A stretch of 64,000 bases of DNA, from positions 16,595-80,594 of the forward strand of contig CAZNMD010000002.1 in assembly GCA_964574355.1 (NCBI GenBank), in the 5' to 3' direction. Below the pieces are notes generated by a model, which saw nothing but the letters and a program-made list of their open reading frames with translations, made no database searches and was not told the origin of the DNA. Source of the stretch: an uncultured Candidatus Saccharibacteria bacterium. GTDB taxonomy: Bacteria > Patescibacteriota > Minisyncoccia > Phycocordibacterales > DSPV01. The translations under genes were made by a program, and so were the position numbers. Below are positions 1 to 64,000 of the stretch, piece by piece. The stretch's first letter is position 1, and each line of letters begins with the position of its first letter.

Positions 1-2
1 AT

Positions 3-95
3 ACGTTTCATACCCGAGATGGTTCACTTGCTGCTCATTTTGAGCATACAGTGACTGTTACACAAACTGGTGTTTTGGTACTCACAACACGCTAG
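3..95 (+). CDS. map: methionine aminopeptidase (type I), C-terminal fragment; the gene starts upstream of the window
   Basis: Frame-3 translation ...GSLAAHFEHTVTVTQTGVLVLTTR* matches the conserved MetAP C-terminus (HxEHT..VT..G.E.LT). Confidence 0.5.
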   Translation, partial: TFHTRDGSLAAHFEHTVTVTQTGVLVLTTR

Positions 96-121
96 AGTTT
101 TTCCTGCGCTATAATAAGAGC

Positions 122-2959
122 ATGAACGAACCTGGGAGAGGCTCGCATGAACGACGATTCGAAACAGCTGAAGAAGAGCTGGCTCATTTGCGAGAACGAG
201 TAGGGGAATATGAAAGAGACGCCCTTGAACATGGGCTTTTGTCGCCTGAGCGTGCGGCTCGTGAGGCGGTGCGTGATTATGCAGGGCTTCAACCTGAAAT
301 TGTTTTACATCCCGAACATCAAATCGAGGAAGGTCTCGCTGGTGATATTGCGCTTGGTCTTTTGCCTGAAGAGCACGATAAAAAGGTTGCTGAATTAATT
401 AGTTTGATTCATGAGCGCGGTATAAAAAATACATTGTCTATTGTTGGGAAAATGAACGATCCACATCTTTCCGATGATTTGGAAAGATATCTTGTTCAAT
501 ATATAAAAGCCGGTTTTCCTATTGAAGGTATATCTGAGAAAGATCCTTTGTTTAAGGCCCTTTCGATGACGTTATATGAGATTACGTTGCCGGAATCAAA
601 TGTGAGTGAGAATAGTCGACAAGGTGTTCTGAAAGAGCTTGTTTCGGCTATGGAACATTTTTATTCTGGCATGCTTTCAGTTTCGAACGAGTCGGGTGGG
701 CCAGGCTACTATACGATTGAGCTTGCGGTTGCAAATCATAGTAGTGATTTTGTGTTTTACTCCGCTGTCCCGAATGGGAAGCGTGATCTTTTTGAAAAAC
801 ATATTTTGGCAGCTTTTCCGGATGCTCGGATTGCAGAAAGAAAAGATGATTACAATATTTTTAATGAACAAGGAGAATCATTGGTTTCAGTTGCGTCACT
901 TCAAAAGCGAGCGTTGTTTCCAATAAAAACATATCATTTGTTTGAACACGATCCTCTTTCGGCGATTATGAATGCGTTCTCAAAAATTGATCACGATGGT
1001 GAGGGTGCAGCAATTCAGATTGTGATTAAGCCTTCAGGGCCGGATCGACTTGCTCGTTATAAAAAAATGATCGATGACATTACTAAAGGAGCAAGTGTTG
1101 ATGATGTATTATCTCGACCTGAAACAGTTGGTGAGCACGCGCTCGATTTTGCCAAAGCTTTTGGAAGAGAATTGTTTAGTTTTGCCACTGCAAAGAAAAA
1201 GGTTGAGAAAGTTGAAAAAGATGAGCGTTTAGAAGCAAAAAAACATGAAGAAGCTCTTCGTATGAACCAAGGGGCTCTTGAGATTTTACGAAGAAAGGTT
1301 GAAACGCCACTTGTTGAAACAAATATTCGTCTGATCGCTTCGTCTCATAGTGAGCATGATGCCGCTGAAATTTTAACTGATTTGGAGTCTGCGTTTAATC
1401 AGTTTGAACTTACGGAGGGCAATCGGTTTGTCTTTACTCGTCCAACAAGAGCGACAAAAAATGATATTTTGCACCGTTTCAGCTATCGACTTTTTGTTCC
1501 AGAGCGTTCAGTTCCTCTCTCTTTAGGAGAACTTGGAACGGTGCTTCATTTCCCAAAAACAACAAAGGCAGCTGCTCCTCATTTGAAAGTTGCGAAAGCG
1601 GCAACTGCTCCGGCCCCTGTGGGCTTACCAAGTGATGGCGTATTGCTTGGTATGAATCGTGACCGAGGAGGGGACAGAGAGGTGAGGATGACAGGGGAGG
1701 ATCGATTGAGACACCTTTATGTTATTGGTCAAACAGGTACCGGTAAAACAACACTGCTTAAGCAGATGATTGTTCAGGATATTAAAAATGGTGACGGTGT
1801 GTGTTTTATTGATCCGCACGGTTCCGATATCCAAGATATTTTGGCCAATGTTCCCAAGGAGCGTTATGAGGATGTTATTTATTTTGACCCTGGTTATGTC
1901 GCGCGGCCAATGGCGCTCAATATGCTTGAGTATGATGGTCGCTATCCCGAACAAAAGACATTTGTGGTCAACGAAATGCTTTCAATCTTCAATAAGCTTT
2001 TTGATATGAAAACAGCGGGAGGACCAATGTTTGAGCAGTATTTTCGAAATGCGGCGATGCTTGTTATTGATGATCCAAAAGCAGCAGCGACACTGTTGGA
2101 TTTGTCTCGTGTGTTTTCAGATAAAGAGTTTCGTGCAGAAAAATTAGCTACCTGTACAAATCCGATCGTGGTTCAGTTCTGGAAAGAGATAGCTGAAAAG
2201 GCAGGAGGGGAAGCGTCACTTGCCAATATGGTTCCGTATATCACTTCAAAGTTCGATGGTTTTCTTTCGAATGATATTATGCGACCGATTATTGCTCAGG
2301 CTCACTCATCTTTCAATTTCCGTGAAGTGATGGATAACAAAAAGATTTTACTGGTTAATCTTTCAAAAGGTCGGCTTGGAGATATTAACTCACATCTCAT
2401 TGGTCTTATTTTGGTTGGCAAAATTTTAATGGCGGCACTTTCGCGAGCCGATTCGATGGGGACAAAATTACCAGCTTTCTATTTGTATGTTGATGAGTTT
2501 CAAAATGTGACAACTGATTCAATTGCAACCATTCTTTCTGAAGCTCGAAAATATCGCTTATCGTTGCATATAGCTCATCAGTTTATTGGACAATTGCAGG
2601 ACAATATCAAAAATTCTGTTTTTGGAAACGTTGGTTCGATGGCGGCGTTTCGAGTTGGTGCCGATGATGCAGAATTTTTGGAGCGTCAGTTTGCTCCAGT
2701 TTTTTCAGCAAATGATTTACTCAACGTGGATAATCACAATGCATTTATTCGTATGCTTGTTGATGGAAAGCCGACGCGTCCATTTACCATTGAAACGTTG
2801 CCGCTACCGTCAGGGCGCACAGACCATCTCGATAATCTCAAGGAGCTTTCGTATTTGAAGTTTGGTCGGCAAAGAAGTGAGGTTGAGGCAGAAATTATGG
2901 CTCAGTATAAAAAGACAAGTGTTGTAAAGCCAGTAGTAAGTACAGAGGGAAAAGTTTAA
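122..2959 (+). CDS. large P-loop NTPase, VirD4/TraG/HerA-like (DUF87-type) C-terminal ATPase with a ~500-aa N-terminal domain of unknown function
   Basis: 945-aa ORF. Walker A LYVIGQTGTGKTTLL, followed by DPHGD, and Walker B FYLYVDEFQNV. A C-terminal AFRVGADDAEFL segment resembles TraD/TraG C-terminal regions. The N-terminus is coiled-coil-rich with no recognisable domain. Confidence 0.5.
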   Translation: MNEPGRGSHERRFETAEEELAHLRERVGEYERDALEHGLLSPERAAREAVRDYAGLQPEIVLHPEHQIEEGLAGDIALGLLPEEHDKKVAELISLIHERGIKNTLSIVGKMNDPHLSDDLERYLVQYIKAGFPIEGISEKDPLFKALSMTLYEITLPESNVSENSRQGVLKELVSAMEHFYSGMLSVSNESGGPGYYTIELAVANHSSDFVFYSAVPNGKRDLFEKHILAAFPDARIAERKDDYNIFNEQGESLVSVASLQKRALFPIKTYHLFEHDPLSAIMNAFSKIDHDGEGAAIQIVIKPSGPDRLARYKKMIDDITKGASVDDVLSRPETVGEHALDFAKAFGRELFSFATAKKKVEKVEKDERLEAKKHEEALRMNQGALEILRRKVETPLVETNIRLIASSHSEHDAAEILTDLESAFNQFELTEGNRFVFTRPTRATKNDILHRFSYRLFVPERSVPLSLGELGTVLHFPKTTKAAAPHLKVAKAATAPAPVGLPSDGVLLGMNRDRGGDREVRMTGEDRLRHLYVIGQTGTGKTTLLKQMIVQDIKNGDGVCFIDPHGSDIQDILANVPKERYEDVIYFDPGYVARPMALNMLEYDGRYPEQKTFVVNEMLSIFNKLFDMKTAGGPMFEQYFRNAAMLVIDDPKAAATLLDLSRVFSDKEFRAEKLATCTNPIVVQFWKEIAEKAGGEASLANMVPYITSKFDGFLSNDIMRPIIAQAHSSFNFREVMDNKKILLVNLSKGRLGDINSHLIGLILVGKILMAALSRADSMGTKLPAFYLYVDEFQNVTTDSIATILSEARKYRLSLHIAHQFIGQLQDNIKNSVFGNVGSMAAFRVGADDAEFLERQFAPVFSANDLLNVDNHNAFIRMLVDGKPTRPFTIETLPLPSGRTDHLDNLKELSYLKFGRQRSEVEAEIMAQYKKTSVVKPVVSTEGKV

Positions 2960-2982
2960 GTAGATTCTATAAATAAATTTCT

Positions 2983-3828
2983 ATGTCACCTTTTGAAAAA
3001 ATAAATGAGGAAAACGAAGTTCCTGTTGTCGAGGCTGATACTTCGAGTATAGAAACAATCGAACCTTCTGTAGATTCTAAAGAGCAGGAAGAACCTAATT
3101 ATTCTGTGGAAAGTCCAAAGTCGGTAGAAGTTCACGACGAGCCGGTAGCTGTTTTTTCTGATTCTGACGCTGATCGTTTGTATGCAATTCGAACGGAGCT
3201 TTCTGGTGGTGTAAATATGAACGAAGTGAGAGTTGAAGAGCCGGCACCTGTAAGTGTTTCCGAGAGTGATTCTTCCTCTATAGTTTCTAGTAAAAAATCA
3301 GGAGGAATTGTTAATACGTTGCGTCGATGGATGGGTATTGCTGGTGTTGCTGCGGTTGGTTTTGGGGCAATGTCGGAAAGTCAGGGGCAGTCTCTTCCTG
3401 AACGCGAAACTAAAAAAGAAAGTGTATTGGGAGGCGTGCTTCGTTGGGCTCAGCGAGTTGATGGTGAAATGGCAATTGAAAAAAAGATGTATGGAAACCG
3501 ATGGTCGCCAGGTCCTAATGAGCACACAGAGCTTCGAACCATGAAAGGATATGCTGCAGATGTTGTGGATGTTGTTCATGCTGATCAAAATGGAAATGTG
3601 GTTCGGGTATTACAAAGAGCTGTGCACAGGAAAAATGTTCCTGTTGGTGTCACTGTTGGTATTTCAGGAGGACATGGGCAGGGCAGGATACTTCCGGGTC
3701 AGCGCCGACATGTTCCAACAAATCTCTATCAGGCAAATATGATGAAACAACAAGGAGTGAACATTGGAACTATGGTTCGAAGTAGTACGGGCAAGGTAAC
3801 TATGGAGGTTAAGCCGGTGAAAAAATAA
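2983..3828 (+). CDS. hypothetical protein with an acidic N-terminus and one transmembrane helix
   Basis: 281-aa ORF, 24 nt downstream of the ATPase. Asp/Glu/Ser-rich N-terminus, transmembrane segment WMGIAGVAAVGFGAM, Gly-rich C-terminal part. Confidence 0.55.
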   Translation: MSPFEKINEENEVPVVEADTSSIETIEPSVDSKEQEEPNYSVESPKSVEVHDEPVAVFSDSDADRLYAIRTELSGGVNMNEVRVEEPAPVSVSESDSSSIVSSKKSGGIVNTLRRWMGIAGVAAVGFGAMSESQGQSLPERETKKESVLGGVLRWAQRVDGEMAIEKKMYGNRWSPGPNEHTELRTMKGYAADVVDVVHADQNGNVVRVLQRAVHRKNVPVGVTVGISGGHGQGRILPGQRRHVPTNLYQANMMKQQGVNIGTMVRSSTGKVTMEVKPVKK

Positions 3829-3913
3829 AAATGTAATAGAGTTTGCTTAGTGCCCCCTTTTCCCTTACTATAGAGCCCTGGTAAGGATTTATTCTCATTT
3901 TATTTATATACAA

Positions 3914-4552
3914 ATGGCAACGAAAGCGACAGGTAAAACGGCTGAGAAAAAGCATCATAAGTATGAACGAACGCTTGTTATCATTAAACCTGATGGTGTT
4001 CAGCGGTCTTTGGTTGGCGAAATCATTAAGCGTTTTGAGCGAGTTGGTTTGAAGCTTGTCGGTATGAAAATGGCAGTCCCTTCAAAAGAACATGTTCGAG
4101 CTCATTATTCAATTGATCCAGAATGGAAACGTAAGGTTGGAGAGAAGGCAATCGAGGCTTATGTAAAAAAGGGTCAAAAACCACCATCAACTGACCCAAT
4201 TAAGGTTGGTGATCGTGTTATTGATGCATTGGCAAAATATATCACTTCAGGTCCGGTTGTTATTATGTCGTGGCAAGGTGCACACGTTGTTGAGGTTGTG
4301 CGAAAATTGGTAGGAAGTACAGAGCCTCGAACTTCGGATGTTGGTACTATTCGCGGAGATTTTGTTCTTGATTCATACATGATGGGAGATACTGATGATC
4401 GTGCGGTTCGAAATCTTATTCACGCTTCAGGATCTGTTGAAGAGGCAAGTAAAGAAATTCCTCACTGGTTCTCTGATAAAGAATTGATTGATTACAAACT
4501 TGTACAGGAAGCAATTTTGTACGATGTAAATTTGGATGGAATTCTTGAGTAA
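3914..4552 (+). CDS. ndk: nucleoside diphosphate kinase with a ~45-aa internal insertion
   Basis: LVIIKPDGVQRSLVGEIIKRFERVGLKLVGMKM, SGPVV and HASGSVEEASKEIPHWF motifs. 212 aa versus ~140 aa canonical. Confidence 0.85.
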   Translation: MATKATGKTAEKKHHKYERTLVIIKPDGVQRSLVGEIIKRFERVGLKLVGMKMAVPSKEHVRAHYSIDPEWKRKVGEKAIEAYVKKGQKPPSTDPIKVGDRVIDALAKYITSGPVVIMSWQGAHVVEVVRKLVGSTEPRTSDVGTIRGDFVLDSYMMGDTDDRAVRNLIHASGSVEEASKEIPHWFSDKELIDYKLVQEAILYDVNLDGILE

Positions 4553-4565
4553 TCTATACAATAAA

Positions 4566-4594
4566 AACCACTCCTCAAAGGGAGTGGTTTTTAT
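4566..4594 (+). terminator. rho-independent terminator after ndk
   Basis: CCACTCC-tcaaag-GGAGTGG followed by TTTTT. Confidence 0.7.
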
Positions 4595-4631
4595 ATGTTT
4601 CAATTGCGCACGTTTTTTCTAACACGACAAC

Positions 4632-4659
4632 TTGCATTGCTTTTTCTCAGGTCTATAAT
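4632..4659 (+). promoter_or_regulatory. near-consensus sigma70-type promoter
   Basis: TTGCAT, 16-nt spacer, TATAAT. Confidence 0.55.
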
Positions 4660-4666
4660 TCAAAGA

Positions 4667-4900
4667 GGATTGGTTGGCATTTTCCGACAAATATTTTTTC
4701 AGGGAGTTCGATATCATGTCGCTTTGCTGAGGGTCTTCTTAAGGGCGTATCGCGTATGTGCCTTTGAGTAGACCTTCAAAAGAGCTTACATTGGGAACAC
4801 CCACCTGGCGTCAAGCTAGGGGAATGCCAATCATCCTTCGAGAGCGTCTATTCTTCACTGAATAGGCGCTTTCCTTTTGTGATTAGTAGAGAACAAGCAA
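4667..4900 (+). ncRNA. candidate small RNA or structured 5' leader of unknown class
   Basis: ~230 nt with no plausible ORF downstream of the strong promoter; several hairpins, e.g. GGCATTCCCCTAGC region; 100 nt before the next CDS. Confidence 0.2.
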
Positions 4901-4994
4901 AATGAGAAAGTTCCTTTCTTGCGAGGCTCTCAGTTTCTTGGAGGCTTTGCTTCGGAAATCTTTATTTTTGTACAACCTGCTATAATTCTTCTAC

Positions 4995-5417
4995 ATGCGC
5001 TCACGTTCATTCTTTATTTTAATTTTTTTGTTTGCTGTTTTGTTGGCCACACTTCATTTTGTTGGTTCGCAATTCGAGTTTTATCTTGATTTGTGGTGGT
5101 TTGATATCATGATGCACACATTAGGAGGGGCAATTTCTGGAGGGTTTACACTTATTGTTGCTCGGTGGTTTCGTCCACTCTCGCCAGTTCTTGAGCGGGT
5201 GAGTGGTGCGTATAGTATTGCTATTTTTGGAGCTCTTCTCATTGGTATTTCTTGGGAATTATTTGAAAAATATTATGATCTTATTTATACCCAAAACTAT
5301 CTTTTTGATACGACAATTGATTTGATCATGGATGTTTTTGGGGCCGTTCTTATTGGTCGATATACATTACGTAAGGGTTTTGTAGGAAGAGGTGAATCAT
5401 GGAAAAAAATACGCTAG
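4995..5417 (+). CDS. small integral membrane protein
   Basis: 140 aa with 4 predicted transmembrane helices; overlaps the next gene by 19 nt. Confidence 0.55.
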   Translation: MRSRSFFILIFLFAVLLATLHFVGSQFEFYLDLWWFDIMMHTLGGAISGGFTLIVARWFRPLSPVLERVSGAYSIAIFGALLIGISWELFEKYYDLIYTQNYLFDTTIDLIMDVFGAVLIGRYTLRKGFVGRGESWKKIR

Positions 5418-6769
5418 TTGTGTGGGGTGGGGCAGGAACAGTGACCGGGGCCAATTTTCTTTTGAAGATTGCTGGTAAGCGGATTTTGATTGATTGTGGA
5501 TTGCAACAAGATGGAGCAAATCCAGACGCGGTTAATCATGGAGGTTTTCCTTATGAACCAAGTTCGATTGATTTTCTTTTTGTGACCCACGCTCACATGG
5601 ATCATATCGGCCGAGTGCCCAAATTGGTTAAAGAAGGATATAAAGGAAAAATTATTTCAACTGCCGAAACAAAGGCTCTGTCAACGCTTATGCTCGCTGA
5701 TGCGGCTCGTGTCTTTGCAGATCCACGTCATAAAGAAAAAGGTCCGCCTATGTACCTTTCTTCAGATGTTGATGTGGCATTTAACCAGTGGAACGTATTG
5801 GCATATCACGAAACGTTTCCAATTTCGCACGATCTTTCGGTTCGTTTTTTAGATGCTGGACATATTCTTGGTTCGGCAATGGTTGAATTTACATTTCGTG
5901 GTGAAAAAATGGTTTTCACCGGAGATCTTGGCAACTCTCCCTCTCCTCTTTTGCGCGATACGGAAGCCATAAAAGATGTTCGCTACTTGGTGATGGAAAG
6001 TGTGTATGGTGATAGAAATCACGAGGGGAGAGATGTTCGACAGGCAAAGCTTCACAGTGCAGTTGATGACATTATTGCTCGCAAAGGAACGCTGATTATC
6101 CCATCTTTTTCTTTAGAACGAACACAGGTTATTTTGTCGGAGTTAAATGAGTTGGTAGAGGCGGGCGTTGTAAAACCACTTCCTGTTTTTCTTGACTCGC
6201 CTCTTTCGATAAAAGTTACTGACATATATCGGCACATGCGCGACAACTGGAATGATCGAATGAAAGGACGTATTGCGTCTGGAGACGAACCTTTTGCGTT
6301 TCCTCGCTTGGCGTTTACTCCTACTCGTGACGACTCTCTTCACATTCTTGCTATTAAAGGGCCAAAAATTGTTATTGCTGGATCAGGTATGAGTAATGGC
6401 GGAAGAATTATTCGACATGAAAAGGCATATTTACCGGATAAGAGAAATATTTTATTACTTGTTGGATATCAGTCTCCAGGTACGCTTGGCCGAAAAATTG
6501 CTGATGGTGATAAGAATGTTGAAATTGAAGGTGACGTAATTCCTGTTCGGGCTGAGGTTCGTCAAGTTGAGGGATACTCATCTCATAAGGGATTGGATGA
6601 TTTAGTTGCATTCGTTGAAACATCTGCCGATACGCTTAAAAAAGTGTTCGTGGCGATGGGTGAACCAAAATCTTCTATGTTTCTTGCTCAACGCCTCCAT
6701 GATTATCTAGGGGTTGATGCGATGATGCCCGAAGTAGGGAAGGAATATATATTACAGTTTCCAGAATAA
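5399..6769 (+). CDS. MBL-fold metallo-hydrolase of the beta-CASP ribonuclease type (RNase J / CPSF-like)
   Basis: VTHAHMDHIG metal-binding motif; beta-CASP-like middle and C-terminal parts; 456 aa. Confidence 0.75.
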   Translation: MEKNTLVVWGGAGTVTGANFLLKIAGKRILIDCGLQQDGANPDAVNHGGFPYEPSSIDFLFVTHAHMDHIGRVPKLVKEGYKGKIISTAETKALSTLMLADAARVFADPRHKEKGPPMYLSSDVDVAFNQWNVLAYHETFPISHDLSVRFLDAGHILGSAMVEFTFRGEKMVFTGDLGNSPSPLLRDTEAIKDVRYLVMESVYGDRNHEGRDVRQAKLHSAVDDIIARKGTLIIPSFSLERTQVILSELNELVEAGVVKPLPVFLDSPLSIKVTDIYRHMRDNWNDRMKGRIASGDEPFAFPRLAFTPTRDDSLHILAIKGPKIVIAGSGMSNGGRIIRHEKAYLPDKRNILLLVGYQSPGTLGRKIADGDKNVEIEGDVIPVRAEVRQVEGYSSHKGLDDLVAFVETSADTLKKVFVAMGEPKSSMFLAQRLHDYLGVDAMMPEVGKEYILQFPE

Positions 6770-6817
6770 GAGAGCTCTACTGTGAACCACTTTTAATTCA
6801 GAAGAAAATAACAAACA

Positions 6818-6848
6818 AAAAACTGCCTCAAGGGCAGTTTTTTGTTTG
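6818..6848. terminator. bidirectional terminator between the ribonuclease gene and rplT
   Basis: AAAAAACTGCC-tcaa-GGGCAGTTTTTTG. Confidence 0.7.
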
Positions 6849-7190
6849 TTATTTTGCTTTTGCGACGATTCGGCCAAATATTTCTGGTCGGTTTTTTGCC
6901 ATCTCAGCCAAGACTTTGCGGTTTAATTCAATTTTCTGCTTTTTCAAAGCGCCAATGAATTTGCTGTATGAGAGTTCTGTGCCCAAAGCTGCGTTGATTG
7001 AGGTGTTCCATAGGCGGCGGAAGTCACCTTTTTTGTCGCGTCGATGAGCGAAGGCATAGGCACCTGCATGAGCAAGTGCTTCATATGCTGCACGTTCTTT
7101 CTTTGATCGAGCAAAACGAAAACCTTTCGCTTGTCGAAGGACGTTGCGACGAGTTTTGAGGGCATTAACTGCTTTCTTTACACGGGTCAT
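6849..7190 (-). CDS. rplT: 50S ribosomal protein L20
   Basis: MTRVKKAVNALKTRRNVLRQAKGFRFARSK...RRLWNTSINAA. Confidence 0.9.
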   Translation of the reverse strand: MTRVKKAVNALKTRRNVLRQAKGFRFARSKKERAAYEALAHAGAYAFAHRRDKKGDFRRLWNTSINAALGTELSYSKFIGALKKQKIELNRKVLAEMAKNRPEIFGRIVAKAK

Positions 7191-7219
7191 GTGAGTAAGT
7201 GAGTATTAAAGAGGATTAA

Positions 7220-7408
7220 TTAGGCGATACCAACGAGGAAGCGGCGTTTTTCACGATTTGTAAGCTTCATAGTGGTGGTTCGGCGCTTACTGTACTGTGA
7301 GCGGCGACCTTCTTTTGCGTTGAAATGGTTTTGTCCAGCAACACGTGTCGTGATTTTGCCATTCTTCGAAACTTTGAGTCGTTTTGCGTACGATTTATTT
7401 GTTTTCAT
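7220..7408 (-). CDS. rpmI: 50S ribosomal protein L35
   Basis: 62-aa basic protein MKTNKSYAKRLKVSKNGKI... lying between infC and rplT in the conserved operon order. Confidence 0.8.
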   Translation of the reverse strand: MKTNKSYAKRLKVSKNGKITTRVAGQNHFNAKEGRRSQYSKRRTTTMKLTNREKRRFLVGIA

Positions 7409-7427
7409 AAAGATGAGTAATTTATGT

Positions 7428-7934
7428 TTAGGCTTTTTCTATAATCGTTGAGATGTTTCTTGGTCCCTTTCTTGCTGGGTCTGCGATTTTAAAGGGAACA
7501 GTAAAAAGGTTAACGGCGCGATCGAGGCGGGCTTGTAAGAACTTCGGGTCAAGATATTTTTCTCGGCCTTTAAGGAAGAGATCTACCTTAATCCGGTGTC
7601 CTTCTGAAAGCCAGTCTGAAGCCTCTTTCATTTTTCGTGACAAATCATGGTCGCTTGTACCGATGGTGATTTGCACCTGTTTTATTTCAACAGTCTGTGT
7701 TTTTGCTTTGCTTTGCTTCTGTTTTTTGCTTTCGATGTACTGGTATTTGCCGAAATCCATGATCTTTGCGATCGGTGGAGTAGCATTTGGCGAAATCTCA
7801 ATAAGGTCAAGTCCTGCGTCTTGTGCGGCTCGCAAGGCGTCACCCAAAGAGAGTTCGCCTAGGTTTGTACCATCTGCTCCGATTACTCGAAGAAGTGGTG
7901 CTTTTATCTGATGATTAACCCGTGCTTTAGACAA
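7428..7934 (-). CDS. infC: translation initiation factor IF-3, TTG start
   Basis: INHQIKAPLLRVIGADGTNLGELSLGDALRAAQDAGLDLIEISPNATPPIAKIMDFGKYQY. The first codon is TTG, in keeping with the atypical infC start codons used for autoregulation. Confidence 0.85.
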   Translation of the reverse strand: MSKARVNHQIKAPLLRVIGADGTNLGELSLGDALRAAQDAGLDLIEISPNATPPIAKIMDFGKYQYIESKKQKQSKAKTQTVEIKQVQITIGTSDHDLSRKMKEASDWLSEGHRIKVDLFLKGREKYLDPKFLQARLDRAVNLFTVPFKIADPARKGPRNISTIIEKA

Positions 7935-8000
7935 GATCTAGTTCCTTTTTGTGATAGTAACGCGGAGTTATTTATAGCATATATAGTCTTTCGACGCAAC

Positions 8001-8043
8001 AAAAAGGGCGATAAGAAAAGGGCGGGTCAAAATGTACCCGCCC
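8001..8043 (-). terminator. rho-independent terminator of small ORF P1
   Basis: Minus strand: GGGCGGGT-acatttt-GACCCGCCC followed by TTTTCTTATCGCCCTTTTT. Confidence 0.6.
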
Positions 8044-8051
8044 GTTCCTTT

Positions 8052-8270
8052 TTAGGACCTTACGACCCGATACTGTTGTGCAAAATGTGCGGCTCCACCG
8101 CACAGGATGAAATGCATGATGCAGTCTGTATTAGTTGGTTCCCGGCCTAACTCAACTCCGGTAACCCAACGATTAAAAGGGTCGTGAATAGCTATGTCTG
8201 TTTGTAAACGTAGGTACTCTCTTAGGTTAACTTCTATGGGTGCGGGGGGTTCTGTGTTTTCGGTAGGCAC
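8052..8270 (-). CDS. small hypothetical protein P1 (72 aa), paralog of P2
   Basis: GTG start preceded by AGGAGG with a 6-nt spacer; own terminator; C-terminal ...CIMHFILCGGAAHFAQQ aligns with P2 ...LINHWMTAGGAEMFHQK. Confidence 0.5.
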   Translation of the reverse strand: MPTENTEPPAPIEVNLREYLRLQTDIAIHDPFNRWVTGVELGREPTNTDCIMHFILCGGAAHFAQQYRVVRS

Positions 8271-8340
8271 AGCGCACCTCCTTTCTTTCCATAGTGTATG
8301 CCTCTCTTTTCAAGAGTCAATCTCTATGGTGGATAAATGT

Positions 8341-8382
8341 ATTTTTTTTACAAAAAAACCGAACCAAAAAACGGATTCGGTT
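8341..8382 (-). terminator. terminator of small ORF P2
   Basis: Minus strand: CCGAA...TTCGG hairpin followed by TTTTTTTGTAAAAAAAA. Confidence 0.45.
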
Positions 8383-8396
8383 GTTCTGAATATGGG

Positions 8397-8609
8397 TCAG
8401 ATACATATCTCCCCAGAGCGTATTTTTTGATGAAACATTTCTGCTCCACCAGCTGTCATCCAATGGTTGATGAGTTCAATGTTGCTTACTTCGTGCGCTG
8501 GTTTTTGTAGTGCCCATGCGGTATTTCGTCGATGATCCTCGTCACTAAGAATTGTTCCTAGTTCTCTCTCGGCAAGTCGGTCTCCTGGCATTGAATATTG
8601 GTCACACAC
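8397..8609 (-). CDS. small hypothetical protein P2 (~70 aa from the GTG start), paralog of P1
   Basis: AGGAGG, 6 nt, then GTG, the same arrangement as P1. The ORF track's longer version (to 8699) lacks a ribosome-binding site. Sequence MCDQYSMPGDRLAERELGTILSDEDHRR...NHWMTAGGAEMFHQKIRSGEICI. Confidence 0.45.
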   Translation of the reverse strand: MCDQYSMPGDRLAERELGTILSDEDHRRNTAWALQKPAHEVSNIELINHWMTAGGAEMFHQKIRSGEICI

Positions 8610-8734
8610 AGAACCCCTCCTTGTTTTTGTCTTCTTATAGTGTACGCTTCTTGATTTTATACAACAAGCCACTTGTGAACTGTGGTACATAAATAACACC
8701 GCAGTCAGGATAACCCTGGTGCGGTGTGTTTGGC

Positions 8735-8977
8735 TTATGGATATTCGATCCAGCCATGTTGTCCTTTTGGGGTAAAGTTCACGGTTGCCTGTGGTTCTTC
8801 TGCAAAGCCGATAACATGAGTTCTTCCTCGAAATGTAATGGAGTTATTGGTCTCCATGTGAGAAGATTCGACGATAAAAAGGATTCTAACGTCTCCACTT
8901 CGAAACAGCAGTTTTTTCCTTTGGGGGTCGAACTTCTTTGGACCGCCCGTAAGGGGAAAGCGATCTGTTCGTCTCAT
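8735..8977 (-). CDS. small hypothetical protein P3 (80 aa)
   Basis: ATG preceded by AGGAG; unrelated in sequence to P1/P2; followed by a hairpin. Confidence 0.45.
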   Translation of the reverse strand: MRRTDRFPLTGGPKKFDPQRKKLLFRSGDVRILFIVESSHMETNNSITFRGRTHVIGFAEEPQATVNFTPKGQHGWIEYP

Positions 8978-9037
8978 AATCTCCTATAACCATACTCATC
9001 TTTTTTCTTTTGTCACGTGGTGAGTAAGGTTGTATGT

Positions 9038-9496
9038 TTATGAAAGATATTTTTTACTTGCCCAGTAATAGACGAGTACGCGTAAGGCAAATGCCGTCAT
9101 TTCAATGTATCCACTGAGGTTATAGGTATAAAACAAAAGACCATATATGCGGGCACACCCACTGACGATGAGTATATATAACGTAGAAAGCAGTAGTATT
9201 TCTTTTGGGTCAAATCCTTGATAGCTGTGCTTTATAACTCGTGTTGAGTAGAGAACCCCAAGGAAGGTGATAAGCGGATACACAAAAACAGTTACTATGT
9301 TTTTCCAGAAAAAATCTGCTTGTATAAATGTTGACCAAGTAAGGTCAAAGGCGAGCCCAAGAAGCATTGGGATCATAAAACCTGCCTGTAGCCAATGAAG
9401 CAGGGCAATTTTCCAGCTTTCTGTTTTTTTCTTAGCGTGCATGGGGTGGTGTATATGGTCTACCCGCCGCTTCTTCACGATGAACCATTTCTTCAT
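9038..9496 (-). CDS. integral membrane protein
   Basis: 152 aa, 4 predicted transmembrane helices, basic N-terminus; a 50-codon hydrophobic upstream ORF overlaps its start. Confidence 0.55.
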   Translation of the reverse strand: MKKWFIVKKRRVDHIHHPMHAKKKTESWKIALLHWLQAGFMIPMLLGLAFDLTWSTFIQADFFWKNIVTVFVYPLITFLGVLYSTRVIKHSYQGFDPKEILLLSTLYILIVSGCARIYGLLFYTYNLSGYIEMTAFALRVLVYYWASKKYLS

Positions 9497-9719
9497 AATT
9501 GTTCACAAAAATTCTATATCCTTCAGCAACAGCAATTTCAAAAATGAGTATTGAAAAAGCTATAATGAGTGTGATGCGGAGAGATTTGGTCATTTGTTTT
9601 TAGTAGTGTCCTTAATAGTACCATCGGTGAGCATCGCGTCTTTAGGTACCGTTTAAATAGTATATTGTTATAATGAAAAGGCGGGGAAAATAGTATATTA
9701 ATTATTTAACGTAACGTAT

Positions 9720-9968
9720 ATGGAAACTCCTTCAGGTGGTGACGAGACAATGAAAAAGCTTGAGTCAACGCTTGCGTTTGTTGGGCCATTGTCTCCAGAA
9801 CAAAAGGCCAGGGCTATAGAGGTTTGTGAAACTCCTCTTGAAAATACATGGGCAATTGTAAAGGCAGATGGAACGATTGAGTATCGTGTTTCAAATACAG
9901 AAGATGGTTCTGATGTGTTGGGAAGTGAAGTAGAAGCCGATGTTGTTGCAGCCGGGTTTCTTGGGTAA
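9720..9968 (+). CDS. small hypothetical protein (likely starts at the internal ATG, MKKLESTLAF...)
   Basis: ORF preceded by an extended -10 (TGtTATAAT) and GGTGGTGA; followed by a terminator. Confidence 0.4.
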   Translation: METPSGGDETMKKLESTLAFVGPLSPEQKARAIEVCETPLENTWAIVKADGTIEYRVSNTEDGSDVLGSEVEADVVAAGFLG

Positions 9969-9995
9969 GAGAACGCTCAAATAAATAAAGTATAT

Positions 9996-10028
9996 TAAAA
10001 ACACAACCAGGTACGGTTGTGTTTTTGT
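9996..10028. terminator. bidirectional terminator
   Basis: ACACAACC-aggtac-GGTTGTGT followed by TTTTGTGT. Confidence 0.65.
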
Positions 10029-10039
10029 GTGACGACAGA

Positions 10040-10486
10040 TTATGCTGCCATGTTGGTGTGAATCAACACTTCCTCTGGTTCCCAGTAGATGTCACCTCCT
10101 TCCTGATCAGAGGTGACAACATAGATGTGTCCCACTCCACCAATAGCTTCACGGGGACAGTAGAGTGCGTGAGGAACTCCGGCTGGTACGACGATCGCAC
10201 CTTGCTGTTGAGGGTTTCTGCTGACGATCTCCCCGTTCATTTCCATGAGAATGGTGACATCTCCCCATTGGTGGATGTACACCTTTTCTTTCTGAACGTG
10301 TTTATGGAAGGGTGTTGCCGAACCTGCCACCATACAGACCTTGCGTATGCCAAGTGTTCTTGATCGAGGACTTGCCTCGTCATCAGTTACCGCGATGGGT
10401 AGTAGGGTCCCATTTCCTGTGTATGGTTTGAAAATCCGTGTTCCTTTGGAAACGTGATTGAGAATGTTGGGTAAGATAATAGTCAC
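10040..10486 (-). CDS. cupin-domain protein
   Basis: HKHVQKEKVYIHQWGDVTIL ... VVPAGVPHAL, the two cupin motifs. Confidence 0.65.
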   Translation of the reverse strand: MTIILPNILNHVSKGTRIFKPYTGNGTLLPIAVTDDEASPRSRTLGIRKVCMVAGSATPFHKHVQKEKVYIHQWGDVTILMEMNGEIVSRNPQQQGAIVVPAGVPHALYCPREAIGGVGHIYVVTSDQEGGDIYWEPEEVLIHTNMAA

Positions 10487-10599
10487 AATGGCTCCTTAGA
10501 TGTTGAGGTTTGTGGTTTGGTACGTCTTCCGGGGAGAAAGCTATCAGAAAGGGAAGGTGGTGTCGAGGATGGAAGAGAGCTTAGGGGATGATGTTAAAA

Positions 10600-10640
10600 C
10601 TTTTTAAATAAAACCTGTCCACCGAAGTGGACAGGTTGGA
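10600..10640. terminator. bidirectional terminator
   Basis: AAAACCTGTCCAC-cgaa-GTGGACAGGTT. Confidence 0.6.
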
Positions 10641-10650
10641 GGACGAATCT

Positions 10651-10983
10651 CTAGGTTGCACGGACCGTTTGTTTTGCTTTTTCTTGATGTCTGCGGGCAA
10701 GCTTGTAGAAGGGGCAGTTATGGAACAAACCAGCAAGTTGTGCAAAGTCGTCCCGTCGCGTGAAATTCGCGCACTTGAAACAGTAGGTGTTTCTATTTGT
10801 GTGGCGAATGTGTCGGTGGCTTACATCGCTTGTTTCATGAATCCAATCGAATGTTCGACGAGAGCCGCATTTTGGACACTTACTTCCAAGCAGTCTCAAA
10901 AAATCAAAAAACAAGTAGAATACGCCGAGGATCAGAGCCAGAACGATTATGAAGGCCAAAATACCTAATATCTTGAGGAGCAT
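10651..10983 (-). CDS. membrane-anchored zinc-ribbon protein
   Basis: N-terminal transmembrane helix, then CPKCG ... CFKC cysteine pairs. Confidence 0.5.
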   Translation of the reverse strand: MLLKILGILAFIIVLALILGVFYLFFDFLRLLGSKCPKCGSRRTFDWIHETSDVSHRHIRHTNRNTYCFKCANFTRRDDFAQLAGLFHNCPFYKLARRHQEKAKQTVRAT

Positions 10984-11350
10984 GCGAATCCTTTTTGTTA
11001 AGGTTGTTTGGGAACAAAATTATCTGGTAAATATAATAACTTAATAAAAGTTATTTGTCAATATCATTTCGATTTTTCAACGTAAAACACGAAGGTGTTT
11101 TGTTCATTTTAACCATCAAAAAATCACCTTTTTTGGGCGATTTTGTTTTGATGCTGTGTGATGTCTATTCGTTTTATTTATAACAAAAAAATTTTAAATA
11201 AGTGGATAACTTAAAATTGTACGTAGTCCTATTTTAAAAAAGTGGGGCACTGTCATACAGGAGTACTCTTTTTGGTGAAGTATGTATTGAATATTTCGTG
11301 CCCGAATCTTTACAGTCATTATCCTTGCATGTTGTGTTGGTGTTATTTAT

Positions 11351-11380
11351 TTGACCAGTGAACGTTTGTTCACTTATACT
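11351..11380 (+). promoter_or_regulatory. LexA-repressed promoter: -35 TTGACC, SOS (Cheo-type) box GTGAACGTTTGTTCAC, -10 TATACT
   Basis: The GAAC-N4-GTTC palindrome sits exactly in the spacer between the -35 and -10 hexamers, directly upstream of lexA. Confidence 0.7.
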
Positions 11381-11386
11381 CTATGC

Positions 11387-11581
11387 ATGTCACAAGGCGA
11401 ACACACCATTGCTATTTCATACGAAATTGAGCGGCTCAATCAGATTATTGATAAGAAGATCATCAAGGGTGTTAATTACTGTGCCGAAGCAAAAAAGCAT
11501 CGTGAACTTTTGCGACTGTTGAAGCGAGACAAGAGTCAGTTTAGTTTAAGCAAAGTGTTTTCGTTTATAGGTATCTTCTAA
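11387..11581 (+). CDS. small ORF (64 aa) that is first in the LexA-controlled transcript
   Basis: Follows the SOS promoter directly with no Shine-Dalgarno sequence (possibly leaderless); helical, Lys/Leu-rich; ends 1 nt before lexA. Confidence 0.3.
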   Translation: MSQGEHTIAISYEIERLNQIIDKKIIKGVNYCAEAKKHRELLRLLKRDKSQFSLSKVFSFIGIF

Positions 11582-11582
11582 T

Positions 11583-12149
11583 ATGCATAACGAATACCAA
11601 GATAAAATTGTTTCTTTTTTCAGACGCAATAAGCGCCTGCCTTCATATCGTGAAGTGATGAAATTACTTGGATTCAAATCGACTAATGCCGTGCACAAGT
11701 TGATGAACAAACTCGTGGACGCTGGTGTGCTTAATCGTGATTCAAGTGGAAAGTTAGCACCTAGTAACATTTTTGGAGAGGTCGCTCTCTTGGGGTCGGT
11801 AAAAGCAGGATTTCCATCACCGGCCGAAGAAGAATTGCAGGATACGATGAGCCTCGATGATTTTTTGATTGAGAAAAAAGAATCAACCTATATGCTGACG
11901 GTAGATGGAGATTCCATGATAGATGCTCATATAGCAGAAGGGGACATGGTTTTGGTTGAACGGACTAATAAAGCGAAAGATGGAGAAATTGTTATTGCCG
12001 AAGTAGATGGAGAGTTTACGATGAAGTATTTCAGGCAGTTAGGTAACAAAGTATGGCTTGAACCGGCAAACAAGAAATATAAACCTATTTACCCGACCGA
12101 AAGTTTAAATATCACTGCCAAAGTCAAAGCAGTTATACGAAAGATTTAA
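11583..12149 (+). CDS. lexA: LexA repressor (winged helix-turn-helix plus S24 peptidase)
   Basis: N-terminal YREVMKLLGFKSTNAVHKLMNKLVDAGVL; C-terminal GDSMIDAHIAEGDMVLVE ... GEIVIAEVDGEFTMKY. Confidence 0.85.
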   Translation: MHNEYQDKIVSFFRRNKRLPSYREVMKLLGFKSTNAVHKLMNKLVDAGVLNRDSSGKLAPSNIFGEVALLGSVKAGFPSPAEEELQDTMSLDDFLIEKKESTYMLTVDGDSMIDAHIAEGDMVLVERTNKAKDGEIVIAEVDGEFTMKYFRQLGNKVWLEPANKKYKPIYPTESLNITAKVKAVIRKI

Positions 12150-12158
12150 GTGAGGTCT

Positions 12159-13466
12159 ATGAAACCATTATCTTTGCGCTCTTTCCCGAGGGCCATACTT
12201 CATATTGATGGTGATTGTTTTTTTGCATCATGTGAAGTTGCTCGCAACCCATCTCTAAAAGGTAAACCCGTCATTACTGGGCGAGAGCGTGGGATCGCTT
12301 CTTCCATGACGTATGAGGCGAAAGCACGAGGAGTAAAACGGGGGATGCAACTTTCCGAAATCAAAAAGATTTGTCCGGACGCTATTATTCTTCCTTCCGA
12401 TTATGAGAGCTATAGTCTGTATTCCAAGCGAATGTTTGAGATAGTGAGACGCTATACTCCTGATGTTGATGAGTACAGCATTGATGAATGTTTTGCTGAC
12501 CTGACTGGTCTTAAGAGGTCTCTTCGGATGTCGTACGAGCAAATGGCTGAGCGTATTAAGTCGGATCTTGATTTGGAATTAGGTATGACTTTTTCAGTTG
12601 GGCTTTCGGTAAACAAGGTCACCGCAAAAATCGCGTCTAAATGGAAAAAGCCTTCAGGCCTAACTATTATTCCCGCTTACAATCTTCACCTCTATCTTGA
12701 AAAGCTTCCCATCGAGAAGATATGGGGTATCGGTCCGAACACAACTGCTTACTTAAATAAATTTGGTATCAGGACTGCACTTCAGTTTGCTGAAAAGAAA
12801 AAAGAGTGGGTGAAGGAGAAAGTTACGAAACCTCATCAAGATATTTGGGAGGAGTTGCGTGGCGGTTTTGTTTATAAGCTAGAGACCGAAGAAAAGCACG
12901 ACTACAAATCTATCGGGAAAACACGAACGTTTACGCCTCCGTCGAAAGACAGGGAATTTGTATTTTCGGAGTTGTCCAAAAATATTGAAAATGCTTGTAT
13001 CAAGTTACGCAGACACGGATTGTATACCAAAGAAATTGTTTTCTTTTTAAAGAGACAGGATTTTAGTCATGCGGGGCTTGAATTGAAACTTTCTGTCCAT
13101 GCTTGTATCCCACAAGCTATTTTGGAAGTGGTCGAGAAACATTTTGATGAGGTGTATGTTCCTAATACCTTATATCGTGCAACTGGCATTGTCTTGATGA
13201 AACTGTCTGCTTCAAATTTAGGGACGATGGATTTGTTTGGAAATTATACTGAAGTTGAGAAGATGACTCGTGTATATGGTTCGGTAGACGAGGTTTCTAG
13301 AAAGTATGGAAAGCATACGTTATTTTTAGGATCAAGTTTTATTGCAATGAAAAACCATCAACACGAAGGAGAGCGGGGAGTTACTGCGGAAAGAAAAAAG
13401 CCTCTCTTGGTGGGAGAGACGGATCGAAAGCATTTAAGGGTGCCTCTGTTAGGGAAGGTTAGGTAG
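12159..13466 (+). CDS. dinB: Y-family DNA polymerase (DinB/UmuC-like, Pol IV)
   Basis: ILHIDGDCFFASCEV ... SIDECFADLTG ... GIGPNT; start overlaps the lexA stop. Confidence 0.8.
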   Translation: MKPLSLRSFPRAILHIDGDCFFASCEVARNPSLKGKPVITGRERGIASSMTYEAKARGVKRGMQLSEIKKICPDAIILPSDYESYSLYSKRMFEIVRRYTPDVDEYSIDECFADLTGLKRSLRMSYEQMAERIKSDLDLELGMTFSVGLSVNKVTAKIASKWKKPSGLTIIPAYNLHLYLEKLPIEKIWGIGPNTTAYLNKFGIRTALQFAEKKKEWVKEKVTKPHQDIWEELRGGFVYKLETEEKHDYKSIGKTRTFTPPSKDREFVFSELSKNIENACIKLRRHGLYTKEIVFFLKRQDFSHAGLELKLSVHACIPQAILEVVEKHFDEVYVPNTLYRATGIVLMKLSASNLGTMDLFGNYTEVEKMTRVYGSVDEVSRKYGKHTLFLGSSFIAMKNHQHEGERGVTAERKKPLLVGETDRKHLRVPLLGKVR

Positions 13467-13528
13467 GGGGTGGAGGGAGGGGAGGTTAGAACCTAATTGA
13501 GTATGATGATTATGATATAGTTTAATCT

Positions 13529-13732
13529 ATGAAAGAAAACTGGTTTAAGATTGCCGTTTTGCTTCTTATCGGAATATTGGTTTACCAGATCTCCGTATTT
13601 CTTAATCAAATGGCGTGGAGCTACTCTTATTCCCAAAGAGGAGAGTGTTTGGAGAGGATTTACGCCAGAGGAAACAGTGACCTATTCGACAGCAAAGCAA
13701 ATTGCTTCGATATCATTGCTCCACTTCAATAA
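13529..13732 (+). CDS. small membrane or secreted protein (67 aa)
   Basis: N-terminal hydrophobic helix IAVLLLIGILVYQISVF; weak ribosome-binding site. Confidence 0.3.
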   Translation: MKENWFKIAVLLLIGILVYQISVFLNQMAWSYSYSQRGECLERIYARGNSDLFDSKANCFDIIAPLQ

Positions 13733-13799
13733 AAAGTTTTTGTGATTGGTGGGATTTCAGTAGAACCTGCTCATAGAAATAATATTTGATTTTTCTGCG

Positions 13800-15245
13800 C
13801 TAGGTTTTATGAGAATCTACGTATTTTGCAGTAGGAACCAGGTACTTTGCAGTGCGAAGGAGTTGGCTTATTTCGGTTTTATAGTTGGGAAAGTAGCTCA
13901 GGGCAACAAGGAAGTAACGTGAAATTTTTTCATCATCAGCATAGGAACTCAGAAACTTACTTTTTATTGAGGCTTTTAGTCCTGGGCTTCCAAATTTACC
14001 CACTAGAATGAAATAGTACCCAATCAACATAAAATTATTGGAGTGATATATTTTTTCTTTATCTATCTCGCTGACATGGGAGTGCAGTTTTTTAGCCTTG
14101 GTTAGAGTACGAAGGATAAGTATCTTTTGATAGACGTAGGAACTATCGTCTAATACAGTAGTCAAAAGCGATTGCACCCTTTTTTTATCTATGAAAACCT
14201 CCAGGTACGAAGTTATTGTGCTAGAAAAAGAGGGGTCGAGTAGTTTCTTTTTAAGAATGGAAGCTAGTGGGATTTCAGATTTTATTTCTTTGAATCTGTT
14301 TATGCAAAAATTCACTAAAGTCTTGTCTAACCCTTTGTTTGCTACAGTCCAAAGCCTTTTGAGTTGAGCGAGTGTGTATTTGTTAGTAGCGTCTAGTTTA
14401 AGGCCGTATTGTATACCTTCCATCTCTTCCGAAAATTGATTTGCAGGGGTTAGGTAGCTCTCAGCACTAAGGACGTGCGTTTTACCAGCGGCCAAATGCA
14501 AATTTAATGGACGCATAAGCTCTGTGAGTTTGGCAATTGCTCTACGGATCTCTTTTTCTTCAAGCGCAAAAACACGGATATCGTCCATGAATCTGTAATA
14601 TGTAAATTTCTCATTTATCATCATCTCGTCTATCTCGTGTAAGTAGACATTTCCTAGAAAGGAAGAAGGGTCAGACCCTTGGGGAATACCTATGCCACTC
14701 GCGTGCCAAGTATTCAATAAGTATCCAAGCTTTGATGTAACGTCCTTTGACACGTTTAGTTGATTTAGAATATCAAGTAATTTTTTTATTTGAATGTGTT
14801 CAAAGTAGGCGCTTATATCTGTCTTTAGTAAAAAACCACTGGGGTGTTTATTAAAAAGTTTCTCTGTTTTTGCATGAAATCTCCTCCAAGCTTCTACGCC
14901 ATTTTCGAAGAAATATTTCTCACTTTTAGTCACTCTGTGAGAGAAAACTATTTCTCGATTCAGTAATGAGGTATCAACTGTCTTGGCGAATTTATTTGTT
15001 AAGAGTTGGTAGTAAACTCGATCAGTGAGACGCATGAAGTGTCCTGGGCGTAAAATGAGACTTGCTTTTGGAATATCTAGAACAATTACTGAACCTGGGG
15101 CAGGAGAATTGTAATTGACTGAGATCAATGACGCAGGGTCATCAAGATAGTCGGCGTAGTCAAATACATCAGGCCAAAAATCATTCTTTATGTCCTGTTT
15201 CAGATACTTTATTGCTGTCCCGATGGCTTTTTTGCTGAATCGCAT
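13800..15245 (-). CDS. reverse transcriptase, standalone, bacterial defence/retron/Abi-like class
   Basis: RT motifs: IPKASLILRPGHFMRLTDRVYYQLL (motifs 1/2), LLKTDISAYFEHI (A), GIPQGSDPSSFLGNVYLHEID (B'), YYRFMDDIRVF (C, unusual FMDD), LHLAAGKTHVL (D/E). Followed by a ~190-aa helical C-terminal domain. No maturase/endonuclease domain and no adjacent effector gene. Confidence 0.85.
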   Translation of the reverse strand: MRFSKKAIGTAIKYLKQDIKNDFWPDVFDYADYLDDPASLISVNYNSPAPGSVIVLDIPKASLILRPGHFMRLTDRVYYQLLTNKFAKTVDTSLLNREIVFSHRVTKSEKYFFENGVEAWRRFHAKTEKLFNKHPSGFLLKTDISAYFEHIQIKKLLDILNQLNVSKDVTSKLGYLLNTWHASGIGIPQGSDPSSFLGNVYLHEIDEMMINEKFTYYRFMDDIRVFALEEKEIRRAIAKLTELMRPLNLHLAAGKTHVLSAESYLTPANQFSEEMEGIQYGLKLDATNKYTLAQLKRLWTVANKGLDKTLVNFCINRFKEIKSEIPLASILKKKLLDPSFSSTITSYLEVFIDKKRVQSLLTTVLDDSSYVYQKILILRTLTKAKKLHSHVSEIDKEKIYHSNNFMLIGYYFILVGKFGSPGLKASIKSKFLSSYADDEKISRYFLVALSYFPNYKTEISQLLRTAKYLVPTAKYVDSHKT

Positions 15246-15510
15246 TGCAGGTAGATTCTGCCGATTAATTTTGGTTTTGGCAACTCTAAAGAGCTAGGAC
15301 ATGCAATTAGTTAAGGTGCTTATAGCAGAGATAGGAGATAGGGCGTGTCCGATTAAATCGTAAAAAGAGTGTTGTAATTTTGTCGCTTCGCATCATGTTC
15401 GGAGTGGGGAACCGCGGAGGACCGCTTTCGGTCACGGATAATCATTCGCCGTCGCGAATGATTTCCTCGACCCCGGCTCGTCTGTTTTTTCTACTGAAAA
15501 AACATGACTC
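15246..15510 (-). ncRNA. candidate structured ncRNA or leader associated with the RT (upstream, same strand)
   Basis: 265 nt with no credible ORF and multiple perfect hairpins: TCATTCGC-gacg-GCGAATGA, TGTTTTTT-cagtag-AAAAAACA, GACCG-cttt-CGGTC. Confidence 0.3.
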
Positions 15511-15514
15511 CGCC

Positions 15515-15566
15515 TTTCGATTCCCCCACGCAAAGCGCGCAGGTGCTTTGCTCATCTCCACCAAAG
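15515..15566 (+). repeat. inverted partial copy of the tmRNA 3' end (T-loop 3' half plus acceptor 3' strand), interrupted by a 25-nt hairpin
   Basis: TTCGATTCCCCC[ACGCAAAGCGCGCAGGTGCTTTGCT]CATCTCCACCA on the + strand, versus the tmRNA 3' end GGGGGTTCGATTCCCCCCATCTCCACCA on the - strand. Confidence 0.7.
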
Positions 15567-15599
15567 AAAAATCGCTCACCTTTCGGCGAGCGGATTTTT
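15567..15599 (-). terminator. rho-independent terminator of ssrA
   Basis: Minus strand: AAAAATCCGCTCGCC-gaaa-GGTGAGCGATTTTTCTTT directly after the CCA end. Confidence 0.7.
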
Positions 15600-15603
15600 C
15601 AAC

Positions 15604-15988
15604 TGGTGGAGATGGGGGGAATCGAACCCCCGTGCAAGATGAAAATCTAGGCGGGTCTACGGCACGTAGTCTGCTTTGTTTACGAGAGTGAAGATAGAAA
15701 GCGGACAAAAGTCTTCATTCTCGGTGTTTCTTTATTTAAAACAATAGCCGAAACGATCTACTGTTCGAACTTGGGATATATCGCCCGCTTTCCTCGTCCA
15801 AGTGCCGAAGAAAGAGACGTCACGTAGGACTAACCGAAGTTAGGCGAACGCGAGAGCAAAACCGTACGGAGACGGAATTGCCTTGGTCACAGAGCTGTTG
15901 CCAGGTGTGTTTTGAAGCGGTTTAACGAGTCACTTCATCTCGGTGCCGCGCGCAAAGAGTGTGCATCCTGTCGATGCCGATCATCCCC
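15604..15988 (-). ncRNA. ssrA: tmRNA (SsrA), standard one-piece form
   Basis: 5' end GGGGATGATCGGCATCGACAGGATGC resembles E. coli GGGGCTGATTCTGGATTCGACGGGAT. 3' tRNA-like end GGGGGTTCGATTCCCCCCATCTCCACCA. Candidate tag frame ...AIPSPYGFALAFA followed by TAA. Confidence 0.85.
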
Positions 15989-15995
15989 GTGGCGT

Positions 15996-16442
15996 TTATT
16001 CTCCTTTCAATGTTCTTTGAATGTCGCGTTCTGATTCTCGTTTTTTTATCGAGTCGCGTTTATCAAATTCTTTTTTGCCTCGCGCAATCGCAATACGAAT
16101 CTTCATGCGACGTCCTTTACTATACACTGAAATTGGCACTATTGTCAAACCTTTCTTGGCTTCAAAACCTGCAAGACGTGAAAGTTCTTCTTTGTTCAAG
16201 AGAAGTTTTCGTGGCCTTTTTTCATCGTAGGCTTCTTTAATGTTTTTTGGTTGAAGTGGAATGCAGGTGGCTCCCATTAGAAACGCTTCGCCTCCACGAA
16301 TAGTGATATATGAACCATCAAGAGAGAGACGGCCCGCGCGAATCGATTTCACCTCAAAACCAAGCAACTCAATACCCGCTTCGAACTCTTCAAGAAATTC
16401 GAAATTAAAGTGGGCTTTTTTATTGTCGGACAAAGTAGTCAT
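15996..16442 (-). CDS. smpB: SsrA-binding protein SmpB (likely starts at the internal Met, MTTLSDNKKAHF...)
   Basis: NKKAHFNFEFLEEFEAGIELLGFEVKSIRAG ... GEAFLMGA ... KLLLNKEELSRL ... KGLTIVPISVY ... ARGKKEFDKRD. Lies 8 nt upstream of ssrA. Confidence 0.85.
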   Translation of the reverse strand: MTTLSDNKKAHFNFEFLEEFEAGIELLGFEVKSIRAGRLSLDGSYITIRGGEAFLMGATCIPLQPKNIKEAYDEKRPRKLLLNKEELSRLAGFEAKKGLTIVPISVYSKGRRMKIRIAIARGKKEFDKRDSIKKRESERDIQRTLKGE

Positions 16443-16574
16443 GCGGCAATCATACCGTGCATACTTCGTATTGAAAACACAGAGGAGAGAGATCTTTCCA
16501 ATATAAAAAAGGTATGGTACTTTCATGGTGGGTGAAGGGCTCTTTAAACAAAAACCTCAATAGGAGACTTTTAT

Positions 16575-16967
16575 ATGAATGTAGGATGGGAGGATAGTCT
16601 GCTGCTCTTAGAGAGCAATGACCCGTACGACCAAATGTTGGTAATTGGTATTGTTCTCATTATGGGAGCGCTCTGTGTGTTGCTGTACATTTTGGCTGCC
16701 ATTGTGCGCTCAATGATGAAATGGGCATGTCCTTCATGTGGTCGGTTCAATATGACAAGGGAAGTCATTCGTCGAGAGGATTTTTTCAGAGGTTTGCTTC
16801 CGTGGCAAGTTCTCTGTGATAAGAACATTGTCTGTCGATCGTGTGGATACAGGCAAGAAATCAGTTACGCCAAGGATGTTCGTTCCTGGCCAGCTCGATG
16901 GGCATATCGAATGCGACGGCGGTCTCATGTCAAATCACCTCGCACAATCTCTCTTCCGGCCCGCTGA
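16575..16967 (+). CDS. membrane-anchored zinc-ribbon protein
   Basis: Transmembrane helix followed by CPSCG ... CRSCG; same architecture as the 10651-10983 gene. Confidence 0.5.
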   Translation: MNVGWEDSLLLLESNDPYDQMLVIGIVLIMGALCVLLYILAAIVRSMMKWACPSCGRFNMTREVIRREDFFRGLLPWQVLCDKNIVCRSCGYRQEISYAKDVRSWPARWAYRMRRRSHVKSPRTISLPAR

Positions 16968-17059
16968 CTTTTGTCAGCCAGACCTCGCTTTAGGGCGGGG
17001 TTTTATTTTTTATAACAAAAAGTCGGCAGGATAATTGAAAATGCTATAATGGCCACGTT

Positions 17060-18964
17060 ATGCAAAAAAACCAGAAAAAACAACCAGGAACTCCACGCCG
17101 TGAAGCCGAACGCTTCATTTGGAATATTGTCGTTTCTATCGCAATTCTTTTACTCATTGTTGGAATGTATACAACCTTTAATTCTTCAGCTAAAAAAGTT
17201 GAAGATGTTGCTATTTCAGAAGTTGCGAAGCAAGTAGCAAAAGGAACGATAGATAAAATAATTGTTGAAGGTACCGAGCTTACGATTACGTATAACGATG
17301 GAACAGCAGAACAAAAGAGTAAAAAAGAACTCGAAAGTTCTCTTACAGAAACACTAGCCAACTATGGTGTTACCAAAGAAGCACTCGATAAAATTTCTAT
17401 TGAAATAAAAACTGAAGGAGGTTTTGGGTACGTGTTATTTAATTTACTGCCGATTATTTTCCCTATCCTCCTTCTTTTGTTTTTTGTGTGGATTTTGTCT
17501 CGCCAAGTGAAAGGGGCAGGTATGCAAGCGTTTACGTTTGGACAATCACGGGCGCGTTTGGTGTCTCCAGAAGATCGAAAGCAGCGTATTACCTTTAAGG
17601 ATGTTGCGGGTGTAAAAGAGGCGAAAGAAGAATTGGCAGAAATTGTTGATTTTTTGAAGAATCCAAAGAAGTTTCTTGAAATTGGGGCACGTATTCCAAA
17701 AGGTATTCTTCTTATGGGTGCGCCAGGTACAGGAAAGACACTACTTGCTCGAGCCGTTGCGGGCGAAGCGGGTGTCGCATTCTTCTCTATTTCAGGATCT
17801 GAATTTGTTGAGTTGTTTGTGGGTGTGGGTGCGTCGCGTGTCCGTGATTTGTTTAAAGTTGCAAAACAGACTGCTCCAGCCATTATTTTCGTTGATGAAA
17901 TTGATGCGGTAGGACGAGTTCGTGGTACTGGTATGGGAGGTGGAAACGATGAGCGTGAGCAAACTCTCAATCAAATTCTTGTTGAGATGGATGGTTTTGA
18001 GCCGAATGAAAAAGTTATTGTCATGGCTGCAACGAATCGTCCTGACGTCCTTGATCCAGCTCTTTTGCGTCCTGGTCGCTTCGACCGACGTGTCGTTTTG
18101 GATTTACCTGACAGATCTGATCGCGAGGCGATTTTAACTATCCACTCTAAAGAGAAGCCATTTGCTGAAGATGTGAACTTGCCTCTTATTGCTGAACGAA
18201 CACCAGGTTTTTCAGGGGCAGATTTGTTCTCTCTTATGAACGAAGCAGCTATTCTTGCGGCACGTGAGAATCGAAAGAAGGTTGCTCAGTTTGATCTTAT
18301 TCGAGCGATCGAAAAGGTTATGCTTGGTCCTGAACGAAAGAGCCACTTGTTGTCTGTGAAAGAAAAAGAAATTACGGCATATCACGAAGCCGGTCACGCG
18401 CTTGTTGCCTCGGTGCTGCCAGACGCTGATCCTGTTCACAAGATTTCAATTATTGCGCGCGGTAGGGCGGGTGGGTATACACTCAAGCTTCCGTTTGAAG
18501 ATAAAAAATTACAATCACGAAAAGCGTTTCTTGATGATATTGCTATGTCGCTCGGTGGGTACGTTGCTGAAAAGCTTATTTTTGGAGACCTTACTACTGG
18601 CCCATCAAACGATCTTCAGGTCTCAACGGCTCTTGCTCGGGATATGGTCACGAAGTATGGTATGTCGGATAAACTTGGCCCAGTTGCACTTGAAGGTACA
18701 GGCGGGCGACCGATTTATGGAGGACGTGGTGTTGAAAGCGGAGAATATTCTGATCGTGTGGCGGCTGAAATTGATAGTGAGGTGACACGTATTATGACTG
18801 AAGCAAAACAGGTCGCAGAAAAAGTCTTACACGAAAAAAGAGCAGTACTTGATGTGATCGCAAAGCGGCTTATTGAAACTGAAACTATTGAACGTGAGGA
18901 GTTTGAACAAATACTCGTTGCGAACGGTATTCAACCAAAGAAAAGAGAGGAAGTTTTAGCGTAG
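17060..18964 (+). CDS. ftsH: ATP-dependent zinc metalloprotease FtsH
   Basis: Two N-terminal transmembrane helices, AAA module [25 protein letters not shown], second region of homology, HEAGHA zinc motif. Confidence 0.9.
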
Positions 18965-18999
18965 GTGTCTTCTTTGGCAAAGTGTTTGATGTGTGACTG

Positions 19000-19392
19000 T
19001 TGCTTGAAAAGAGGGCAAGGGGTACCATTATGTATGGACATCGGAGGTCTCCAATGGGTACAACCAATAATGCGTTAGAGCGGTTTTTCGCACATTGGGT
19101 ACAACTGGTTCAAAGTGGTCAATGGGTGCCAGTTATCTCCAATGGTTGGATCAGGGTGCGTCGTCCGGATAGAGATATTCGGTCGATTCCCCCAATTGGT
19201 GCTGTGACAGTTTGTTTGCACGGCGATGATGCAAGCAATCCCCAAATGCATTTCGATAATAAGGGGAAGCTTCTCGGTCTCAGTGAGGAAGAAGTATCGG
19301 ATCTTTATCGGGCTTCAGATTTTTCGGATCCAGGAGGATCCGCTGCGGAGTTGCGCCGCAGGTTACTCGCTCCGATACTACCGGTCTCGTAA
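19000..19392 (+). CDS. hypothetical protein (probably starts at MYGHRR...)
   Basis: ORF with an upstream AAGAGGGCAAGGGG; no recognisable domain. Confidence 0.35.
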   Translation: MLEKRARGTIMYGHRRSPMGTTNNALERFFAHWVQLVQSGQWVPVISNGWIRVRRPDRDIRSIPPIGAVTVCLHGDDASNPQMHFDNKGKLLGLSEEEVSDLYRASDFSDPGGSAAELRRRLLAPILPVS

Positions 19393-19410
19393 GATCGTGA
19401 TCAGGACGCA

Positions 19411-19436
19411 AAGGACTCTATGGAGAGTCCTTTTTG
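19411..19436 (+). terminator. rho-independent terminator
   Basis: GGACTCT-atgg-AGAGTCC followed by TTTTT. Confidence 0.65.
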
Positions 19437-19540
19437 CTATGAAAATGAGGCCTGAAGAGTTATCCACAAGGATACTTCTAACGGAGTTGACGGTATTTCT
19501 TGTGAGTATATACTGTTTATATCGATCACTTTTCGTGATT

Positions 19541-19578
19541 GACCCCAGGACCACATCTTTGATGGGGTCCTTTTTTTA
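19541..19578 (+). terminator. second hairpin plus T-run, after a 34-codon hydrophobic mini-ORF
   Basis: GGACC...GGTCC followed by TTTTTTT. Confidence 0.45.
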
Positions 19579-19646
19579 TCTCAATTTTTCTTTTCTATCA
19601 TAGGGGCTTTCAATTATGTGAAGCATCTTCTATGCTTAGGATATAT

Positions 19647-19720
19647 CCACCCTTAGCTCAGTTGGTTAGAGCACCGAGCTTATACCTCGGGGGTCCTTGG
19701 TTCGAATCCAAGAGGGTGGA
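19647..19720 (+). tRNA. tRNA-Ile with anticodon TAT (UAU)
   Basis: Acceptor CCACCCT/AGGGTGG, D-arm TAGCTCAGTTGGTTAGAGCA, anticodon stem CCGAG/CTCGG with loop CTTATAC, T-arm CTTGG-TTCGAAT-CCAAG. CCA is not encoded. Confidence 0.7.
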
Positions 19721-19780
19721 CATTCATTCGTCTGTTGATAGAACCCTCTTTGGTTCGAACCTGTGAAAGGGTTCGTTGTG

Positions 19781-21979
19781 TTACTCAAAATGTATTTCTT
19801 CTTTGCTTTCGGTAATCGCAGCGTTGAGTGAGGGATACTTTGAAAGAGACGAATCTTCTTTAAGAAGTTCTGTTGCTTCTGTTCTTGCAGCTTCAATCAT
19901 TTTTATATTTTGAAGTGCTTCCATACCGATATCAGAAAGACCCCATTGTTTTTTGCCGTATAAACCACCTGCGCCACGAGATTTTAAATCAAGTTCAGCC
20001 AATTCGAATCCATTTTTTGCTGTTGCTAGCGCTTTAAGGCGAGTGACGGAAGTGGCATTTTTTGTGTCAGCAAACGCAAAGCAGTATGCCTGGTCTGAGC
20101 TTCGTTGCACACGACCGCGTAGTTGATGGAGCTGGGCTAGTCCAAAGCGTTCAGCACCCTCAATTAAAATCACCGTGGCGTTAGGTACATTGACACCAAC
20201 TTCAACAACGGAAGTTGCCGCTAAAATATTAATTTTTTTTGCTTTGAAATTAGCCATTACGGAATCTTTTTCGTCCGGTTTCATTTTGCCGTGCAATACC
20301 CCAATTTCGTATTCAGGAAAAATTTCTTTTTTAAGGCGGGCCGCTTCTGAGGTAACTGATTTTGCGAGGAGCGCCATTTCTTTTGTTGGATCAGGTTCAT
20401 CAATGCGTGGACAAATGACGTAGGCTTGTCGACCCTTTTTTAATTCGGTACGGACACGTTCGTAGGTTGCTTCGCGTTTATCGGGGGTGACCACCTCGGT
20501 GATAATGGGTTTTCGTCCAGCTGGTAATTCATCAAGCACGGTCAAATCAAGATCACCGTACATCGTCAGCGAGAGTGTTCGAGGGATAGGTGTTGCTGTC
20601 ATTGAGAGGAGGTGAGGAACGGGTTCATCTTTATGTATAAGCGAGCGTCGCTGATTTACACCGAAGCGGTGCTGTTCGTCGATGATAGCCAAAGCCAAGT
20701 GCTTAAACTGAATAGATTTTTGAATGAGGGCGTGGGTGCCAATAACAATACTGATTTCGCCATTTTTTACCCATTTCAAAAGTTGTGTTCGTGAAATATC
20801 GGTCGCTATTTTTGGGTTTACTTTTGAGGGGAATTTTTTGCATCCACTTCCGGTGATGAGGGCAATACCAATAGGAAGGTGCGAAAAATATTCCATAAAT
20901 GATTGGAAGTGCTGGTTTGCCAGAATTTCTGTCGGTGCCATATAGGCAGCCTGAAGTGTTCCAAAGTTTTGACCGCGAGGTTGTGTGGTAATTGCTGCGT
21001 AACATGCCGCCGCCGCAACGTATGTTTTACCACTCCCGACATCACCTTCAAGGAGTCGTGACATGGGTTCCCCTTTTTTAAAATCATTGAGAATGGCCTG
21101 AATCGCTTTCTGTTGTGCGTTTGTAGGAGAGAAGGGGAAGCGTTTCGCAAAGGTTTCGATATGTTTCTCAGGTGTTTCAATAATAAACGCAGTTTCTTTT
21201 GCTAACTCTTGTTTATCTTTGAGTCGTCCCAGTTGAATAAAAAAGACTTCTTCAAATGCAAAACGTTTTCGTGCTGAAGCAGCATCGTCTTTGTTTTGGG
21301 GAGCATGTATCCAGATAAGAGCCGTGCGCCGTTTGGGGAGATGATAACGTGTCAAAATAGTTTCAGGAATAGGATCGTCGATAGAATCGAGTACGCCTTT
21401 TTGAATTAATTTTGAAATAGCGTGATACATCCAGTTACTGGTGACGCCACGAGATTCTGGATACACGGGGTAGAGTGTATGAGCGGTACCGCCTTCACCA
21501 AAGAGAGAATCACCAACGCCCGTTGGTAAAACAGTGATCTTTTCAAGTTTTGGATTTGAAAGATAGAGTTCATCTTTACGAACCGAAACTTTTCCTTCTG
21601 CGCGTATGAGTGCACCTTCCGGATACATTTTTGCAATGTAGGGCTGGTTGAACCACATCGCTTTTATCGAGCCTGATTCGTCTTCAATTTTCCCTTCAGC
21701 CATCGGCATGTTCGTCCGAAATCCTTTTTTCATTTTAAGACCAGAGAGCCGACCAAAAATAACAGCGAGCTCTCCTTTTTGGATTGAAGCGATGCCGCGG
21801 ACTTCGGCTGTGTCGCCGTAGCGTGAAGGGAAATGAAAAAGGAGATCACCAACGGTTATAATGCCAAGTTTTTTTAGTGCCTTTTCTTGTGGAGGTAAAA
21901 CACGAATATGGGAAACAAGTGGGTCGGAAAGGAGTATAGCCATACGGCTTATTGTAGGAGATGCACTCAAGAAGGACAA
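19781..21979 (-). CDS. recG: ATP-dependent DNA helicase RecG
   Basis: 732 aa, wedge domain plus superfamily-2 helicase: DVGSGKTYVAAAA, DEQHRFGV, and the TATPIPRTL motif. Confidence 0.9.
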   Translation of the reverse strand: MSFLSASPTISRMAILLSDPLVSHIRVLPPQEKALKKLGIITVGDLLFHFPSRYGDTAEVRGIASIQKGELAVIFGRLSGLKMKKGFRTNMPMAEGKIEDESGSIKAMWFNQPYIAKMYPEGALIRAEGKVSVRKDELYLSNPKLEKITVLPTGVGDSLFGEGGTAHTLYPVYPESRGVTSNWMYHAISKLIQKGVLDSIDDPIPETILTRYHLPKRRTALIWIHAPQNKDDAASARKRFAFEEVFFIQLGRLKDKQELAKETAFIIETPEKHIETFAKRFPFSPTNAQQKAIQAILNDFKKGEPMSRLLEGDVGSGKTYVAAAACYAAITTQPRGQNFGTLQAAYMAPTEILANQHFQSFMEYFSHLPIGIALITGSGCKKFPSKVNPKIATDISRTQLLKWVKNGEISIVIGTHALIQKSIQFKHLALAIIDEQHRFGVNQRRSLIHKDEPVPHLLSMTATPIPRTLSLTMYGDLDLTVLDELPAGRKPIITEVVTPDKREATYERVRTELKKGRQAYVICPRIDEPDPTKEMALLAKSVTSEAARLKKEIFPEYEIGVLHGKMKPDEKDSVMANFKAKKINILAATSVVEVGVNVPNATVILIEGAERFGLAQLHQLRGRVQRSSDQAYCFAFADTKNATSVTRLKALATAKNGFELAELDLKSRGAGGLYGKKQWGLSDIGMEALQNIKMIEAARTEATELLKEDSSLSKYPSLNAAITESKEEIHFE

Positions 21980-21989
21980 TACAAGCTTT

Positions 21990-24092
21990 TTACGCCGCTA
22001 TCCCTGCTTCTTTTTCAATTTCCTCTTTGAGTTCAAGGTAGAGTTTTGGTGTAATCATTTCACGTTCACGCAACTCATTGAGGCGTATTTCTCGAGCTTT
22101 GAAGAGACCACACTTGGCAAGGTTTTCATTTATTTTTTCTACAATTTTCTTGTGTTTATCTCCGAGTGCTGCCATTTTTCTTTCTGAGGCTTCGCGGAAC
22201 GCGTTATAAATCACCAGTACCTCATCAGCAATTTCTTTGTTGAAGATGTCGTGGTGCTTTTCGATTAGTTCATGCAAGGTGACGAGCGCTTTTCTCGCAA
22301 TGATTGATTGGGCACGATAGTACATGTACGTTTCACCGATGAGCTCTTCGGGCGCTGGTTTTGGGAAGAGACGGTTTACCTGTTCCATGAAAAGTTCAAC
22401 AATATTTTTCTTGTCGAATTCAACTGCTCGGTCAATGCGCGTGTTACCCGCTTCGGCGCTTTCAAGTTGAATGGTCAGCTTGTTAAGAATTTTTTTGTAG
22501 ACTGGTTCGGTAATTTCGCCGTAGGTAAAGAGTGTTTTTAAGTATTGTTTTTCAGTTGCGATTGCTTGAATTTCCAAGATTTGTCGCGTGATGAGTTCAT
22601 GTCCAGGATGTTCTTCGAGAGTTGTTTTTGCGGTTACGGCTTTTTTAAATGCTTGTTCATGTTGTTCGCCCAGTGTTTTGTAGAGTGATTCGTCGATAAA
22701 ATCGTTTTCACGCATTTCTTCGAGTTTCAAAATGGCACTTTGGTGAATAAGGAAAAGGCTTTCTTCTCGGGTTTCTTTTTCAATATCAGTGAGTGCATCC
22801 ACCTTTAATTTTTTCATGAGTCCTGCAATCGTGGTCCCTTTGATAAAGAGCGTTGCATAGATACAGCCGATGGTAAGTGCCATGATGAATTCTTTTGGAG
22901 AGAAGGGTTGTTCCCAGCCGGCAAAGGTAAGTGTGTCAGGAATAAGGAGCACAACCATAACGGCAAGCGCACCGCGCAATGATCCCCACGAGAGGAGGTG
23001 CTGCCATGAGAGTGGAATATGTTTTTCTTTTTTGCTCCAGTTTAATAAGCCGATGACAGGATAAATGGAAAGTGCGCGACCGAGAGCGACAATAAGAATC
23101 GCTCCAATGATTGGCCAGATGTATTGTCCTGGATGAATCGAAAGGGTGGTGAAGATGAGGCCGATAAGGAGGAAGACGATAGAGTTGGCCATGAAGGCTG
23201 CTTGGCCCCAGAATTTTTCAATAAACTCTTCAGCGTGCGGTGAAATTTTTGTTCGGCCGTAATTTCCAATAACCATTGAGGCGACGAGTGTGGCAATAAT
23301 CGCCGAGAATTTTATTTCGTGTCCGTAAATGACAAAGTGTTCTGATATTAACTCGGTGAGTACGTAAGTAAGGTGTGCAACCACAAACATGAGCGTAATA
23401 CTCACGGATTCATTTGAACGGGTCCACTCAATTGCTTTTGAAAAGATAATTCCCATGAGTCCTCCAAAGACAATGCCGCCAAAAACCATGGTCGTAAAGA
23501 GGAAAATACCTTCGGTGATTGAGGTAAATCCGTGGAAACCATCAACTGCAATTTCAAGAAGTACTAAAAAGAGCGCTACAGCAGTACCGTCATTAAAAAG
23601 ACTTTCGCCCTCAAGAATAAGCGAAAGTCTGCGTGGAGCACCAAAATCTTTAAAGAGAGCAAGAACGGCGACTGGGTCTGTGGCAGAAATAAGTGCTCCA
23701 AAGAGGAGAGCGAGGAGGAAAGGAACGGTAAAGCCAAAGAAGCCGAAAATGAAATGGATAGCAAAGGCGATAAAGAAAGCTGAGATGAGGAGAGAGATTA
23801 TAGAAAGAAGCGAGATTGAGCGGATGTTTTCCATCAATCGGCGGGTGTTCATGTTATACGCCGATTCAAAAATCAAAATAGGTAGGAAAACATAAAACAG
23901 CATAGTCGGAGTCAGGGAAAATTCTCTAATGAAAGAGAAAAAGGGAATACGCGAGAGGGGAACGAGAAGAAATCCTGTTGCTACTAAAAGGACGGTGTAA
24001 GGAGTGTGTATTTTTTTTGCAATAAAGTAGACGGCGCTGGCGATTGCGAGCAGTGTCAGAACAGAAAGAATGGCAGGAAGTTCAATGATCAT
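21990..24092 (-). CDS. monovalent cation/H+ antiporter (CPA1/NhaP-type) with a long cytoplasmic C-terminal domain
   Basis: ~12 transmembrane helices over the N-terminal 400 aa (ATDPVAVLALF motif), then a 280-aa charged helical tail. Confidence 0.75.
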   Translation of the reverse strand: MIIELPAILSVLTLLAIASAVYFIAKKIHTPYTVLLVATGFLLVPLSRIPFFSFIREFSLTPTMLFYVFLPILIFESAYNMNTRRLMENIRSISLLSIISLLISAFFIAFAIHFIFGFFGFTVPFLLALLFGALISATDPVAVLALFKDFGAPRRLSLILEGESLFNDGTAVALFLVLLEIAVDGFHGFTSITEGIFLFTTMVFGGIVFGGLMGIIFSKAIEWTRSNESVSITLMFVVAHLTYVLTELISEHFVIYGHEIKFSAIIATLVASMVIGNYGRTKISPHAEEFIEKFWGQAAFMANSIVFLLIGLIFTTLSIHPGQYIWPIIGAILIVALGRALSIYPVIGLLNWSKKEKHIPLSWQHLLSWGSLRGALAVMVVLLIPDTLTFAGWEQPFSPKEFIMALTIGCIYATLFIKGTTIAGLMKKLKVDALTDIEKETREESLFLIHQSAILKLEEMRENDFIDESLYKTLGEQHEQAFKKAVTAKTTLEEHPGHELITRQILEIQAIATEKQYLKTLFTYGEITEPVYKKILNKLTIQLESAEAGNTRIDRAVEFDKKNIVELFMEQVNRLFPKPAPEELIGETYMYYRAQSIIARKALVTLHELIEKHHDIFNKEIADEVLVIYNAFREASERKMAALGDKHKKIVEKINENLAKCGLFKAREIRLNELREREMITPKLYLELKEEIEKEAGIAA

Positions 24093-24170
24093 AAAAAATG
24101 GTTAAGCAAAGACGTAATAAATGGCCTTCTCATGGAAGGAGTCAGTATCATATACCCCCTTACCGCCGCG

Positions 24171-24764
24171 TCAAAGTGGGTTTCTGGGTAAAACTTCAGA
24201 GGGTTCTCCGAAAGAACTATTTTGGAATCCCGGATTTTTTCCTCCGTAGGTCTGGAAGATTTGAACAATGGCGTCTTTTACTTCGTATGGTCGAGAGAGG
24301 CCATGAATGATGACTTCTTCGACTTCTGCTGCGGTTTGAACAGAGAGTGAGCCAAAATCGAAGAAGGTTTGTATGATGCCGTGTGTTTCTGCTTTCATAT
24401 CAACAATATTGCTGATGGGAATGGTCGCAACGTCCCGAAAGAAGAGCTGTTTTTGTTCGCAGTCTATCAGGCGTCGGTTGGTGAGAATGAGAGAATCGAG
24501 GTAGTAGTTAGTGAAAATAACTGAAACAATCATGAATGAAAAAAGTAACACGATAGAAAGTATAAGTATAGTGAAGGCGGTAATATTGTCAGAACCGATC
24601 GCGGTATAGAGTTCTTGAGGAAGAAATTGCCCACCAAGAATGACAAGTGTGCTCAGTACGATGGTTGCAACAATGACACCGATAGCGTGTCCTAAAAAGA
24701 CGATCCAGTGTTTTCTAGCAACGGTGATGAATTCTTCATCGGGGAGGAGTGAAAGGATGCTCAT
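24171..24764 (-). CDS. membrane protein with a bacterial PH-like (YdbS/YdbT, bPH_2) domain
   Basis: Two transmembrane helices followed by a LILTNRRLIDCEQKQLFFRDVATIPISNIVDMK core. Confidence 0.5.
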   Translation of the reverse strand: MSILSLLPDEEFITVARKHWIVFLGHAIGVIVATIVLSTLVILGGQFLPQELYTAIGSDNITAFTILILSIVLLFSFMIVSVIFTNYYLDSLILTNRRLIDCEQKQLFFRDVATIPISNIVDMKAETHGIIQTFFDFGSLSVQTAAEVEEVIIHGLSRPYEVKDAIVQIFQTYGGKNPGFQNSSFGEPSEVLPRNPL

Positions 24765-24776
24765 GGTAGGAATGTA

Positions 24777-24989
24777 TTATGAAAATAATCCAATCGTGCT
24801 AATAACAGCTGTCCCGATTAAGAAGATTCCGACGACGAGATAGGTTGTGAGGAACAGAAATGTCATTCGGCGGTTGTATGCAAATTTTTTCCAGTGGTAG
24901 AAAAGAATGAAGAAAAGAATCACATACAAGATGACGATAAGACCGCCGAAAATAGGAATGATGTAGGGAAGGAGAGAGAAGAAATCCAT
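24777..24989 (-). CDS. small membrane protein (70 aa, 2 transmembrane helices)
   Basis: Hydrophobic ORF 12 nt upstream of the PH-domain gene. Confidence 0.4.
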   Translation of the reverse strand: MDFFSLLPYIIPIFGGLIVILYVILFFILFYHWKKFAYNRRMTFLFLTTYLVVGIFLIGTAVISTIGLFS

Positions 24990-25129
24990 ACCAATAGTAT
25001 AGCGCGGTGTTGAACCAGGGAAAAAGGATATATGGAAAGTTTTAGACTAGAGTAGGTTGATTATTTCTATTGTTTCATGGCTAATACAAGATGGCCATTT
25101 ATACACAAAAAAAGTGTTAAAATTGTTGT

Positions 25130-26086
25130 ATGACCACACAGCAGGTTATTAAGGATATACAAAAGAATTTTGATATAAATTCGATTTTTGCTCATAGAAC
25201 TTTTTTACTTGCTGATAAACGAAACCTCCTTGAAGATATTGCTCGAATCATCTCTGAAAGACCAAAACCATTTGTGAAGTGGGTGGGTGGTAAAAGGCAG
25301 CTTCTTGCCCAATTTCGAAAATTAAATTTATATCCACCAGAATTATTTAATATAAAAACGGGAAGATATTTTGAGCCGTTTGTAGGAGGAGGTGCTGTAT
25401 TTTTTGATTTACTCCCCGAGAAGGGGTTTTTGTCTGATTTAAATAAGGAGCTTGTTACGACATACAATGTTATAAAAAAAGATGTTGCTCGTCTTGTTGA
25501 GTCACTTAGGAAACACAAAGTTAATAAAGAGTATTTTTTAAAAATTCGAGCACAAGATCCATATACGCTAAGTGACTTAGACGTTGCTTCACGTTTTATA
25601 TTTCTCAACAGAACTTGTTTTAATGGGATGTATCGAGTGAACAGTAAGGGTGGATTCAATGTGCCGTATGGTAAGTATGAGAATCCTTTAATTTGTGACG
25701 AAGAAAATCTAATTAAAGTTTCAAAAGCACTTCAAGGAATTGAAATAAAGCATCAGGATTATAAAGAAGTTCTAAAGAAGGCTAAAAAAGGGGATTTTGT
25801 TTATTTCGATCCTCCCTACTATCCAGTAAGTAAAACGGCGTCGTTTACGTCGTATACGGCAGAATCATTTCTTGATAAAGAGCAGGTAGAGCTTCGGGAC
25901 ACCTTTTTGGAATTAAGTAAGCGTGGATGTTTTGTAATGCTTTCAAATTCAGATACACCCTTTATAAATGAGATTTATAAAGGTCATAAGGGGGTATGTA
26001 TTAATAAAGTTGAAGCTGGCCGAGCAATTAATTCAAAAGGGACAGGAAGGGGGAAAATTACTGAAGTGCTTGTAACTAATTATTAA
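25130..26086 (+). CDS. Dam-family N6-adenine DNA methyltransferase (alpha class); probable GATC methyltransferase M1
   Basis: KWVGGKRQLL (motif X/I region), FVGGGAVFFDL, DPPYY motif IV; first gene of the operon that contains a DpnII-like endonuclease. Confidence 0.8.
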   Translation: MTTQQVIKDIQKNFDINSIFAHRTFLLADKRNLLEDIARIISERPKPFVKWVGGKRQLLAQFRKLNLYPPELFNIKTGRYFEPFVGGGAVFFDLLPEKGFLSDLNKELVTTYNVIKKDVARLVESLRKHKVNKEYFLKIRAQDPYTLSDLDVASRFIFLNRTCFNGMYRVNSKGGFNVPYGKYENPLICDEENLIKVSKALQGIEIKHQDYKEVLKKAKKGDFVYFDPPYYPVSKTASFTSYTAESFLDKEQVELRDTFLELSKRGCFVMLSNSDTPFINEIYKGHKGVCINKVEAGRAINSKGTGRGKITEVLVTNY

Positions 26087-26091
26087 AAAAA

Positions 26092-27780
26092 ATGGATCAA
26101 AAAATCAAAGCGCAAGATACAACATTTGGTGAATTTCATAAAACAGCATCAGTTATTTATGCAATACCTTCGCTTCAGCGCCCATATACGTGGGATAAAA
26201 AAGATGTCGAAAGACTATGGGATGATATTCTTGAAAATCCACCTGGTTACTATGTTGGTAGTATTGTAGCTATTGTTGACGGTGGCACAATCAGTAGAGA
26301 CTTGATAATTGATGGTCAACAAAGATTGACATCATTGTCTTTGATCTTGGCCGGACTTAAAAAGTACATTTCTCCCAAAAAATCAGAAGAATTTAGGTCT
26401 ATAGAAGAAGAAATTGATGAAATACTTATTAAGTACGGTAAAAATAGCAATCAGGTTAGACTTGCATTTTCGGATGGTAATTCAGATCAGATGTATCAAT
26501 CAATAGTATTCGGCACATTACTATCTGAGGCTAATTTAACAAAGTTACAAAAACGATTTATAAATAATTATAAGTCTATAGAGGATAGAATAAAAAAATA
26601 TTTTCCTAAGTGTAAAATTAATGAAATTAGAAATTTTGTTGATAAGATAAAAAAACTACAACTTATTTTTATAAAATGCTTAGACAGATCAGCTGCTTTC
26701 AGTCTATTTGAAAGTATTAATGATACAGGTGTCAGTCTTGCTACTACTGATTTATTAAAAAATGCCATTTTTGAAGCGGTCAGTGGAGATAAAGAAAAAT
26801 ATGCCTACGTTGAAGAAAACTGGAAAAAAATGTTCAGAGATTTTTCTGAGGATAGTAAGTACTTAAAGACGTACATAAGACATCATTGGATCGGGACCCA
26901 TTATTATGTCAGCCATGCGAATTTGTTTGATAGTTTCGTTAAGGAATATAAAAACAAAGAATTAGAATATGCGAGGTCTTTGTTTGAACTATCAAATATA
27001 TACTTATCTATTAGAAATGCCCAAACAGAAAGTTTAATTAAACTTCCAAAGAAAAGATTCGAGGTGGCTGAGATAAAAGAAGTGCTAACTTTCTTGAGCT
27101 TTCTTGGGGTTGATCAAGTTTACTCTGTATTGTTATATATTTATCAAAACGGAATTTCTACATTCGTAAAAGATCTAAACAAATTAGTTGCTTTCCAATT
27201 TTTATACAAGTATATACCAGGAAGCCCGAGTGTTCCTGAGAAAAAGTATTTTGCGAATTATTGTGAAGGGCAAATTGATAAACAAAAATTTTTTAGCGGT
27301 TTAACAGGTTTATGTATAGACCAAAAAGAACAGTTTATTAAAAACTTTTTCGACAGAATAAAGTATATTGAAGGGAAAAGTGGTGATATTCAGTTTGTTT
27401 TAGAAAGAGTGGCTTATAAAATGGGTGGGGTAAATAAATTTGCTGAAGCTACAATTGAACATATTGTTCCTCAAGATGATACGGATCCCGTCTTTAAGAA
27501 TTTTAAGTTGGATAATGATGAGGTATATAGACTAATCCATCAAATTGGTAATTTAACGGTTATGGAGAGATCAGAAAATTCTGATAGAAATATATTTAAT
27601 CAAAATCTCGTATTAAAATTTCCTAACTATAAAAAGCACTACGCAAAAATAAATCAGGCTGTTGATAAATATAACTTCTTATCTGATCCGGAGTCGGCTA
27701 TTAAAAAGAGAGGTCAAAATATCGCTAGTCAGGCTTTTGATCTTTTTATGGATACATTGAAAACGGGTAAATGGAAATAA
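26092..27780 (+). CDS. DUF262 / DUF1524 two-domain nuclease (GmrSD-like, type IV restriction-like)
   Basis: N-terminal IPSLQRPYTWDKKDVERLWDDI and DGQQRLTSL (DUF262 hallmarks). C-terminal EHIVPQ ... IGNLTVMERSENSDR (DUF1524 His-Me finger). 6 nt after M1; overlaps the endonuclease start by 10 nt. Confidence 0.75.
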   Translation: MDQKIKAQDTTFGEFHKTASVIYAIPSLQRPYTWDKKDVERLWDDILENPPGYYVGSIVAIVDGGTISRDLIIDGQQRLTSLSLILAGLKKYISPKKSEEFRSIEEEIDEILIKYGKNSNQVRLAFSDGNSDQMYQSIVFGTLLSEANLTKLQKRFINNYKSIEDRIKKYFPKCKINEIRNFVDKIKKLQLIFIKCLDRSAAFSLFESINDTGVSLATTDLLKNAIFEAVSGDKEKYAYVEENWKKMFRDFSEDSKYLKTYIRHHWIGTHYYVSHANLFDSFVKEYKNKELEYARSLFELSNIYLSIRNAQTESLIKLPKKRFEVAEIKEVLTFLSFLGVDQVYSVLLYIYQNGISTFVKDLNKLVAFQFLYKYIPGSPSVPEKKYFANYCEGQIDKQKFFSGLTGLCIDQKEQFIKNFFDRIKYIEGKSGDIQFVLERVAYKMGGVNKFAEATIEHIVPQDDTDPVFKNFKLDNDEVYRLIHQIGNLTVMERSENSDRNIFNQNLVLKFPNYKKHYAKINQAVDKYNFLSDPESAIKKRGQNIASQAFDLFMDTLKTGKWK

Positions 27781-28640
27781 AAATGAAAAAAAATTTTAGT
27801 AACCTAATAAATACATTTAAAAGTTCAATTAAAACTTGGGAGTATTTTATTAATTGGAATAAGGTATTTTCTCATCGTTCAGATTTAGAGATAGTTCTCA
27901 ATAAGTTAAATTATTTACTCGGTAAGGAAAATTTAAAAGAAGAATTTGTAAAATTATATAGCTCAAACCCTGACATAATTAAAGCTCTCCCGGTTTTATT
28001 GGCGGTCCGAGAAAACAGACTCGAGGTGTTTGATAAAGTGAATAAGAGTGTAGAATTCTTTGATTTTTCTGGTAAAGAAAAAGATGCTGCTAAGTATTTT
28101 GAATTTCTAAATAAATCAGGCCTGGCGCAATTGTTTCAAAAAGATGGAATCAAAAATCTTGTTGATTATGTTGTGGGCGTAGAGGTTGGACTTGATAGTA
28201 ATGGACGAAAAAATCGAGGTGGTACTTTAATGGAAGAAATAATCAGTTCCTATCTAACTGACTTTTGCAATAAGAATGGGTATGAATGTCTTGCTCAAGC
28301 TCGACCTGGTGCTATAAAGGCTAAGTGGGGTTTTGATATTAAGATTGATAAATCAGAACGTAGTTTTGATTTTGCGATATATAACGCTAAAAATAAGAAG
28401 TTAAAGTTATTTGAGGCAAATTTTTATAATGGTGGTGGTTCAAAACTAAAAGCTGTTTGCGGTGAGTTTAAAGCTCTTTATGATGAATTAAAATCCCAAG
28501 GTATTGATTTTGTTTGGATCACTGATGGGTTAGGTTGGAATACAACAAAAAGACCTCTCGAAGAAACGTATAATCACAATGAGTATGTATTTAATTTAAA
28601 TATGCTCGAAGGGGGTGTGCTAAATGAATTGGAGTGGTAA
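27771..28640 (+). CDS. type II restriction endonuclease, DpnII/MboI family (GATC)
   Basis: Near-colinear match to my recollection of R.DpnII: NLVDYVVGVEVGLDSNGRKNRGG, FYNGGGSKL, WITDGLGWNTTKRPLEETY...FNLNMLE. 289 aa versus 288 aa. Confidence 0.8.
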   Translation: MEIKMKKNFSNLINTFKSSIKTWEYFINWNKVFSHRSDLEIVLNKLNYLLGKENLKEEFVKLYSSNPDIIKALPVLLAVRENRLEVFDKVNKSVEFFDFSGKEKDAAKYFEFLNKSGLAQLFQKDGIKNLVDYVVGVEVGLDSNGRKNRGGTLMEEIISSYLTDFCNKNGYECLAQARPGAIKAKWGFDIKIDKSERSFDFAIYNAKNKKLKLFEANFYNGGGSKLKAVCGEFKALYDELKSQGIDFVWITDGLGWNTTKRPLEETYNHNEYVFNLNMLEGGVLNELEW

Positions 28641-28646
28641 CAACCC

Positions 28647-29408
28647 ATGGCTATAGAAAAAACTACAGAGTTAACACTACATCCCGAAGAATTTGAACTG
28701 GAATGTACAACCGTCTGGGCGTTTCCTCGCCGTGGTAACTGGGCTACACATACATCAGATTGGAGAGGGAATTGGTCTCCTGAAGTGGCTCGAAATCTCA
28801 TTCTGCGATATTCCAAAGAGGGTGATGTATTGCTTGATTCAATGATTGGTGGTGGCACAACCGCGATTGAGGCGAAAATATTGAATAGAAATATTATTTA
28901 TTCTGATGTAAATCAGGCGGCACTTGAAAGAACAAAAAAAGCTCTCAATTTTAAGGTTGATAATAAGGCGTGGCAAAGAGGGTTTAAGTGGGACTCTCGG
29001 AATCTTTCTAAGATAAAAGATGAGACTATCGACTTTGTACTTACTCATCCTCCATACGTAGATATAATTAAATACAGTGAAGGAAAGCTGGTTGATGATC
29101 TATCGAACATAAGTGATATAGATGTTTTTTGTGGTGAAATGGAAAAAGTTTCGAAAGAGTTTTATCGGGTCCTAAAGCCTGGTAAATTTTGTGCAATTCT
29201 TATGGGAGATACGAGGCGAAAGAAAATGTATCAGCCGCTTGCCTATAAAGTAATGGACCGCTTTCTTAAGGCTGGACTCTTACTCAAAGAAGATATTATA
29301 AAGCGTCAATTCAACTGTAAGGCCACTGGATTCTGGGTAACTAAATCAAAAGAGTCTAATTTCTTACTCATCATGCATGAACACTTGTTCGTGTTTCAGA
29401 AGATATAA
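28647..29408 (+). CDS. second DNA methyltransferase, M2 (N6A/N4C, motif I followed by motif IV)
   Basis: LLDSMIGGGTTAIEA (FxGxG) followed ~70 aa later by THPPY; final gene of the tightly packed four-gene operon. Confidence 0.6.
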   Translation: MAIEKTTELTLHPEEFELECTTVWAFPRRGNWATHTSDWRGNWSPEVARNLILRYSKEGDVLLDSMIGGGTTAIEAKILNRNIIYSDVNQAALERTKKALNFKVDNKAWQRGFKWDSRNLSKIKDETIDFVLTHPPYVDIIKYSEGKLVDDLSNISDIDVFCGEMEKVSKEFYRVLKPGKFCAILMGDTRRKKMYQPLAYKVMDRFLKAGLLLKEDIIKRQFNCKATGFWVTKSKESNFLLIMHEHLFVFQKI

Positions 29409-29544
29409 ATTTAGTTTAGTTTAAAATAAGGTACTACAATTTAAAAAGAGGGTAGGGACCGCGAGTACGCTTTTCGACCCTTACAGGGTCAGTACCCGTT
29501 TCCGATTTGTTCAGTATCAGAATACTTCACAAATAACGGAGAAC

Positions 29545-29595
29545 GGCTTCGAATCCCACCACGCGACTGAAGCAGTTCAGTCGCTCTCTCCGCAT
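29545..29595 (+). repeat. inverted partial copy of the tRNA-Ser 3' end, interrupted by a 24-nt hairpin
   Basis: GGCTTCGAATCCCACC[ACGCGACTGAAGCAGTTCAGTCGC]TCTCTCCGCAT, versus the reverse complement of the tRNA-Ser 3' end GGGTTCGAATCCCACCCTCTCCGCA. Confidence 0.7.
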
Positions 29596-29627
29596 AAAAA
29601 ATCACCTCGCCAAAGCGAAGGATTTTT
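29596..29627 (-). terminator. terminator of tRNA-Ser
   Basis: AAAAATCACCTCGCC-aaa-GCGAAGGATTTTT; closely similar in form to the ssrA terminator. Confidence 0.6.
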
Positions 29628-29633
29628 CAAATG

Positions 29634-29722
29634 CGGAGAGGGTGGGATTCGAACCCACGGTCCAGTTTAACCCGGACAACACCTTAGCACGGTGCCGCTT
29701 TCGACCGCTCAGCCACCTCTCC
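29634..29722 (-). tRNA. tRNA-Ser with anticodon GCT (type II, long variable arm)
   Basis: GGAGAGG acceptor, D-stem GCT/AGC, anticodon loop GTGCTAA, variable arm GTCC...GGAC, T-arm GTGGG-TTCGAAT-CCCAC, 3' CCTCTCC-G. Confidence 0.8.
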
Positions 29723-29810
29723 TTATATACTGCGGTTTTCACAATTTAGCACATATAGGAAGTGCTGGCACGATATTTTTAGGATAATGCGCAAGGTTTG
29801 TTATCATTGA

Positions 29811-30992
29811 ATGATGCGAGGAGACGGGTTGTCTTATTTCTTGATAGTAGCCGCCTTTTTTGTAGGAGGTTTTTTTGTGCCGGTCAGTGCTACTCTTGCT
29901 CAAGAGGTGATGCCTGATTCAGTAACTACCATGAAAGCTCGTGTGCTTGAGGTAATCGATGAACAGGTAAAAGAGATTCCGGGCACAAACACAAAAAGTA
30001 CGTATCAAACGGTGCGCGTAGTTATTCTTGATGGTGAAGAACGGGGTATGGAAGTTACCGTAGAAAACGATTATTTGAAATTAAAGCAGGGCGAAGTCTT
30101 TTATTTGGTTCATACTGTTGGGGCGTTTGATGGCAGTAATTATTATTCTGTCTCTGAACCATACCGCATGCCGGTCATATATTTCTTTATTGCGCTCTTC
30201 ATTCTTGTGGTGTTAGTTTTCGGGGGCATACAAGGGTTGCGAGGGTTGCTTGCTTTGCTCGGTAGTTTCCTTTTTATTTTCTATTTGTTATTCCCAGGAA
30301 TTTTGGGAGGGTATTCACCCATCGCGGTTAGTATTGTTGTGTCGTCACTTATTGTTGTGCTTGGTTCGTATGTGACACATGGGTTTAACAAAACAACAAC
30401 GACTGCTGTTGTAGGTATGATTGTCACGATTTTGTTTACTGGAGCGCTTGCGTATGCAGCTGTTCATTTCGGGAGATTGAGCGGGTTTGAAAGTGATGAG
30501 GCTGTGTATTTGAACTTCGATACGGGAGGAGTGATTGATTTTTCAGGTCTATTGTTGGGCGGAATTTTGATTGGATTGCTTGGTGTATTGTATGACGCCG
30601 CGATTGGTCAATCGATTGCGGTTGAAGAACTTCATCGTGTCGCTCCACATTTACCACGGCGAATTATTTTTGCTCGAGCGGTCCGTATTGGCAGGGAGCA
30701 TATTGGAGCGTTGGTAAATACTCTCGCGATTGCCTATGTCGGAGCATCTTTGCCACTTTTATTGCTGTTTTATTCTTCAGCAACTCAGTGGAGCGTATTG
30801 GTGAATCGAGAGATTTTTGCGGCGGAAATTATGCGTACTATGATTGGCAGTATTGGTTTGGTTCTGGCGGTACCGATTACGACAGTTATTGCGGTGTGGG
30901 TATTGGTGAAGAAAAAGGAAGGAGAAAATCAGGAAGTTGTAGAAAAAGAATTAGAAACTATTGATCATATGTCGCATAGTCATCACCACTAA
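29811..30992 (+). CDS. YibE/F-family integral membrane protein
   Basis: N-terminal signal anchor plus periplasmic beta region, then ~8 transmembrane helices with Gly-rich segments; His-rich C-terminus SHSHHH. Confidence 0.55.
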   Translation: MMRGDGLSYFLIVAAFFVGGFFVPVSATLAQEVMPDSVTTMKARVLEVIDEQVKEIPGTNTKSTYQTVRVVILDGEERGMEVTVENDYLKLKQGEVFYLVHTVGAFDGSNYYSVSEPYRMPVIYFFIALFILVVLVFGGIQGLRGLLALLGSFLFIFYLLFPGILGGYSPIAVSIVVSSLIVVLGSYVTHGFNKTTTTAVVGMIVTILFTGALAYAAVHFGRLSGFESDEAVYLNFDTGGVIDFSGLLLGGILIGLLGVLYDAAIGQSIAVEELHRVAPHLPRRIIFARAVRIGREHIGALVNTLAIAYVGASLPLLLLFYSSATQWSVLVNREIFAAEIMRTMIGSIGLVLAVPITTVIAVWVLVKKKEGENQEVVEKELETIDHMSHSHHH

Positions 30993-31069
30993 TACTATGA
31001 AACTCATTTCTCTGAATGTTGAAGGTGATTAATCTTTTTTGAAAAAATAAAAAAAGAAAGGGTTAGTTG

Positions 31070-31783
31070 TTACGAAATGAGTGTTCCAATATCGCCTCCT
31101 TCAACAATTGATTTGATGTTTCCCTTGGTGAGTAAATCAAAAACGCGGATGGGAAGCGCGTGTTCGCGGGCCATAGAAATTGCTGCTCCATCCATTACCT
31201 TAATATCTTGATTTTGTAAGGCGTCGCTGTAAGAAATAGTTTTTAGTTTTTCTGCATCGGGGTATTTCACTGGGTCTTTGGTGTATACACCATCTACTTT
31301 TGTCGCTTTTAATACAAGTTCACAATCTAATTCAAGCGCAGTTGAAACGGCGGCGGTGTCGGTGGTGACGTAAGGGTTTCCGGTACCGCCAGAGACAATA
31401 ACAACTCGACCTTTTTCAAGGTGACGAATAGCTCGACGTCGAATGAAAGGCTCCGCGACGCTGTTTATTGGAATACGTGTTTGAAGGCGGGCGGGCTGTT
31501 TGTTGTGTTCGAGAACGTCAACGAGCGCCATGCCGTTCATAATTGTTGCGAGCATGCCCATGTAGTCTGCGGTCGCCCGCTCAATCATTAGTTCTTGTTT
31601 TGCGAGTGTTGCGCCGCGAATAAAGTTGCCGCCACCAACAACGATAACGATTTGTGCTTTTGTTTCGGTAACAACGTTTTGAATTTCTTTTGCTAACTCT
31701 GAAATAAAATTAAGATCAATACCGAAATTATTTTTCCCTGCAAATTGTTCCCCTGAAAGTTTAAGAAGAATTCGTTTGTTCAT
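31070..31783 (-). CDS. pyrH: UMP kinase
   Basis: ILLKLSGEQFAG ... IVIVVGGGNFIRG ... amino-acid kinase fold, 237 aa. Confidence 0.9.
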   Translation of the reverse strand: MNKRILLKLSGEQFAGKNNFGIDLNFISELAKEIQNVVTETKAQIVIVVGGGNFIRGATLAKQELMIERATADYMGMLATIMNGMALVDVLEHNKQPARLQTRIPINSVAEPFIRRRAIRHLEKGRVVIVSGGTGNPYVTTDTAAVSTALELDCELVLKATKVDGVYTKDPVKYPDAEKLKTISYSDALQNQDIKVMDGAAISMAREHALPIRVFDLLTKGNIKSIVEGGDIGTLIS

Positions 31784-31793
31784 ATGCCTTATT

Positions 31794-32867
31794 TTACCTT
31801 AAGTAGTGTTCAATATTTTTCTTATGATCTTCGTAGGTTTTTGCACAATGAGTAGTTCCTGATGTGTCGTGGAGGTAATATACGCAGTCAGTTTTTTGTG
31901 GATACAACACAGCTTTGATAGCGTCAGTACCAGGATTTGCGATGGGGCGGGGAGGAAGGCCGGTGTATTTGTAGGTGTTGTACGGAGAGTCAGTTTGTTT
32001 GTCAGCGATCGTAATTGGTGCCCAAAAACCTTGGCCGGTATTACCACGTACATATTGCAAAGTCGCGTCAATATCGAGTTTCATGTTTGAAAGAAGACGG
32101 TTCCAAATAATTCCTGCAATAAGAGGCATATCTTTTTTATCAGAGGCTTCGCGTTGGACGAGTGAGGCGATTTTTAACAGAGTGGTCCATTTTATATTTT
32201 GTGCGTTCGCTTCTTTTACAAAAGGGGCAAATTTTTCTTCGAAGTTTGCTCGCATGCGTTTTGCTACATCGTTTGTTGATTGGTCGACGGGGATCAAATA
32301 GGTGTCGGGGAAGTACACGCCTTCGGTGTGGTCAGCGTCTGGAGCGGTGTCAGCTGTAATCCAGGTTTGTTTTTCGGCAGCGCTCCAGCCGAGCGTTGTT
32401 GTTAGAATTTCGGCAATTTCTTCTTTTCGTAATCCTTCTGGAATAACAACCCATTTCATGTAGGGTTCTTTTTTTAAAACTTGGGCGATTGTCCAAGGAC
32501 TCATTGATCTTGAAATTTGATAGCCGCCCGGTTTAATTTCTTTGATTCCTTGGAGTTTTAGTACATAGGTGAAAAACAAATTTTGATTAATGGTAAGGTA
32601 GCCTTCATACATAAGAAGTTCTGTAATATTCACAGCGGATTCTATACCTAAGGGAACAATAAAGCGTTTGGTTTCAGTACTGGTCTGTCGAGCTTGAAAA
32701 ACATTTCGATACACTTCAAAACAAAAGGTAAGTAAGAGGAGGCTAAATATACCGATAATGATCCAGCGTAGAAAGTGTGATTTTTTTGGTGGGTTAATCT
32801 CTGTGTTCATAGTAGTAAGTGTATCAATATTAATGTGCCAAGGCGTACGATCGGATTTTTCGAGCAC
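31794..32867 (-). CDS. mltG: endolytic murein transglycosylase MltG (YceG-like)
   Basis: N-terminal transmembrane helix, YceG-like domain (GVYFPDTYLIPV, ...PPRPIANPG). Confidence 0.75.
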   Translation of the reverse strand: MLEKSDRTPWHINIDTLTTMNTEINPPKKSHFLRWIIIGIFSLLLLTFCFEVYRNVFQARQTSTETKRFIVPLGIESAVNITELLMYEGYLTINQNLFFTYVLKLQGIKEIKPGGYQISRSMSPWTIAQVLKKEPYMKWVVIPEGLRKEEIAEILTTTLGWSAAEKQTWITADTAPDADHTEGVYFPDTYLIPVDQSTNDVAKRMRANFEEKFAPFVKEANAQNIKWTTLLKIASLVQREASDKKDMPLIAGIIWNRLLSNMKLDIDATLQYVRGNTGQGFWAPITIADKQTDSPYNTYKYTGLPPRPIANPGTDAIKAVLYPQKTDCVYYLHDTSGTTHCAKTYEDHKKNIEHYLR

Positions 32868-33522
32868 CAGCCTGTTTTAGTGCTCGTCTGGCTTCTTTAA
32901 GAGTGGTGCCGGTGGTCACAACATCGTCGATAAGAATAATTGCCTTTCCCGAAACAAGTGCGGGATTAGCGCGAAACGCTCCGGCAAGATTTTCTATTCG
33001 TGCTGTTTTGTTTTTGAGTGCTGTTTGGCTTGGTGCATTTTTTATGCGAATCAGCGCGTGTGGTGTATGTGAAAAATTCTTTTCTTGATCGAGGGTTGCA
33101 ATCACGTGGGTAACGAGTTCTACTTGGTTATAGCCGCGGGAGCGTTGTCGGGCAGGAGAGAGGGGTATTGGGATAATGAGTGGTTTTTCAAAAGAGGAGT
33201 AGGTTCCTAGATTTGCGTTATCTTCTAGCAAAAGGTCGTATAAGGTTGTTCCTAATAAACGCGCGGCATCAGTATTTCCCCGATATTTGAGTGTATGTAT
33301 AGTGTTTCGAACAAAGTGATTTTTGTAAGAGTAGAGAACAGATACAGGTTTGGGCTCATGAAGACATGGTTCGCTATGAGTTACAAATGAGGAAGGGGTC
33401 ATGGTACGCAATTTCATCTCAAAAACGTTTTGGGGAAAAAGAAAATCAAGTAGTTCTCTGTAGAGGTTTCTTAGGTATTCTTGTATACGGAAAGGAAGAA
33501 TACTCATAGGCTCATGATACAA
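32830..33522 (-). CDS. comF: ComF-family protein (phosphoribosyltransferase-like competence protein)
   Basis: PRTase motif ILIDDVVTTGTTLKEA at the C-terminus; N-terminal part resembles ComFC. Confidence 0.6.
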   Translation of the reverse strand: MYHEPMSILPFRIQEYLRNLYRELLDFLFPQNVFEMKLRTMTPSSFVTHSEPCLHEPKPVSVLYSYKNHFVRNTIHTLKYRGNTDAARLLGTTLYDLLLEDNANLGTYSSFEKPLIIPIPLSPARQRSRGYNQVELVTHVIATLDQEKNFSHTPHALIRIKNAPSQTALKNKTARIENLAGAFRANPALVSGKAIILIDDVVTTGTTLKEARRALKQAGARKIRSYALAH

Positions 33523-33549
33523 TAAAGCCCAAATGATGGGCTGATCGAT

Positions 33550-34677
33550 ATGGATTTTTCGTTTGATAAATTAAAAAAAATCGTTACTTCGTTCCGTAGC
33601 AAAGGTGCGGCTCTTGGTATTGATATTGGGTCTTCTTCTATAAAGGTTGTTCAGCTTTCGCGAAAAAATGGGAGAGTTGTTCTTGATACGTATGGCGCAC
33701 TTGCACTTGGGCCGTATGCAGGTATTGAAATTGGTCGGGCGACAGCTCTTTCTTCGGCGAAGCTGTCCGAGGTGTTGGTAGATCTTTTTCGTGAGGCACA
33801 AGTGACCAGTAAAGAATGTGGGGTGTCTATTCCTCTCGCTTCTTCGTTGGTTACGACGATTGAAATGCCACAGATAGAAGAGAAAGATTTGGTTCAAATG
33901 GTGCCGATTGAGGCGCGAAAGTATATTCCTGTCTCAATAAATGAAGTGGCCCTTGATTGGTGGGTGGTTCCTCAGCCTGAAGATGCAACTGTTTTGGGGA
34001 ATGAGCCAAATATGAGGCCAAAGATGCTCAATATTCTCTTGGTAGTGATTTTAAATGAGGTCTTGCAACGCTATCAAGAAGTGGTGACACAATCGCAGTT
34101 GGTCTCATCTTTTTTTGAAGTTGAAATTTTTAGTACGATTCGTTCGGTTGTTGACGGTGGAGGTATGCGTCCGACAATGGTTGTTGATTTTGGTGCAGCG
34201 ACAACAAAAATTTATATTATTGAGCAAGGGGTGGTGCGTTTTTCTCACACGATAAACAAGGGTGCGCAAGATATTACTCTTGTTCTTGCGAATACATACG
34301 GTGTTTCTATTGCTGAAGCAGAAAACTTTAAACGCCGCGAAGGTCTTGATGGTGTATATGGGGGTAAATCAATCAGGGATACGGCGGATGTGGTATTACG
34401 CTACGTATTTACTGAAGCAAATAATGTTTTGCTTAATTACGAAAAACGTCACGGCAAAAGTATTGAGCGGGTGTATCTGACGGGAGGCGGTTCAACCCTT
34501 AAAGGAATATTAGAAGTAGCAAAAACAGTTTTTGAAACTGAATTATCGCTCGGAGATCCGTTTTCTAAAGTTCAAACACCGGCATTTATGGAGGCGGTCT
34601 TAGCTGAGGTTGGTCCGGAGTTTGCCGTTGCAGTAGGTATCGCGCTTCGAAAGCTTTCTGAACAAGAAGGTGAATAG
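33550..34677 (+). CDS. pilM: type IV pilus assembly protein PilM
   Basis: Actin-like ATPase fold: GIDIGSSSIKVVQL ... VVDFGAATTKIYII. Confidence 0.8.
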   Translation: MDFSFDKLKKIVTSFRSKGAALGIDIGSSSIKVVQLSRKNGRVVLDTYGALALGPYAGIEIGRATALSSAKLSEVLVDLFREAQVTSKECGVSIPLASSLVTTIEMPQIEEKDLVQMVPIEARKYIPVSINEVALDWWVVPQPEDATVLGNEPNMRPKMLNILLVVILNEVLQRYQEVVTQSQLVSSFFEVEIFSTIRSVVDGGGMRPTMVVDFGAATTKIYIIEQGVVRFSHTINKGAQDITLVLANTYGVSIAEAENFKRREGLDGVYGGKSIRDTADVVLRYVFTEANNVLLNYEKRHGKSIERVYLTGGGSTLKGILEVAKTVFETELSLGDPFSKVQTPAFMEAVLAEVGPEFAVAVGIALRKLSEQEGE

Positions 34678-34833
34678 AGCTTCCCCAAGGCGAAGCCTAG
34701 GTGTTGAGCCTATATGCCCTCCTCGGTTCGGAAATGAAAATGAGGACATGTTCATTTCGCTCACTCTACGTTGGTTATAAACAGGGGAGAGGATATAGAC
34801 CATTCAGGGTATAATAAAAAGAGTATTCACGAG

Positions 34834-35442
34834 ATGGATGCAAAGTTTTCAACGTCTTTTATTCCCAAACAGAACATGGCGAAAGCCGTGCAGCCTTTTC
34901 GTTCGTCGAGTATCAGCGTTCTTGCTATAGCGGGTATAGCTGTTTTTATTGTCGTTATTGCTCTTGGTGCTGGAATATTTTTGTACAATCAAAATCTTCG
35001 AGCTGAGTTGAAAAAGCTTGATAGTGAGATTGCTGATCGCAAGGCTTCGTTTGAGCTTGGAAAAATTGATGAGGTGAAAATTTTTAGTCGGCGGATGACT
35101 ACGGCAAAGAATCTCCTTTCGGGACACATTGCATTTACTCAGTTCTTTACCATTCTTGAGGAGAATACGATGCCAAATGTTTCTTTTAAAAACCTTTCGT
35201 ATCAAATGCTTCCTGTCGGTGCGCGTGTTCAAATGCAAGGAATTGCAGATGGTTTTTCTGCGATCGCTCTTCAATCTGATACATTTATCGCCCAACCAGA
35301 GCTTTCTGGGCATATCTTTTCTGATTTTAAATTAAAGTCGAATGGGTTTGTTGAATTTAGTTATGAAACAATAGTGGCGAAAACAGCAGTTTCTTACTCG
35401 TCACTCATCAATGCCGCGGAGGCTGAAGAAGAAATTGAATAA
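34834..35442 (+). CDS. pilN: PilN-like pilus assembly protein (start taken at the internal ATG)
   Basis: Single transmembrane helix followed by coiled coil; position after pilM. Confidence 0.5.
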   Translation: MDAKFSTSFIPKQNMAKAVQPFRSSSISVLAIAGIAVFIVVIALGAGIFLYNQNLRAELKKLDSEIADRKASFELGKIDEVKIFSRRMTTAKNLLSGHIAFTQFFTILEENTMPNVSFKNLSYQMLPVGARVQMQGIADGFSAIALQSDTFIAQPELSGHIFSDFKLKSNGFVEFSYETIVAKTAVSYSSLINAAEAEEEIE

Positions 35443-35444
35443 TT

Positions 35445-36038
35445 ATGAATCGTATCTTACCAATTATTTTGCTCGCCTCCTCCGTCTGGGTAGTTTTAGG
35501 TTTTATTAAACCGCAGTTTGCTGATATGGAGGTAACAAAAGGTTTGATTGAAGAAAGAAAACAAACATTGAATGACGCTGAACGAGTGATTGAGCGGCGA
35601 GATCAGATTATGGCTGAATATGCGTCAATTAGTGACGAACAAGTTGCTCGTCTTAACATGCTTCTCCCTGATAGGGCTGATGGGGTGCGCGGCGCGTTGG
35701 AACTTTTTGTTTTGGCTCATGCGTATGGGCTTACGATGAAAGATATAACGGTGAGTTCACAAGCTCCAACTACAAAAAAAACTTCTCCGGCTCAAGCTTC
35801 TGTTGATCCTTCGACTGTCGCTGCCGATGGATCCCCAATTCAGGCGTATAAGAGTTCACCTATCACTGTTACTTTCACAGGAGAGTACGAAGCCTTTCTT
35901 GCGTTTCTTACTGATCTTGAAAGTAGTTTACGTTTAGCAGATCTTGTTGGAGTTGTTATCGACGCCCGACCGAATGAAGAAGACAGCGAAGAGTATACCT
36001 ACGTACTTACTCTTGATTTCTATGAATACGTGATCTAA
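35445..36038 (+). CDS. pilO: PilO-like pilus assembly protein
   Basis: Single transmembrane helix plus coiled-coil protein at the conserved position in the pilMNO order. Confidence 0.45.
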   Translation: MNRILPIILLASSVWVVLGFIKPQFADMEVTKGLIEERKQTLNDAERVIERRDQIMAEYASISDEQVARLNMLLPDRADGVRGALELFVLAHAYGLTMKDITVSSQAPTTKKTSPAQASVDPSTVAADGSPIQAYKSSPITVTFTGEYEAFLAFLTDLESSLRLADLVGVVIDARPNEEDSEEYTYVLTLDFYEYVI

Positions 36039-36042
36039 ATCT

Positions 36043-36366
36043 ATGGACGCACTTAAACAAAACAAAACACTTTTAATTGTCTTCGCAGTCACTTTTATGA
36101 TTGCGGCTGTGTACTATTTTAGTCGAGGAGATACGGCAACGATTGATGGCCCTCTTGTTGAGTCAACCTATACTATTTCACCGAGCGCTTCAGAGGTGCT
36201 TGAGGCGCTTCGAATGTTGGAGAGTTTTAAATTTGACGCATCTCTCTTTTCTGATCCTGCATTTTTGTCTCTGCAGGATTTTACCGTACCTATCACTCCG
36301 CTTGATCCTGGTCGAAGGAATCCATTTGAGCCGTTACCAGGAGCGGAAGATGAGGAGGGGGAATAG
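36043..36366 (+). CDS. small pilus-assembly-associated membrane protein (PilP-like position)
   Basis: 107 aa with an N-terminal transmembrane helix. Confidence 0.35.
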   Translation: MDALKQNKTLLIVFAVTFMIAAVYYFSRGDTATIDGPLVESTYTISPSASEVLEALRMLESFKFDASLFSDPAFLSLQDFTVPITPLDPGRRNPFEPLPGAEDEEGE

Positions 36367-38103
36367 TTGAAAGTACATAACTCTATGGGAATACTAGAAA
36401 CACTTGTTGAAAAAAAGATTATTGGCCGAGAAGATCTCGAGGCTATTAAAGATGAGCTTCGTGAGGGAAAGAAACCCGTCGAAGAAATTTTGGAACTTCA
36501 TGGTGTTAGTGAGGCGGATATCCTTTTTGCGAAAGGTGCGGCTGTTGGAATTCCGACTCGTAGTTTAGAGAATGTGAATGTTCCATTTGAGGTGTTGAAG
36601 TATGTTCCTGAGGAATCAGCCCAACATTATCGTTTCGTACCAATTGCTATTGAGGAGGGTGCGCTTGAGATTGGTATTGTTAATCCGGAAGATTTGGAAG
36701 CGCGTGATGCTATTACCTTTGCCGCTGCCAGGGCGGGTATGCCGTATAAACTCTTTTTAATAACAGAAGCTGATTTTGACCGTGTTATCCAAACATATCG
36801 AGGTCTTTCAGGTGAGGTTACAAAAGCTCTTTCTGAACTTGAGTCGGAGATTTCAACAGAAGAGGCTGAGTTAAGCAAACAAAAGAAAAAAGGAGTTCGT
36901 GAGCCTGTTGATACAAAGATTATCGAAGATGCTCCCGTTACAAAAATTGTGGCAACAATTCTTCATTACGCGGTGGAGGGCGCAGCTTCGGATATTCACG
37001 TTGAGCATTTGGGTGACAAGATTCGAGTTCGTTTTCGAGTCGACGGTATCTTGAACACATCTTTAACACTTCCAGCAAAAGTTCATGCGGCTGTCGTCGC
37101 TCGTATAAAAATTCTCTGTAATATGCGTCTCGATGAGAAAAGAAAGCCTCAAGATGGTCGTTTTTCTGCACGTATTGGTGGTAGAAAAGTAGATTTTCGT
37201 GTTTCTACTTTTCCTGCATATTTTGGTGAAAAAGTGGTTATGCGTATTTTGGATAGTGAAAAGGGAGTGTTGCCTGTTGATGCGCTTGGTTTATCAAAAA
37301 GAAATGTTCAACTTATTCGAGACGCGATTGATCGGCCGTATGGAATGATTCTTATTTCTGGTCCGACTGGTTCTGGTAAATCAACCACACTGTATTCGAT
37401 GTTGAATGAGATTGATCGTGATACGGAAAACGTTTTGTCTCTTGAAGATCCAGTTGAATATAACATTCCAGGAATGAACCAGTCACAAGTTCATCCAGAA
37501 ATTGGATATACATTTGCTTCTGGTTTGCGTTCTACGTTGCGTCAGGACCCTGATGTCATCATGGTGGGTGAGATTCGAGATAAAGAAACTGCACAGCTTG
37601 CTATTCAGGCAGCTTTGACGGGTCACTTAGTGCTTTCAACCATTCACACCAACAATGCAACAGGAGTTATTCCTCGTCTTATAGATATGGGTGTTGATCC
37701 TTATTTAATTGCGCCAACGTTGATTCTCGCTGTTGCTCAGCGTCTTGTGAAGCGACTTTATCCAAATACTGGAACGAAGTTGCCAGTTGAAGGAAGTATT
37801 AAGTTGATGCTTGAAAAACAGTTTGCAGACTTACCTCATGAAATTAGGGACCAGGTTCCGTTTGGTGAGTTTGTGTATCAGGCTGAGCCGACGGCTGAGT
37901 GTCCAACAGGTACTCGTGGACGTATTGCTGTTGTTGAAATGCTTTCGATGAACAATGAACTTGAGCAGGCGATTCTCCACAATCCTACAGAGCCTGCTAT
38001 TATGGATATTGCCAGAAAGCAGGGAATGCTCACGATGAAAGAGGATGCGATTTTAAAAGCATTCGATCGCGTCATTCCTTTTGAAGAAGTCAGTACGTTG
38101 TAA
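36367..38103 (+). CDS. pilB: type IV pilus assembly ATPase PilB (GspE family)
   Basis: N-terminal GspII_E-like domain; ISGPTGSGKSTTLYSMLNE Walker A; tetracysteine-type region; His boxes. Confidence 0.9.
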   Translation: MKVHNSMGILETLVEKKIIGREDLEAIKDELREGKKPVEEILELHGVSEADILFAKGAAVGIPTRSLENVNVPFEVLKYVPEESAQHYRFVPIAIEEGALEIGIVNPEDLEARDAITFAAARAGMPYKLFLITEADFDRVIQTYRGLSGEVTKALSELESEISTEEAELSKQKKKGVREPVDTKIIEDAPVTKIVATILHYAVEGAASDIHVEHLGDKIRVRFRVDGILNTSLTLPAKVHAAVVARIKILCNMRLDEKRKPQDGRFSARIGGRKVDFRVSTFPAYFGEKVVMRILDSEKGVLPVDALGLSKRNVQLIRDAIDRPYGMILISGPTGSGKSTTLYSMLNEIDRDTENVLSLEDPVEYNIPGMNQSQVHPEIGYTFASGLRSTLRQDPDVIMVGEIRDKETAQLAIQAALTGHLVLSTIHTNNATGVIPRLIDMGVDPYLIAPTLILAVAQRLVKRLYPNTGTKLPVEGSIKLMLEKQFADLPHEIRDQVPFGEFVYQAEPTAECPTGTRGRIAVVEMLSMNNELEQAILHNPTEPAIMDIARKQGMLTMKEDAILKAFDRVIPFEEVSTL

Positions 38104-38123
38104 TATTAAAAACTAAAAGCACA

Positions 38124-38579
38124 TTGATGGAAAATCAAATTGATGTATCAAAGGGTGATGTCAAGGAAGCTGTGAAGTCGACATCTGTCCATGCAGGAGA
38201 GAAGGTTTTCATCATTGATGATGATAGTTTTTTAACAAATATGTACAGCTTGAAGTTCAAGCAACAAGGCTTTTTGGTTGAGGTAGCTTCAAGTGGTCCT
38301 ATGGCACTCGAAAAATTAAAAAGTGGGTATAAACCTGACTTGATGCTTGTGGATGTTGTTATGCCAGCAATGGACGGGCTTGAATATCTTGAAGCGGTGA
38401 GGAAAGATCACCTTGCCGACGATACTGTTATTATCGTTCTTACTAATCAGAGCCAACAAACAGATATCGAGCGGGCAAAAAAAGTCGGAGTACACGGGTA
38501 TATTATTAAAGCGAGTACCATACCGTCAGAGGTTCTTGCGGAGACAATAAAAGTATTAGAGGCTGCCAAGAAAAAATAA
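38124..38579 (+). CDS. CheY-like response regulator receiver (PilH/PilG-like)
   Basis: VFIIDDDSFLTNMY ... DLMLVDVVMPAMDG ... receiver-domain signature. Confidence 0.75.
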   Translation: MMENQIDVSKGDVKEAVKSTSVHAGEKVFIIDDDSFLTNMYSLKFKQQGFLVEVASSGPMALEKLKSGYKPDLMLVDVVMPAMDGLEYLEAVRKDHLADDTVIIVLTNQSQQTDIERAKKVGVHGYIIKASTIPSEVLAETIKVLEAAKKK

Positions 38580-38583
38580 AATT

Positions 38584-39651
38584 ATGCCAACAGATTATCG
38601 AAAAGATATAGATCGTTTAATAGAAATTGTTATTCATGAGGGTGGATCAGATATTCACTTATCGCCCGGATACCGACCGATTATCCGTGTGTCTGGTTTT
38701 TTGATTCCTGTTGGTGATGATGCTCTTCTTACAAGAGAAGATACAGAGGCCTATTTAGCGGCCTTGACCACAAAGGAAAATTTTGCTGTTTTTCAACAAA
38801 AAAGAGAGATTGATTTCTCGTATGTTTATAAAGGGGAAGCTCGTTTTCGAGGTAATGCGTTTGTGACTCAAGGAGGGATTGGTATTGCTCTGCGTTTAAT
38901 TCCAAAACGTATTAAAAATGTTGCTGAGTTAAATCTCCCAACCGTTCTTGAATCTTTTGCGTCAAAACAACAAGGTTTTTTCTTGGTTGTGGGACCAACT
39001 GGTCATGGTAAATCAACAACGCTTGCGGCCCTCATACAGTTGATTAATGAAACAAGGGCGGAGCACATTATTACTATTGAAGATCCTATTGAGTTTGTGT
39101 ATACCCCGGTTAAGTCGCTTATTGATCAGCGAGAGGTATTAAATGATACGGCTGATTTTCAGACAGCGCTTTCGGCAATGTTTCGTCAGGATGTGGATGT
39201 CGTATTAATCGGTGAGATGCGAAACGCTGAGACGATGTCAGCGGCGGTGACCGCGGCTGAAACAGGTCACCTTGTTTTCTCAACGCTTCATACCAATAAT
39301 GCAGCGCAAACAATTGATCGTATTATTGATTCGTTTGATGCTGCTCAACAACAGCAAATTCGTCTTCAGCTCGCAGCTTCTCTCACGGGAATTTTTTCAC
39401 AGCGTCTTGTTCCGCGTATTTCAGGTGGTCTTATTCCGGCCTATGAACTTCTTGTGGCAAATAATGCGGTCGCAAATCTTATTCGTGACCAACGAACACA
39501 TGAAATTAATACAGCTATTGAGACGGGAATGGAAAGTGGCATGATTGATTTGAATCGCACGCTTGCAAATCTTGTCCGCGCGGGAGAAATCACAGTGGAA
39601 AACGCTTACAGCCAGTCTTTCAATTCGAAACTCCTAGAGAAATATCTGTAG
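38584..39651 (+). CDS. pilT: twitching-motility / pilus retraction ATPase PilT
   Basis: LVVGPTGHGKSTTLAALIQLINE; 355 aa, typical PilT length. Confidence 0.85.
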   Translation: MPTDYRKDIDRLIEIVIHEGGSDIHLSPGYRPIIRVSGFLIPVGDDALLTREDTEAYLAALTTKENFAVFQQKREIDFSYVYKGEARFRGNAFVTQGGIGIALRLIPKRIKNVAELNLPTVLESFASKQQGFFLVVGPTGHGKSTTLAALIQLINETRAEHIITIEDPIEFVYTPVKSLIDQREVLNDTADFQTALSAMFRQDVDVVLIGEMRNAETMSAAVTAAETGHLVFSTLHTNNAAQTIDRIIDSFDAAQQQQIRLQLAASLTGIFSQRLVPRISGGLIPAYELLVANNAVANLIRDQRTHEINTAIETGMESGMIDLNRTLANLVRAGEITVENAYSQSFNSKLLEKYL

Positions 39652-39677
39652 GTTCATCTGAACAAAAATAGCTCAAA

Positions 39678-40886
39678 ATGCTTTTTGCTTATAAGGTTGT
39701 AAATAAAGAAGGTCAAGCATCAGATGGGTCAATTGATGCGGTTAATGTTGATATAGCTATTGCTTCTTTGCAGAGGCGAGGGTTTATCATTTCTTCCATT
39801 AAATCTGCTGAGAAAAAACCGTTACTCCAAATGGATTTGGGGGCTATTTTTGGTGGTGTGAAGGCAAAAGAAGTTGTTATTCTTTCGCGTCAGATGGCGA
39901 CGCTTTTTGAAGCGCAAGTATCGGCATTGCGTGTTTTTCGACTTCTTTCGTCGGAGGGTGAAAATAAAATTTTGCGACAACATTTGGAAAAAGTGGCTGA
40001 TGATATTCAGTCTGGAAGTTCTATTTCGGCAGCACTTGCGAAACACCCAAAGGTTTTTTCTGATTTTTACGTCAACATGGTTCGTGCAGGTGAAGAGTCA
40101 GGGAAGCTTGATGAGACATTTATGTTCTTGGCAGATCATATTGATCGTAGTTATGAACTCACCAGTAAAGCTCGAAATGCGTTCGTGTATCCAGCCTTCA
40201 TTGTTTTGACCTTTATTATCGTTATGGTGTTGATGCTTGTGAAGGTTATTCCGAGTATTGCGGCGATTTTGGAAGGAGAAGGGCAGGAGCTTCCTATTTA
40301 TACAAAAATTGTTATTGGAACAAGTGATTTCTTCGTTCATTACGGAGCATTTGTGGGAGGTGCGGCGGCTCTTGCGGTATATTTTTATATTCGTTACAGA
40401 AAAACAGAAAAAGGGAGATATGCAACAGATCACTTTTTTAATTCAGTTCCGTACCTTGGTGATTTGTATCGAAAATTAGCACTTTCACGCATAGCAGATA
40501 ACTTGCATACCATGATAGGTAGTGCGATTCCTATTGTGAAAGCTCTTGAGGTTACTTCGACGGTTGTTGAAAATGCGGTGTTTGAAAAAATCGTAAAAGA
40601 AACAGTCATTGCCGTTAAAGGAGGTAGTTCAATTTCACAATCGTTCTCTAAGTATCCAGAAATACCAGGCATTATGGTCCAAATGATGCGGGTTGGAGAA
40701 GAAACAGGTGAGCTTGGAAATATTTTAGAGACGATGGCGAAGTTTTATTCGCGTGAAGTAAAAAATGCCGTTGATACGTTGCTTGGTCTTATTGAGCCAA
40801 CAATGATTGTCTTTTTGGCAGGTGGTGTAGGTGTTCTCCTGGCTTCAGTGTTGATGCCGATTTACAATCTCGCAAACGCGTTTTAA
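39678..40886 (+). CDS. pilC: type IV pilus platform protein PilC (GspF family)
   Basis: Two repeated GspF domains, three transmembrane segments. Confidence 0.85.
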   Translation: MLFAYKVVNKEGQASDGSIDAVNVDIAIASLQRRGFIISSIKSAEKKPLLQMDLGAIFGGVKAKEVVILSRQMATLFEAQVSALRVFRLLSSEGENKILRQHLEKVADDIQSGSSISAALAKHPKVFSDFYVNMVRAGEESGKLDETFMFLADHIDRSYELTSKARNAFVYPAFIVLTFIIVMVLMLVKVIPSIAAILEGEGQELPIYTKIVIGTSDFFVHYGAFVGGAAALAVYFYIRYRKTEKGRYATDHFFNSVPYLGDLYRKLALSRIADNLHTMIGSAIPIVKALEVTSTVVENAVFEKIVKETVIAVKGGSSISQSFSKYPEIPGIMVQMMRVGEETGELGNILETMAKFYSREVKNAVDTLLGLIEPTMIVFLAGGVGVLLASVLMPIYNLANAF

Positions 40887-41050
40887 TGAAAAGGGGTAAT
40901 TGTAGGTTTATCCACAACAATGTTTCCCAGATTTTTCATAGACGTACTATAATGAACCCGTTCCTCACAATGTTCGCCTGTATGCGAAGGGAGGTCGAAC
41001 TCATTCGTTTAGGGCACTCGTGTTTGTATTAATGTTACTTTAATTATTAT

Positions 41051-41527
41051 ATGAAGAATAAAGGTTTTACGCTTATTGAGCTTCTCGTCGTTATTGCTAT
41101 CATCGGTATCCTCTCGTCGGTCGTATTGGCTTCTCTTAATACTGCACGAGGAAAGGGTCGTGATGCAGCAATTAAACAGAATCTCTCAGGTATTCGAACA
41201 GAGGCAGAAATTTATTATGATACAAATAATCAGTACGGTACTGCAATTGCAGCCGCAACTGCTGCTTGTGATTCGTTGCCAACCATGTTCCGAGGCGACA
41301 CTACAATTTTGAACCAAATCACTCAAGCTGAGGCAGCTTCAGGTGCTCAAGCAACATGTGCTATTGGTACAGTTGGTACAGTTCACAGCTTTGCTGTTTC
41401 TGTTCCAATCTTCACCAACGCTGCTGCACAGGAGTGGTGTATTGATAGTAACGGATACGCTGCTGTTACTTCACTTGCAAACGGTGCAACTGGTGGTGCT
41501 GGTTCTACTGCTGTTTGTACGCCGTAA
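41051..41527 (+). CDS. pilA: type IV major pilin (prepilin with class-III signal)
   Basis: MKNKGFTLIELLVVIAIIGILSSV (G-1, F+1, E+5); C-terminal Cys pair; own terminator. Confidence 0.8.
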   Translation: MKNKGFTLIELLVVIAIIGILSSVVLASLNTARGKGRDAAIKQNLSGIRTEAEIYYDTNNQYGTAIAAATAACDSLPTMFRGDTTILNQITQAEAASGAQATCAIGTVGTVHSFAVSVPIFTNAAAQEWCIDSNGYAAVTSLANGATGGAGSTAVCTP

Positions 41528-41547
41528 TCCATTTTTTCTCAGTATTC

Positions 41548-41580
41548 AAAAACACCCACCTTTTGGTGGGTGTTTTTATA
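41548..41580 (+). terminator. rho-independent terminator after pilin 1
   Basis: ACACCCACC-tttt-GGTGGGTGT followed by TTTTT. Confidence 0.75.
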
Positions 41581-41655
41581 CACAGAAAAAGGTGTGTTAG
41601 GGACACTTTTAGGATATTATTGCTTTTATAGATTCGGTTTAATACAAATTTATAC

Positions 41656-42117
41656 ATGCTAAAATTACAAACAAAAGGTTTCTCTCTTATTGAGCTTCTC
41701 GTCGTTATTGCTATCATCGGTATCCTCTCGTCGGTAACGTTGGCCACATTGAATGTTGCTCGCGCCAAGGGTGCAGATGCGGCGATTAAAGCAGATTTAG
41801 ATTCAATTAGAAAACAGGTAGGACTCTATTTTGATGATAATACCCACTACGGATCTGATGCTGCAGATTGTACGACTGGTATTTTTACCGATCCTGTCAT
41901 TGTGAGTGCGATTACTCACGCTGAATCAGTAAGTGGAGCAACAGCAACATGTGTTTCTGATGACTCAGATCCTGCAGCGGGAACAGCGACAAGTTGGGCT
42001 ATTTCTGTTCCGCTTAAGACTGATGGTACCGTTTCTTGGTGTGTAGATGGTTTTGAAAATGTTGGTCTTGGCGTTGCTGACAATACAACAAATCCAAACG
42101 TTGCCGAGTGTCATTAG
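41656..42117 (+). CDS. type IV pilin paralog 2
   Basis: MLKLQTKGFSLIELLVVIAIIGILSSV; the N-terminal 30 aa are near-identical to pilin 1 and the C-terminus diverges. Confidence 0.8.
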   Translation: MLKLQTKGFSLIELLVVIAIIGILSSVTLATLNVARAKGADAAIKADLDSIRKQVGLYFDDNTHYGSDAADCTTGIFTDPVIVSAITHAESVSGATATCVSDDSDPAAGTATSWAISVPLKTDGTVSWCVDGFENVGLGVADNTTNPNVAECH

Positions 42118-42129
42118 TTTACTTATTTT

Positions 42130-42173
42130 AAAAAACACAATTCCCGAGCATGTCGGGAATTGTGTTTTTTAGT
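42130..42173 (+). terminator. rho-independent terminator after pilin 2
   Basis: ACACAATTCCCGA-gcatg-TCGGGAATTGTGT followed by TTTTTT. Confidence 0.75.
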
Positions 42174-42184
42174 GATACACTTAT

Positions 42185-43045
42185 GTGATGGGTATCAATT
42201 TTTTTGATACAGTGTTTGTTCTTTTTTTTGGAGCTGTCGTTGGCAGTTTTCTTAACGTAGTTATTATTCGTTTGAAGACAGGTCGAACAATTGTACAAGG
42301 TCGTTCGATGTGTATGTCGTGCGGTAAACAACTTGCTTGGTTTGAACTTATTCCAGTTGTAAGCTATCTTTTTTTAAAAGGAAGATGTTCTGGATGCAAA
42401 GCAGAGGTTTCGTTTCAATATCCTGTGGTTGAATGGGGAACGGCTATTCTTTTCTTTATTGCATATGGTGTTGTTTTTTCTAATCCACTTAGTAGTGGAT
42501 TGGCCCCGTTGTTGTTCCTTTGGATTCAAATAGCCCTTCTTGTTGTTATTAGTGGGTATGATTTGCGTCATAAAATAATTCCCGAAGGTCCGCTTTATGT
42601 TCTCGCGATTGTGGCTATTGTAAAAACGATTGCTGTCGGTGTTGGTTTTTCTTACGGAGCGATCATTAATACACTTGGTTGGCAGATTCTTACTGCGATT
42701 CTGTTGTTTATTCCTTTTTATTTATTATGGAAAGTTTCGAATGGTCGGTGGATGGGTTTTGGTGACGCAAAAATAGCTTTTGTCATAGGGCTTCTCCTTC
42801 CTGGGATTGAAGGTCTTTCGGCGGTTCTTCTTGCCTTTTATATTGGTGCGGTGACAGCTGTTTCAATTATTGTTGCACAAAAATTTCAACGTTTGATTGC
42901 TGCAAAAAAAACAAAAGGTATTGTATTGACCATGGCAAGCGAAATGCCATTTGGACCATTTTTGGCTATCGGTACGATTCTTGTTGGTTTGTATAGCGCA
43001 GGAGCTTTTTGGCTCTTACCTTTTTTGCCCGTACTTGGTATGTAG
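42185..43045 (+). CDS. pilD: prepilin peptidase PilD (A24 family) with an N-terminal zinc finger
   Basis: CMSCGKQLAWFELIPVVSYLFLKGRCSGC; multiple transmembrane helices; Asp residues in FGDAK context. Confidence 0.85.
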   Translation: MMGINFFDTVFVLFFGAVVGSFLNVVIIRLKTGRTIVQGRSMCMSCGKQLAWFELIPVVSYLFLKGRCSGCKAEVSFQYPVVEWGTAILFFIAYGVVFSNPLSSGLAPLLFLWIQIALLVVISGYDLRHKIIPEGPLYVLAIVAIVKTIAVGVGFSYGAIINTLGWQILTAILLFIPFYLLWKVSNGRWMGFGDAKIAFVIGLLLPGIEGLSAVLLAFYIGAVTAVSIIVAQKFQRLIAAKKTKGIVLTMASEMPFGPFLAIGTILVGLYSAGAFWLLPFLPVLGM

Positions 43046-43054
43046 GTTAACAAA

Positions 43055-43663
43055 ATGAGTTTTTCGCAGAAAAATAAAGGATTTACTCTTGTAGAGCTTC
43101 TTATTGTTATGGCTCTTGTGGTTATGCTTATTGCGGTTGTGGTTGGTCAGGATCGAGCTGATGTCTCACGGTTTTTGTATGAAGATGTTTCGTATCGAGT
43201 TGCTCTTTCCGTTCGACAGGCACAATCATATGGTATTTCTGCCCGTGAATATGTGGCGGCCGGCGGGGGTAGTCGTTCTTTTTGCGGGGCTTATGGTCTT
43301 CATTTTAATATGACCACTCCAACTCAGTATCTTGTTTTCAATGATCCTGGTGGTACTCCTTCCTCTTTTATTTGTCCGGTTAATGATGGAGATTATGATG
43401 TTGGTGAACCGATTCTCGAGACGGTTCTTTTGAAGGGTGGAGTTTCGATTAGTGGTATATGTGTATGGAATTCAGGGGGAACAAGGGTGTGTAATCCTGG
43501 GATAACACAGATGAATATTTCTTTTCAACGCCCCAATCCCGAACCATTAAGTACCAATCGCCAATATTGTGTGGATCTTTCTTTTCCAAACGGCAGCCAT
43601 CGGTCTATTATAGTAAGGCGAACAGGACAAGTAAGTGTTCTTGAAGGTGTATGTCCATTGTAA
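43055..43663 (+). CDS. minor pilin / pseudopilin
   Basis: KGFTLVELLIVMALVVML prepilin N-terminus. Confidence 0.65.
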   Translation: MSFSQKNKGFTLVELLIVMALVVMLIAVVVGQDRADVSRFLYEDVSYRVALSVRQAQSYGISAREYVAAGGGSRSFCGAYGLHFNMTTPTQYLVFNDPGGTPSSFICPVNDGDYDVGEPILETVLLKGGVSISGICVWNSGGTRVCNPGITQMNISFQRPNPEPLSTNRQYCVDLSFPNGSHRSIIVRRTGQVSVLEGVCPL

Positions 43664-44217
43664 AAAAACAAAATATATCTACATGTAAAAAAGGTTTTAC
43701 TCTTATTGAGGTATTAGTTTCAATGGGAGTTTTTACTATCATTATGACTATGGTTGCGGGCACAATCTCATCAATGATGGTTGCTCGAGTGAGTGCTCGA
43801 AATACAAGGGCTGCTCTTGATAATGTTAGTTCGGCGATTGAGTATATGATTCGAGAAGTTCGTTCCGGAAGTACGTACCATTGTGATGTTTCGGTTGGTA
43901 ATGTTGATTTGCCTCGTGATTGTGCTGGGGGGTCAAATTCCTTTTCGTTTTATGATTCTCATCCTGTTAGGCGCTCATATACATTTGATTCGGCAAACGG
44001 GGTAATTCTTACAGCAATCGGAAGTAACCCACCAATGAAGTTGAATGAACCGGCTGAATTTTGGGTTGATAGTTTTATTGTGAGTGTTGAAGGAGCTGAG
44101 GATATAACGGATACTGTACCTCCGTTTGTAACATTTAAAATTGCTGGTCATGCGAGGAACTTAAAAGTTCCGCTTACTATGGTGTTTCAGACGAGTGTAT
44201 CGCAACGCGCTCGATAG
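43651..44217 (+). CDS. minor pilin / pseudopilin
   Basis: KGFTLIEVLVSMGVFTIIM prepilin N-terminus. Confidence 0.65.
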   Translation: MSIVKKQNISTCKKGFTLIEVLVSMGVFTIIMTMVAGTISSMMVARVSARNTRAALDNVSSAIEYMIREVRSGSTYHCDVSVGNVDLPRDCAGGSNSFSFYDSHPVRRSYTFDSANGVILTAIGSNPPMKLNEPAEFWVDSFIVSVEGAEDITDTVPPFVTFKIAGHARNLKVPLTMVFQTSVSQRAR

Positions 44218-44225
44218 GTGTATGT

Positions 44226-44765
44226 ATGATGTATTCTATGTATAAACAGCACAAACAAAAATCTGGTTTTACCCTCATTGAAGCACTTTTTGGTATCACG
44301 ATAATTATGTTTGCGCTTTTGGGGCCATTAATGCTCATTAATAATAGTTTAAAAGCTGCGCACGAAGTTCGTGATCAAACAATAGCCTCGTATCTTGCTT
44401 TTGAAGCGATCGAAGCGATACGGAATGTGCGTGATGAAAGAGCGCTTGAGAATCCGACTCACGGTCCTGACGCCGATTGGTTAGGGTCAATGAGGCAATG
44501 TGTCGGTTCTCCTTGTTGGCTTGATGTAAACAATACAGGTACTCCTGCCTTTACCGCTTGTGGTGGTGCATGTCCGGCAATGGAGCGTTCCGCAACAGGG
44601 TATGGCTATGGAGGAATGGGTAGTACGAGTTCATTTGTTCGCAGTATTATTTTAGACGAAGCGGCAGCAATGCCTCACTATCATGCAACAGCGACAATTT
44701 CAGTGAGTTGGCAAGGTGTTACTTCTCGTTCAGTGATCTATGAATATCATATTTATAACTGGTAA
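44226..44765 (+). CDS. minor pilin / pseudopilin
   Basis: SGFTLIEALFGITIIMFALL prepilin N-terminus. Confidence 0.6.
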   Translation: MMYSMYKQHKQKSGFTLIEALFGITIIMFALLGPLMLINNSLKAAHEVRDQTIASYLAFEAIEAIRNVRDERALENPTHGPDADWLGSMRQCVGSPCWLDVNNTGTPAFTACGGACPAMERSATGYGYGGMGSTSSFVRSIILDEAAAMPHYHATATISVSWQGVTSRSVIYEYHIYNW

Positions 44766-45330
44766 AAAAAGTACTCAAGAAAGTAAAAAAGGCGTTGCCA
44801 TAATTATGGCCATTATTTTGGCAGCTCAATTGGTCGTTGTTGGTGCTGCCGTTCATGCTATTTCTTTGCGTGAACAACAGCTTTCGACTCTTGCCGATGA
44901 GTCAGTTCGGGCATATGCTGCCGCTGAATCTATGATGGAATGTGCGTTGTTTCAAGATACGCGTATTGGAAATTTTGGTACAGAAACACCGATAGCTTTT
45001 TCTTGTGGTACTGCCTGGAATATTGATGGGTATGTACCCCAGGCTGAAGATAATACTGACTCAATTGTTGGTATTCCCGACAACGAGTGTCGTGATTACA
45101 GTCCGACATCCGGCGATGGAGATTGTTCGTTTTTTGCCCCAACTCCAGGCTTGACGTCAATTGGTTTAACTGGGTATCCAAACGGACCTTGTGCTGACGT
45201 TTATATATATAAATTTGTTGATGCTGCGGGCTTTATTCTTACCGGAATAGCCGCACATGGTGCAAATACGTGTGATCCAACAAGTCGCCGACTAGAAAGA
45301 GGGGTTACTGTTTTCTATCCTAGACCGTAA
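44740..45330 (+). CDS. pilus-associated protein (PilX-like?), N-terminal hydrophobic anchor; start uncertain
   Basis: VAIIMAIILAAQLVVVGAAV helix; Cys-rich C-terminus; last gene of the minor-pilin run. Confidence 0.4.
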   Translation: MNIIFITGKKSTQESKKGVAIIMAIILAAQLVVVGAAVHAISLREQQLSTLADESVRAYAAAESMMECALFQDTRIGNFGTETPIAFSCGTAWNIDGYVPQAEDNTDSIVGIPDNECRDYSPTSGDGDCSFFAPTPGLTSIGLTGYPNGPCADVYIYKFVDAAGFILTGIAAHGANTCDPTSRRLERGVTVFYPRP

Positions 45331-45342
45331 ATGGTAAGGTAA

Positions 45343-47367
<2,025 letters not shown>

Positions 47368-47450
47368 TTTCTTTTGGAATATGGATAAGAAAGTTCATTC
47401 GGTGAGATGAATTTTTGATATGTTTTGTGTTATGATGGCGTCAAACGTCT

Positions 47451-47732
47451 ATGCTTACCATACAAGAAATAGATAAGCTTCTTGCGCTTGCTCGAATGGA
47501 GATACCTGCGGAAGAAAAGGAGAAACTTCGAACGGATATCGATTCAATTTTGAATTACATTGATCAGTTAAAAGAAGCTGCAGCAAAGGCGCCTAAGACA
47601 GAAAAGGTGCTTAATCGAAATGTTCTTCGAGGTGACGATCAACCGAGCGTTTCAGGGAAAGATACTGCTGCTTTAGTTGCTGCTGCTCCTGAATCACAAG
47701 ATGGGTATGTGAAGGTTAAGAAGATTATGTAA
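47451..47732 (+). CDS. gatC: Asp/Glu-tRNA amidotransferase subunit C
   Basis: 93 aa, IDKLLALARMEIPAEEKEKL...; immediately precedes gatA. Confidence 0.7.
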   Translation: MLTIQEIDKLLALARMEIPAEEKEKLRTDIDSILNYIDQLKEAAAKAPKTEKVLNRNVLRGDDQPSVSGKDTAALVAAAPESQDGYVKVKKIM

Positions 47733-47734
47733 AC

Positions 47735-49180
47735 GTGTTTATGAAGTTAGATGTTGATACATTAACAATCAAGGATATACGTGCCGGTCTCGATGCCGGA
47801 GATTTTTCCTCGGTTGATTTAGTGAAAGCGTATCGAAAACGAATTGATGAAAAAAATGGCAACATCAATGCACTTTTGGAAGTATTTGATGATGCGATAG
47901 TAGAGGCAAAGGAGGCTGACAAGCGTCTTGCGGCAGGGGAGAGCCTGCCTCTTTTGGGTGTACCTTTTGGGATCAAAGATAATATTTTGATAAAAGGAAA
48001 ACGCGCAGGATCAGCCTCGAAAATTCTTGAGGGTTACGTGGCGCCATATGATGCAACAGTAATCTCAAAGTTGAAAAAAGAAGGAGCGGTTTTTTTGGGT
48101 CGCGCAAATATGGATGAGTTTGCGATGGGTGGTTCGACCGAAAACAGTGCGTATGGGGTAACAAAAAATCCACATGACGAAAGTCGAGTAGCCGGAGGAT
48201 CTTCTGGTGGTTCAGCTGCGCTTGTGGCAATGGGAGGAGCACCAGCTGCACTTGGTTCTGATACTGGCGGTTCTGTTCGACAACCGGCATCGTTTTGCGG
48301 CCTTGTTGGGATGAAGCCAACCTATGGTGCGGTGTCGCGCTATGGGGTTATGGCGATGGGCTCGTCGCTTGATCAAATTGGTCCTTTTGCAAAAACGGTC
48401 GCTGATGCAAAAACAATTTTTGACGCTATTCGTGGAAAAGATCGTTTTGATGGTACAACATTTGAGGAGGGGGCATATAGTTTACCAAAAGAAAAGAAGA
48501 AATATGTTATTGGTGTCCCGCGAACATTTACCAATGCTAAAGGTGTTGATCCTCGGGTTATAAAGAATCTAGAAGATTCGGTTGCGGTCTTGAAAAAAGC
48601 TGGCATGGAGATTCGTGATATTGAATTACCGAACGCAAAGTATGCGCTTGCGGTTTACTACATTTTGATGCCAGCTGAAGCGTCGACGAATCTTGCGCGG
48701 TTTGATGGTATGCGTTTTGGGGCACGTATTGAAGGAGATGTGTTGCTTGGTGATTATGCGAAAACACGAGGTACGCTTTTTGGTCCGGAAGTGCGTCGCC
48801 GTATCGTACTTGGTACTTATGTTCTTTCTGCTGGTTATTACGATGCCTATTACGGAAAAGCCGAAGCAACTCGGGCGGTTATTAAAGAAGATTTCAAACA
48901 AATTTTTGAAAGCGGTGTAGATGCGATTTTAACACCGACGGCTCCGACTCCTGCCTTTAAAATCGGTGAGAAAGCTAATGATCCCATTGAAATGTATTTG
49001 GCTGATATTTTCACAGTCACTGCAAATATTGTAGGTGTTCCTGCTATATCGGTTCCCTCGGGTTTTGTTGATGAGGGTGGAAAAAAATTGCCACTTGGTA
49101 TGCAGTTTATGTCTGATTGGGGGCGGGATGATGTATTGTTTAGGATAGCGGAGTCTTTTGAAAAGGGGCAGAGTCAGTAG
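47735..49180 (+). CDS. gatA: Asp/Glu-tRNA amidotransferase subunit A (amidase)
   Basis: Amidase signature GGSSGGSAALVA, Ser-cisSer-Lys triad context. Confidence 0.9.
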   Translation: MFMKLDVDTLTIKDIRAGLDAGDFSSVDLVKAYRKRIDEKNGNINALLEVFDDAIVEAKEADKRLAAGESLPLLGVPFGIKDNILIKGKRAGSASKILEGYVAPYDATVISKLKKEGAVFLGRANMDEFAMGGSTENSAYGVTKNPHDESRVAGGSSGGSAALVAMGGAPAALGSDTGGSVRQPASFCGLVGMKPTYGAVSRYGVMAMGSSLDQIGPFAKTVADAKTIFDAIRGKDRFDGTTFEEGAYSLPKEKKKYVIGVPRTFTNAKGVDPRVIKNLEDSVAVLKKAGMEIRDIELPNAKYALAVYYILMPAEASTNLARFDGMRFGARIEGDVLLGDYAKTRGTLFGPEVRRRIVLGTYVLSAGYYDAYYGKAEATRAVIKEDFKQIFESGVDAILTPTAPTPAFKIGEKANDPIEMYLADIFTVTANIVGVPAISVPSGFVDEGGKKLPLGMQFMSDWGRDDVLFRIAESFEKGQSQ

Positions 49181-49195
49181 TTTTTTGTAATTTTT

Positions 49196-51265
49196 ATGGC
49201 GGAAAAAGAAAAAAAGAAACCTGTAACACTATCCGATACGATTGGGGAAATTGTGACAATTATTGTCATTCTTCTTGTCATCAGTTCTCTTTTGGGAAGG
49301 CTTTCGGCGTTTATGACGACCGTGAGCGATCGTTTTCATGCCGCCTTGGGTGATCTTCCTGTTGGGGCAACTCCTATTGGTAGTACGGTTATTTCTTCCG
49401 GGGAGACAACTATTTTTGACGGCGAAGGGAATGAGATTGGTGTACAGCCATCTGGAGTTGCAGGAGTTGTTACTTCTGGCCCGATGTTTCGTGATGGCGA
49501 ACGCTATTGGTACATCGATTTTGATCCGCCAGGTGAGTCGGCAGATGGGTCACCGGACGGTTGGGTAAAAGAGAGTTCTCTTAAAACAAATAGAGGTTTG
49601 CCGTTTATTCCCGGCGACACTCCAGTTGGGACTGATATTGAGTTACGTAAAGCAATGAATGTGTATGATGTTCCTGGTGGAACAAAAATTGCTACAAAAG
49701 GTGCTGGTTCTGTTGGAACAGTTGTTGGTGGACCAAAAGCAGATGGTAGTACGCGATACTGGTTGATAGATTTTGATCCTCCGGGTCCTGGAGGGGGTGA
49801 TGGATGGGTTGCCGAAGAAGGTTTGAGCAACACTGACGGTTCTGATTTTCGTCCGGGAGGTACGCCTGTTGGACGTGAAGTCTCAACAAGAAAAGATGCT
49901 GACGTCTTTAATGACTTTAATGAAGACCCCGAATCCCAAGACAAGGGAGCTATTGGTGTGATTGTAGATGGTCCGTTTATGGTGAACGGTATGCGTTATT
50001 GGCATGTTGATTTTGATGAAGGACCTGATGGATGGGTTGAAGAGAAAAAATTAACACCAGCTCCTTCTTTTAAACCCGGTTCAACTCCTGTTGGGGATAG
50101 AATTAGTGTTTTGGAAATAGGTGGAACGTCTGTTCATCAAAGCCCGGGAGGTACTATTCTTGGAATGGTGTCTGTTGGTAGTGAAGGTGTTATTACTGCC
50201 GGACCAATTTTTACTGGCAATGAACGATGGTGGTACATCGATTTTGACGGGGGTCCTGACGGGTGGGTCCGCGAATCTTCGATTGAAGAAGATTCTGGTG
50301 CTTTGTTTGAACCAGGACAAACATCTGTTGGTAATCGAATGATTACAGGGGTAAATACGGTTGTTCGTGATGGGCCAGCGGGTGCAATTATTGGTGGTCA
50401 CGCGGCTGGTGCGGCTGGTACTGTTTCTGAAGGTCCTGTCTTAAAAGAAGGGCAGCGGTATTGGTACGTTGATTTTGATCCTTCAGGAAGTGGTGGCCCT
50501 GATGGGTGGATTATGGAGTTTGATATGAGAAATCCTGATGGGACGGTTTTCGATGCGGGAGATACTCCGGTTGGTAGTATGGTTCAAACAAAGAGAAAGA
50601 CTAGTGTCTACGATGATGCTGGTGAAAAGATTGGAACACAAAAAATGGGGAGGAAAGGTTCGGTTGAACGTGGGCCAATTTCACGAGATGGCGAGCGGTA
50701 TTGGTACATCGATTTTGTCAGTGGTCATGACGGGTGGGTTGCCGAGAAGGATATATTCTCTTATACAGAGCCGAGTTTGTGGAGAAGAATTGTTGATCTA
50801 GGTATTACGATTGTAAGAGTCTTACTTTGGATTCTCGCTGGATTGTTTCTTGTTGCGATTGTGGTTGTTGTTATTCGAACAAATTCAGTTGCAGCTGAGC
50901 TTAATGCATCAGTGAAACCAACAAAAGTAGAAGATGTATTAGTTCCTCAAAAAAATGCTGCATGGCAACGAGTCATGGAGCTTTCAGAATCAGACAATCC
51001 TTCTGAATGGAAGTTGGCTATTATAGAAGCTGATGCAATGCTCGATCGAATGCTTAAGGGTATGGGGTATCCAGGTGATACTGTTGGGGATCGATTGAAG
51101 GCGATTGAACGGAGTGATTTTACTTCATTAGATGATGCGTGGGAGGCGCATAAGGTTCGAAATAGAATTGCTCACGAAGGTGGAGACTTCTTAATAACGG
51201 GTAGAGAAACAAGACGAGTCATTCTTATGTATAAGCGAGTCTTTGAAGAGTTTCGGTTGATATAA
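49196..51265 (+). CDS. surface protein with six tandem SH3b-like repeats, a transmembrane helix and a cytoplasmic C-terminal domain
   Basis: Six ~100-aa repeats each ending ...G.RYW(Y/L)IDFDP...PDGWV.E..L, an SH3b-like pattern. N-terminal signal anchor, then transmembrane helix ITIVRVLLWILAGLFLVAIVVVVI, then a 130-aa tail. Confidence 0.55.
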   Translation: MAEKEKKKPVTLSDTIGEIVTIIVILLVISSLLGRLSAFMTTVSDRFHAALGDLPVGATPIGSTVISSGETTIFDGEGNEIGVQPSGVAGVVTSGPMFRDGERYWYIDFDPPGESADGSPDGWVKESSLKTNRGLPFIPGDTPVGTDIELRKAMNVYDVPGGTKIATKGAGSVGTVVGGPKADGSTRYWLIDFDPPGPGGGDGWVAEEGLSNTDGSDFRPGGTPVGREVSTRKDADVFNDFNEDPESQDKGAIGVIVDGPFMVNGMRYWHVDFDEGPDGWVEEKKLTPAPSFKPGSTPVGDRISVLEIGGTSVHQSPGGTILGMVSVGSEGVITAGPIFTGNERWWYIDFDGGPDGWVRESSIEEDSGALFEPGQTSVGNRMITGVNTVVRDGPAGAIIGGHAAGAAGTVSEGPVLKEGQRYWYVDFDPSGSGGPDGWIMEFDMRNPDGTVFDAGDTPVGSMVQTKRKTSVYDDAGEKIGTQKMGRKGSVERGPISRDGERYWYIDFVSGHDGWVAEKDIFSYTEPSLWRRIVDLGITIVRVLLWILAGLFLVAIVVVVIRTNSVAAELNASVKPTKVEDVLVPQKNAAWQRVMELSESDNPSEWKLAIIEADAMLDRMLKGMGYPGDTVGDRLKAIERSDFTSLDDAWEAHKVRNRIAHEGGDFLITGRETRRVILMYKRVFEEFRLI

Positions 51266-51269
51266 AACA

Positions 51270-51302
51270 AAAATAAAACCGCTTCAAACAGCGGTTTTAT
51301 TG
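51270..51302 (+). terminator. rho-independent terminator
   Basis: AAAACCGC-ttcaaaca-GCGGTTTTAT. Confidence 0.7.
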
Positions 51303-51304
51303 TG

Positions 51305-51322
51305 CTTGTTGCGGGGCCGGGG
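51305..51322 (-). repeat. direct repeat of the tRNA-fMet 3' end, lying 190 bp downstream of the gene
   Basis: CCCGGCCCCGCAACAAG (minus-strand sense) is identical to the 3' end of tRNA-fMet at 51514-51529. Confidence 0.6.
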
Positions 51323-51473
51323 TTGGTCACGAGTTACTAAGCTTTTTGTTTTGCTTTGCTCACAAAAATCTAAGTACTCTCGACCCCACCTCGCTGTCGC
51401 TCCATCGCAACATGCTGCGGCTTGCAATTCCCAACGCGAGCAAAGCAGTTTGCTCGCTGCTCACGCAATATGT

Positions 51474-51508
51474 GAAAAAGTCCCGGCCACAAAGGTCGAG
51501 ACTTTTTC
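51474..51508 (-). terminator. terminator after tRNA-fMet
   Basis: Minus strand: GAAAAAGTCTCGACC-tttgt-GGCCGGGACTTTTTC. Confidence 0.55.
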
Positions 51509-51515
51509 TACATTG

Positions 51516-51587
51516 TTGCGGGGCCGGGAATTGCACCCGGGCCTCCAGGTTATGAGCCTGACGAGGTACTACTCCTCCACCCCGCGA
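51516..51587 (-). tRNA. initiator tRNA-fMet (anticodon CAT)
   Basis: CGCGGGGTGGAGGAGTAGTACCTCGTCAGGCTCATAACCTGGAGGCCCGGGTGCAATTCCCGGCCCCGCAA. C1:A72 mismatch; aligns along its whole length with E. coli tRNA-fMet. Confidence 0.8.
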
Positions 51588-51689
51588 TAGGAGACAATAA
51601 TACTCTGATTTTTACTATATGGCAAGGATATTTGCAGATGATTTTTTATGTTACTATCACACGAGACAACACTTGTGTTTGGTGAAGTG

Positions 51690-51890
51690 AGGTGATTCAC
51701 TGCTTTTTGCAGGAGAAAATTCCTCCACTGTCGCGCAACGGTAATTCTCGCTTTGGGGCGAGATGAAGTCCGATCCCAACCACACAAATCTTCGTCGAAG
51801 GATTTGAATCGCTCGCGTCAGGCAATGAGTATTACCTTAAGTGATACTTAATTACTAACCTGCCGTGGCAGGTATTTTTTATGCCTGCCA
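51690..51890 (+). promoter_or_regulatory. candidate riboswitch-like leader with a terminator/antiterminator expression platform upstream of the ECF S-component gene
   Basis: A 300-nt leader. CCTGCC-gt-GGCAGG followed by TATTTTTT (terminator), immediately followed by GCCTGCC, which can pair with the same GGCAGG instead. Several upstream hairpins (CTCGC-tttggg-GCGAG). No match to an aptamer I can name. Confidence 0.25.
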
Positions 51891-51924
51891 GAGTAAGAAG
51901 GTGTGTCATTAAGAGAGAAAATAT

Positions 51925-52479
51925 ATGGATGAAAAACAAAACCTAAAAACAGGTTACTTGAAGTTAATCATTGGGTGGCTTGTAGTTTTTGCTATCCGTT
52001 TGTTTCCATTTCGTCCACCAAACGTTGAACCGATTCTTGCAACATTGATGCCGTTTTCCAAACGTTACGGTCCGTTAACTGGGTTTTTGTTTGGTTCACT
52101 TTCGATTGTTTTTCTTGATTTGGCTATCGGGCAGGTTGGTATGTGGACTTTGGTTACAGCTCTGGCATATGGACTGCTTGGTGTTTATTCGCATTTTGCA
52201 CTGAGGAATAAAAGAGGTGTGTCTTCATATGTAATAACAGGGGTTATTGGAACACTTGTTTATGATGCTGTGACTGGGTTATCAGTTGGTCCCTTGTTCT
52301 TCGGTCAGTCTTTTATGGGAGCTTTAATAGGACAGATTCCTTTTACGCTTATGCATGTGGCTGGAACTGTTGCGTTTTCACTTACGGTATCGCCGTTTGT
52401 TGAAAGGTGGATTATTGGCGCTCCTCGACTCGAAACGGGTGCTATTTTTGCGCGATTGAATTTTTTCGCATCTAAATAG
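51925..52479 (+). CDS. ECF-transporter S-component-like membrane protein
   Basis: 184 aa, ~6 transmembrane helices, size and hydropathy typical of ECF substrate-capture subunits. Confidence 0.45.
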   Translation: MDEKQNLKTGYLKLIIGWLVVFAIRLFPFRPPNVEPILATLMPFSKRYGPLTGFLFGSLSIVFLDLAIGQVGMWTLVTALAYGLLGVYSHFALRNKRGVSSYVITGVIGTLVYDAVTGLSVGPLFFGQSFMGALIGQIPFTLMHVAGTVAFSLTVSPFVERWIIGAPRLETGAIFARLNFFASK

Positions 52480-52486
52480 CGATTGA

Positions 52487-52520
52487 TTCCCCTCGACGGC
52501 TTGCTGTCGAGGGGTTTTTC
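52487..52520 (+). terminator. rho-independent terminator
   Basis: CCCCTCGAC-ggcttgct-GTCGAGGGG followed by TTTTT. Confidence 0.7.
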
Positions 52521-52540
52521 TATTATCGTGTCTTTACGTG

Positions 52541-52614
52541 GCCGGCGTAGTTCAATGGTAGAACGAAGGACTCATAAGCCTTAAACACAGGTCCGATTCC
52601 TGTCGCCGGCACCA
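52541..52614 (+). tRNA. tRNA-Met (elongator type, anticodon CAT), CCA encoded
   Basis: GCCGGCG acceptor with G1:C72, anticodon loop CTCATAA, T-arm ACAGG-TCCGATT-CCTGT, 3' CGCCGGC-A-CCA. Confidence 0.75.
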
Positions 52615-52687
52615 TAGTTTTGCGAATACTGCGTTTTTCTGATACATTTTGTTCTGTTCGGATATTGTGCTGGTTAGTTACAAATAT

Positions 52688-52761
52688 GCGGCCATAGCTC
52701 AATTGGTTAGAGCACTCCCCTGTCACGGGAGAGGTTGCCGGTTCGAGCCCGGTTGGCCGCG
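52688..52761 (+). tRNA. tRNA-Asp with anticodon GTC
   Basis: GCGGCCA acceptor, anticodon stem CTCCC/GGGAG with loop CTGTCAC, T-arm GCCGG-TTCGAGC-CCGGT. Confidence 0.8.
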
Positions 52762-52772
52762 CACTACGGGAC

Positions 52773-52800
52773 TTAAGGAGGCAAAAGCCTCCTTTTGTCT
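52773..52800 (+). terminator. terminator after the tRNA pair
   Basis: AAGGAGGC-aaaa-GCCTCCTT followed by TTGT. Confidence 0.6.
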
Positions 52801-52847
52801 TTCTGTGCAGTGTGTTTGAAATAGGGTCGCGTGTATACTATATATCC

Positions 52848-53366
52848 ATGTATACGCGTCGAGGATTTACTTTAATTGAGCTATTGGTGGTGATTGCTAT
52901 CATCGGGATGCTTTCTTCTGTGGCGATTTCTTCTTATAATTTTGCTCGTGAAAATGCAAAGTTGTCGCGTGTTCGAGCGGAGTTAAGACAAATTGCCTTA
53001 GCTCTTGAATTGTATGTTGATAATACAAATGGTGTGTATCCTGCCGATGTTGCTCGAAACGTGTTACCACCTGGCCTTGATCCATACTTAGGTTCGAGTG
53101 GTTGGCCAGTACCACCGTGGCCAGGAGCTTTTTATGATTGGGATAATTGGAATATTGCAGGAGTGGTTGTTCAACAAATCAGTGTTCGTTTTTGTCCACT
53201 CACTACTTCGCCCCCGTCGGATTGTACGTTTCCTGGATATTCATGGATTACACCCGCGTGGGATGGGTATAGCTCGGCATATTATTGTGTTACGGGTCCC
53301 TGTCGGGCTCATGAGAGTCAGCCTCCTGCGCATCCGGCGTATTGTTTGGGTGGAAAATGTCAGTAG
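52848..53366 (+). CDS. type IV pilin-like protein (second pilin locus); Cys- and Pro-rich C-terminal domain
   Basis: RRGFTLIELLVVIAIIGMLSSV prepilin N-terminus; 6 Cys in the C-terminal half. Confidence 0.65.
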   Translation: MYTRRGFTLIELLVVIAIIGMLSSVAISSYNFARENAKLSRVRAELRQIALALELYVDNTNGVYPADVARNVLPPGLDPYLGSSGWPVPPWPGAFYDWDNWNIAGVVVQQISVRFCPLTTSPPSDCTFPGYSWITPAWDGYSSAYYCVTGPCRAHESQPPAHPAYCLGGKCQ

Positions 53367-53390
53367 GTTTAATGATGAAATTGTCTTTTC

Positions 53391-53666
53391 ATGAGTAAAC
53401 AATTTCGTGCCATCGTAAAAGGGAGAGTACAACTCGTAATGTATCGTGATTTTTGTCAGCGCAAGGCGCGAGCATTAGGCATTGTTGGTTTTGCAAAAAA
53501 TCTTTCAGATGGGACAGTTGAGGTGATTGCAAGGGGAGAGGAGTCTCTGTTAATTATGTATATTGAGAAATTGAAAAAAGGATCGATTCTTTCAAAAGTT
53601 GAAGGTGTTGATGTTGTATGGCAGGAGCCAACATTTGTTGGAGATGATTTTTTGATTGCGTATTAA
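53391..53666 (+). CDS. acyP: acylphosphatase
   Basis: VKGRVQLVMYRDFCQRKARALGIVGFAKNLSDGTVEV. Confidence 0.7.
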   Translation: MSKQFRAIVKGRVQLVMYRDFCQRKARALGIVGFAKNLSDGTVEVIARGEESLLIMYIEKLKKGSILSKVEGVDVVWQEPTFVGDDFLIAY

Positions 53667-53669
53667 AAA

Positions 53670-54368
53670 ATGAAAACTGATTTGACTGTAAAAATTCCTT
53701 TATCGATCGGTATTATTATGGATGGAAATCGTCGCTTTGCTAAAGCTCACGGTTTGCCGCAAGTAGAAGGGCATCGATTGGGGTATGCGAAGCTTAAAGA
53801 GGTAGCGGGGTGGTGTCAGGAAGTCGGTATCAAATTTCTTACTGTTTATGCGTTTTCAACAGAAAACTGGAATCGCTCAAAAGACGAGGTTTCTTACCTT
53901 GTTGATCTTTTTAAAACAGTTCTTTTTTCTGAAGCAGAAAAGATTCAAAAAGAACACGGAGCTATTAGGTTTATTGGCGACCTTGGTCGTTTTAGTAAAG
54001 ACATGGTGGCAAAAATTAAAGAACTCGAAAATAATAATCCAGTCGAGCCAAATCTCACGCTTGTTGTGGCCCTTTCATATGGTGGCCGCTTAGAAATTCT
54101 CAGTGCAATTAATAAATTGATCGAGAAAGGAAGTGTAACCTCTTTTACTGAGGAAGAATTTTCAAAGCAGCTTTGGAGTACGGGAATTCCCGATCCTGAT
54201 CTTATTATTCGCGTTGGTGGCGAAAAGCGTCTTTCAAATTTTCTTACATGGCAATCGGTGTACAGTGAACTCTTTTTTTCTGATACTACATGGCCCGCAT
54301 TTACTAAAGAAGAATTCCTCTCGATTCTTGAAGAATTTTCAAATCGTGACCGTCGGATGGGGAAGTGA
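53670..54368 (+). CDS. uppS: undecaprenyl diphosphate synthase (isoprenyl transferase)
   Basis: IGIIMDGNRRFAK ... LTVYAFSTENWNRSKDEV ... cis-IPPS fold. Confidence 0.85.
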   Translation: MKTDLTVKIPLSIGIIMDGNRRFAKAHGLPQVEGHRLGYAKLKEVAGWCQEVGIKFLTVYAFSTENWNRSKDEVSYLVDLFKTVLFSEAEKIQKEHGAIRFIGDLGRFSKDMVAKIKELENNNPVEPNLTLVVALSYGGRLEILSAINKLIEKGSVTSFTEEEFSKQLWSTGIPDPDLIIRVGGEKRLSNFLTWQSVYSELFFSDTTWPAFTKEEFLSILEEFSNRDRRMGK

Positions 54369-54389
54369 TTTTTGACTTTGATAAGGTAA

Positions 54390-54746
54390 ATGAGTAGCAT
54401 CCTGTTAGGAGCTGTTTTTAGTATGAGTAACAATACAGAAATTGATCGAGATGAGTTGGTGTCCTGGACAAGAAAAATTATCGAGTCGCCATTTTGGATT
54501 CCTGATTTAGAGACAATGGTCCCTTATGAAAGAATTCAAGATGATCACGACGGAACCAAAGAAGGACGAATGATTCTTCAGATTAGTACGGATGGTGATG
54601 TTTGGTTTATGACTGACAAACACCACCCCTCCATGCGTTTTCGGATGCCGGGCATTGGAGGTGGCATGAGTCCGCGAGTTCGTAATGCGCTTATGATTCT
54701 TGCTTTTGCTATAAAGCTTGATAATCAAGAGATTCCCCAAGAGTAG
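54390..54746 (+). CDS. hypothetical protein
   Basis: 118-aa ORF with no recognisable motif. Confidence 0.35.
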   Translation: MSSILLGAVFSMSNNTEIDRDELVSWTRKIIESPFWIPDLETMVPYERIQDDHDGTKEGRMILQISTDGDVWFMTDKHHPSMRFRMPGIGGGMSPRVRNALMILAFAIKLDNQEIPQE

Positions 54747-54853
54747 TTTTTTTTGTTTGTTTTAAACCCCTGTTCTCAAAAAGAAACGATGGGGTTTTCT
54801 TTTGCTTAAAAAACTAGTATGATTCGACATATTCGGCTTGAAAATTGGACAAG

Positions 54854-54876
54854 GCCGATGTAGCTGTCTTGGTAGG
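54854..54876 (+). repeat. degenerate partial copy of the tRNA-Thr(GGT) 5' end, lying 55 nt upstream of the gene
   Basis: GCCGATGTAGCTGTCTTGGTAGG versus gene GCCGATGTAGCTCAGTTGGTAGAG. Confidence 0.5.
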
Positions 54877-54930
54877 TCGAAATGTTATTGATGGTGCGTA
54901 CGTTTGAGAAACTTGAAAATTGAATAATAT

Positions 54931-55003
54931 GCCGATGTAGCTCAGTTGGTAGAGCACGTCATTGGTAATGACGAGGTCATCAGTTCAATCCTGATCATCG
55001 GCT
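54931..55003 (+). tRNA. tRNA-Thr with anticodon GGT
   Basis: GCCGATG acceptor, anticodon loop TTGGTAA, T-arm ATCAG-TTCAATC-CTGAT. Confidence 0.8.
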
Positions 55004-55011
55004 CCTTTATG

Positions 55012-55035
55012 CACCAAAGTAGCCGTCTTGGTAAC
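55012..55035 (+). repeat. degenerate partial copy of the tRNA-Thr(CGT) 5' end, lying 49 nt upstream of the gene
   Basis: CACCAAAGTAGCCGTCTTGGTAAC versus gene GCCAAAGTAGCTCAGTTGGTAGAG. Confidence 0.5.
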
Positions 55036-55083
55036 TTTTACTAAAGGTGGTAGAAATAGGATTGAATTTCAGTATCAGTATGC

Positions 55084-55159
55084 GCCAAAGTAGCTCAGTT
55101 GGTAGAGCACCGCTTTCGTAAAGCGGGGGTCGCCAGTTCAATCCTGGCCTTTGGCTCCA
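55084..55159 (+). tRNA. tRNA-Thr with anticodon CGT, CCA encoded
   Basis: GCCAAAG acceptor, anticodon stem CCGCT/AGCGG with loop TTCGTAA, T-arm GCCAG-TTCAATC-CTGGC. Confidence 0.8.
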
Positions 55160-55178
55160 AAATTTATATCGTGAGAAT

Positions 55179-55619
55179 ATGAATAAAAAGGAATCGTACG
55201 CGGTTGCATCAGTTAAGGCGTTTATTGAACATAACGGAAAGATTTTGATTTTACGGGAGTCAAAAAAATATTCTGGAGGAACAAATCATGGTTTATATGT
55301 TATGCCTGGTGGAAAAGTTAATGAAGGTGAACATTTTTTAGATGCCTTGAGACGCGAGATTAGGGAGGAGTGTGGGCTTATTTCTAAGATAAAAATAGGA
55401 CGTCCTTTTCATGTTGATGAGTGGTATGTATCGGTTCCTGGAAAACCGCGTCAAATTGTCGGAACGTATTTTCATTGTAAATCTCAAAAGGCTGATATTG
55501 TTACGAATAGTGAATTTGATGACCATAAGTGGATTAATCCACGTTCATATAATCGGTATTTTTTAAATGATGCAGCTAAGCGGGCGTTTAAGGCTTTTAA
55601 TCAATTACAGAAGCGTTGA
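55179..55619 (+). CDS. NUDIX hydrolase
   Basis: Nudix box GGKVNEGEHFLDALRREIREECGL. Confidence 0.75.
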   Translation: MNKKESYAVASVKAFIEHNGKILILRESKKYSGGTNHGLYVMPGGKVNEGEHFLDALRREIREECGLISKIKIGRPFHVDEWYVSVPGKPRQIVGTYFHCKSQKADIVTNSEFDDHKWINPRSYNRYFLNDAAKRAFKAFNQLQKR

Positions 55620-55637
55620 AGCAAAAAATGCGTTACT

Positions 55638-56534
55638 ATGGTGCGCATGACTCTTGATGAAATGAAAATGCGAGCTGCCGAGATTGAAACGCTTATGATG
55701 AATGGCGATTTTTGGGCTGATAAGGTAAAGGCTCAAACCCTGATTAAGGAATTAAATGAATTAAAGGCTGATATTGAATCAGGGGGTCCTGGTGGTCGGT
55801 ATGATCGAGGGGATGCCATCATGACGATTTTTTCTGGTGCAGGTGGAGATGATTCGGAAGATTTTTCACGAATGCTTTTAGATATGTATTTGAAATACAT
55901 TCAAAAGAAGGGTTGGGAAACTCAGCTTTTACATGAAAATAAAAATGATCACGGCGGTTTTAGAAATGTGACCATTGAAATTAGTGGAAAAAATGTTTAT
56001 GGTACCCTTAAAAATGAATCGGGCGTTCATCGATTGGTACGCCTTTCACCTTTTAACGCTAATTCGTTAAGGCATACGTCGTTTTCTATGGTTGAAGTGA
56101 TTCCAAAACTTGAGAAGACCGTTGATATTCCTCTACCTGAATCTGAGCTTGAAATTTCAATTGCTCGGTCCGGCGGTCCGGGTGGTCAAAATGTAAATAA
56201 AAGAGAGACAGCCGTTCGAATTGTTCATTTGCCGACAAAACTTTCTGTACATGTAACAAGTGAGCGTAGTCAGGCTCAGAACAAGGAAAAGGCACTCGAT
56301 TTGTTGAGGGGTAAGCTTTATAAATTAAAAGAAGAAGAGCGTATTGCAAAAGAGAAGGGAATGTACGTATCAAAGACAACATCTGTCGAGTGGGGTAATC
56401 AAATTCGTTCTTATGTTCTCCATCCTTATAAGATGGTTAAGGATCATCGGACTGATGTTGAAACGTCACAAGTAGATAAAGTGTTAGAAGATGGTGATTT
56501 GGATGCTTTTATTGAGGCAGAGAAGAGGTTATAG
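55638..56534 (+). CDS. prfB: peptide chain release factor 2, N-terminally short form with no programmed frameshift
   Basis: SPF tripeptide motif (RLSPFNAN), GGQ motif (SGGPGGQNVNKRETAVRIVHLPT); 298 aa. Confidence 0.8.
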   Translation: MVRMTLDEMKMRAAEIETLMMNGDFWADKVKAQTLIKELNELKADIESGGPGGRYDRGDAIMTIFSGAGGDDSEDFSRMLLDMYLKYIQKKGWETQLLHENKNDHGGFRNVTIEISGKNVYGTLKNESGVHRLVRLSPFNANSLRHTSFSMVEVIPKLEKTVDIPLPESELEISIARSGGPGGQNVNKRETAVRIVHLPTKLSVHVTSERSQAQNKEKALDLLRGKLYKLKEEERIAKEKGMYVSKTTSVEWGNQIRSYVLHPYKMVKDHRTDVETSQVDKVLEDGDLDAFIEAEKRL

Positions 56535-56657
56535 TTCGATAGTTGAAAGTGTTCTCGAGCCTTTCATCATCTTTTTGATGAGTGGTATACTAAAAAGGAG
56601 AGCGCTTTATTTTTTGTTTTGCGTAAGCCGACGTGTCAAAGTTGAGAGCTCTCTTTT

Positions 56658-57338
56658 ATGATTTATTTCGACAATGTATCAAAGGTGTATTCAGATGACT
56701 CTATTGCATTAGAGGATATTACTTTTACTATTGAACCAAAAGAGTTTGTTTCAGTTGTTGGTCATTCTGGTGCTGGAAAAACAACTCTTTTGAAGATGAT
56801 TTTAGCCGAAGAAAGACCTACTCAAGGGACGGTCTTTTTTGAATCAACAAATGTTCATAAGCTTCGTCGTGGTGCGATGAGCAAGTTGCGTCGAAGAATC
56901 GGTATGATTTTTCAGGATTTTCGTCTTTTACCTCACAAAAACACGTTTGAAAATATCGCTTTTGCCATGGAGGCGGCAGGTAAAACAGAGGCGGAAATTG
57001 CGGCCGATGTCCCTCATGTTCTTGATCTTGTTGATTTGCCGCACAAAATGTGGAATTTTCCTCATGAACTATCAGGAGGAGAAAAACAACGTATTGCGAT
57101 TGCTCGGGCAATTGTAAATCAACCAGATATTATTATTGCAGATGAGCCAACCGGAAATCTCGATCCAATTAATACGTATGACGTGGTGCAAATTTTAAAA
57201 AAGGTGAACGATCTTGGTACCACTGTTATTTTAACAACGCACAACAAGGGAGTTATTGATTCAATTGGGAAACGTGTTATTACCATGGATCGTGGACGAA
57301 TTATTCGTGATGACCGTGATGGTCGCTATATGCTTTAA
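56658..57338 (+). CDS. ftsE: cell-division ABC ATPase FtsE
   Basis: GHSGAGKTTLLKMI Walker A, LSGGEKQRIAIARA signature, IIIADEPTGNLD Walker B. Confidence 0.85.
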   Translation: MIYFDNVSKVYSDDSIALEDITFTIEPKEFVSVVGHSGAGKTTLLKMILAEERPTQGTVFFESTNVHKLRRGAMSKLRRRIGMIFQDFRLLPHKNTFENIAFAMEAAGKTEAEIAADVPHVLDLVDLPHKMWNFPHELSGGEKQRIAIARAIVNQPDIIIADEPTGNLDPINTYDVVQILKKVNDLGTTVILTTHNKGVIDSIGKRVITMDRGRIIRDDRDGRYML

Positions 57339-57346
57339 TTCAATTT

Positions 57347-58294
57347 ATGTTTTTAGTACACATCAAGCGCATTTTTAGGACAGGGGTTGTGAGTTTTTGG
57401 AGAAACGGTTTTGTTTCTCTGGCGTCAATCTTGGTGATGGTTATTGCGCTTTTTGTTGCTGGGGCAGTGGTATTTAATAATGCGCTACTCAACGCTTCTC
57501 TCGATGAGCTTCGTGATAAAGTTGATATTAATGCTTATTTTGTAACAACTGCCGCCGAAGAAGATATCCTTGCTCTCAAGCGGACAATAGAAGCTCTTCC
57601 GGAAGTTGCCAGTGTTGAATATGTTTCTCGTGAGGAGGCGTTGGCTCGTTTTGGTGAACGTCACGCAAATGATGATCTTATTATTCAGGCCCTTGAAGAG
57701 CTTGATGATAATCCTTTAGGTGCAGTATTGAATATTAAAGCGAAGGACCCCTCTCAATATGAAAGTGTTGCAAATTTCTTAAAAGAAGGAGAGACCCTTG
57801 AAAGTGGAGGGACCTCAATTATTTATCGGGTCAACTATTTTCAAAATAAAGCAGCGATTGATCGGTTGACTGAAATTATAGCTTCCACTGAATGGTCAAA
57901 TGTTGTTCGAACGATTGTGTTGATTGTGATCTCTTTAATTGTGTCGTTCAATACGATTCGTCTCGCTATCTATACTTCTCGTGAGGAGATTTCGGTTATG
58001 CGTCTTGTGGGGGCTTCAAATGGGTATATTCGCGGACCTTTTATTGTTGTTGGGGTTTTGTACGGTCTTATTGCTGGAATTATCACTATTTCTATTTTTT
58101 ATCCGGTTACCTATTATTTTGGGCCACTTTTCTATCCATTACCCCTCTTTCTCACTGGGACAGTTGAGCAAGTAACGTTATTTAGGTATTTTGTTGAAAA
58201 TTTTGTTGAAATTGCAGGTATTATTTTTGGTTCAGGTATTGTGTTAGGCGCTGTTTCCAGTTGGCTTGCTGTTCGTCGTTATTTGTCATTGTAA
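57347..58294 (+). CDS. ftsX: cell-division permease-like protein FtsX
   Basis: Transmembrane helix 1, large extracellular domain, then 3 C-terminal transmembrane helices; follows ftsE. Confidence 0.8.
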   Translation: MFLVHIKRIFRTGVVSFWRNGFVSLASILVMVIALFVAGAVVFNNALLNASLDELRDKVDINAYFVTTAAEEDILALKRTIEALPEVASVEYVSREEALARFGERHANDDLIIQALEELDDNPLGAVLNIKAKDPSQYESVANFLKEGETLESGGTSIIYRVNYFQNKAAIDRLTEIIASTEWSNVVRTIVLIVISLIVSFNTIRLAIYTSREEISVMRLVGASNGYIRGPFIVVGVLYGLIAGIITISIFYPVTYYFGPLFYPLPLFLTGTVEQVTLFRYFVENFVEIAGIIFGSGIVLGAVSSWLAVRRYLSL

Positions 58295-58439
58295 GAGCTT
58301 TTTATCGAGGAGATTTATGTGTGTTTTTTTAAAGCCTGTTTTTGCGTGCTTTTCGATTTTGTTGCCCATTGTGATATGTCTCGCCGGGCGTTTCCTAGTG
58401 GTGTAAAATACTTCAGTTAATCGTTTATTCGTCGATATC

Positions 58440-60083
58440 GTGAAAAAAGGACACAAGTATATCTTCGTGGTTGGTGGGGTGATGAGCGGTGTCGGTAAGG
58501 GAATCGCTACCTCTTCCATCGGTACTATTTTGAAGGCCAAAGGTTATCGTGTGAATCCAGTAAAAGTTGATCCTTATTTAAACGTCGACGCAGGTACTAT
58601 GAACCCCACCGAACATGGTGAGGTTTTTGTTTTAAATTCTGGACTAGAGACTGATCAGGATATGGGCAATTATGAGCGTTTCTTGGAGATTGATTTGGGA
58701 CCAGATGATTACATGACGAGCGGTATGGTATACAAGGCGGTTATTGATCGGGAACGAGCACTTGGATATAAGGGTAAGTGTGTTGAAGCAATTCCTCATA
58801 TTACGAATGAAATTCTTGCTCGTTTTGAACGTTCTGCAAAAGAGGCGGGATCAGATATATCACTTGTGGAAATCGGTGGCACTGTTGGCGATTATCAGAA
58901 TGTTCTTTTTATTGAAGCAGCTCGAGCCTTGAAACTGAGACATCCAAACGATGTTATTTTTATAATGGTTTCTTTTCTTCCTGTTCCTTCAACGTTGGGT
59001 GAAATGAAAACTCGTCCGACGCAACACGCGGTTCGTCAATTGAATTCGTATGGTGTTCAGCCAGATATTATTATTGCTCGTGGTCCCGTTCCACTTGATC
59101 TTAGGCGCAAAGAAAAAATAGCTATTTCTTCTAATGTTCCTGTTGAAAATGTTATTTCTGCTCCTGATATTGAAAGCGTATATGATGTGCCTTTGAATTT
59201 TGATAAAGATCGTATTGGTGAGCGTATTTTAGATGTTTTTTCACTTCGGCCAAAAGATAAGAAAGGAGCTCTTATGGATAAATGGAAAGCTTTTGCTGAT
59301 GGTGTAAAGTCAGCCAAAAGAGAAGTGTCTATTGGGATTGTTGGAAAATATTTTGATACAGGAGATTTTGTTTTATCTGACGCCTATGTTTCAGTGATCG
59401 AGGCAATAAAATATTCGGCGTATGCCAATGGAGTAAAACCAATCTTAACCTGGATTAATAGTAAGGATTTTGAGCGTGATCCAAAGACTGTAAAGATGCT
59501 TGGAAATCTTGATGGGGTTATTGTTCCGGGCGGTTTTGGTGAAACGGGTGTAGAAGGGAAGATTAGAGCTATACAATATTGCCGAGAAAATAAGATTCCT
59601 TATTTTGGTCTGTGTTACGGTATGCAACTTATGGTTATTGAGTATGCGCGAAATGTTGCAGGTCTTTCTGGTGCTCATACAACTGAAATTGATCCAAAAT
59701 CTCCACATCCAGTTATTGATATTATGCTGGATCAAAAGAAAAAGCTTGCAAGTAAAGATTATGGCGGATCAATGCGACTTGGTGCATATGTGGCTGAATT
59801 AAAAGCTGATACGCTTGCTCGTGAAGCTTATGGTAAGGCCTCTGTGTCAGAGCGTCATCGACATCGCTTTGAGGTTAATCCTGAATATGTTGCTCGTATT
59901 GAGTCTGCGGGGTTGGTTTTTTCAGGGCGCTCACCCGACGGTACGCTTATGGAGATTGCTGAGCTACCTCGAAATACACATCCGTTTATGCTCGGTACGC
60001 AGTTTCACCCAGAATTTCTTGCACGCCCCCTGTCTCCGCATCCATTATTTAGTGCTTTTGTTAAGGTGATTAAAAAGAAATGA
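58440..60083 (+). CDS. pyrG: CTP synthase
   Basis: KYIFVVGGVMSGVGKGIATSSIG ... glutamine amidotransferase C-terminal half, GLCYGMQ. Confidence 0.9.
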   Translation: MKKGHKYIFVVGGVMSGVGKGIATSSIGTILKAKGYRVNPVKVDPYLNVDAGTMNPTEHGEVFVLNSGLETDQDMGNYERFLEIDLGPDDYMTSGMVYKAVIDRERALGYKGKCVEAIPHITNEILARFERSAKEAGSDISLVEIGGTVGDYQNVLFIEAARALKLRHPNDVIFIMVSFLPVPSTLGEMKTRPTQHAVRQLNSYGVQPDIIIARGPVPLDLRRKEKIAISSNVPVENVISAPDIESVYDVPLNFDKDRIGERILDVFSLRPKDKKGALMDKWKAFADGVKSAKREVSIGIVGKYFDTGDFVLSDAYVSVIEAIKYSAYANGVKPILTWINSKDFERDPKTVKMLGNLDGVIVPGGFGETGVEGKIRAIQYCRENKIPYFGLCYGMQLMVIEYARNVAGLSGAHTTEIDPKSPHPVIDIMLDQKKKLASKDYGGSMRLGAYVAELKADTLAREAYGKASVSERHRHRFEVNPEYVARIESAGLVFSGRSPDGTLMEIAELPRNTHPFMLGTQFHPEFLARPLSPHPLFSAFVKVIKKK

Positions 60084-60173
60084 CGTTTTTCCTTGTGATG
60101 GTGTAGATAGAGTTTTACTGAATTTGTCCAGAGATGGGTGTGATACTATGAATATTCATTTTCTTAATATTTT

Positions 60174-60848
60174 ATGTGCAATGTTGATTGTTTAAAGTGG
60201 GCAAGTGAACAAGTTTCTCTGGAGGATGTTCAGGGTAAAAAGGTTATAGAGGTTGGGTCGTATGATGTGAACGGTAGTTTGCGTTACATTATTTCTGCAC
60301 TTAAGCCGGCTTTGTACACAGGTATCGACCTTGTTTCTGGACCCGGTGTTGATGTAGTTTGTCCTGCTGAAAAGGCTGTAGATATGTTTGGAAAAGAGAG
60401 TTTTGATATTGTTGTTTCGACATGTGTTTTTGAACATACGGAAGACTGGAGAAGCTATGTTTCGAGTCTTAAAAATTTGTGCAGAACAAAAGGTACTATT
60501 TTGCTTGTTGTTCCATCTCGGTGGGATTATCATGAATATCCGCGGGATTTTTGGCGTATCAGCCTTGAAGATATAAAAGAAATTTTTTCTGACTATCAGA
60601 TTGAAACCATACAAGAAGATAAGGGGTGGCCCGCTCTTGTGTATGCAAAGTTGATTAAGCCGGAAAAGTTTATGGAAAAGGATTTATCTGGTTATAAACT
60701 GTACTCTGTTATTACGGGCAACAAAGAACTTGTGGTTAGTCCTGGTGATTTAAAAACATTGAGATTCCATTTTTTGCGTATTGCTGGGCGTGTAAAACAG
60801 CTTATCGATACTCTTTCTTCAAAAGTATTTTGGTTATTTAGAAATTAG
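60174..60848 (+). CDS. class I SAM-dependent methyltransferase
   Basis: VIEVGSYDVNG ... FDIVVSTCVFEHTEDW (methyltransferase-domain motifs I and post-II). Confidence 0.55.
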   Translation: MCNVDCLKWASEQVSLEDVQGKKVIEVGSYDVNGSLRYIISALKPALYTGIDLVSGPGVDVVCPAEKAVDMFGKESFDIVVSTCVFEHTEDWRSYVSSLKNLCRTKGTILLVVPSRWDYHEYPRDFWRISLEDIKEIFSDYQIETIQEDKGWPALVYAKLIKPEKFMEKDLSGYKLYSVITGNKELVVSPGDLKTLRFHFLRIAGRVKQLIDTLSSKVFWLFRN

Positions 60849-60885
60849 AGGCTCTAATTCATCTGATGTTCCTATATTTTCTACG

Positions 60886-61659
60886 ATGATGAAAATTACC
60901 TCATGGTCCCATTATATTTCTTTAGTTCAAGCTTTTGCTTGGGCTGATTTTAAATTGAGATTCCATGGGTCAACGTTTGGAATTTTGTGGTCAGTTATTA
61001 AACCCCTCATTGTTTTTGGTGTTATCTATACAGTTTTTGTTTTTTTTATCACGGTTAAAACTCCCCACTATGCAACTTCGTTGTTGTTAGCAGTAATTTT
61101 GTGGAATTTTTTTGCTGAAGCAACAACGTTTTCCATTGTGAGTATCGAAGAAAAATCTCCGTTACTTAAAAAGATTTTTTTTCCACGTACGATTGTTGTT
61201 GTTTCTGCCATGATGACTGCTTTTATTTCACTCTTTTTTAATACAATTGTATTTTTTGTTCTTATTTGTTTTTCTGATATTCAGGTGACGTGGTATGCAT
61301 TTATGCTTGTTGCATATTTGTTTCCGTATGCATTATTTACGCTTGGTTTTGGATTTACTCTCTCTGCACTTTTTGCGAAGTTTAAAGATGTTCGCATGAT
61401 TTGGGAAATGTTTCTCCAGCTTGGGCCATGGATTACTCCGATTGTGTACACTGTCTCGGCTATACCATCGCAGTATCAAAGTATTGTTTTACTTAATCCT
61501 ATTGCTCGTGTTATCGAATATTCTCGGTCAGCTTTTATTTTTGGTAGAGTTGATGATCTACAAGGAATAGGTGTTTTGTATCTTGTGTCGTTTGCAGTAT
61601 TTGCTTGCGGGTATTACATATTCAGTATTCGTCAAATAAAATTTGCAGAAGAATTATAA
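60886..61659 (+). CDS. ABC-2 type polysaccharide/teichoic-acid export permease (Wzm/TagG-like)
   Basis: 257 aa, 6 transmembrane helices, ABC-2 permease topology. Confidence 0.7.
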   Translation: MMKITSWSHYISLVQAFAWADFKLRFHGSTFGILWSVIKPLIVFGVIYTVFVFFITVKTPHYATSLLLAVILWNFFAEATTFSIVSIEEKSPLLKKIFFPRTIVVVSAMMTAFISLFFNTIVFFVLICFSDIQVTWYAFMLVAYLFPYALFTLGFGFTLSALFAKFKDVRMIWEMFLQLGPWITPIVYTVSAIPSQYQSIVLLNPIARVIEYSRSAFIFGRVDDLQGIGVLYLVSFAVFACGYYIFSIRQIKFAEEL

Positions 61660-61664
61660 TTTGT

Positions 61665-62396
61665 ATGTCAAACATCATTGAACTTGTGAATGTGACAAAA
61701 AATTTTCGACTACAACCAGAGAGTCGGAGTTTAAAGGAGTTGGTAATGAAACCTTTTCGGCATATTAGTAACGAATTGGTTTGTGTCGCTGATGATATTA
61801 CTTTATCTGTGGCTGAGGGCGATTTTCTTGGAGTTATTGGACTAAATGGGGCAGGCAAATCAACACTCCTTAAGCTTATTTCTGGTGTTTTCTATCCTGA
61901 TCGCGGGACAATTCATGTTACGGGAAGTATCTCACCTTTTATTGAGCTTGGGGTTGGGTTTCAGCCTGAGCTTTCTGGACGAGATAATGTCTTTTTGTAT
62001 GGTGCCATATTGGGTCTTACACGTAAGCAAATAAAAGATCGGTATGATGCCATTGTCTCTTTTGCTGAGCTTGAAAAGTTCATGCATCAAAAAGTAAGAA
62101 ATTATTCAACTGGTATGCAAATGAGGCTCGGTTTTTCTATCACGTCGCATGTTGATGCCGATATATTTCTTGTTGATGAGGCTCTTGCGGTCGGCGATGA
62201 ATTTTTTCAGAAAAAATGTCTTTCGTACATGGATTCTCTTGTTCAACGCAAAAAAACAATTATCTTTGTTTCTCACGATTTACCGACAGTTGAAAAGCGT
62301 TGCAATAGATTAGCTGTACTTGAGCGTGGTAGGCTGGTCGCAGTGGGAGCACCCTCTGATGTGATAAAGTATCACATGCCTAAAAAGGTAACTTAA
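61665..62396 (+). CDS. ABC transporter ATP-binding protein (Wzt/TagH-like)
   Basis: GLNGAGKSTLLKLI, YSTGMQMRLGFS signature, IFLVDEALAVGD. Confidence 0.8.
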   Translation: MSNIIELVNVTKNFRLQPESRSLKELVMKPFRHISNELVCVADDITLSVAEGDFLGVIGLNGAGKSTLLKLISGVFYPDRGTIHVTGSISPFIELGVGFQPELSGRDNVFLYGAILGLTRKQIKDRYDAIVSFAELEKFMHQKVRNYSTGMQMRLGFSITSHVDADIFLVDEALAVGDEFFQKKCLSYMDSLVQRKKTIIFVSHDLPTVEKRCNRLAVLERGRLVAVGAPSDVIKYHMPKKVT

Positions 62397-62415
62397 CTAT
62401 TCAATTGCATTTACT

Positions 62416-63144
62416 ATGACAGGCTTTTTAAGCAATAAAATAATGTTTGTGCGAAAGGCGTTACGTAAGGCAACTTACGGCCAGTCATTTTTAAGTGGTC
62501 TTATTTCCAAGTTCTTTCATCGGTTCTATTACTATTCTGGAGAGGAAGGTCAAACATGGAAGAAGACGACGTGGTTTGGGGTTCCTGCTCAAAAATGCCC
62601 ATTTGATATGTGGGTGTATCAAGAAATTCTTTTTGAAACGAAACCAGATTTTATTATCGAAACAGGAACCGCTGATGGAGGCAGTGCTCTTTTTTTGGGT
62701 TCAATTTGTGATTTGCTTCAAACTGGTCACATTGTTTCGATTGATATTGAAAAAAAGAATCGACCAAAACATCCTCGTGTAACGTATATAACAGGTTCTT
62801 CTTCTTCGGCCGAAGTAGTAAATAAAGTTAAAGAATTAATTCGAGAAAAAAAACGGGTTATGGTTATTTTGGATTCTGATCATAGTAAAGACCATGTTGC
62901 CCGAGAGCTTAAAATATACAGTTCTTTTGTTTCGGTCGGACAGTATCTTATTGTTGAAGATACAAACGTGAATAATAATCCAGTATTGCCAGAATTTGGT
63001 CCTGGACCAAAAGAGGCTATAGATGATTTTTTGAAGAACAATCAATTCTTTGTTGTTGATAAAAGTCGGGAGAAATTCTATGTAACGTTTAATCCGGGTG
63101 GTTATTTAAGGCGCATAGAGGGGGGGGTTCTCGGCTCTAATTAG
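62416..63144 (+). CDS. CmcI/TylF-like (Methyltransf_24) SAM-dependent O-methyltransferase
   Basis: IIETGTADGGSALFLG ... VMVILDSDHSKDHV ... YLIVEDT. Confidence 0.55.
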   Translation: MTGFLSNKIMFVRKALRKATYGQSFLSGLISKFFHRFYYYSGEEGQTWKKTTWFGVPAQKCPFDMWVYQEILFETKPDFIIETGTADGGSALFLGSICDLLQTGHIVSIDIEKKNRPKHPRVTYITGSSSSAEVVNKVKELIREKKRVMVILDSDHSKDHVARELKIYSSFVSVGQYLIVEDTNVNNNPVLPEFGPGPKEAIDDFLKNNQFFVVDKSREKFYVTFNPGGYLRRIEGGVLGSN

Positions 63145-63157
63145 TTTGATTTTGATT

Positions 63158-64000
63158 ATGGTACAGAGTACTAAATACGAATCACATCATGCAACGGCTC
63201 GTGATCCTGGATCAAGTTTGCAAAAGATTTTTAATTTGATTCCAGCAGAAAGTAAGGTTCTTGACGTTGGTTGTAGTAGTGGTTATTTGGCAGAGGGCTT
63301 AATAAAAGAGAAACAATGTCGAGTGACAGGGATTGAATTTAATTCCAAAGATGCGCAAAAAGCTGAAGCGTTTTGCGAAAAAGTTATTTGTTGCGATGTT
63401 GAACGTGATATCTGGGAACAGCAAGTTGATGAGCATTCTTTTGATGTTGTTGTTTTTGCAGATGTGTTAGAGCATCTTCATGATCCGGTAGGTGTTTTGC
63501 GTCGAACGAAGAGTATTCTTAAAGATAAGGGGTATATTGTGATCTCTGTTCCAAATATTTCTCATGTCTCGGCTCGTTTAAAATTGTTGATGGGAGAGTT
63601 TCCTGTTGAAAAATACGGGCTATTTGATAGTACTCATTTGCATTTTTATACTCGATCAACACTCATAGATATGGTTAGTGAAGCTGGTTTTTATGTGGAA
63701 CAGATAGAGCCTACGTATAAGATTTTGCCAGATTCAACAGTAAATAAGATCCTGCAGCTTTCAGGGTTAACATATTCACCGTTGGTGAAAAAATGGTTTG
63801 AACAAACGGATGGTTTTGCGTATCAATTTATTGTGAAAGCATCTTTGTCTCCAGGTAAAAATACAACTAAATCATTTTCTTTTAAGAATGCTAAAGAGGA
63901 GATTGATTTACTTAACTATCAAATGGATAAAATCTATCGGTCATTTCCGTGGCGTATACTTGTGTTTTTTTATTGGTTGAAGCAAAAGATATTTCGTTCG
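63158..64000 (+). CDS. class I SAM-dependent methyltransferase (partial; runs off the window end)
   Basis: VLDVGCSSGYLAEGL ... FDVVVFADVLEHLHDP. Confidence 0.6.
   Translation, partial: MVQSTKYESHHATARDPGSSLQKIFNLIPAESKVLDVGCSSGYLAEGLIKEKQCRVTGIEFNSKDAQKAEAFCEKVICCDVERDIWEQQVDEHSFDVVVFADVLEHLHDPVGVLRRTKSILKDKGYIVISVPNISHVSARLKLLMGEFPVEKYGLFDSTHLHFYTRSTLIDMVSEAGFYVEQIEPTYKILPDSTVNKILQLSGLTYSPLVKKWFEQTDGFAYQFIVKASLSPGKNTTKSFSFKNAKEEIDLLNYQMDKIYRSFPWRILVFFYWLKQKIFRS

Follow-up and report, generated by a model that had tools for sequence, protein, structure and literature searches.

A DUF262–DUF1524 nuclease gene as an optional module of mobile GATC restriction–modification cassettes

What is a gene for a DUF262–DUF1524 nuclease doing inside a GATC restriction–modification operon? 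The question is raised by a 64,000-nucleotide stretch of DNA from an uncultured Candidatus Saccharibacteria bacterium, hereafter the window, in which such a gene stands between those of a methyltransferase and an endonuclease. An initial sequence-only reading took the arrangement for an unusual fusion of type II and type IV restriction, probably acquired horizontally beside a tRNA gene. This interpretation is partly supported by the present analysis.

A mobile cassette and its optional module

Four plus-strand open reading frames fill positions 25130-29408, as first proposed, and matches in Pfam, TIGR and PADLOC bear out the identities that had been given to them: a Dam-class methyltransferase (M1), a DUF262/DUF1524 protein (G), a DpnII/MboI-family endonuclease (R) and a second methyltransferase (M2). 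M1 (25130-26086, 318 aa) belongs to the Dam/DpnM class (D12, alpha) of N6-adenine DNA methyltransferases, with GATC as predicted target. It matches Pfam MethyltransfD12 (PF02086, 3.8e-60) and TIGR00571 dam (1e-84; 284 bits against a cut-off of 114.85), carries the motifs FVGGG at residue 84 and DPPY at residue 227, and has DpnM (2dpm, 2e-73) as its best solved relative, followed by E. coli Dam (2e-35).

The endonuclease R covers the Pfam DpnII profile at full length (PF04556, 2.2e-92, positions 1-277 of 278) and matches PADLOC REase_II at 2e-95. Its open reading frame spans 27771-28640, with an upstream ATG at 27771; more than 120 clusters of homologs at 77-89% identity are nearly all 285 aa long (two are 286), and the true start is therefore the ATG at 27783, giving a protein of 285 aa (27783-28640). 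With this start, the M1-G, G-R and R-M2 spacers measure 5, 2 and 6 nt, in agreement with the proposed operon structure, and the upstream ATG would create a G/R overlap of 10 nt.

M2 (28647-29408, 253 aa) is an N6_N4-type DNA methyltransferase, matched in two stretches by Pfam N6_N4_Mtase (PF01555, 1.8e-20) and by PADLOC MTase_II (PDLC03376, 2.3e-87). A DpnA/MboC-like beta-class enzyme is ruled out because motif I (MIGGG, residue 66) stands before motif IV (HPPY, residue 134); the DpnA-like methyltransferases of other loci have DPPY at residue 45 and motif I at 233. With its DpnM-like methyltransferase, DpnII-family endonuclease and second methyltransferase, the cassette resembles DpnII/MboI-type GATC systems, but the canonical ones comprise three genes and no DUF262–DUF1524 gene. 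The M1-R-M2 order had been likened to that of MboI; DpnII has the order dpnM-dpnA-dpnB (M-M-R). Family matches support the earlier GATC assignment as a prediction, and so does compatibility across nuclease swaps, near-identical M1/M2 backbones being paired with DpnII, MutH/Sau3AI-like and other nucleases; the cassette would thus deposit m6A at GATC and cleave GATC sites that lack it.

The AT-richness first noticed by eye holds when the block is compared with the window, at a GC content of 0.333 against a mean of 0.413, and none of the window's other non-overlapping 4.3-kb segments is equally low. The surrounding genes are of housekeeping type (Na/H exchanger, bPH_2, YibE/F, PyrH, YceG). The suspected horizontal mobility is also upheld: with blastn, the window shares 83% identity with a cassette at locus L139 over 25114-27788 and 28659-29413 and none beyond, which sets the limits of the mobile cassette at 25114-29413 (plus strand), and the L139 cassette lies in an unrelated genomic context. 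Between breakpoints 27788 and 28659, L139 has MutH in place of DpnII.

The nearest relatives of the window's R, M1 and M2 (81-95% identity; 88-95% for M2) come from M1-R-M2 cassettes that lack G, and G is therefore an optional, gene-sized module. Against three of these (L171, L173 and L175), blastn homology breaks off at 26086/26087 and begins again at 27778 in the first two and at 27783 in the third, leaving an indel at 26088-27777 on the plus strand. GATC M1-R-M2 cassettes of this type are very common in Patescibacteria; those without G, far commoner than those with it, are evidently sufficient on their own, and in locus L017 G is split and decayed beside an intact M1, R and M2. The window's M1 and M2 are equally close to G-less cassettes and to L139, so that the cassette is a mosaic. 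The block is a mobile GATC restriction–modification cassette (M1, R, M2) plus an acquired module, G.

The lineage of G and its association with GATC cassettes

G (26092-27780, 562 aa) combines a DUF262 ParB-like NTPase domain (GmrSD_N, PF03235, 1.8e-35), a helical middle domain and a DUF1524 His-Me/HNH nuclease domain (GmrSD_C, PF07510, 3.1e-11). Its motifs DGQQR (74-78), EHIVP (at 456, with EH at 456-457) and GNLT (at 486) are intact and invariant within its clade, where 54 residues, those of both catalytic motifs among them, do not vary across 37 sequences reaching down to 38% identity. G is predicted to be an active, NTP-driven HNH nuclease.

The best PADLOC family is HEC-06 (PDLC04154, 2.3e-65; residues 5-550 against profile positions 7-562 of 569). 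Models of the Orf5 (DndI) family match at up to 8e-53, the DndI-proper model (PDLC02701) at only 3.7e-27. A profile search of the PDB returned DndI (1.2e-29), SspE (1.3e-16) and BrxU (0.07). The AlphaFold model of G (pLDDT 88.3) aligns with DndI at full length (Foldseek 3e-14, TM 0.69/0.66), and with SspE and BrxU at TM 0.3-0.4 (BrxU 0.31). G is thus a member of the DndI/HEC-06 lineage rather than of BrxU/GmrSD, and DndI is its nearest solved relative both in sequence and in full-length fold.

DndI (IscS-DndBCDE-DndI system, PDB 9JFL, 'Orf5' in PADLOC) is a DUF262 NTPase and DUF1524 HNH protein of 596 aa that, like G, is genetically linked to a DNA-modification module. The two share about 18% identity, their middle domains (residues 289-450) do not align, and the partner mark differs, being backbone sulfur (phosphorothioate) for DndI and base methylation at GATC for G; no dnd genes (dndBCDE/iscS) occur in the window flanks or the clade loci. 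SspE of the SspABCD-SspE system likewise has an N-terminal DUF262 domain, which senses the host mark, and a DUF1524 nickase domain, but it is 771 aa long and its alignment with G is limited to about 100 N-terminal residues and a portion of the nuclease domain; G has no ssp genes beside it.

G relatives are confined to GATC cassettes in about thirty uncultured bacteria. Among 28 non-redundant relatives (at least 37% identity, at least 1 kb of flanking DNA), a D12 or N6_N4 methyltransferase of the cassette types lies within 3.5 kb of the DUF262 gene in all 28 loci, compared with 4 of 94 other DUF262 loci (Fisher p ~1e-23), two of these four being a split-G clade locus. As the clade loci, nearly all from metagenome bins, are related by descent, independent events are fewer than 28. 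When 98 out-group neighbours were scanned with Pfam, independently of the probes, none of D12, N6_N4, DpnII and MutH was among the 25 commonest families. Some out-group loci adjoin dnd-type genes, so branches of the superfamily track particular modification modules, and sister genes of G at 27-30% identity (L183, L184, L018) also lie beside GATC-type methyltransferases. The clade yielded no solitary member, and none in a viral contig or on a plasmid.

Around G, much else changes. The methyltransferases of the clade loci come from three families in at least five gene orders, with a median gap of 8 nt at the G junctions (n=55 flanking junctions). The R slot is occupied by DpnII, two MutH types, X205 or DUF6996/6997, five unrelated nuclease families, and its occupant differs between sister taxa on the G tree; the G proteins of the window and of L139 are 93.4% identical and neighbour DpnII and MutH, respectively. 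GATC specificity is the only constant partner of G through these changes of R, methyltransferase family and gene order. The sequence-only reading had seen an unusual fusion here; the arrangement is no one-off but recurrent, with a dedicated protein clade. It had also held that related operons without the insert, at unrelated loci, would suggest a chance insertion. The closest operons are indeed of that kind, but chance insertion fails because no relative of G lies outside a GATC cassette. The association points to a three-part restriction system, previously undescribed: no account of a DUF262–DUF1524 gene within a GATC cassette was found in the literature.

Possible roles of G beside GATC methylation

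The reading that we put first, at somewhat less than even confidence, is that GATC methylation is coupled, through G, to a second arm of restriction. In its favour stand the confinement of the clade to GATC cassettes with no solitary members, GATC specificity as the only constant partner, the short gaps around G, the closeness of G to DndI and the way in which other branches track modification modules. DndI provides the model: this non-specific nickase recognises the self mark of its host and acts against DNA without it, a mark-stimulated ATPase freeing it from self DNA, and a single modification module serves both DndI and a second nuclease module, DndFGH (PMC11662687). Modification modules are able to serve two restriction components (EcoSal review). 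G would stand to the cassette's own mark as DndI does to phosphorothioate, the two being functionally coupled. It would bind DNA non-specifically, host N6-methyl-GATC would stimulate its DUF262 NTPase and cause its release, and mark-less DNA would be nicked or cut by its DUF1524 domain. Two different nucleases would in this way be licensed by a single methylation mark, and the G arm could catch invaders missed by the type II enzyme, for instance phages that inhibit this enzyme or genomes poor in GATC.

On the same tentative footing, the G clade could represent the first base-methylation counterpart of DndI and SspE, a group of NTPase-gated HNH nucleases with N6-methyl-GATC as self mark. This would turn a common type II cassette into a one-mark, two-nuclease system. 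Its second arm, cutting without a GATC site, would close the escape by site avoidance available to phages, and the swappable R slot with its five nuclease families would give Patescibacteria a modular platform for GATC immunity.

Several observations count against this coupling by the mark. The m6A sensing attributed to G is drawn by analogy, and no DUF262 protein known to sense m6A was found in the literature; the PT-sensing tyrosine (DndI Tyr25 in PTYQR, SspE Tyr30) is an invariant leucine in the clade (L28 in PSLQR). HEC-06 behaves as modification-dependent without a cognate methylase, and both the greater frequency of G-less cassettes and the solitary decay of G in L017 are unfavourable. 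Moreover, if methyltransferases and G were self-sufficient, loci without R would be expected, yet R is present in all 14 clade loci with both flanks, and the sole R-less locus was disrupted by a recombinase.

A close rival, which we consider slightly more doubtful, is that G is an embedded type IV enzyme, independent of the methyltransferases, that cuts hypermodified phage DNA (hmC, glucosyl-hmC or similar) escaping the GATC type II enzyme. Its place in the cassette would serve only joint transfer, joint expression and the stability conferred by the addictive restriction–modification pair. HEC-06, the PADLOC family that G matches best and at full length, is an Hma-embedded GmrSD-like gene that works alone in E. 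coli and requires its DGQQR and EH motifs (Payne et al. bioRxiv 2024). In E. coli, both this protein and a Bacteroides homolog of 22% identity give protection against T4, whereas the cytosine-unmodified T4-GT7 is not blocked. The modification dependence of such relatives makes the type IV reading a serious candidate; DndI nevertheless fits the HEC-06 models comparably well (154 bits for half of the protein), so this match is compatible with either mode of action. HEC-06 resembles G in its DGQQR and EHxxP motifs and in a methylase-containing host system, but its hosts are Hma (helicase-methylase-ATPase) or type I systems, those of G and its 28/28 relatives type II GATC cassettes.

Embedding by itself has ample precedent. 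GmrSD-like genes within BREX, type I restriction–modification and Hma systems form an established pattern, thought to be complementary, and BrxU, GmrSD and TgvAB are all DUF262–DUF1524 nucleases nested, like G, in systems directed against unmodified DNA. A type IV role would suit an optional, gene-sized G that decays on its own while every complete locus retains R. Its main difficulty is the confinement of the clade and its 27-30% sister to GATC-type cassettes despite all swaps, which it leaves unexplained: BrxU and other embedded type IV genes are found in several host system types, and no tie of BrxU, GmrSD or TgvAB to one recognition sequence is reported. These proteins are also remote from G in sequence and fold (E 0.07 and TM 0.31 for BrxU, a biochemically characterised type IV member), with BREX or type I rather than type II hosts. 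Cutting restricted to modified DNA is documented for GmrSD, BrxU and HEC-06 relatives, not for DndI or SspE.

Improbable, in our view, is a coupling of G other than by mark sensing. G might process a product common to GATC nucleases (5'-GATC ends or nicks) and make restriction irreversible, or strengthen post-segregational addiction by adding to the killing of cells whose methylation has lapsed. MutH, Sau3AI and DpnII-type enzymes share a target site, and such a role would account for the exclusivity of G to GATC cassettes as well as for the presence of R in each complete locus. The lack of relationship among the five R-slot families argues against protein–protein recognition and for a link at the DNA level. 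No precedent was found in the DUF262–DUF1524 family, however, G has no sequence sign of end recognition, and in L184 the G homolog is transcribed divergently from the methyltransferase and R genes.

Least probable of all is a mere passenger G, with neither a function nor a coupling today, inherited from a single ancestral insertion: the kinship of the loci, the nearest cassettes lacking G at other sites and the split gene of L017 would agree with a merely historical association, but the invariant residues and catalytic motifs persist, the window and L139 differ less in G than in M1 (93% against 82.5% identity), the association outlasts repeated changes of R, methyltransferase family and gene order, and the mosaic cassette implies that G would be easily lost in the absence of selection.

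The cassette border and the tRNA-Ser gene

The initial reading placed the block at the 3' end of a tRNA-Ser gene and reported no integrase. The latter holds for the ~3 kb preceding the block and the ~4 kb following it, where none was found. The placement stands in so far as a tRNA-Ser(GCT) gene (29633-29722, minus strand; ARAGORN, Rfam tRNA 55.8 bits) points its 3' end towards the cassette from a distance of 224 nt. Its significance needs revision: tRNA genes neighbour the cassette at just about 4 of 29 loci, nor does the far border carry an att-like direct repeat of the tRNA 3' end. The block lacks the marks of a tRNA-targeted integrative genomic island.

The spacer between cassette and tRNA gene (29409-29632) is GC-richer (0.43) and lies outside the cassette. 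It contains an inverted partial copy, the only one found, of the tRNA-Ser T-arm and acceptor at 29545-29595, and a terminator-like hairpin of the tRNA at 29605-29620 on the minus strand.

A predicted GATC cassette with one additional gene

The four-gene block proposed by the sequence-only reading is confirmed, with co-directional open reading frames (ORFs) on the + strand. M1 (25130-26086) encodes a D12/Dam-class methyltransferase (PF02086, 3.8e-60; TIGR00571, 1e-84) that is most similar, among solved structures, to DpnM (2e-73) and E. coli Dam. G (26092-27780) encodes a DUF262-DUF1524 nuclease (GmrSD_N, 1.8e-35; GmrSD_C, 3.1e-11) with the motifs DGQQR, EHIVP and GNLT all intact. R (27783-28640) encodes a full-length DpnII-family endonuclease (2.2e-92). 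Its ORF is open from 27771 but, because R homologs are uniformly 285 aa long, the predicted start is the ATG at 27783, 2 nt past the G stop. M2 (28647-29408) encodes a 253-aa N6_N4-type methyltransferase (1.8e-20; PADLOC MTase_II, 2e-87) in which motif I (MIGGG, residue 66) lies ahead of motif IV (HPPY, residue 134), a motif order that differs from that of the DpnA-type beta enzymes. The Pfam N6_N4_Mtase model covers M2 in two stretches whose order is swapped, and UPF0020/Trm14-like models match it weakly. The intergenic spacers measure 5, 2 and 6 nt; promoter-like sites were fewer than in shuffled sequences and a terminator scan gave no informative terminator within the operon.

The block had been described as AT-rich and free of an integrase, and both descriptions hold. 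Its GC content of 0.333 lies below that of every non-overlapping 4.3-kb window (mean 0.413), and the genes flanking it are housekeeping genes, with no integrase among them. The PyrH protein of the host groups with Patescibacteria, near Vogelbacteria and Yonathbacteria. The observed/expected ratio of GATC is 0.86, mid-range among 4-nt palindromes, a value that does not bear on how long the cassette has resided in the host.

The suspected horizontal mobility of the block is borne out by a second genome (locus L139), where a related cassette sits between unrelated genomic flanks. G, M1 and M2 are there 93.4%, 82.5% and 91.3% identical to those of the window, and the nuclease position, or R slot, holds a 236-aa MutH-family gene. 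Homology is confined to 25114-27788 and 28659-29413 of the window, limits that define the cassette borders and show that the nuclease was exchanged cleanly at gene boundaries.

Relatives of R form more than 120 clusters at 77-89% identity. The sampled ones (3/3 contexts, eight loci) belong to G-less operons, ordered M1-R-M2 with products of 318, 285 and 253/254 aa, that occupy unrelated neighbourhoods and share with the window 82-86% identity in M1, 81-89% in R and 88-95% in M2. DNA homology to these operons ends at the M1 stop codon (26087) and restarts at 27778, so that the extra DNA (26088-27777) is essentially the G ORF alone. On Gottesmanbacteria-type contigs (L175-L178), the G-less M1-R-M2 cassette lies between a resolvase/recombinase block and a gene for an HTH-fused DEAD/ResIII helicase, which suggests carriage on an integrative element.

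A clade tied to cassettes of predicted GATC specificity

Searching with G brought out a separate clade of proteins of ~560 aa: about 75 clusters share at least 37% identity with G, and most come from bins assigned to Patescibacteria. Loci were drawn from genome and metagenome collections and by exact look-up; their ORFs, called by a simple rule, were annotated with the window proteins and alternative nucleases as probes. The peptide patterns of the clade used for retrieval could bias which relatives were found, not their neighbours. Nearly all loci are metagenome bins: the labels Nitrosarchaeum and Gammaproteobacteria may reflect mis-binning or transfer, and sequencing errors may account for apparent frameshifts in long-read bins (L009). 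Viral contigs and plasmids yielded no clade member (best matches 31%, partial, and 27%) and no sign of phage or plasmid carriage.

Of the non-redundant clade loci, 28 have 1 kb or more of flank, and every one of these has a cassette-type methyltransferase at most 3.5 kb away. Among 94 other DUF262 loci, only four do (Fisher p = 1e-23), and two of the four are one clade locus in which G is split into two ORFs. The sequence-only reading had held that G-less homologous operons at unrelated loci would suggest a chance insertion. Such operons exist, in the eight loci sampled through R, but this linkage shows that G is not a chance insert. An R-slot gene is present in 14/14 clade loci having both flanks, and the junctions flanking G have a median gap of 8 nt (n=55). 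Three sister genes (G'), with only 27-30% identity to G, are likewise cassette-linked, as M1-G'-MutH-M2 (L183), as DpnII and a methyltransferase beside G' (L184) and as M1-G' (L018). As a probe-independent control, the genes directly beside 62 out-group genes, 98 in all, were compared with Pfam. The four cassette families were absent from the 25 commonest families, and several of these neighbours were dnd-type genes (DndB, PAPS_reduct, Aminotran_5).

Five unrelated nuclease families fill the R slot: DpnII, two MutH types, one of ~206 aa and one of ~236 aa (the latter with MutH, 2e-20, and Sau3AI, 9e-15), a ~205-aa family named X205 (no Pfam match; PADLOC REase_II PDLC03457, 4e-26; L004 8675-9292, L007 5969-6583, L071 5368-5976 and others) and a DUF6996/DUF6997 protein (PADLOC REase_II PDLC03513, 3e-30). 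The latter is probably a GATC type II endonuclease and X205 appears to be a further GATC endonuclease family, so that a DUF pair and a family lacking a Pfam model both gain a probable, predicted function. At L181 (7762-8532), the gene in the nuclease slot, flanked by Dam-class and N6_N4 methyltransferases, encodes a DUF6996/DUF6997 protein of 256 aa.

The cassettes draw on three methyltransferase families (D12, the 253-aa type and a beta type of 273 aa that resembles DpnA), and at least five gene orders occur among clade cassettes. Sisters in a neighbour-joining tree of G, built without support values, differ in their nuclease (window/L139, L007/L060, L009/L010), and different nucleases pair with near-identical M1/M2 backbones. 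Since an R that recognised another sequence would kill a host with such a backbone, we infer that all R-slot nucleases share the GATC target. The constant partner of G would be GATC specificity rather than any one protein, and these loci offer a clear natural case in which isospecific nucleases are swapped while the M...M frame stays fixed.

Several loci carry further genes or lesions. Among the clade loci seen, L063 alone lacks an R gene; a 447-aa large serine recombinase (2457-3800, - strand) takes the usual nuclease position there, between G and the methyltransferases. In two other loci, R and M2 are separated by a helix-turn-helix-like ORF of 69-74 aa (L012 4957-5166, L017 7154-7378) and, after it, one of ~100 aa. 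The helix-turn-helix-like ORF may encode a controller (C) protein; the window has no such ORF. At L017 (= L077), the M1, X205 and M2 genes are intact but G (4791-6477) is broken into two ORFs that overlap, which suggests that G can decay while the restriction-modification genes persist. At L179 (8326-9234), the M2 of an M1-G-DpnII-M2 cassette is followed directly by a type IV gene of the Mrr family, which adds a nuclease of a third kind next to that cassette.

Relatives of G and its possible mode of action

PADLOC ranks HEC-06 first for G (2.3e-65, full length), then Orf5 (8e-53). PADLOC Orf5 is the DndI family (the N-terminal half of DndI scores 1e-153 on PDLC02701) and DndI also matches HEC-06 models (154 bits), so that G, HEC-06 and DndI constitute one sub-lineage. 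The nearest solved structure to G in profile searches is DndI (1.2e-29), then SspE (1e-16) and BrxU (0.07). On the AlphaFold model of G (pLDDT 88.3), DndI superposes over the full length (TM 0.69/0.66), whereas SspE and BrxU match at the level of domains only (TM 0.3-0.4).

DndI is a non-specific nickase; the host phosphorothioate mark stimulates its ATPase and leads to its release from self DNA, and the dnd modification module is common to DndI and DndFGH (PMC11662687). HEC-06 is functional as a single gene and requires its DGQQR and EH motifs (bioRxiv 10.1101/2024.01.29.577857). Together with a distant homolog, it blocks T4 but not T4-GT7, whose cytosine is unmodified (bioRxiv 10.1101/2025.02.28.640651). 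As judged from homology, G could follow the DndI-like or the HEC-06-like mode, and genomic context must therefore decide. Phosphorothioate sensing by G is excluded, the sensing tyrosine of DndI being an invariant leucine in the clade; this has no bearing on m6A. A DndB-like regulatory role was set aside, as the full HNH motif is invariant.

We tentatively favour the possibility that G would be a DndI-like nuclease taking N6-methyl-GATC as its self mark. The confinement of G to cassettes of one specificity would then arise because that methylation is the mark, and the arrangement would mirror the layout of dnd systems, where one mark serves two nucleases. In the literature searched, no DUF262 protein is known to sense m6A, a point against this reading. 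The lack of R-less loci with methyltransferase and G among the clade loci seen, save the recombinase-disrupted L063, likewise counts against this coupling to methylation. If G does read GATC methylation, self-mark sensing by DUF262 nucleases would reach beyond sulfur in the backbone to the ordinary methylation of bases, and the cassette would show a way to protect a type II system against site-purging phages.

Only slightly less likely is that G is a type IV enzyme travelling as a passenger in the cassette. G is optional, given the G-less cassettes, it decays at times (L017), and BREX, type I and Hma systems with GmrSD-like genes inside them are an established precedent. This reading, however, leaves unexplained why G stays in cassettes of one specificity while every other part is repeatedly exchanged. 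Such a gene would make the cassette a compact, naturally engineered restriction pair against unmodified and modified DNA, hosted by organisms with very small genomes. That G is coupled to the cassette in some other form seems improbable, and that it is a passenger without function even more so, in a clade where 54 residues, both catalytic motifs included, are invariant in an alignment of 37 members.

Nesting in BREX, type I, Hma and DISARM systems is a recognised source of new defence functions, and the embedding study had Hma, BREX, DISARM and type I systems as its scope. The most enriched neighbours in Table 1 of a study of the GmrSD family include type I, type III and integron-type, not D12/DpnII (PMC4619093). 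Embedded defence genes and GmrSD-like nucleases are known already and the locus is not a categorically new system. Nesting in a plain type II cassette, together with a clade of proteins reserved for a single recognition sequence, was not described in the literature found; full-text searches of incomplete coverage, pairing GmrSD/DUF262 with GATC, DpnII, Dam, 6mA or Patescibacteria, left the arrangement undescribed.

The tRNA-Ser junction and other RNA genes

The tRNA-Ser(GCT) gene (29633-29722, - strand) lies 224 nt from M2, across a spacer (29409-29632) with a GC content of 0.43. On the + strand, 29545-29595 looks like a tRNA 3' half: it repeats the T-arm and acceptor of tRNA-Ser in inverted orientation and is interrupted by a 25-nt hairpin. 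This copy may be what is left of a second tRNA gene in convergent orientation, or a trace of an old rearrangement. Apart from tRNA and weak chance matches, the spacer contains no Rfam family (gathering threshold or E<1), and no fetched locus holds a homolog of it. A classical tRNA-integrating island was rejected: flanking direct repeats are absent and the sole tRNA-related repeat is the inverted partial copy. Adjacency to a tRNA gene also fails as a general rule, being found in the window, L064, L072 and L063 only, of ~29 loci.

Elsewhere in the window, a tRNA-Ile gene has the anticodon TAT (19647-19721, + strand). The AUA codon is read in most bacteria by a CAT tRNA carrying lysidine, and a genomic TAT isoacceptor is uncommon. 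A complete tmRNA gene, not reported by ARAGORN, lies at 15604-15988 on the - strand (Rfam, 113 bits).

Follow-up and report, generated by a model that had tools for sequence, protein, structure and literature searches.

Why should a tRNA gene be faced by an inverted copy of its own 3′ end, and why should that copy be split by a hairpin? For mobile DNA, tRNA and tmRNA genes are classic sites of insertion and, to our knowledge, all described elements that target them bring their own integrase and lack a folded copy of the target. Patescibacteria, the group to which the DNA considered here belongs, have very small genomes, and their mobile DNA is poorly known. The arrangement was picked out by a first-pass annotation, downstream of the tRNA-Ser(GCT) gene, in a 64,000-nucleotide stretch of DNA from an uncultured Candidatus Saccharibacteria bacterium (this whole stretch, as analysed here, is referred to below as the window). 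The inverted copy with its hairpin is real, its first half, insert and second half together occupying positions 29548–29595, and it forms part of a longer and highly ordered structure, laid out as follows.

29447–29458, + strand: F, a decayed direct repeat of the tRNA end (AGAGGGTAGGGA, compared with AGAGGGTGGGA at 29637–29647, + strand)
29459–29547, + strand: conserved body, defined by alignment and alifold (covariance model score 110.6 bits)
29461–29470, + strand: hairpin h1 of the body, GCG-AGTA-CGC
29476–29490, + strand: hairpin h2 of the body, GACCC-TTACA-GGGTC
29496–29546, + strand: long hairpin h3 of the body
29548–29560, + strand: S1, first half of the inverted copy, TTCGAATCCCACC (T-loop TTCGAAT, T-stem 3′ strand CCCAC and the first acceptor base)
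29561–29585, + strand: conserved 25-nt hairpin insert, ACGCGACTGAAGCAGTTCAGTCGCT
29586–29595, + strand: S2, second half of the inverted copy, CTCTCCGCAT (the rest of the acceptor 3′ strand CTCTCC, the discriminator G and trailer CAT)
29596–29632, no strand: two-way intrinsic terminator at the centre of the palindrome, from inverted repeats and terminator form
29633–29722, − strand: tRNA-Ser(GCT) gene, from ARAGORN and the Rfam tRNA model
last ~25 nt of the tRNA-Ser(GCT) gene, − strand: outer arm of the palindrome, from T-loop to trailer

The two arms of the palindrome were also recovered as inverted repeats, and the 13-mer TTCGAATCCCACC occurs in these two places only within the window (two occurrences, against 0.07 expected by chance). 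The identity between S2 and the tRNA-Ser gene continues into the gene trailer for three bases. The insert, counted as 24 nt in the first-pass annotation, is actually 25 nt long and is made up of AC, a 9-bp stem (GCGACTGAA/TTCAGTCGC) closed by a GCAG loop, and a final T. Within the body the order is ACC, h1, TTTTCG, h2, AGTAC and the long h3. The terminator was confirmed on the − strand as well, and F is read as the displaced original 3′ end of the tRNA gene.

A counterpart at the tmRNA (ssrA) gene had already been noted and is real. Two loci proved to be an undercount, however, as the window contains a third intact copy, at the initiator tRNA-Met gene, together with two relics.

11049–11160, + strand: decayed, AT-enriched relic of the ssrA type (covariance model match at 11049–11116, 25.7 bits, E 4e-5)
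13800–15245: reverse-transcriptase gene adjoining the ssrA copy (best PADLOC match RT_UG32, 1.3e-76)
15397–15603, + strand: ssrA-side element, facing the tmRNA gene (covariance model 51 bits, E 1.5e-11)
15516–15527, + strand: S1 of the ssrA-side element
15528–15552, + strand: its hairpin
15553–15563, + strand: its S2
15564–15603, + strand: its terminator
15604–15988, − strand: tmRNA (ssrA) gene
19744–19761, + strand: relic inverted copy of the tRNA-Ile 3′ end, hairpin absent, CCCTCTTTGGTTCGAACC
51306–51512, + strand: tRNA-Met-side element, facing the initiator tRNA-Met gene and found by hairpin-skeleton search and covariance model
51434–51458, + strand: its hairpin, with the terminator running up to 51512
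51515–51586, − strand: initiator tRNA-Met gene

The split copy at ssrA (15516–15563) reads TTCGATTCCCCC, ACGCAAAGCGCGCAGGTGCTTTGCT and CATCTCCACCA in succession. Its insert is like that at tRNA-Ser in length, flanks and loop, whereas the stems of the two differ, each being complementary within itself. The two hairpins had been placed at an identical junction. At ssrA this is exact, the hairpin falling precisely between T-stem and acceptor; at tRNA-Ser it lies one base into the acceptor strand. Placement of the hairpin at tRNA-Ser is ambiguous owing to a flanking C. The terminators of the two loci are close in form, as the first-pass annotation had it, and share the flanks AAAAATC...GGATTTTTCAA. 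At the initiator tRNA-Met gene, F (TTGTTGCGGGGCCGGG, 51306–51321) is an exact 16-nt repeat of 51513–51528; the split copy here has partly diverged but the element is otherwise intact.

A covariance model built from an alignment of family members (see below) found the three known copies in the window and a fourth match at 11049–11116, a stretch with a GC content of 28%. The relic as a whole aligns to positions 15514–15600 of the ssrA element, includes a relic terminator and a possible remnant of a tmRNA 3′ end, and forms the outer boundary of an island at 11.2–15.4 kb. The relic copy of the tRNA-Ile 3′ end lies between the tRNA-Ile gene and the end of recG. A candidate second relic past the stop codon of the reverse-transcriptase gene (~13680–13775) was set aside, the alignment being too weak to support a claim.

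How far does the arrangement extend beyond this one genome? Scanning one genome per species with the pattern TTCGAWTCC, 3–5 nt, ACGC, N7, GCAG, N7, GCT identified at least 120 stretches beyond the window, where only a handful of chance matches is estimated from the sizes of pattern and database. The two N7 runs, which the pattern leaves unconstrained, pair perfectly in 117 of the 123 matches listed. Amongst the matches listed, a tRNA or tmRNA gene faces the hairpin at a distance of 11–62 nt in 94 of 131 hairpins, most of the others lying in loci that are cut short, and the hosts are nearly all Patescibacteria, amongst them Paceibacteria, Saccharibacteria and Nomurabacteria, a smaller number belonging to the Burkholderiales (Massilia, Duganella and Limnobacter). 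The same h1 and hairpin motifs are found in both groups. Many tRNA types are involved as targets. Some variants have a different loop or a shorter stem, so that the true family must be wider than the pattern. No Rfam family matched at either gathering or E-value thresholds, the matches obtained being at chance level, and searches of the full-text literature, with the hairpin sequence included among the queries, found no description. The copies in the window can thus be considered members of a widespread and apparently undescribed family of hairpin-rich DNA elements located just past tRNA and tmRNA 3′ ends. The argument from two loci, that a common layout points to some mechanism or function, holds in view of these other genomes and of the covariation of the stems described below.

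Across the family the order of parts, on the strand opposite the tRNA, is F, body, S (S1 and S2, split by the hairpin), terminator and working tRNA end. The elements are ~80–250 bp in size and most have no open reading frame of any kind. F is 12–17 nt long and is the exact Watson–Crick complement of the T-stem 3′ strand, the acceptor 3′ strand and the discriminator plus a few bases. The hairpins of the body number two or three, and their loops and junctions are constant in sequence; in the tRNA-Ser subfamily it reads ACC, h1 (NNG-AGTA-CNN), TTATCG, h2 (5 bp, TACA loop, 5 bp), AGGTAC, h3 and TC. The arms consist of T-stem and acceptor sequence taken from the tRNA itself, and so vary between loci.

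Three observations bear on what is copied. In most loci S matches the neighbouring gene through at least five trailer bases, indicating that the copy was taken from the DNA of the gene and not from the mature tRNA. The tRNA-Ser copy carries the GCAT of the gene trailer, not the GCCA of the mature end. Finally, F reads GGAGATG where the 5′ strand of tmRNA is GGGGATG, and so complements the 3′ strand and is no copy of the 5′ strand.

The relationship between F and the working tRNA end is that of a direct repeat of ~15–20 bp, made up of a 12-nt core with 0–6 nt beyond the acceptor and 0–5 nt into the T-loop. F is separated from the split copy by ~80–150 nt on the outer side. Outside F lies sequence unlike the present trailer, often with another terminator. 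F therefore looks like the original tRNA end, displaced along with its old surroundings. The mismatches that separate F from S show no bias in type, and identity drops away from the body, a pattern of decay as expected for a relic; the randomness of the mismatches speaks against selection for pairing between F and S.

Units can also be repeated, with two in tandem in each of two loci (L108 and L048) and three of ~178 nt in another (L088), and they can enclose genes. In L060 the order is copy, 3.4 kb of genes, copy, tRNA-Glu, and in L054 it is copy, degenerate tRNA-Glu remnant, genes, copy, tRNA-Glu. Within the window, a low-GC block encoding a LexA-like protein, a Y-family polymerase and the UG32-type reverse transcriptase is enclosed by the relic at 11049–11160 on one side and the intact ssrA element on the other. 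The outer tRNA remnant in these cargo cases seems longer than the F-type repeat, making them a poor fit to a single simple integration. In a close relative, whose SmpB falls in the same 90%-identity cluster, a gene for a large serine recombinase lies directly at the ssrA end instead, implying that this flank turns over quickly.

The explanation that we prefer, whilst giving it slightly less than an even chance, is that these are miniature protein-less integrative elements specific for tRNA 3′ ends, with an attachment site of folded DNA that is acted on by an enzyme supplied in trans. S, in single-stranded or extruded DNA, would pair with the core of the tRNA end, rebuilding a duplex copy of the target with the hairpin bulged out, and this would serve as the folded attachment site. 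Strand exchange by a recombinase provided from elsewhere would take place near the T-loop. The new tRNA end, trailer and terminator would come from the element, the old end being pushed outward to become F and then to decay, and repeated insertion would generate the tandem units. Of the three suggestions made in the first-pass annotation, an attachment-site variant of a recombinase is the one that best fits the direct repeat, the differing trailer and terminator, the tandem units and the bracketed cargo. Mobility, single-stranded folding and the enzyme are what we infer from this layout. How S and F come to match each different tRNA is left unexplained by a reading based on integration.

A broader scheme, which can be put forward tentatively as a possibility, is of an integron-like cassette system found in Patescibacteria and some Burkholderiales. 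Here, tRNA and tmRNA 3′ ends would act as anchors for cassettes, either empty or gene-bearing, that end in a folded site. The two arms of this site would derive from the target tRNA end and pair as it does, the target thereby being chosen by DNA–DNA matching around a protein-bound hairpin, with the recombinase again acting in trans. The block of LexA-like, polymerase and reverse-transcriptase genes at ssrA would be an example of cassette cargo.

Several searches bear on whether the elements move. Genes for an integrase, another recombinase or a transposase were sought in the cargos, in the top families of the 150 open reading frames that neighbour copies at other loci, and in the 20 largest open reading frames scanned near the three copies in the window, and none was found. 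Relatives of the YibE/F gene gave no empty site (the synteny around tRNA-Ser was not kept in 46 loci) and a search of all fetched loci with the reconstructed junction returned self and tandem matches only. There is no replication-strand bias, the orientation relative to GC skew being split 47 to 48 loci. A phage-borne attP was considered and rejected, the single match to a viral contig being a prophage edge in a truncated tRNA-Ser. Recent movement is unsupported, as copies at different tRNAs within one genome are mutually diverged.

Might the element instead be resident? According to this account, which we regard as unlikely, it is an immobile structural module of DNA serving the host at the ends of tRNA genes; it could, for example, form a cruciform or hairpin that insulates or terminates convergent transcription, or be a landing pad or decoy attachment site that spares the gene from islands. 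The body appears better conserved than F within the same copies, compensatory change keeping body and hairpin intact whilst F decays. Between two tRNA-Gln copies (L045 and L061), which are otherwise nearly the same over 150 nt, there is a compensatory difference at one pair in h1, a hint that selection operates in situ. Taken together, the conservation of the body and this pair could reflect a host function where the element stands. The 150 neighbouring open reading frames are mostly housekeeping genes (ClpB, RuvA and the CCA-adding enzyme, for example), with no recombinase seen nearby, and islands abut the elements at ssrA, tRNA-Ser, L054 and L060. What a resident module leaves unexplained, however, is the direct repeat followed by an old trailer and terminator, the tandem units and the sharing of motifs between Patescibacteria and Burkholderiales. 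Only a minority of tRNA genes carry the element, a further point against a service to the host at tRNA ends, and we know of no protein or process that reads such a site.

The islands themselves are neighbours and not parts of the element. At tRNA-Ser, restriction-modification genes occupy 25130–29408 (a Dam-type methylase, GmrSD, a DpnII endonuclease and a second methylase), in a block with a GC content of 29–37% compared with 42–45% in the flanks, which ends 39 nt from F. The element forms the tRNA-side edge of this island, and the first-pass annotation was correct in placing it at the boundary of the restriction-modification genes; it lies between these and the tRNA gene. As a marker of restriction-modification islands it fares less well, since it travels with tRNA genes, and its neighbours elsewhere are mostly housekeeping genes, showing no link to restriction-modification. 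The far (left) edge of the island, at 24990–25130, contains neither a second copy nor a tRNA-Ser remnant, and a tie between the element and the restriction-modification island can be discounted on both counts. The reverse-transcriptase gene likewise belongs to a neighbouring island, outside the element.

If the structure is maintained, is it maintained as DNA or as RNA? The + strands fold far better than shuffled sequences (z scores of −7.4, −5.8 and −6.0). An alignment of 16 family members, with an alifold consensus structure, contains compensatory double changes in 27 of 34 predicted pairs, indicating that the structure is under selection, and has conserved single-stranded motifs. Together with the terminator at the end, these features would be in keeping with a structured non-coding RNA gene. 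Its transcript would mimic the acceptor/T-arm half of the neighbouring tRNA, and might serve an enzyme that binds tRNA as decoy or substrate, or else pair in antisense with the 3′ end of the pre-tRNA.

The substitutions in the stems make this a distinctly unlikely explanation. Of 427 pairs in the hairpin, 422 are Watson–Crick, two G.T and one A.C across 61 distinct stems, and all stems of the alignment together contain seven G.U compared with six A.C in ~540 cells. By contrast, for 169 tRNAs encoded at these loci, G.U makes up 4.4–4.7% and A.C 0.3–0.6% in the acceptor and T stems (92 G.U versus 8 A.C). The stems of the element are thus Watson–Crick only and strand-symmetric, and lack the covariation typical of RNA, in which G.U is tolerated and A.C avoided. 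A promoter scan found no promoter-like site, and immediately before F there is often a terminator. Convergent transcripts should both stop at the central terminator, so that the outer palindrome arms would never be present in one RNA. The copying of trailer bases, the complementarity of F to the 3′ strand rather than identity with the 5′ strand and the absence of an Rfam match all count against an RNA gene. For the same reasons—transcripts stopped by the central terminator and DNA-like substitutions in the stems—the 3′-trailer RNA duplex suggested in the first-pass annotation is unlikely. Judging from the substitutions, the structure probably acts in DNA, as single-stranded hairpins or as a cruciform.

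Much more improbable is a functionless by-product, whether of fold-back (strand-switch) synthesis, which the first-pass annotation had also suggested, of local inverted duplication or of assembly. S, the terminator and the tRNA end often form one long palindrome that is perfect even through non-functional trailer bases (26 bp in L011, for example), as such an origin would predict, but the position, length, loop and flanks of the hairpin are all conserved, as is the body, and the structure recurs with compensatory changes in more than 100 independent assemblies from two phyla. Fold-back synthesis explains neither hairpin nor body nor F, and is largely refuted.

The least credible proposal, that the element is the non-coding RNA or primer-binding site of a UG32-type reverse transcriptase, akin to the tRNA 3′-end complement of retroviruses, draws on the gene adjoining the ssrA copy and on the complementarity of the − strand of that copy to the tmRNA 3′ end, but can be dismissed in that homologues of the enzyme (47% and 72% identity; loci L001–L003) are found in other contexts with neither tRNA nor hairpin, RVT_1 is missing from the top families of the 150 neighbouring open reading frames, and the tRNA-Ser copy matches the trailer of the gene instead of the mature end.

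Whichever account is correct, the family would represent a protein-less element, or host module, defined by its structure and present at many tRNA genes of Patescibacteria. Should integration at a folded site prove to be the right explanation, it would point to a recombinase that reads a tRNA-end duplex with a bulged hairpin, would allow the boundaries of islands in these genomes to be found by a simple sequence marker, and would exemplify in nature the choice of a target through long DNA–DNA matching. The copies in Massilia, Duganella and Limnobacter make the question testable in cultivable bacteria.

It remains to compare the element with known systems. It is not a MITE: its ends are not inverted repeats of one another, and its copies are found at tRNA and tmRNA ends only and are diverged within a genome. 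The homing guides of type V-K CRISPR-associated transposons likewise carry a copy of a tRNA 3′ end inside the element, tens of bp downstream and in fixed orientation. In contrast to these, the element is tiny, has no CRISPR repeat and shows DNA-like substitution statistics, and there was no cas12k, Cascade, tnsB, tnsC or tniQ in the window open reading frames near the copies or amongst the neighbours at other loci.

The ends of IS200/IS605 elements, their protein-less derivatives and the REP/REPIN sequences associated with RAYT proteins are also small, protein-less, intergenic and hairpin-forming, and are recognised as single strands, and IS608 chooses its target by base pairing with bases beside a hairpin. 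The matched sequence in the present family differs in being 12 nt plus at least 10 nt long and specific to a tRNA, rather than a motif of 4–5 nt, and there is a direct repeat but no replication-strand bias. No Y1 (HUH) transposase was seen among the top families of the 150 neighbouring open reading frames, the search being confined to those neighbours.

Tyrosine-integrase islands and prophages at tRNA and tmRNA genes, for which Williams reportedly distinguished T-loop and 3′-end sublocations in 2002, resemble the element in that the tRNA gene is made whole again by a direct repeat of its 3′ segment and in their tandem or successive insertions. The element, however, has no integrase and is ~100-fold smaller, and its repeat includes only 0–5 nt of the T-loop. 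The islands, for their part, are not known to contain an inverted copy of their core interrupted by a hairpin.

With the attC sites of integrons the element shares the conservation of structure over sequence, Watson–Crick stems, an inverted copy of the core that faces the core itself, and extra-helical features. Its arrays also follow the order of anchor site, cassette and folded site, repeated, with some of the cassettes empty. It lacks IntI, attI and Pc, and has no RYYYAAC/GTTRRRY cores; its cores are the tRNA's own sequence and vary with the tRNA, and it has several conserved internal hairpins. No intI or other integrase gene was found in the 20 scanned open reading frames of the window, in the cargos or in the top families of the 150 neighbours. 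An imperfect palindrome conserved in structure and bearing extra-helical features is what defines attC sites, and the element has one, a resemblance in possible working rather than a sign of membership.

The succession of direct repeat, element, inverted copy, short loop and direct repeat is what integration of a folded single-stranded site leaves behind, as when CTX phage integrates at dif or integron cassettes at attI. CTX phage and other IMEX that exploit XerCD have this same succession, their site is rebuilt from two inverted arms with an irregularity, and they carry no recombinase in cis. Here, however, the targets are many tRNA and tmRNA 3′ ends and not dif, the arms do not correspond to XerC/XerD sites, the element is a geneless 80–250 bp, the irregularity is a conserved 25-nt hairpin and the folding is what we infer from the layout. 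The element appears to stand outside every family tested. It is real and widespread, with a layout both unusual and strict that appears not to have been described before, and the mechanism that this layout suggests is one in which the end of a tRNA gene would be recognised through a folded copy of itself.

Two protein-coding stretches in the neighbourhood of ssrA, the second of them a reverse transcriptase gene, share a single block of low GC content that is flanked on one side by the relic element and on the other by the ssrA element:

11583-13466, + strand: gene for a LexA/UmuD-like S24 peptidase, followed by a gene for a Y-family (ImpB/UmuC-type) polymerase
13800-15245, - strand: reverse transcriptase gene (481 amino acids; top PADLOC match RT_UG32, 1.3e-76)

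The second PADLOC match of the reverse transcriptase is UG21, and its homologues come for the most part from Patescibacteria; one of them (locus L002, from another genome) lies within a type I restriction-modification operon, adjoining a Fic gene. Just past the stop codon of the reverse transcriptase, positions 13680-13775 bear a faint likeness to a degenerate hairpin, palindrome and tmRNA-end remnant, too divergent to be called.

A further low-GC block comprises four genes:

25130-29408, + strand: Dam-class methylase, GmrSD-type enzyme, DpnII endonuclease and a second N6/N4 methylase

GmrSD-type enzymes are of a type that cuts modified DNA, and the position of this gene among those for the methylases and DpnII therefore places a modified-DNA-targeting enzyme inside a methylating restriction-modification system.

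All three intact elements in the window face genes on the - strand, namely ssrA (15604), tRNA-Ser (29633) and tRNA-Met (51515), and no intact element is found at any of the five + strand tRNAs (19647, 52541, 52688, 54931 and 55084); tRNA-Ile has a relic only. As no strand bias of this kind is seen among 95 other loci, the pattern in the window probably reflects how much room there is between genes.

Elsewhere, two tRNA-Gln elements (L045, 847-996, and L061, 139-288) differ at only three of 150 positions, two of these forming a compensatory pair (GTG/CAC versus GCG/CGC) in h1, the first small hairpin of the conserved body. A betaproteobacterium has a tandem array of three units, nearly identical and ~178 nt long (L088, ~760-1260, - strand), and the array terminates at a truncated tRNA-Ser 3' end. 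On a contig predicted to be viral (L124), a similar truncated tRNA-Ser adjoins an element, possibly at the edge of a prophage.

In the smpB-ssrA locus of a close relative (L171, 3687-4082 and 4429-6063), a GIY-YIG ORF and hairpin repeats lie between the two genes. The tmRNA 3' end there is overlapped by that of a gene for a large serine recombinase, suggesting an integrated element that uses ssrA.
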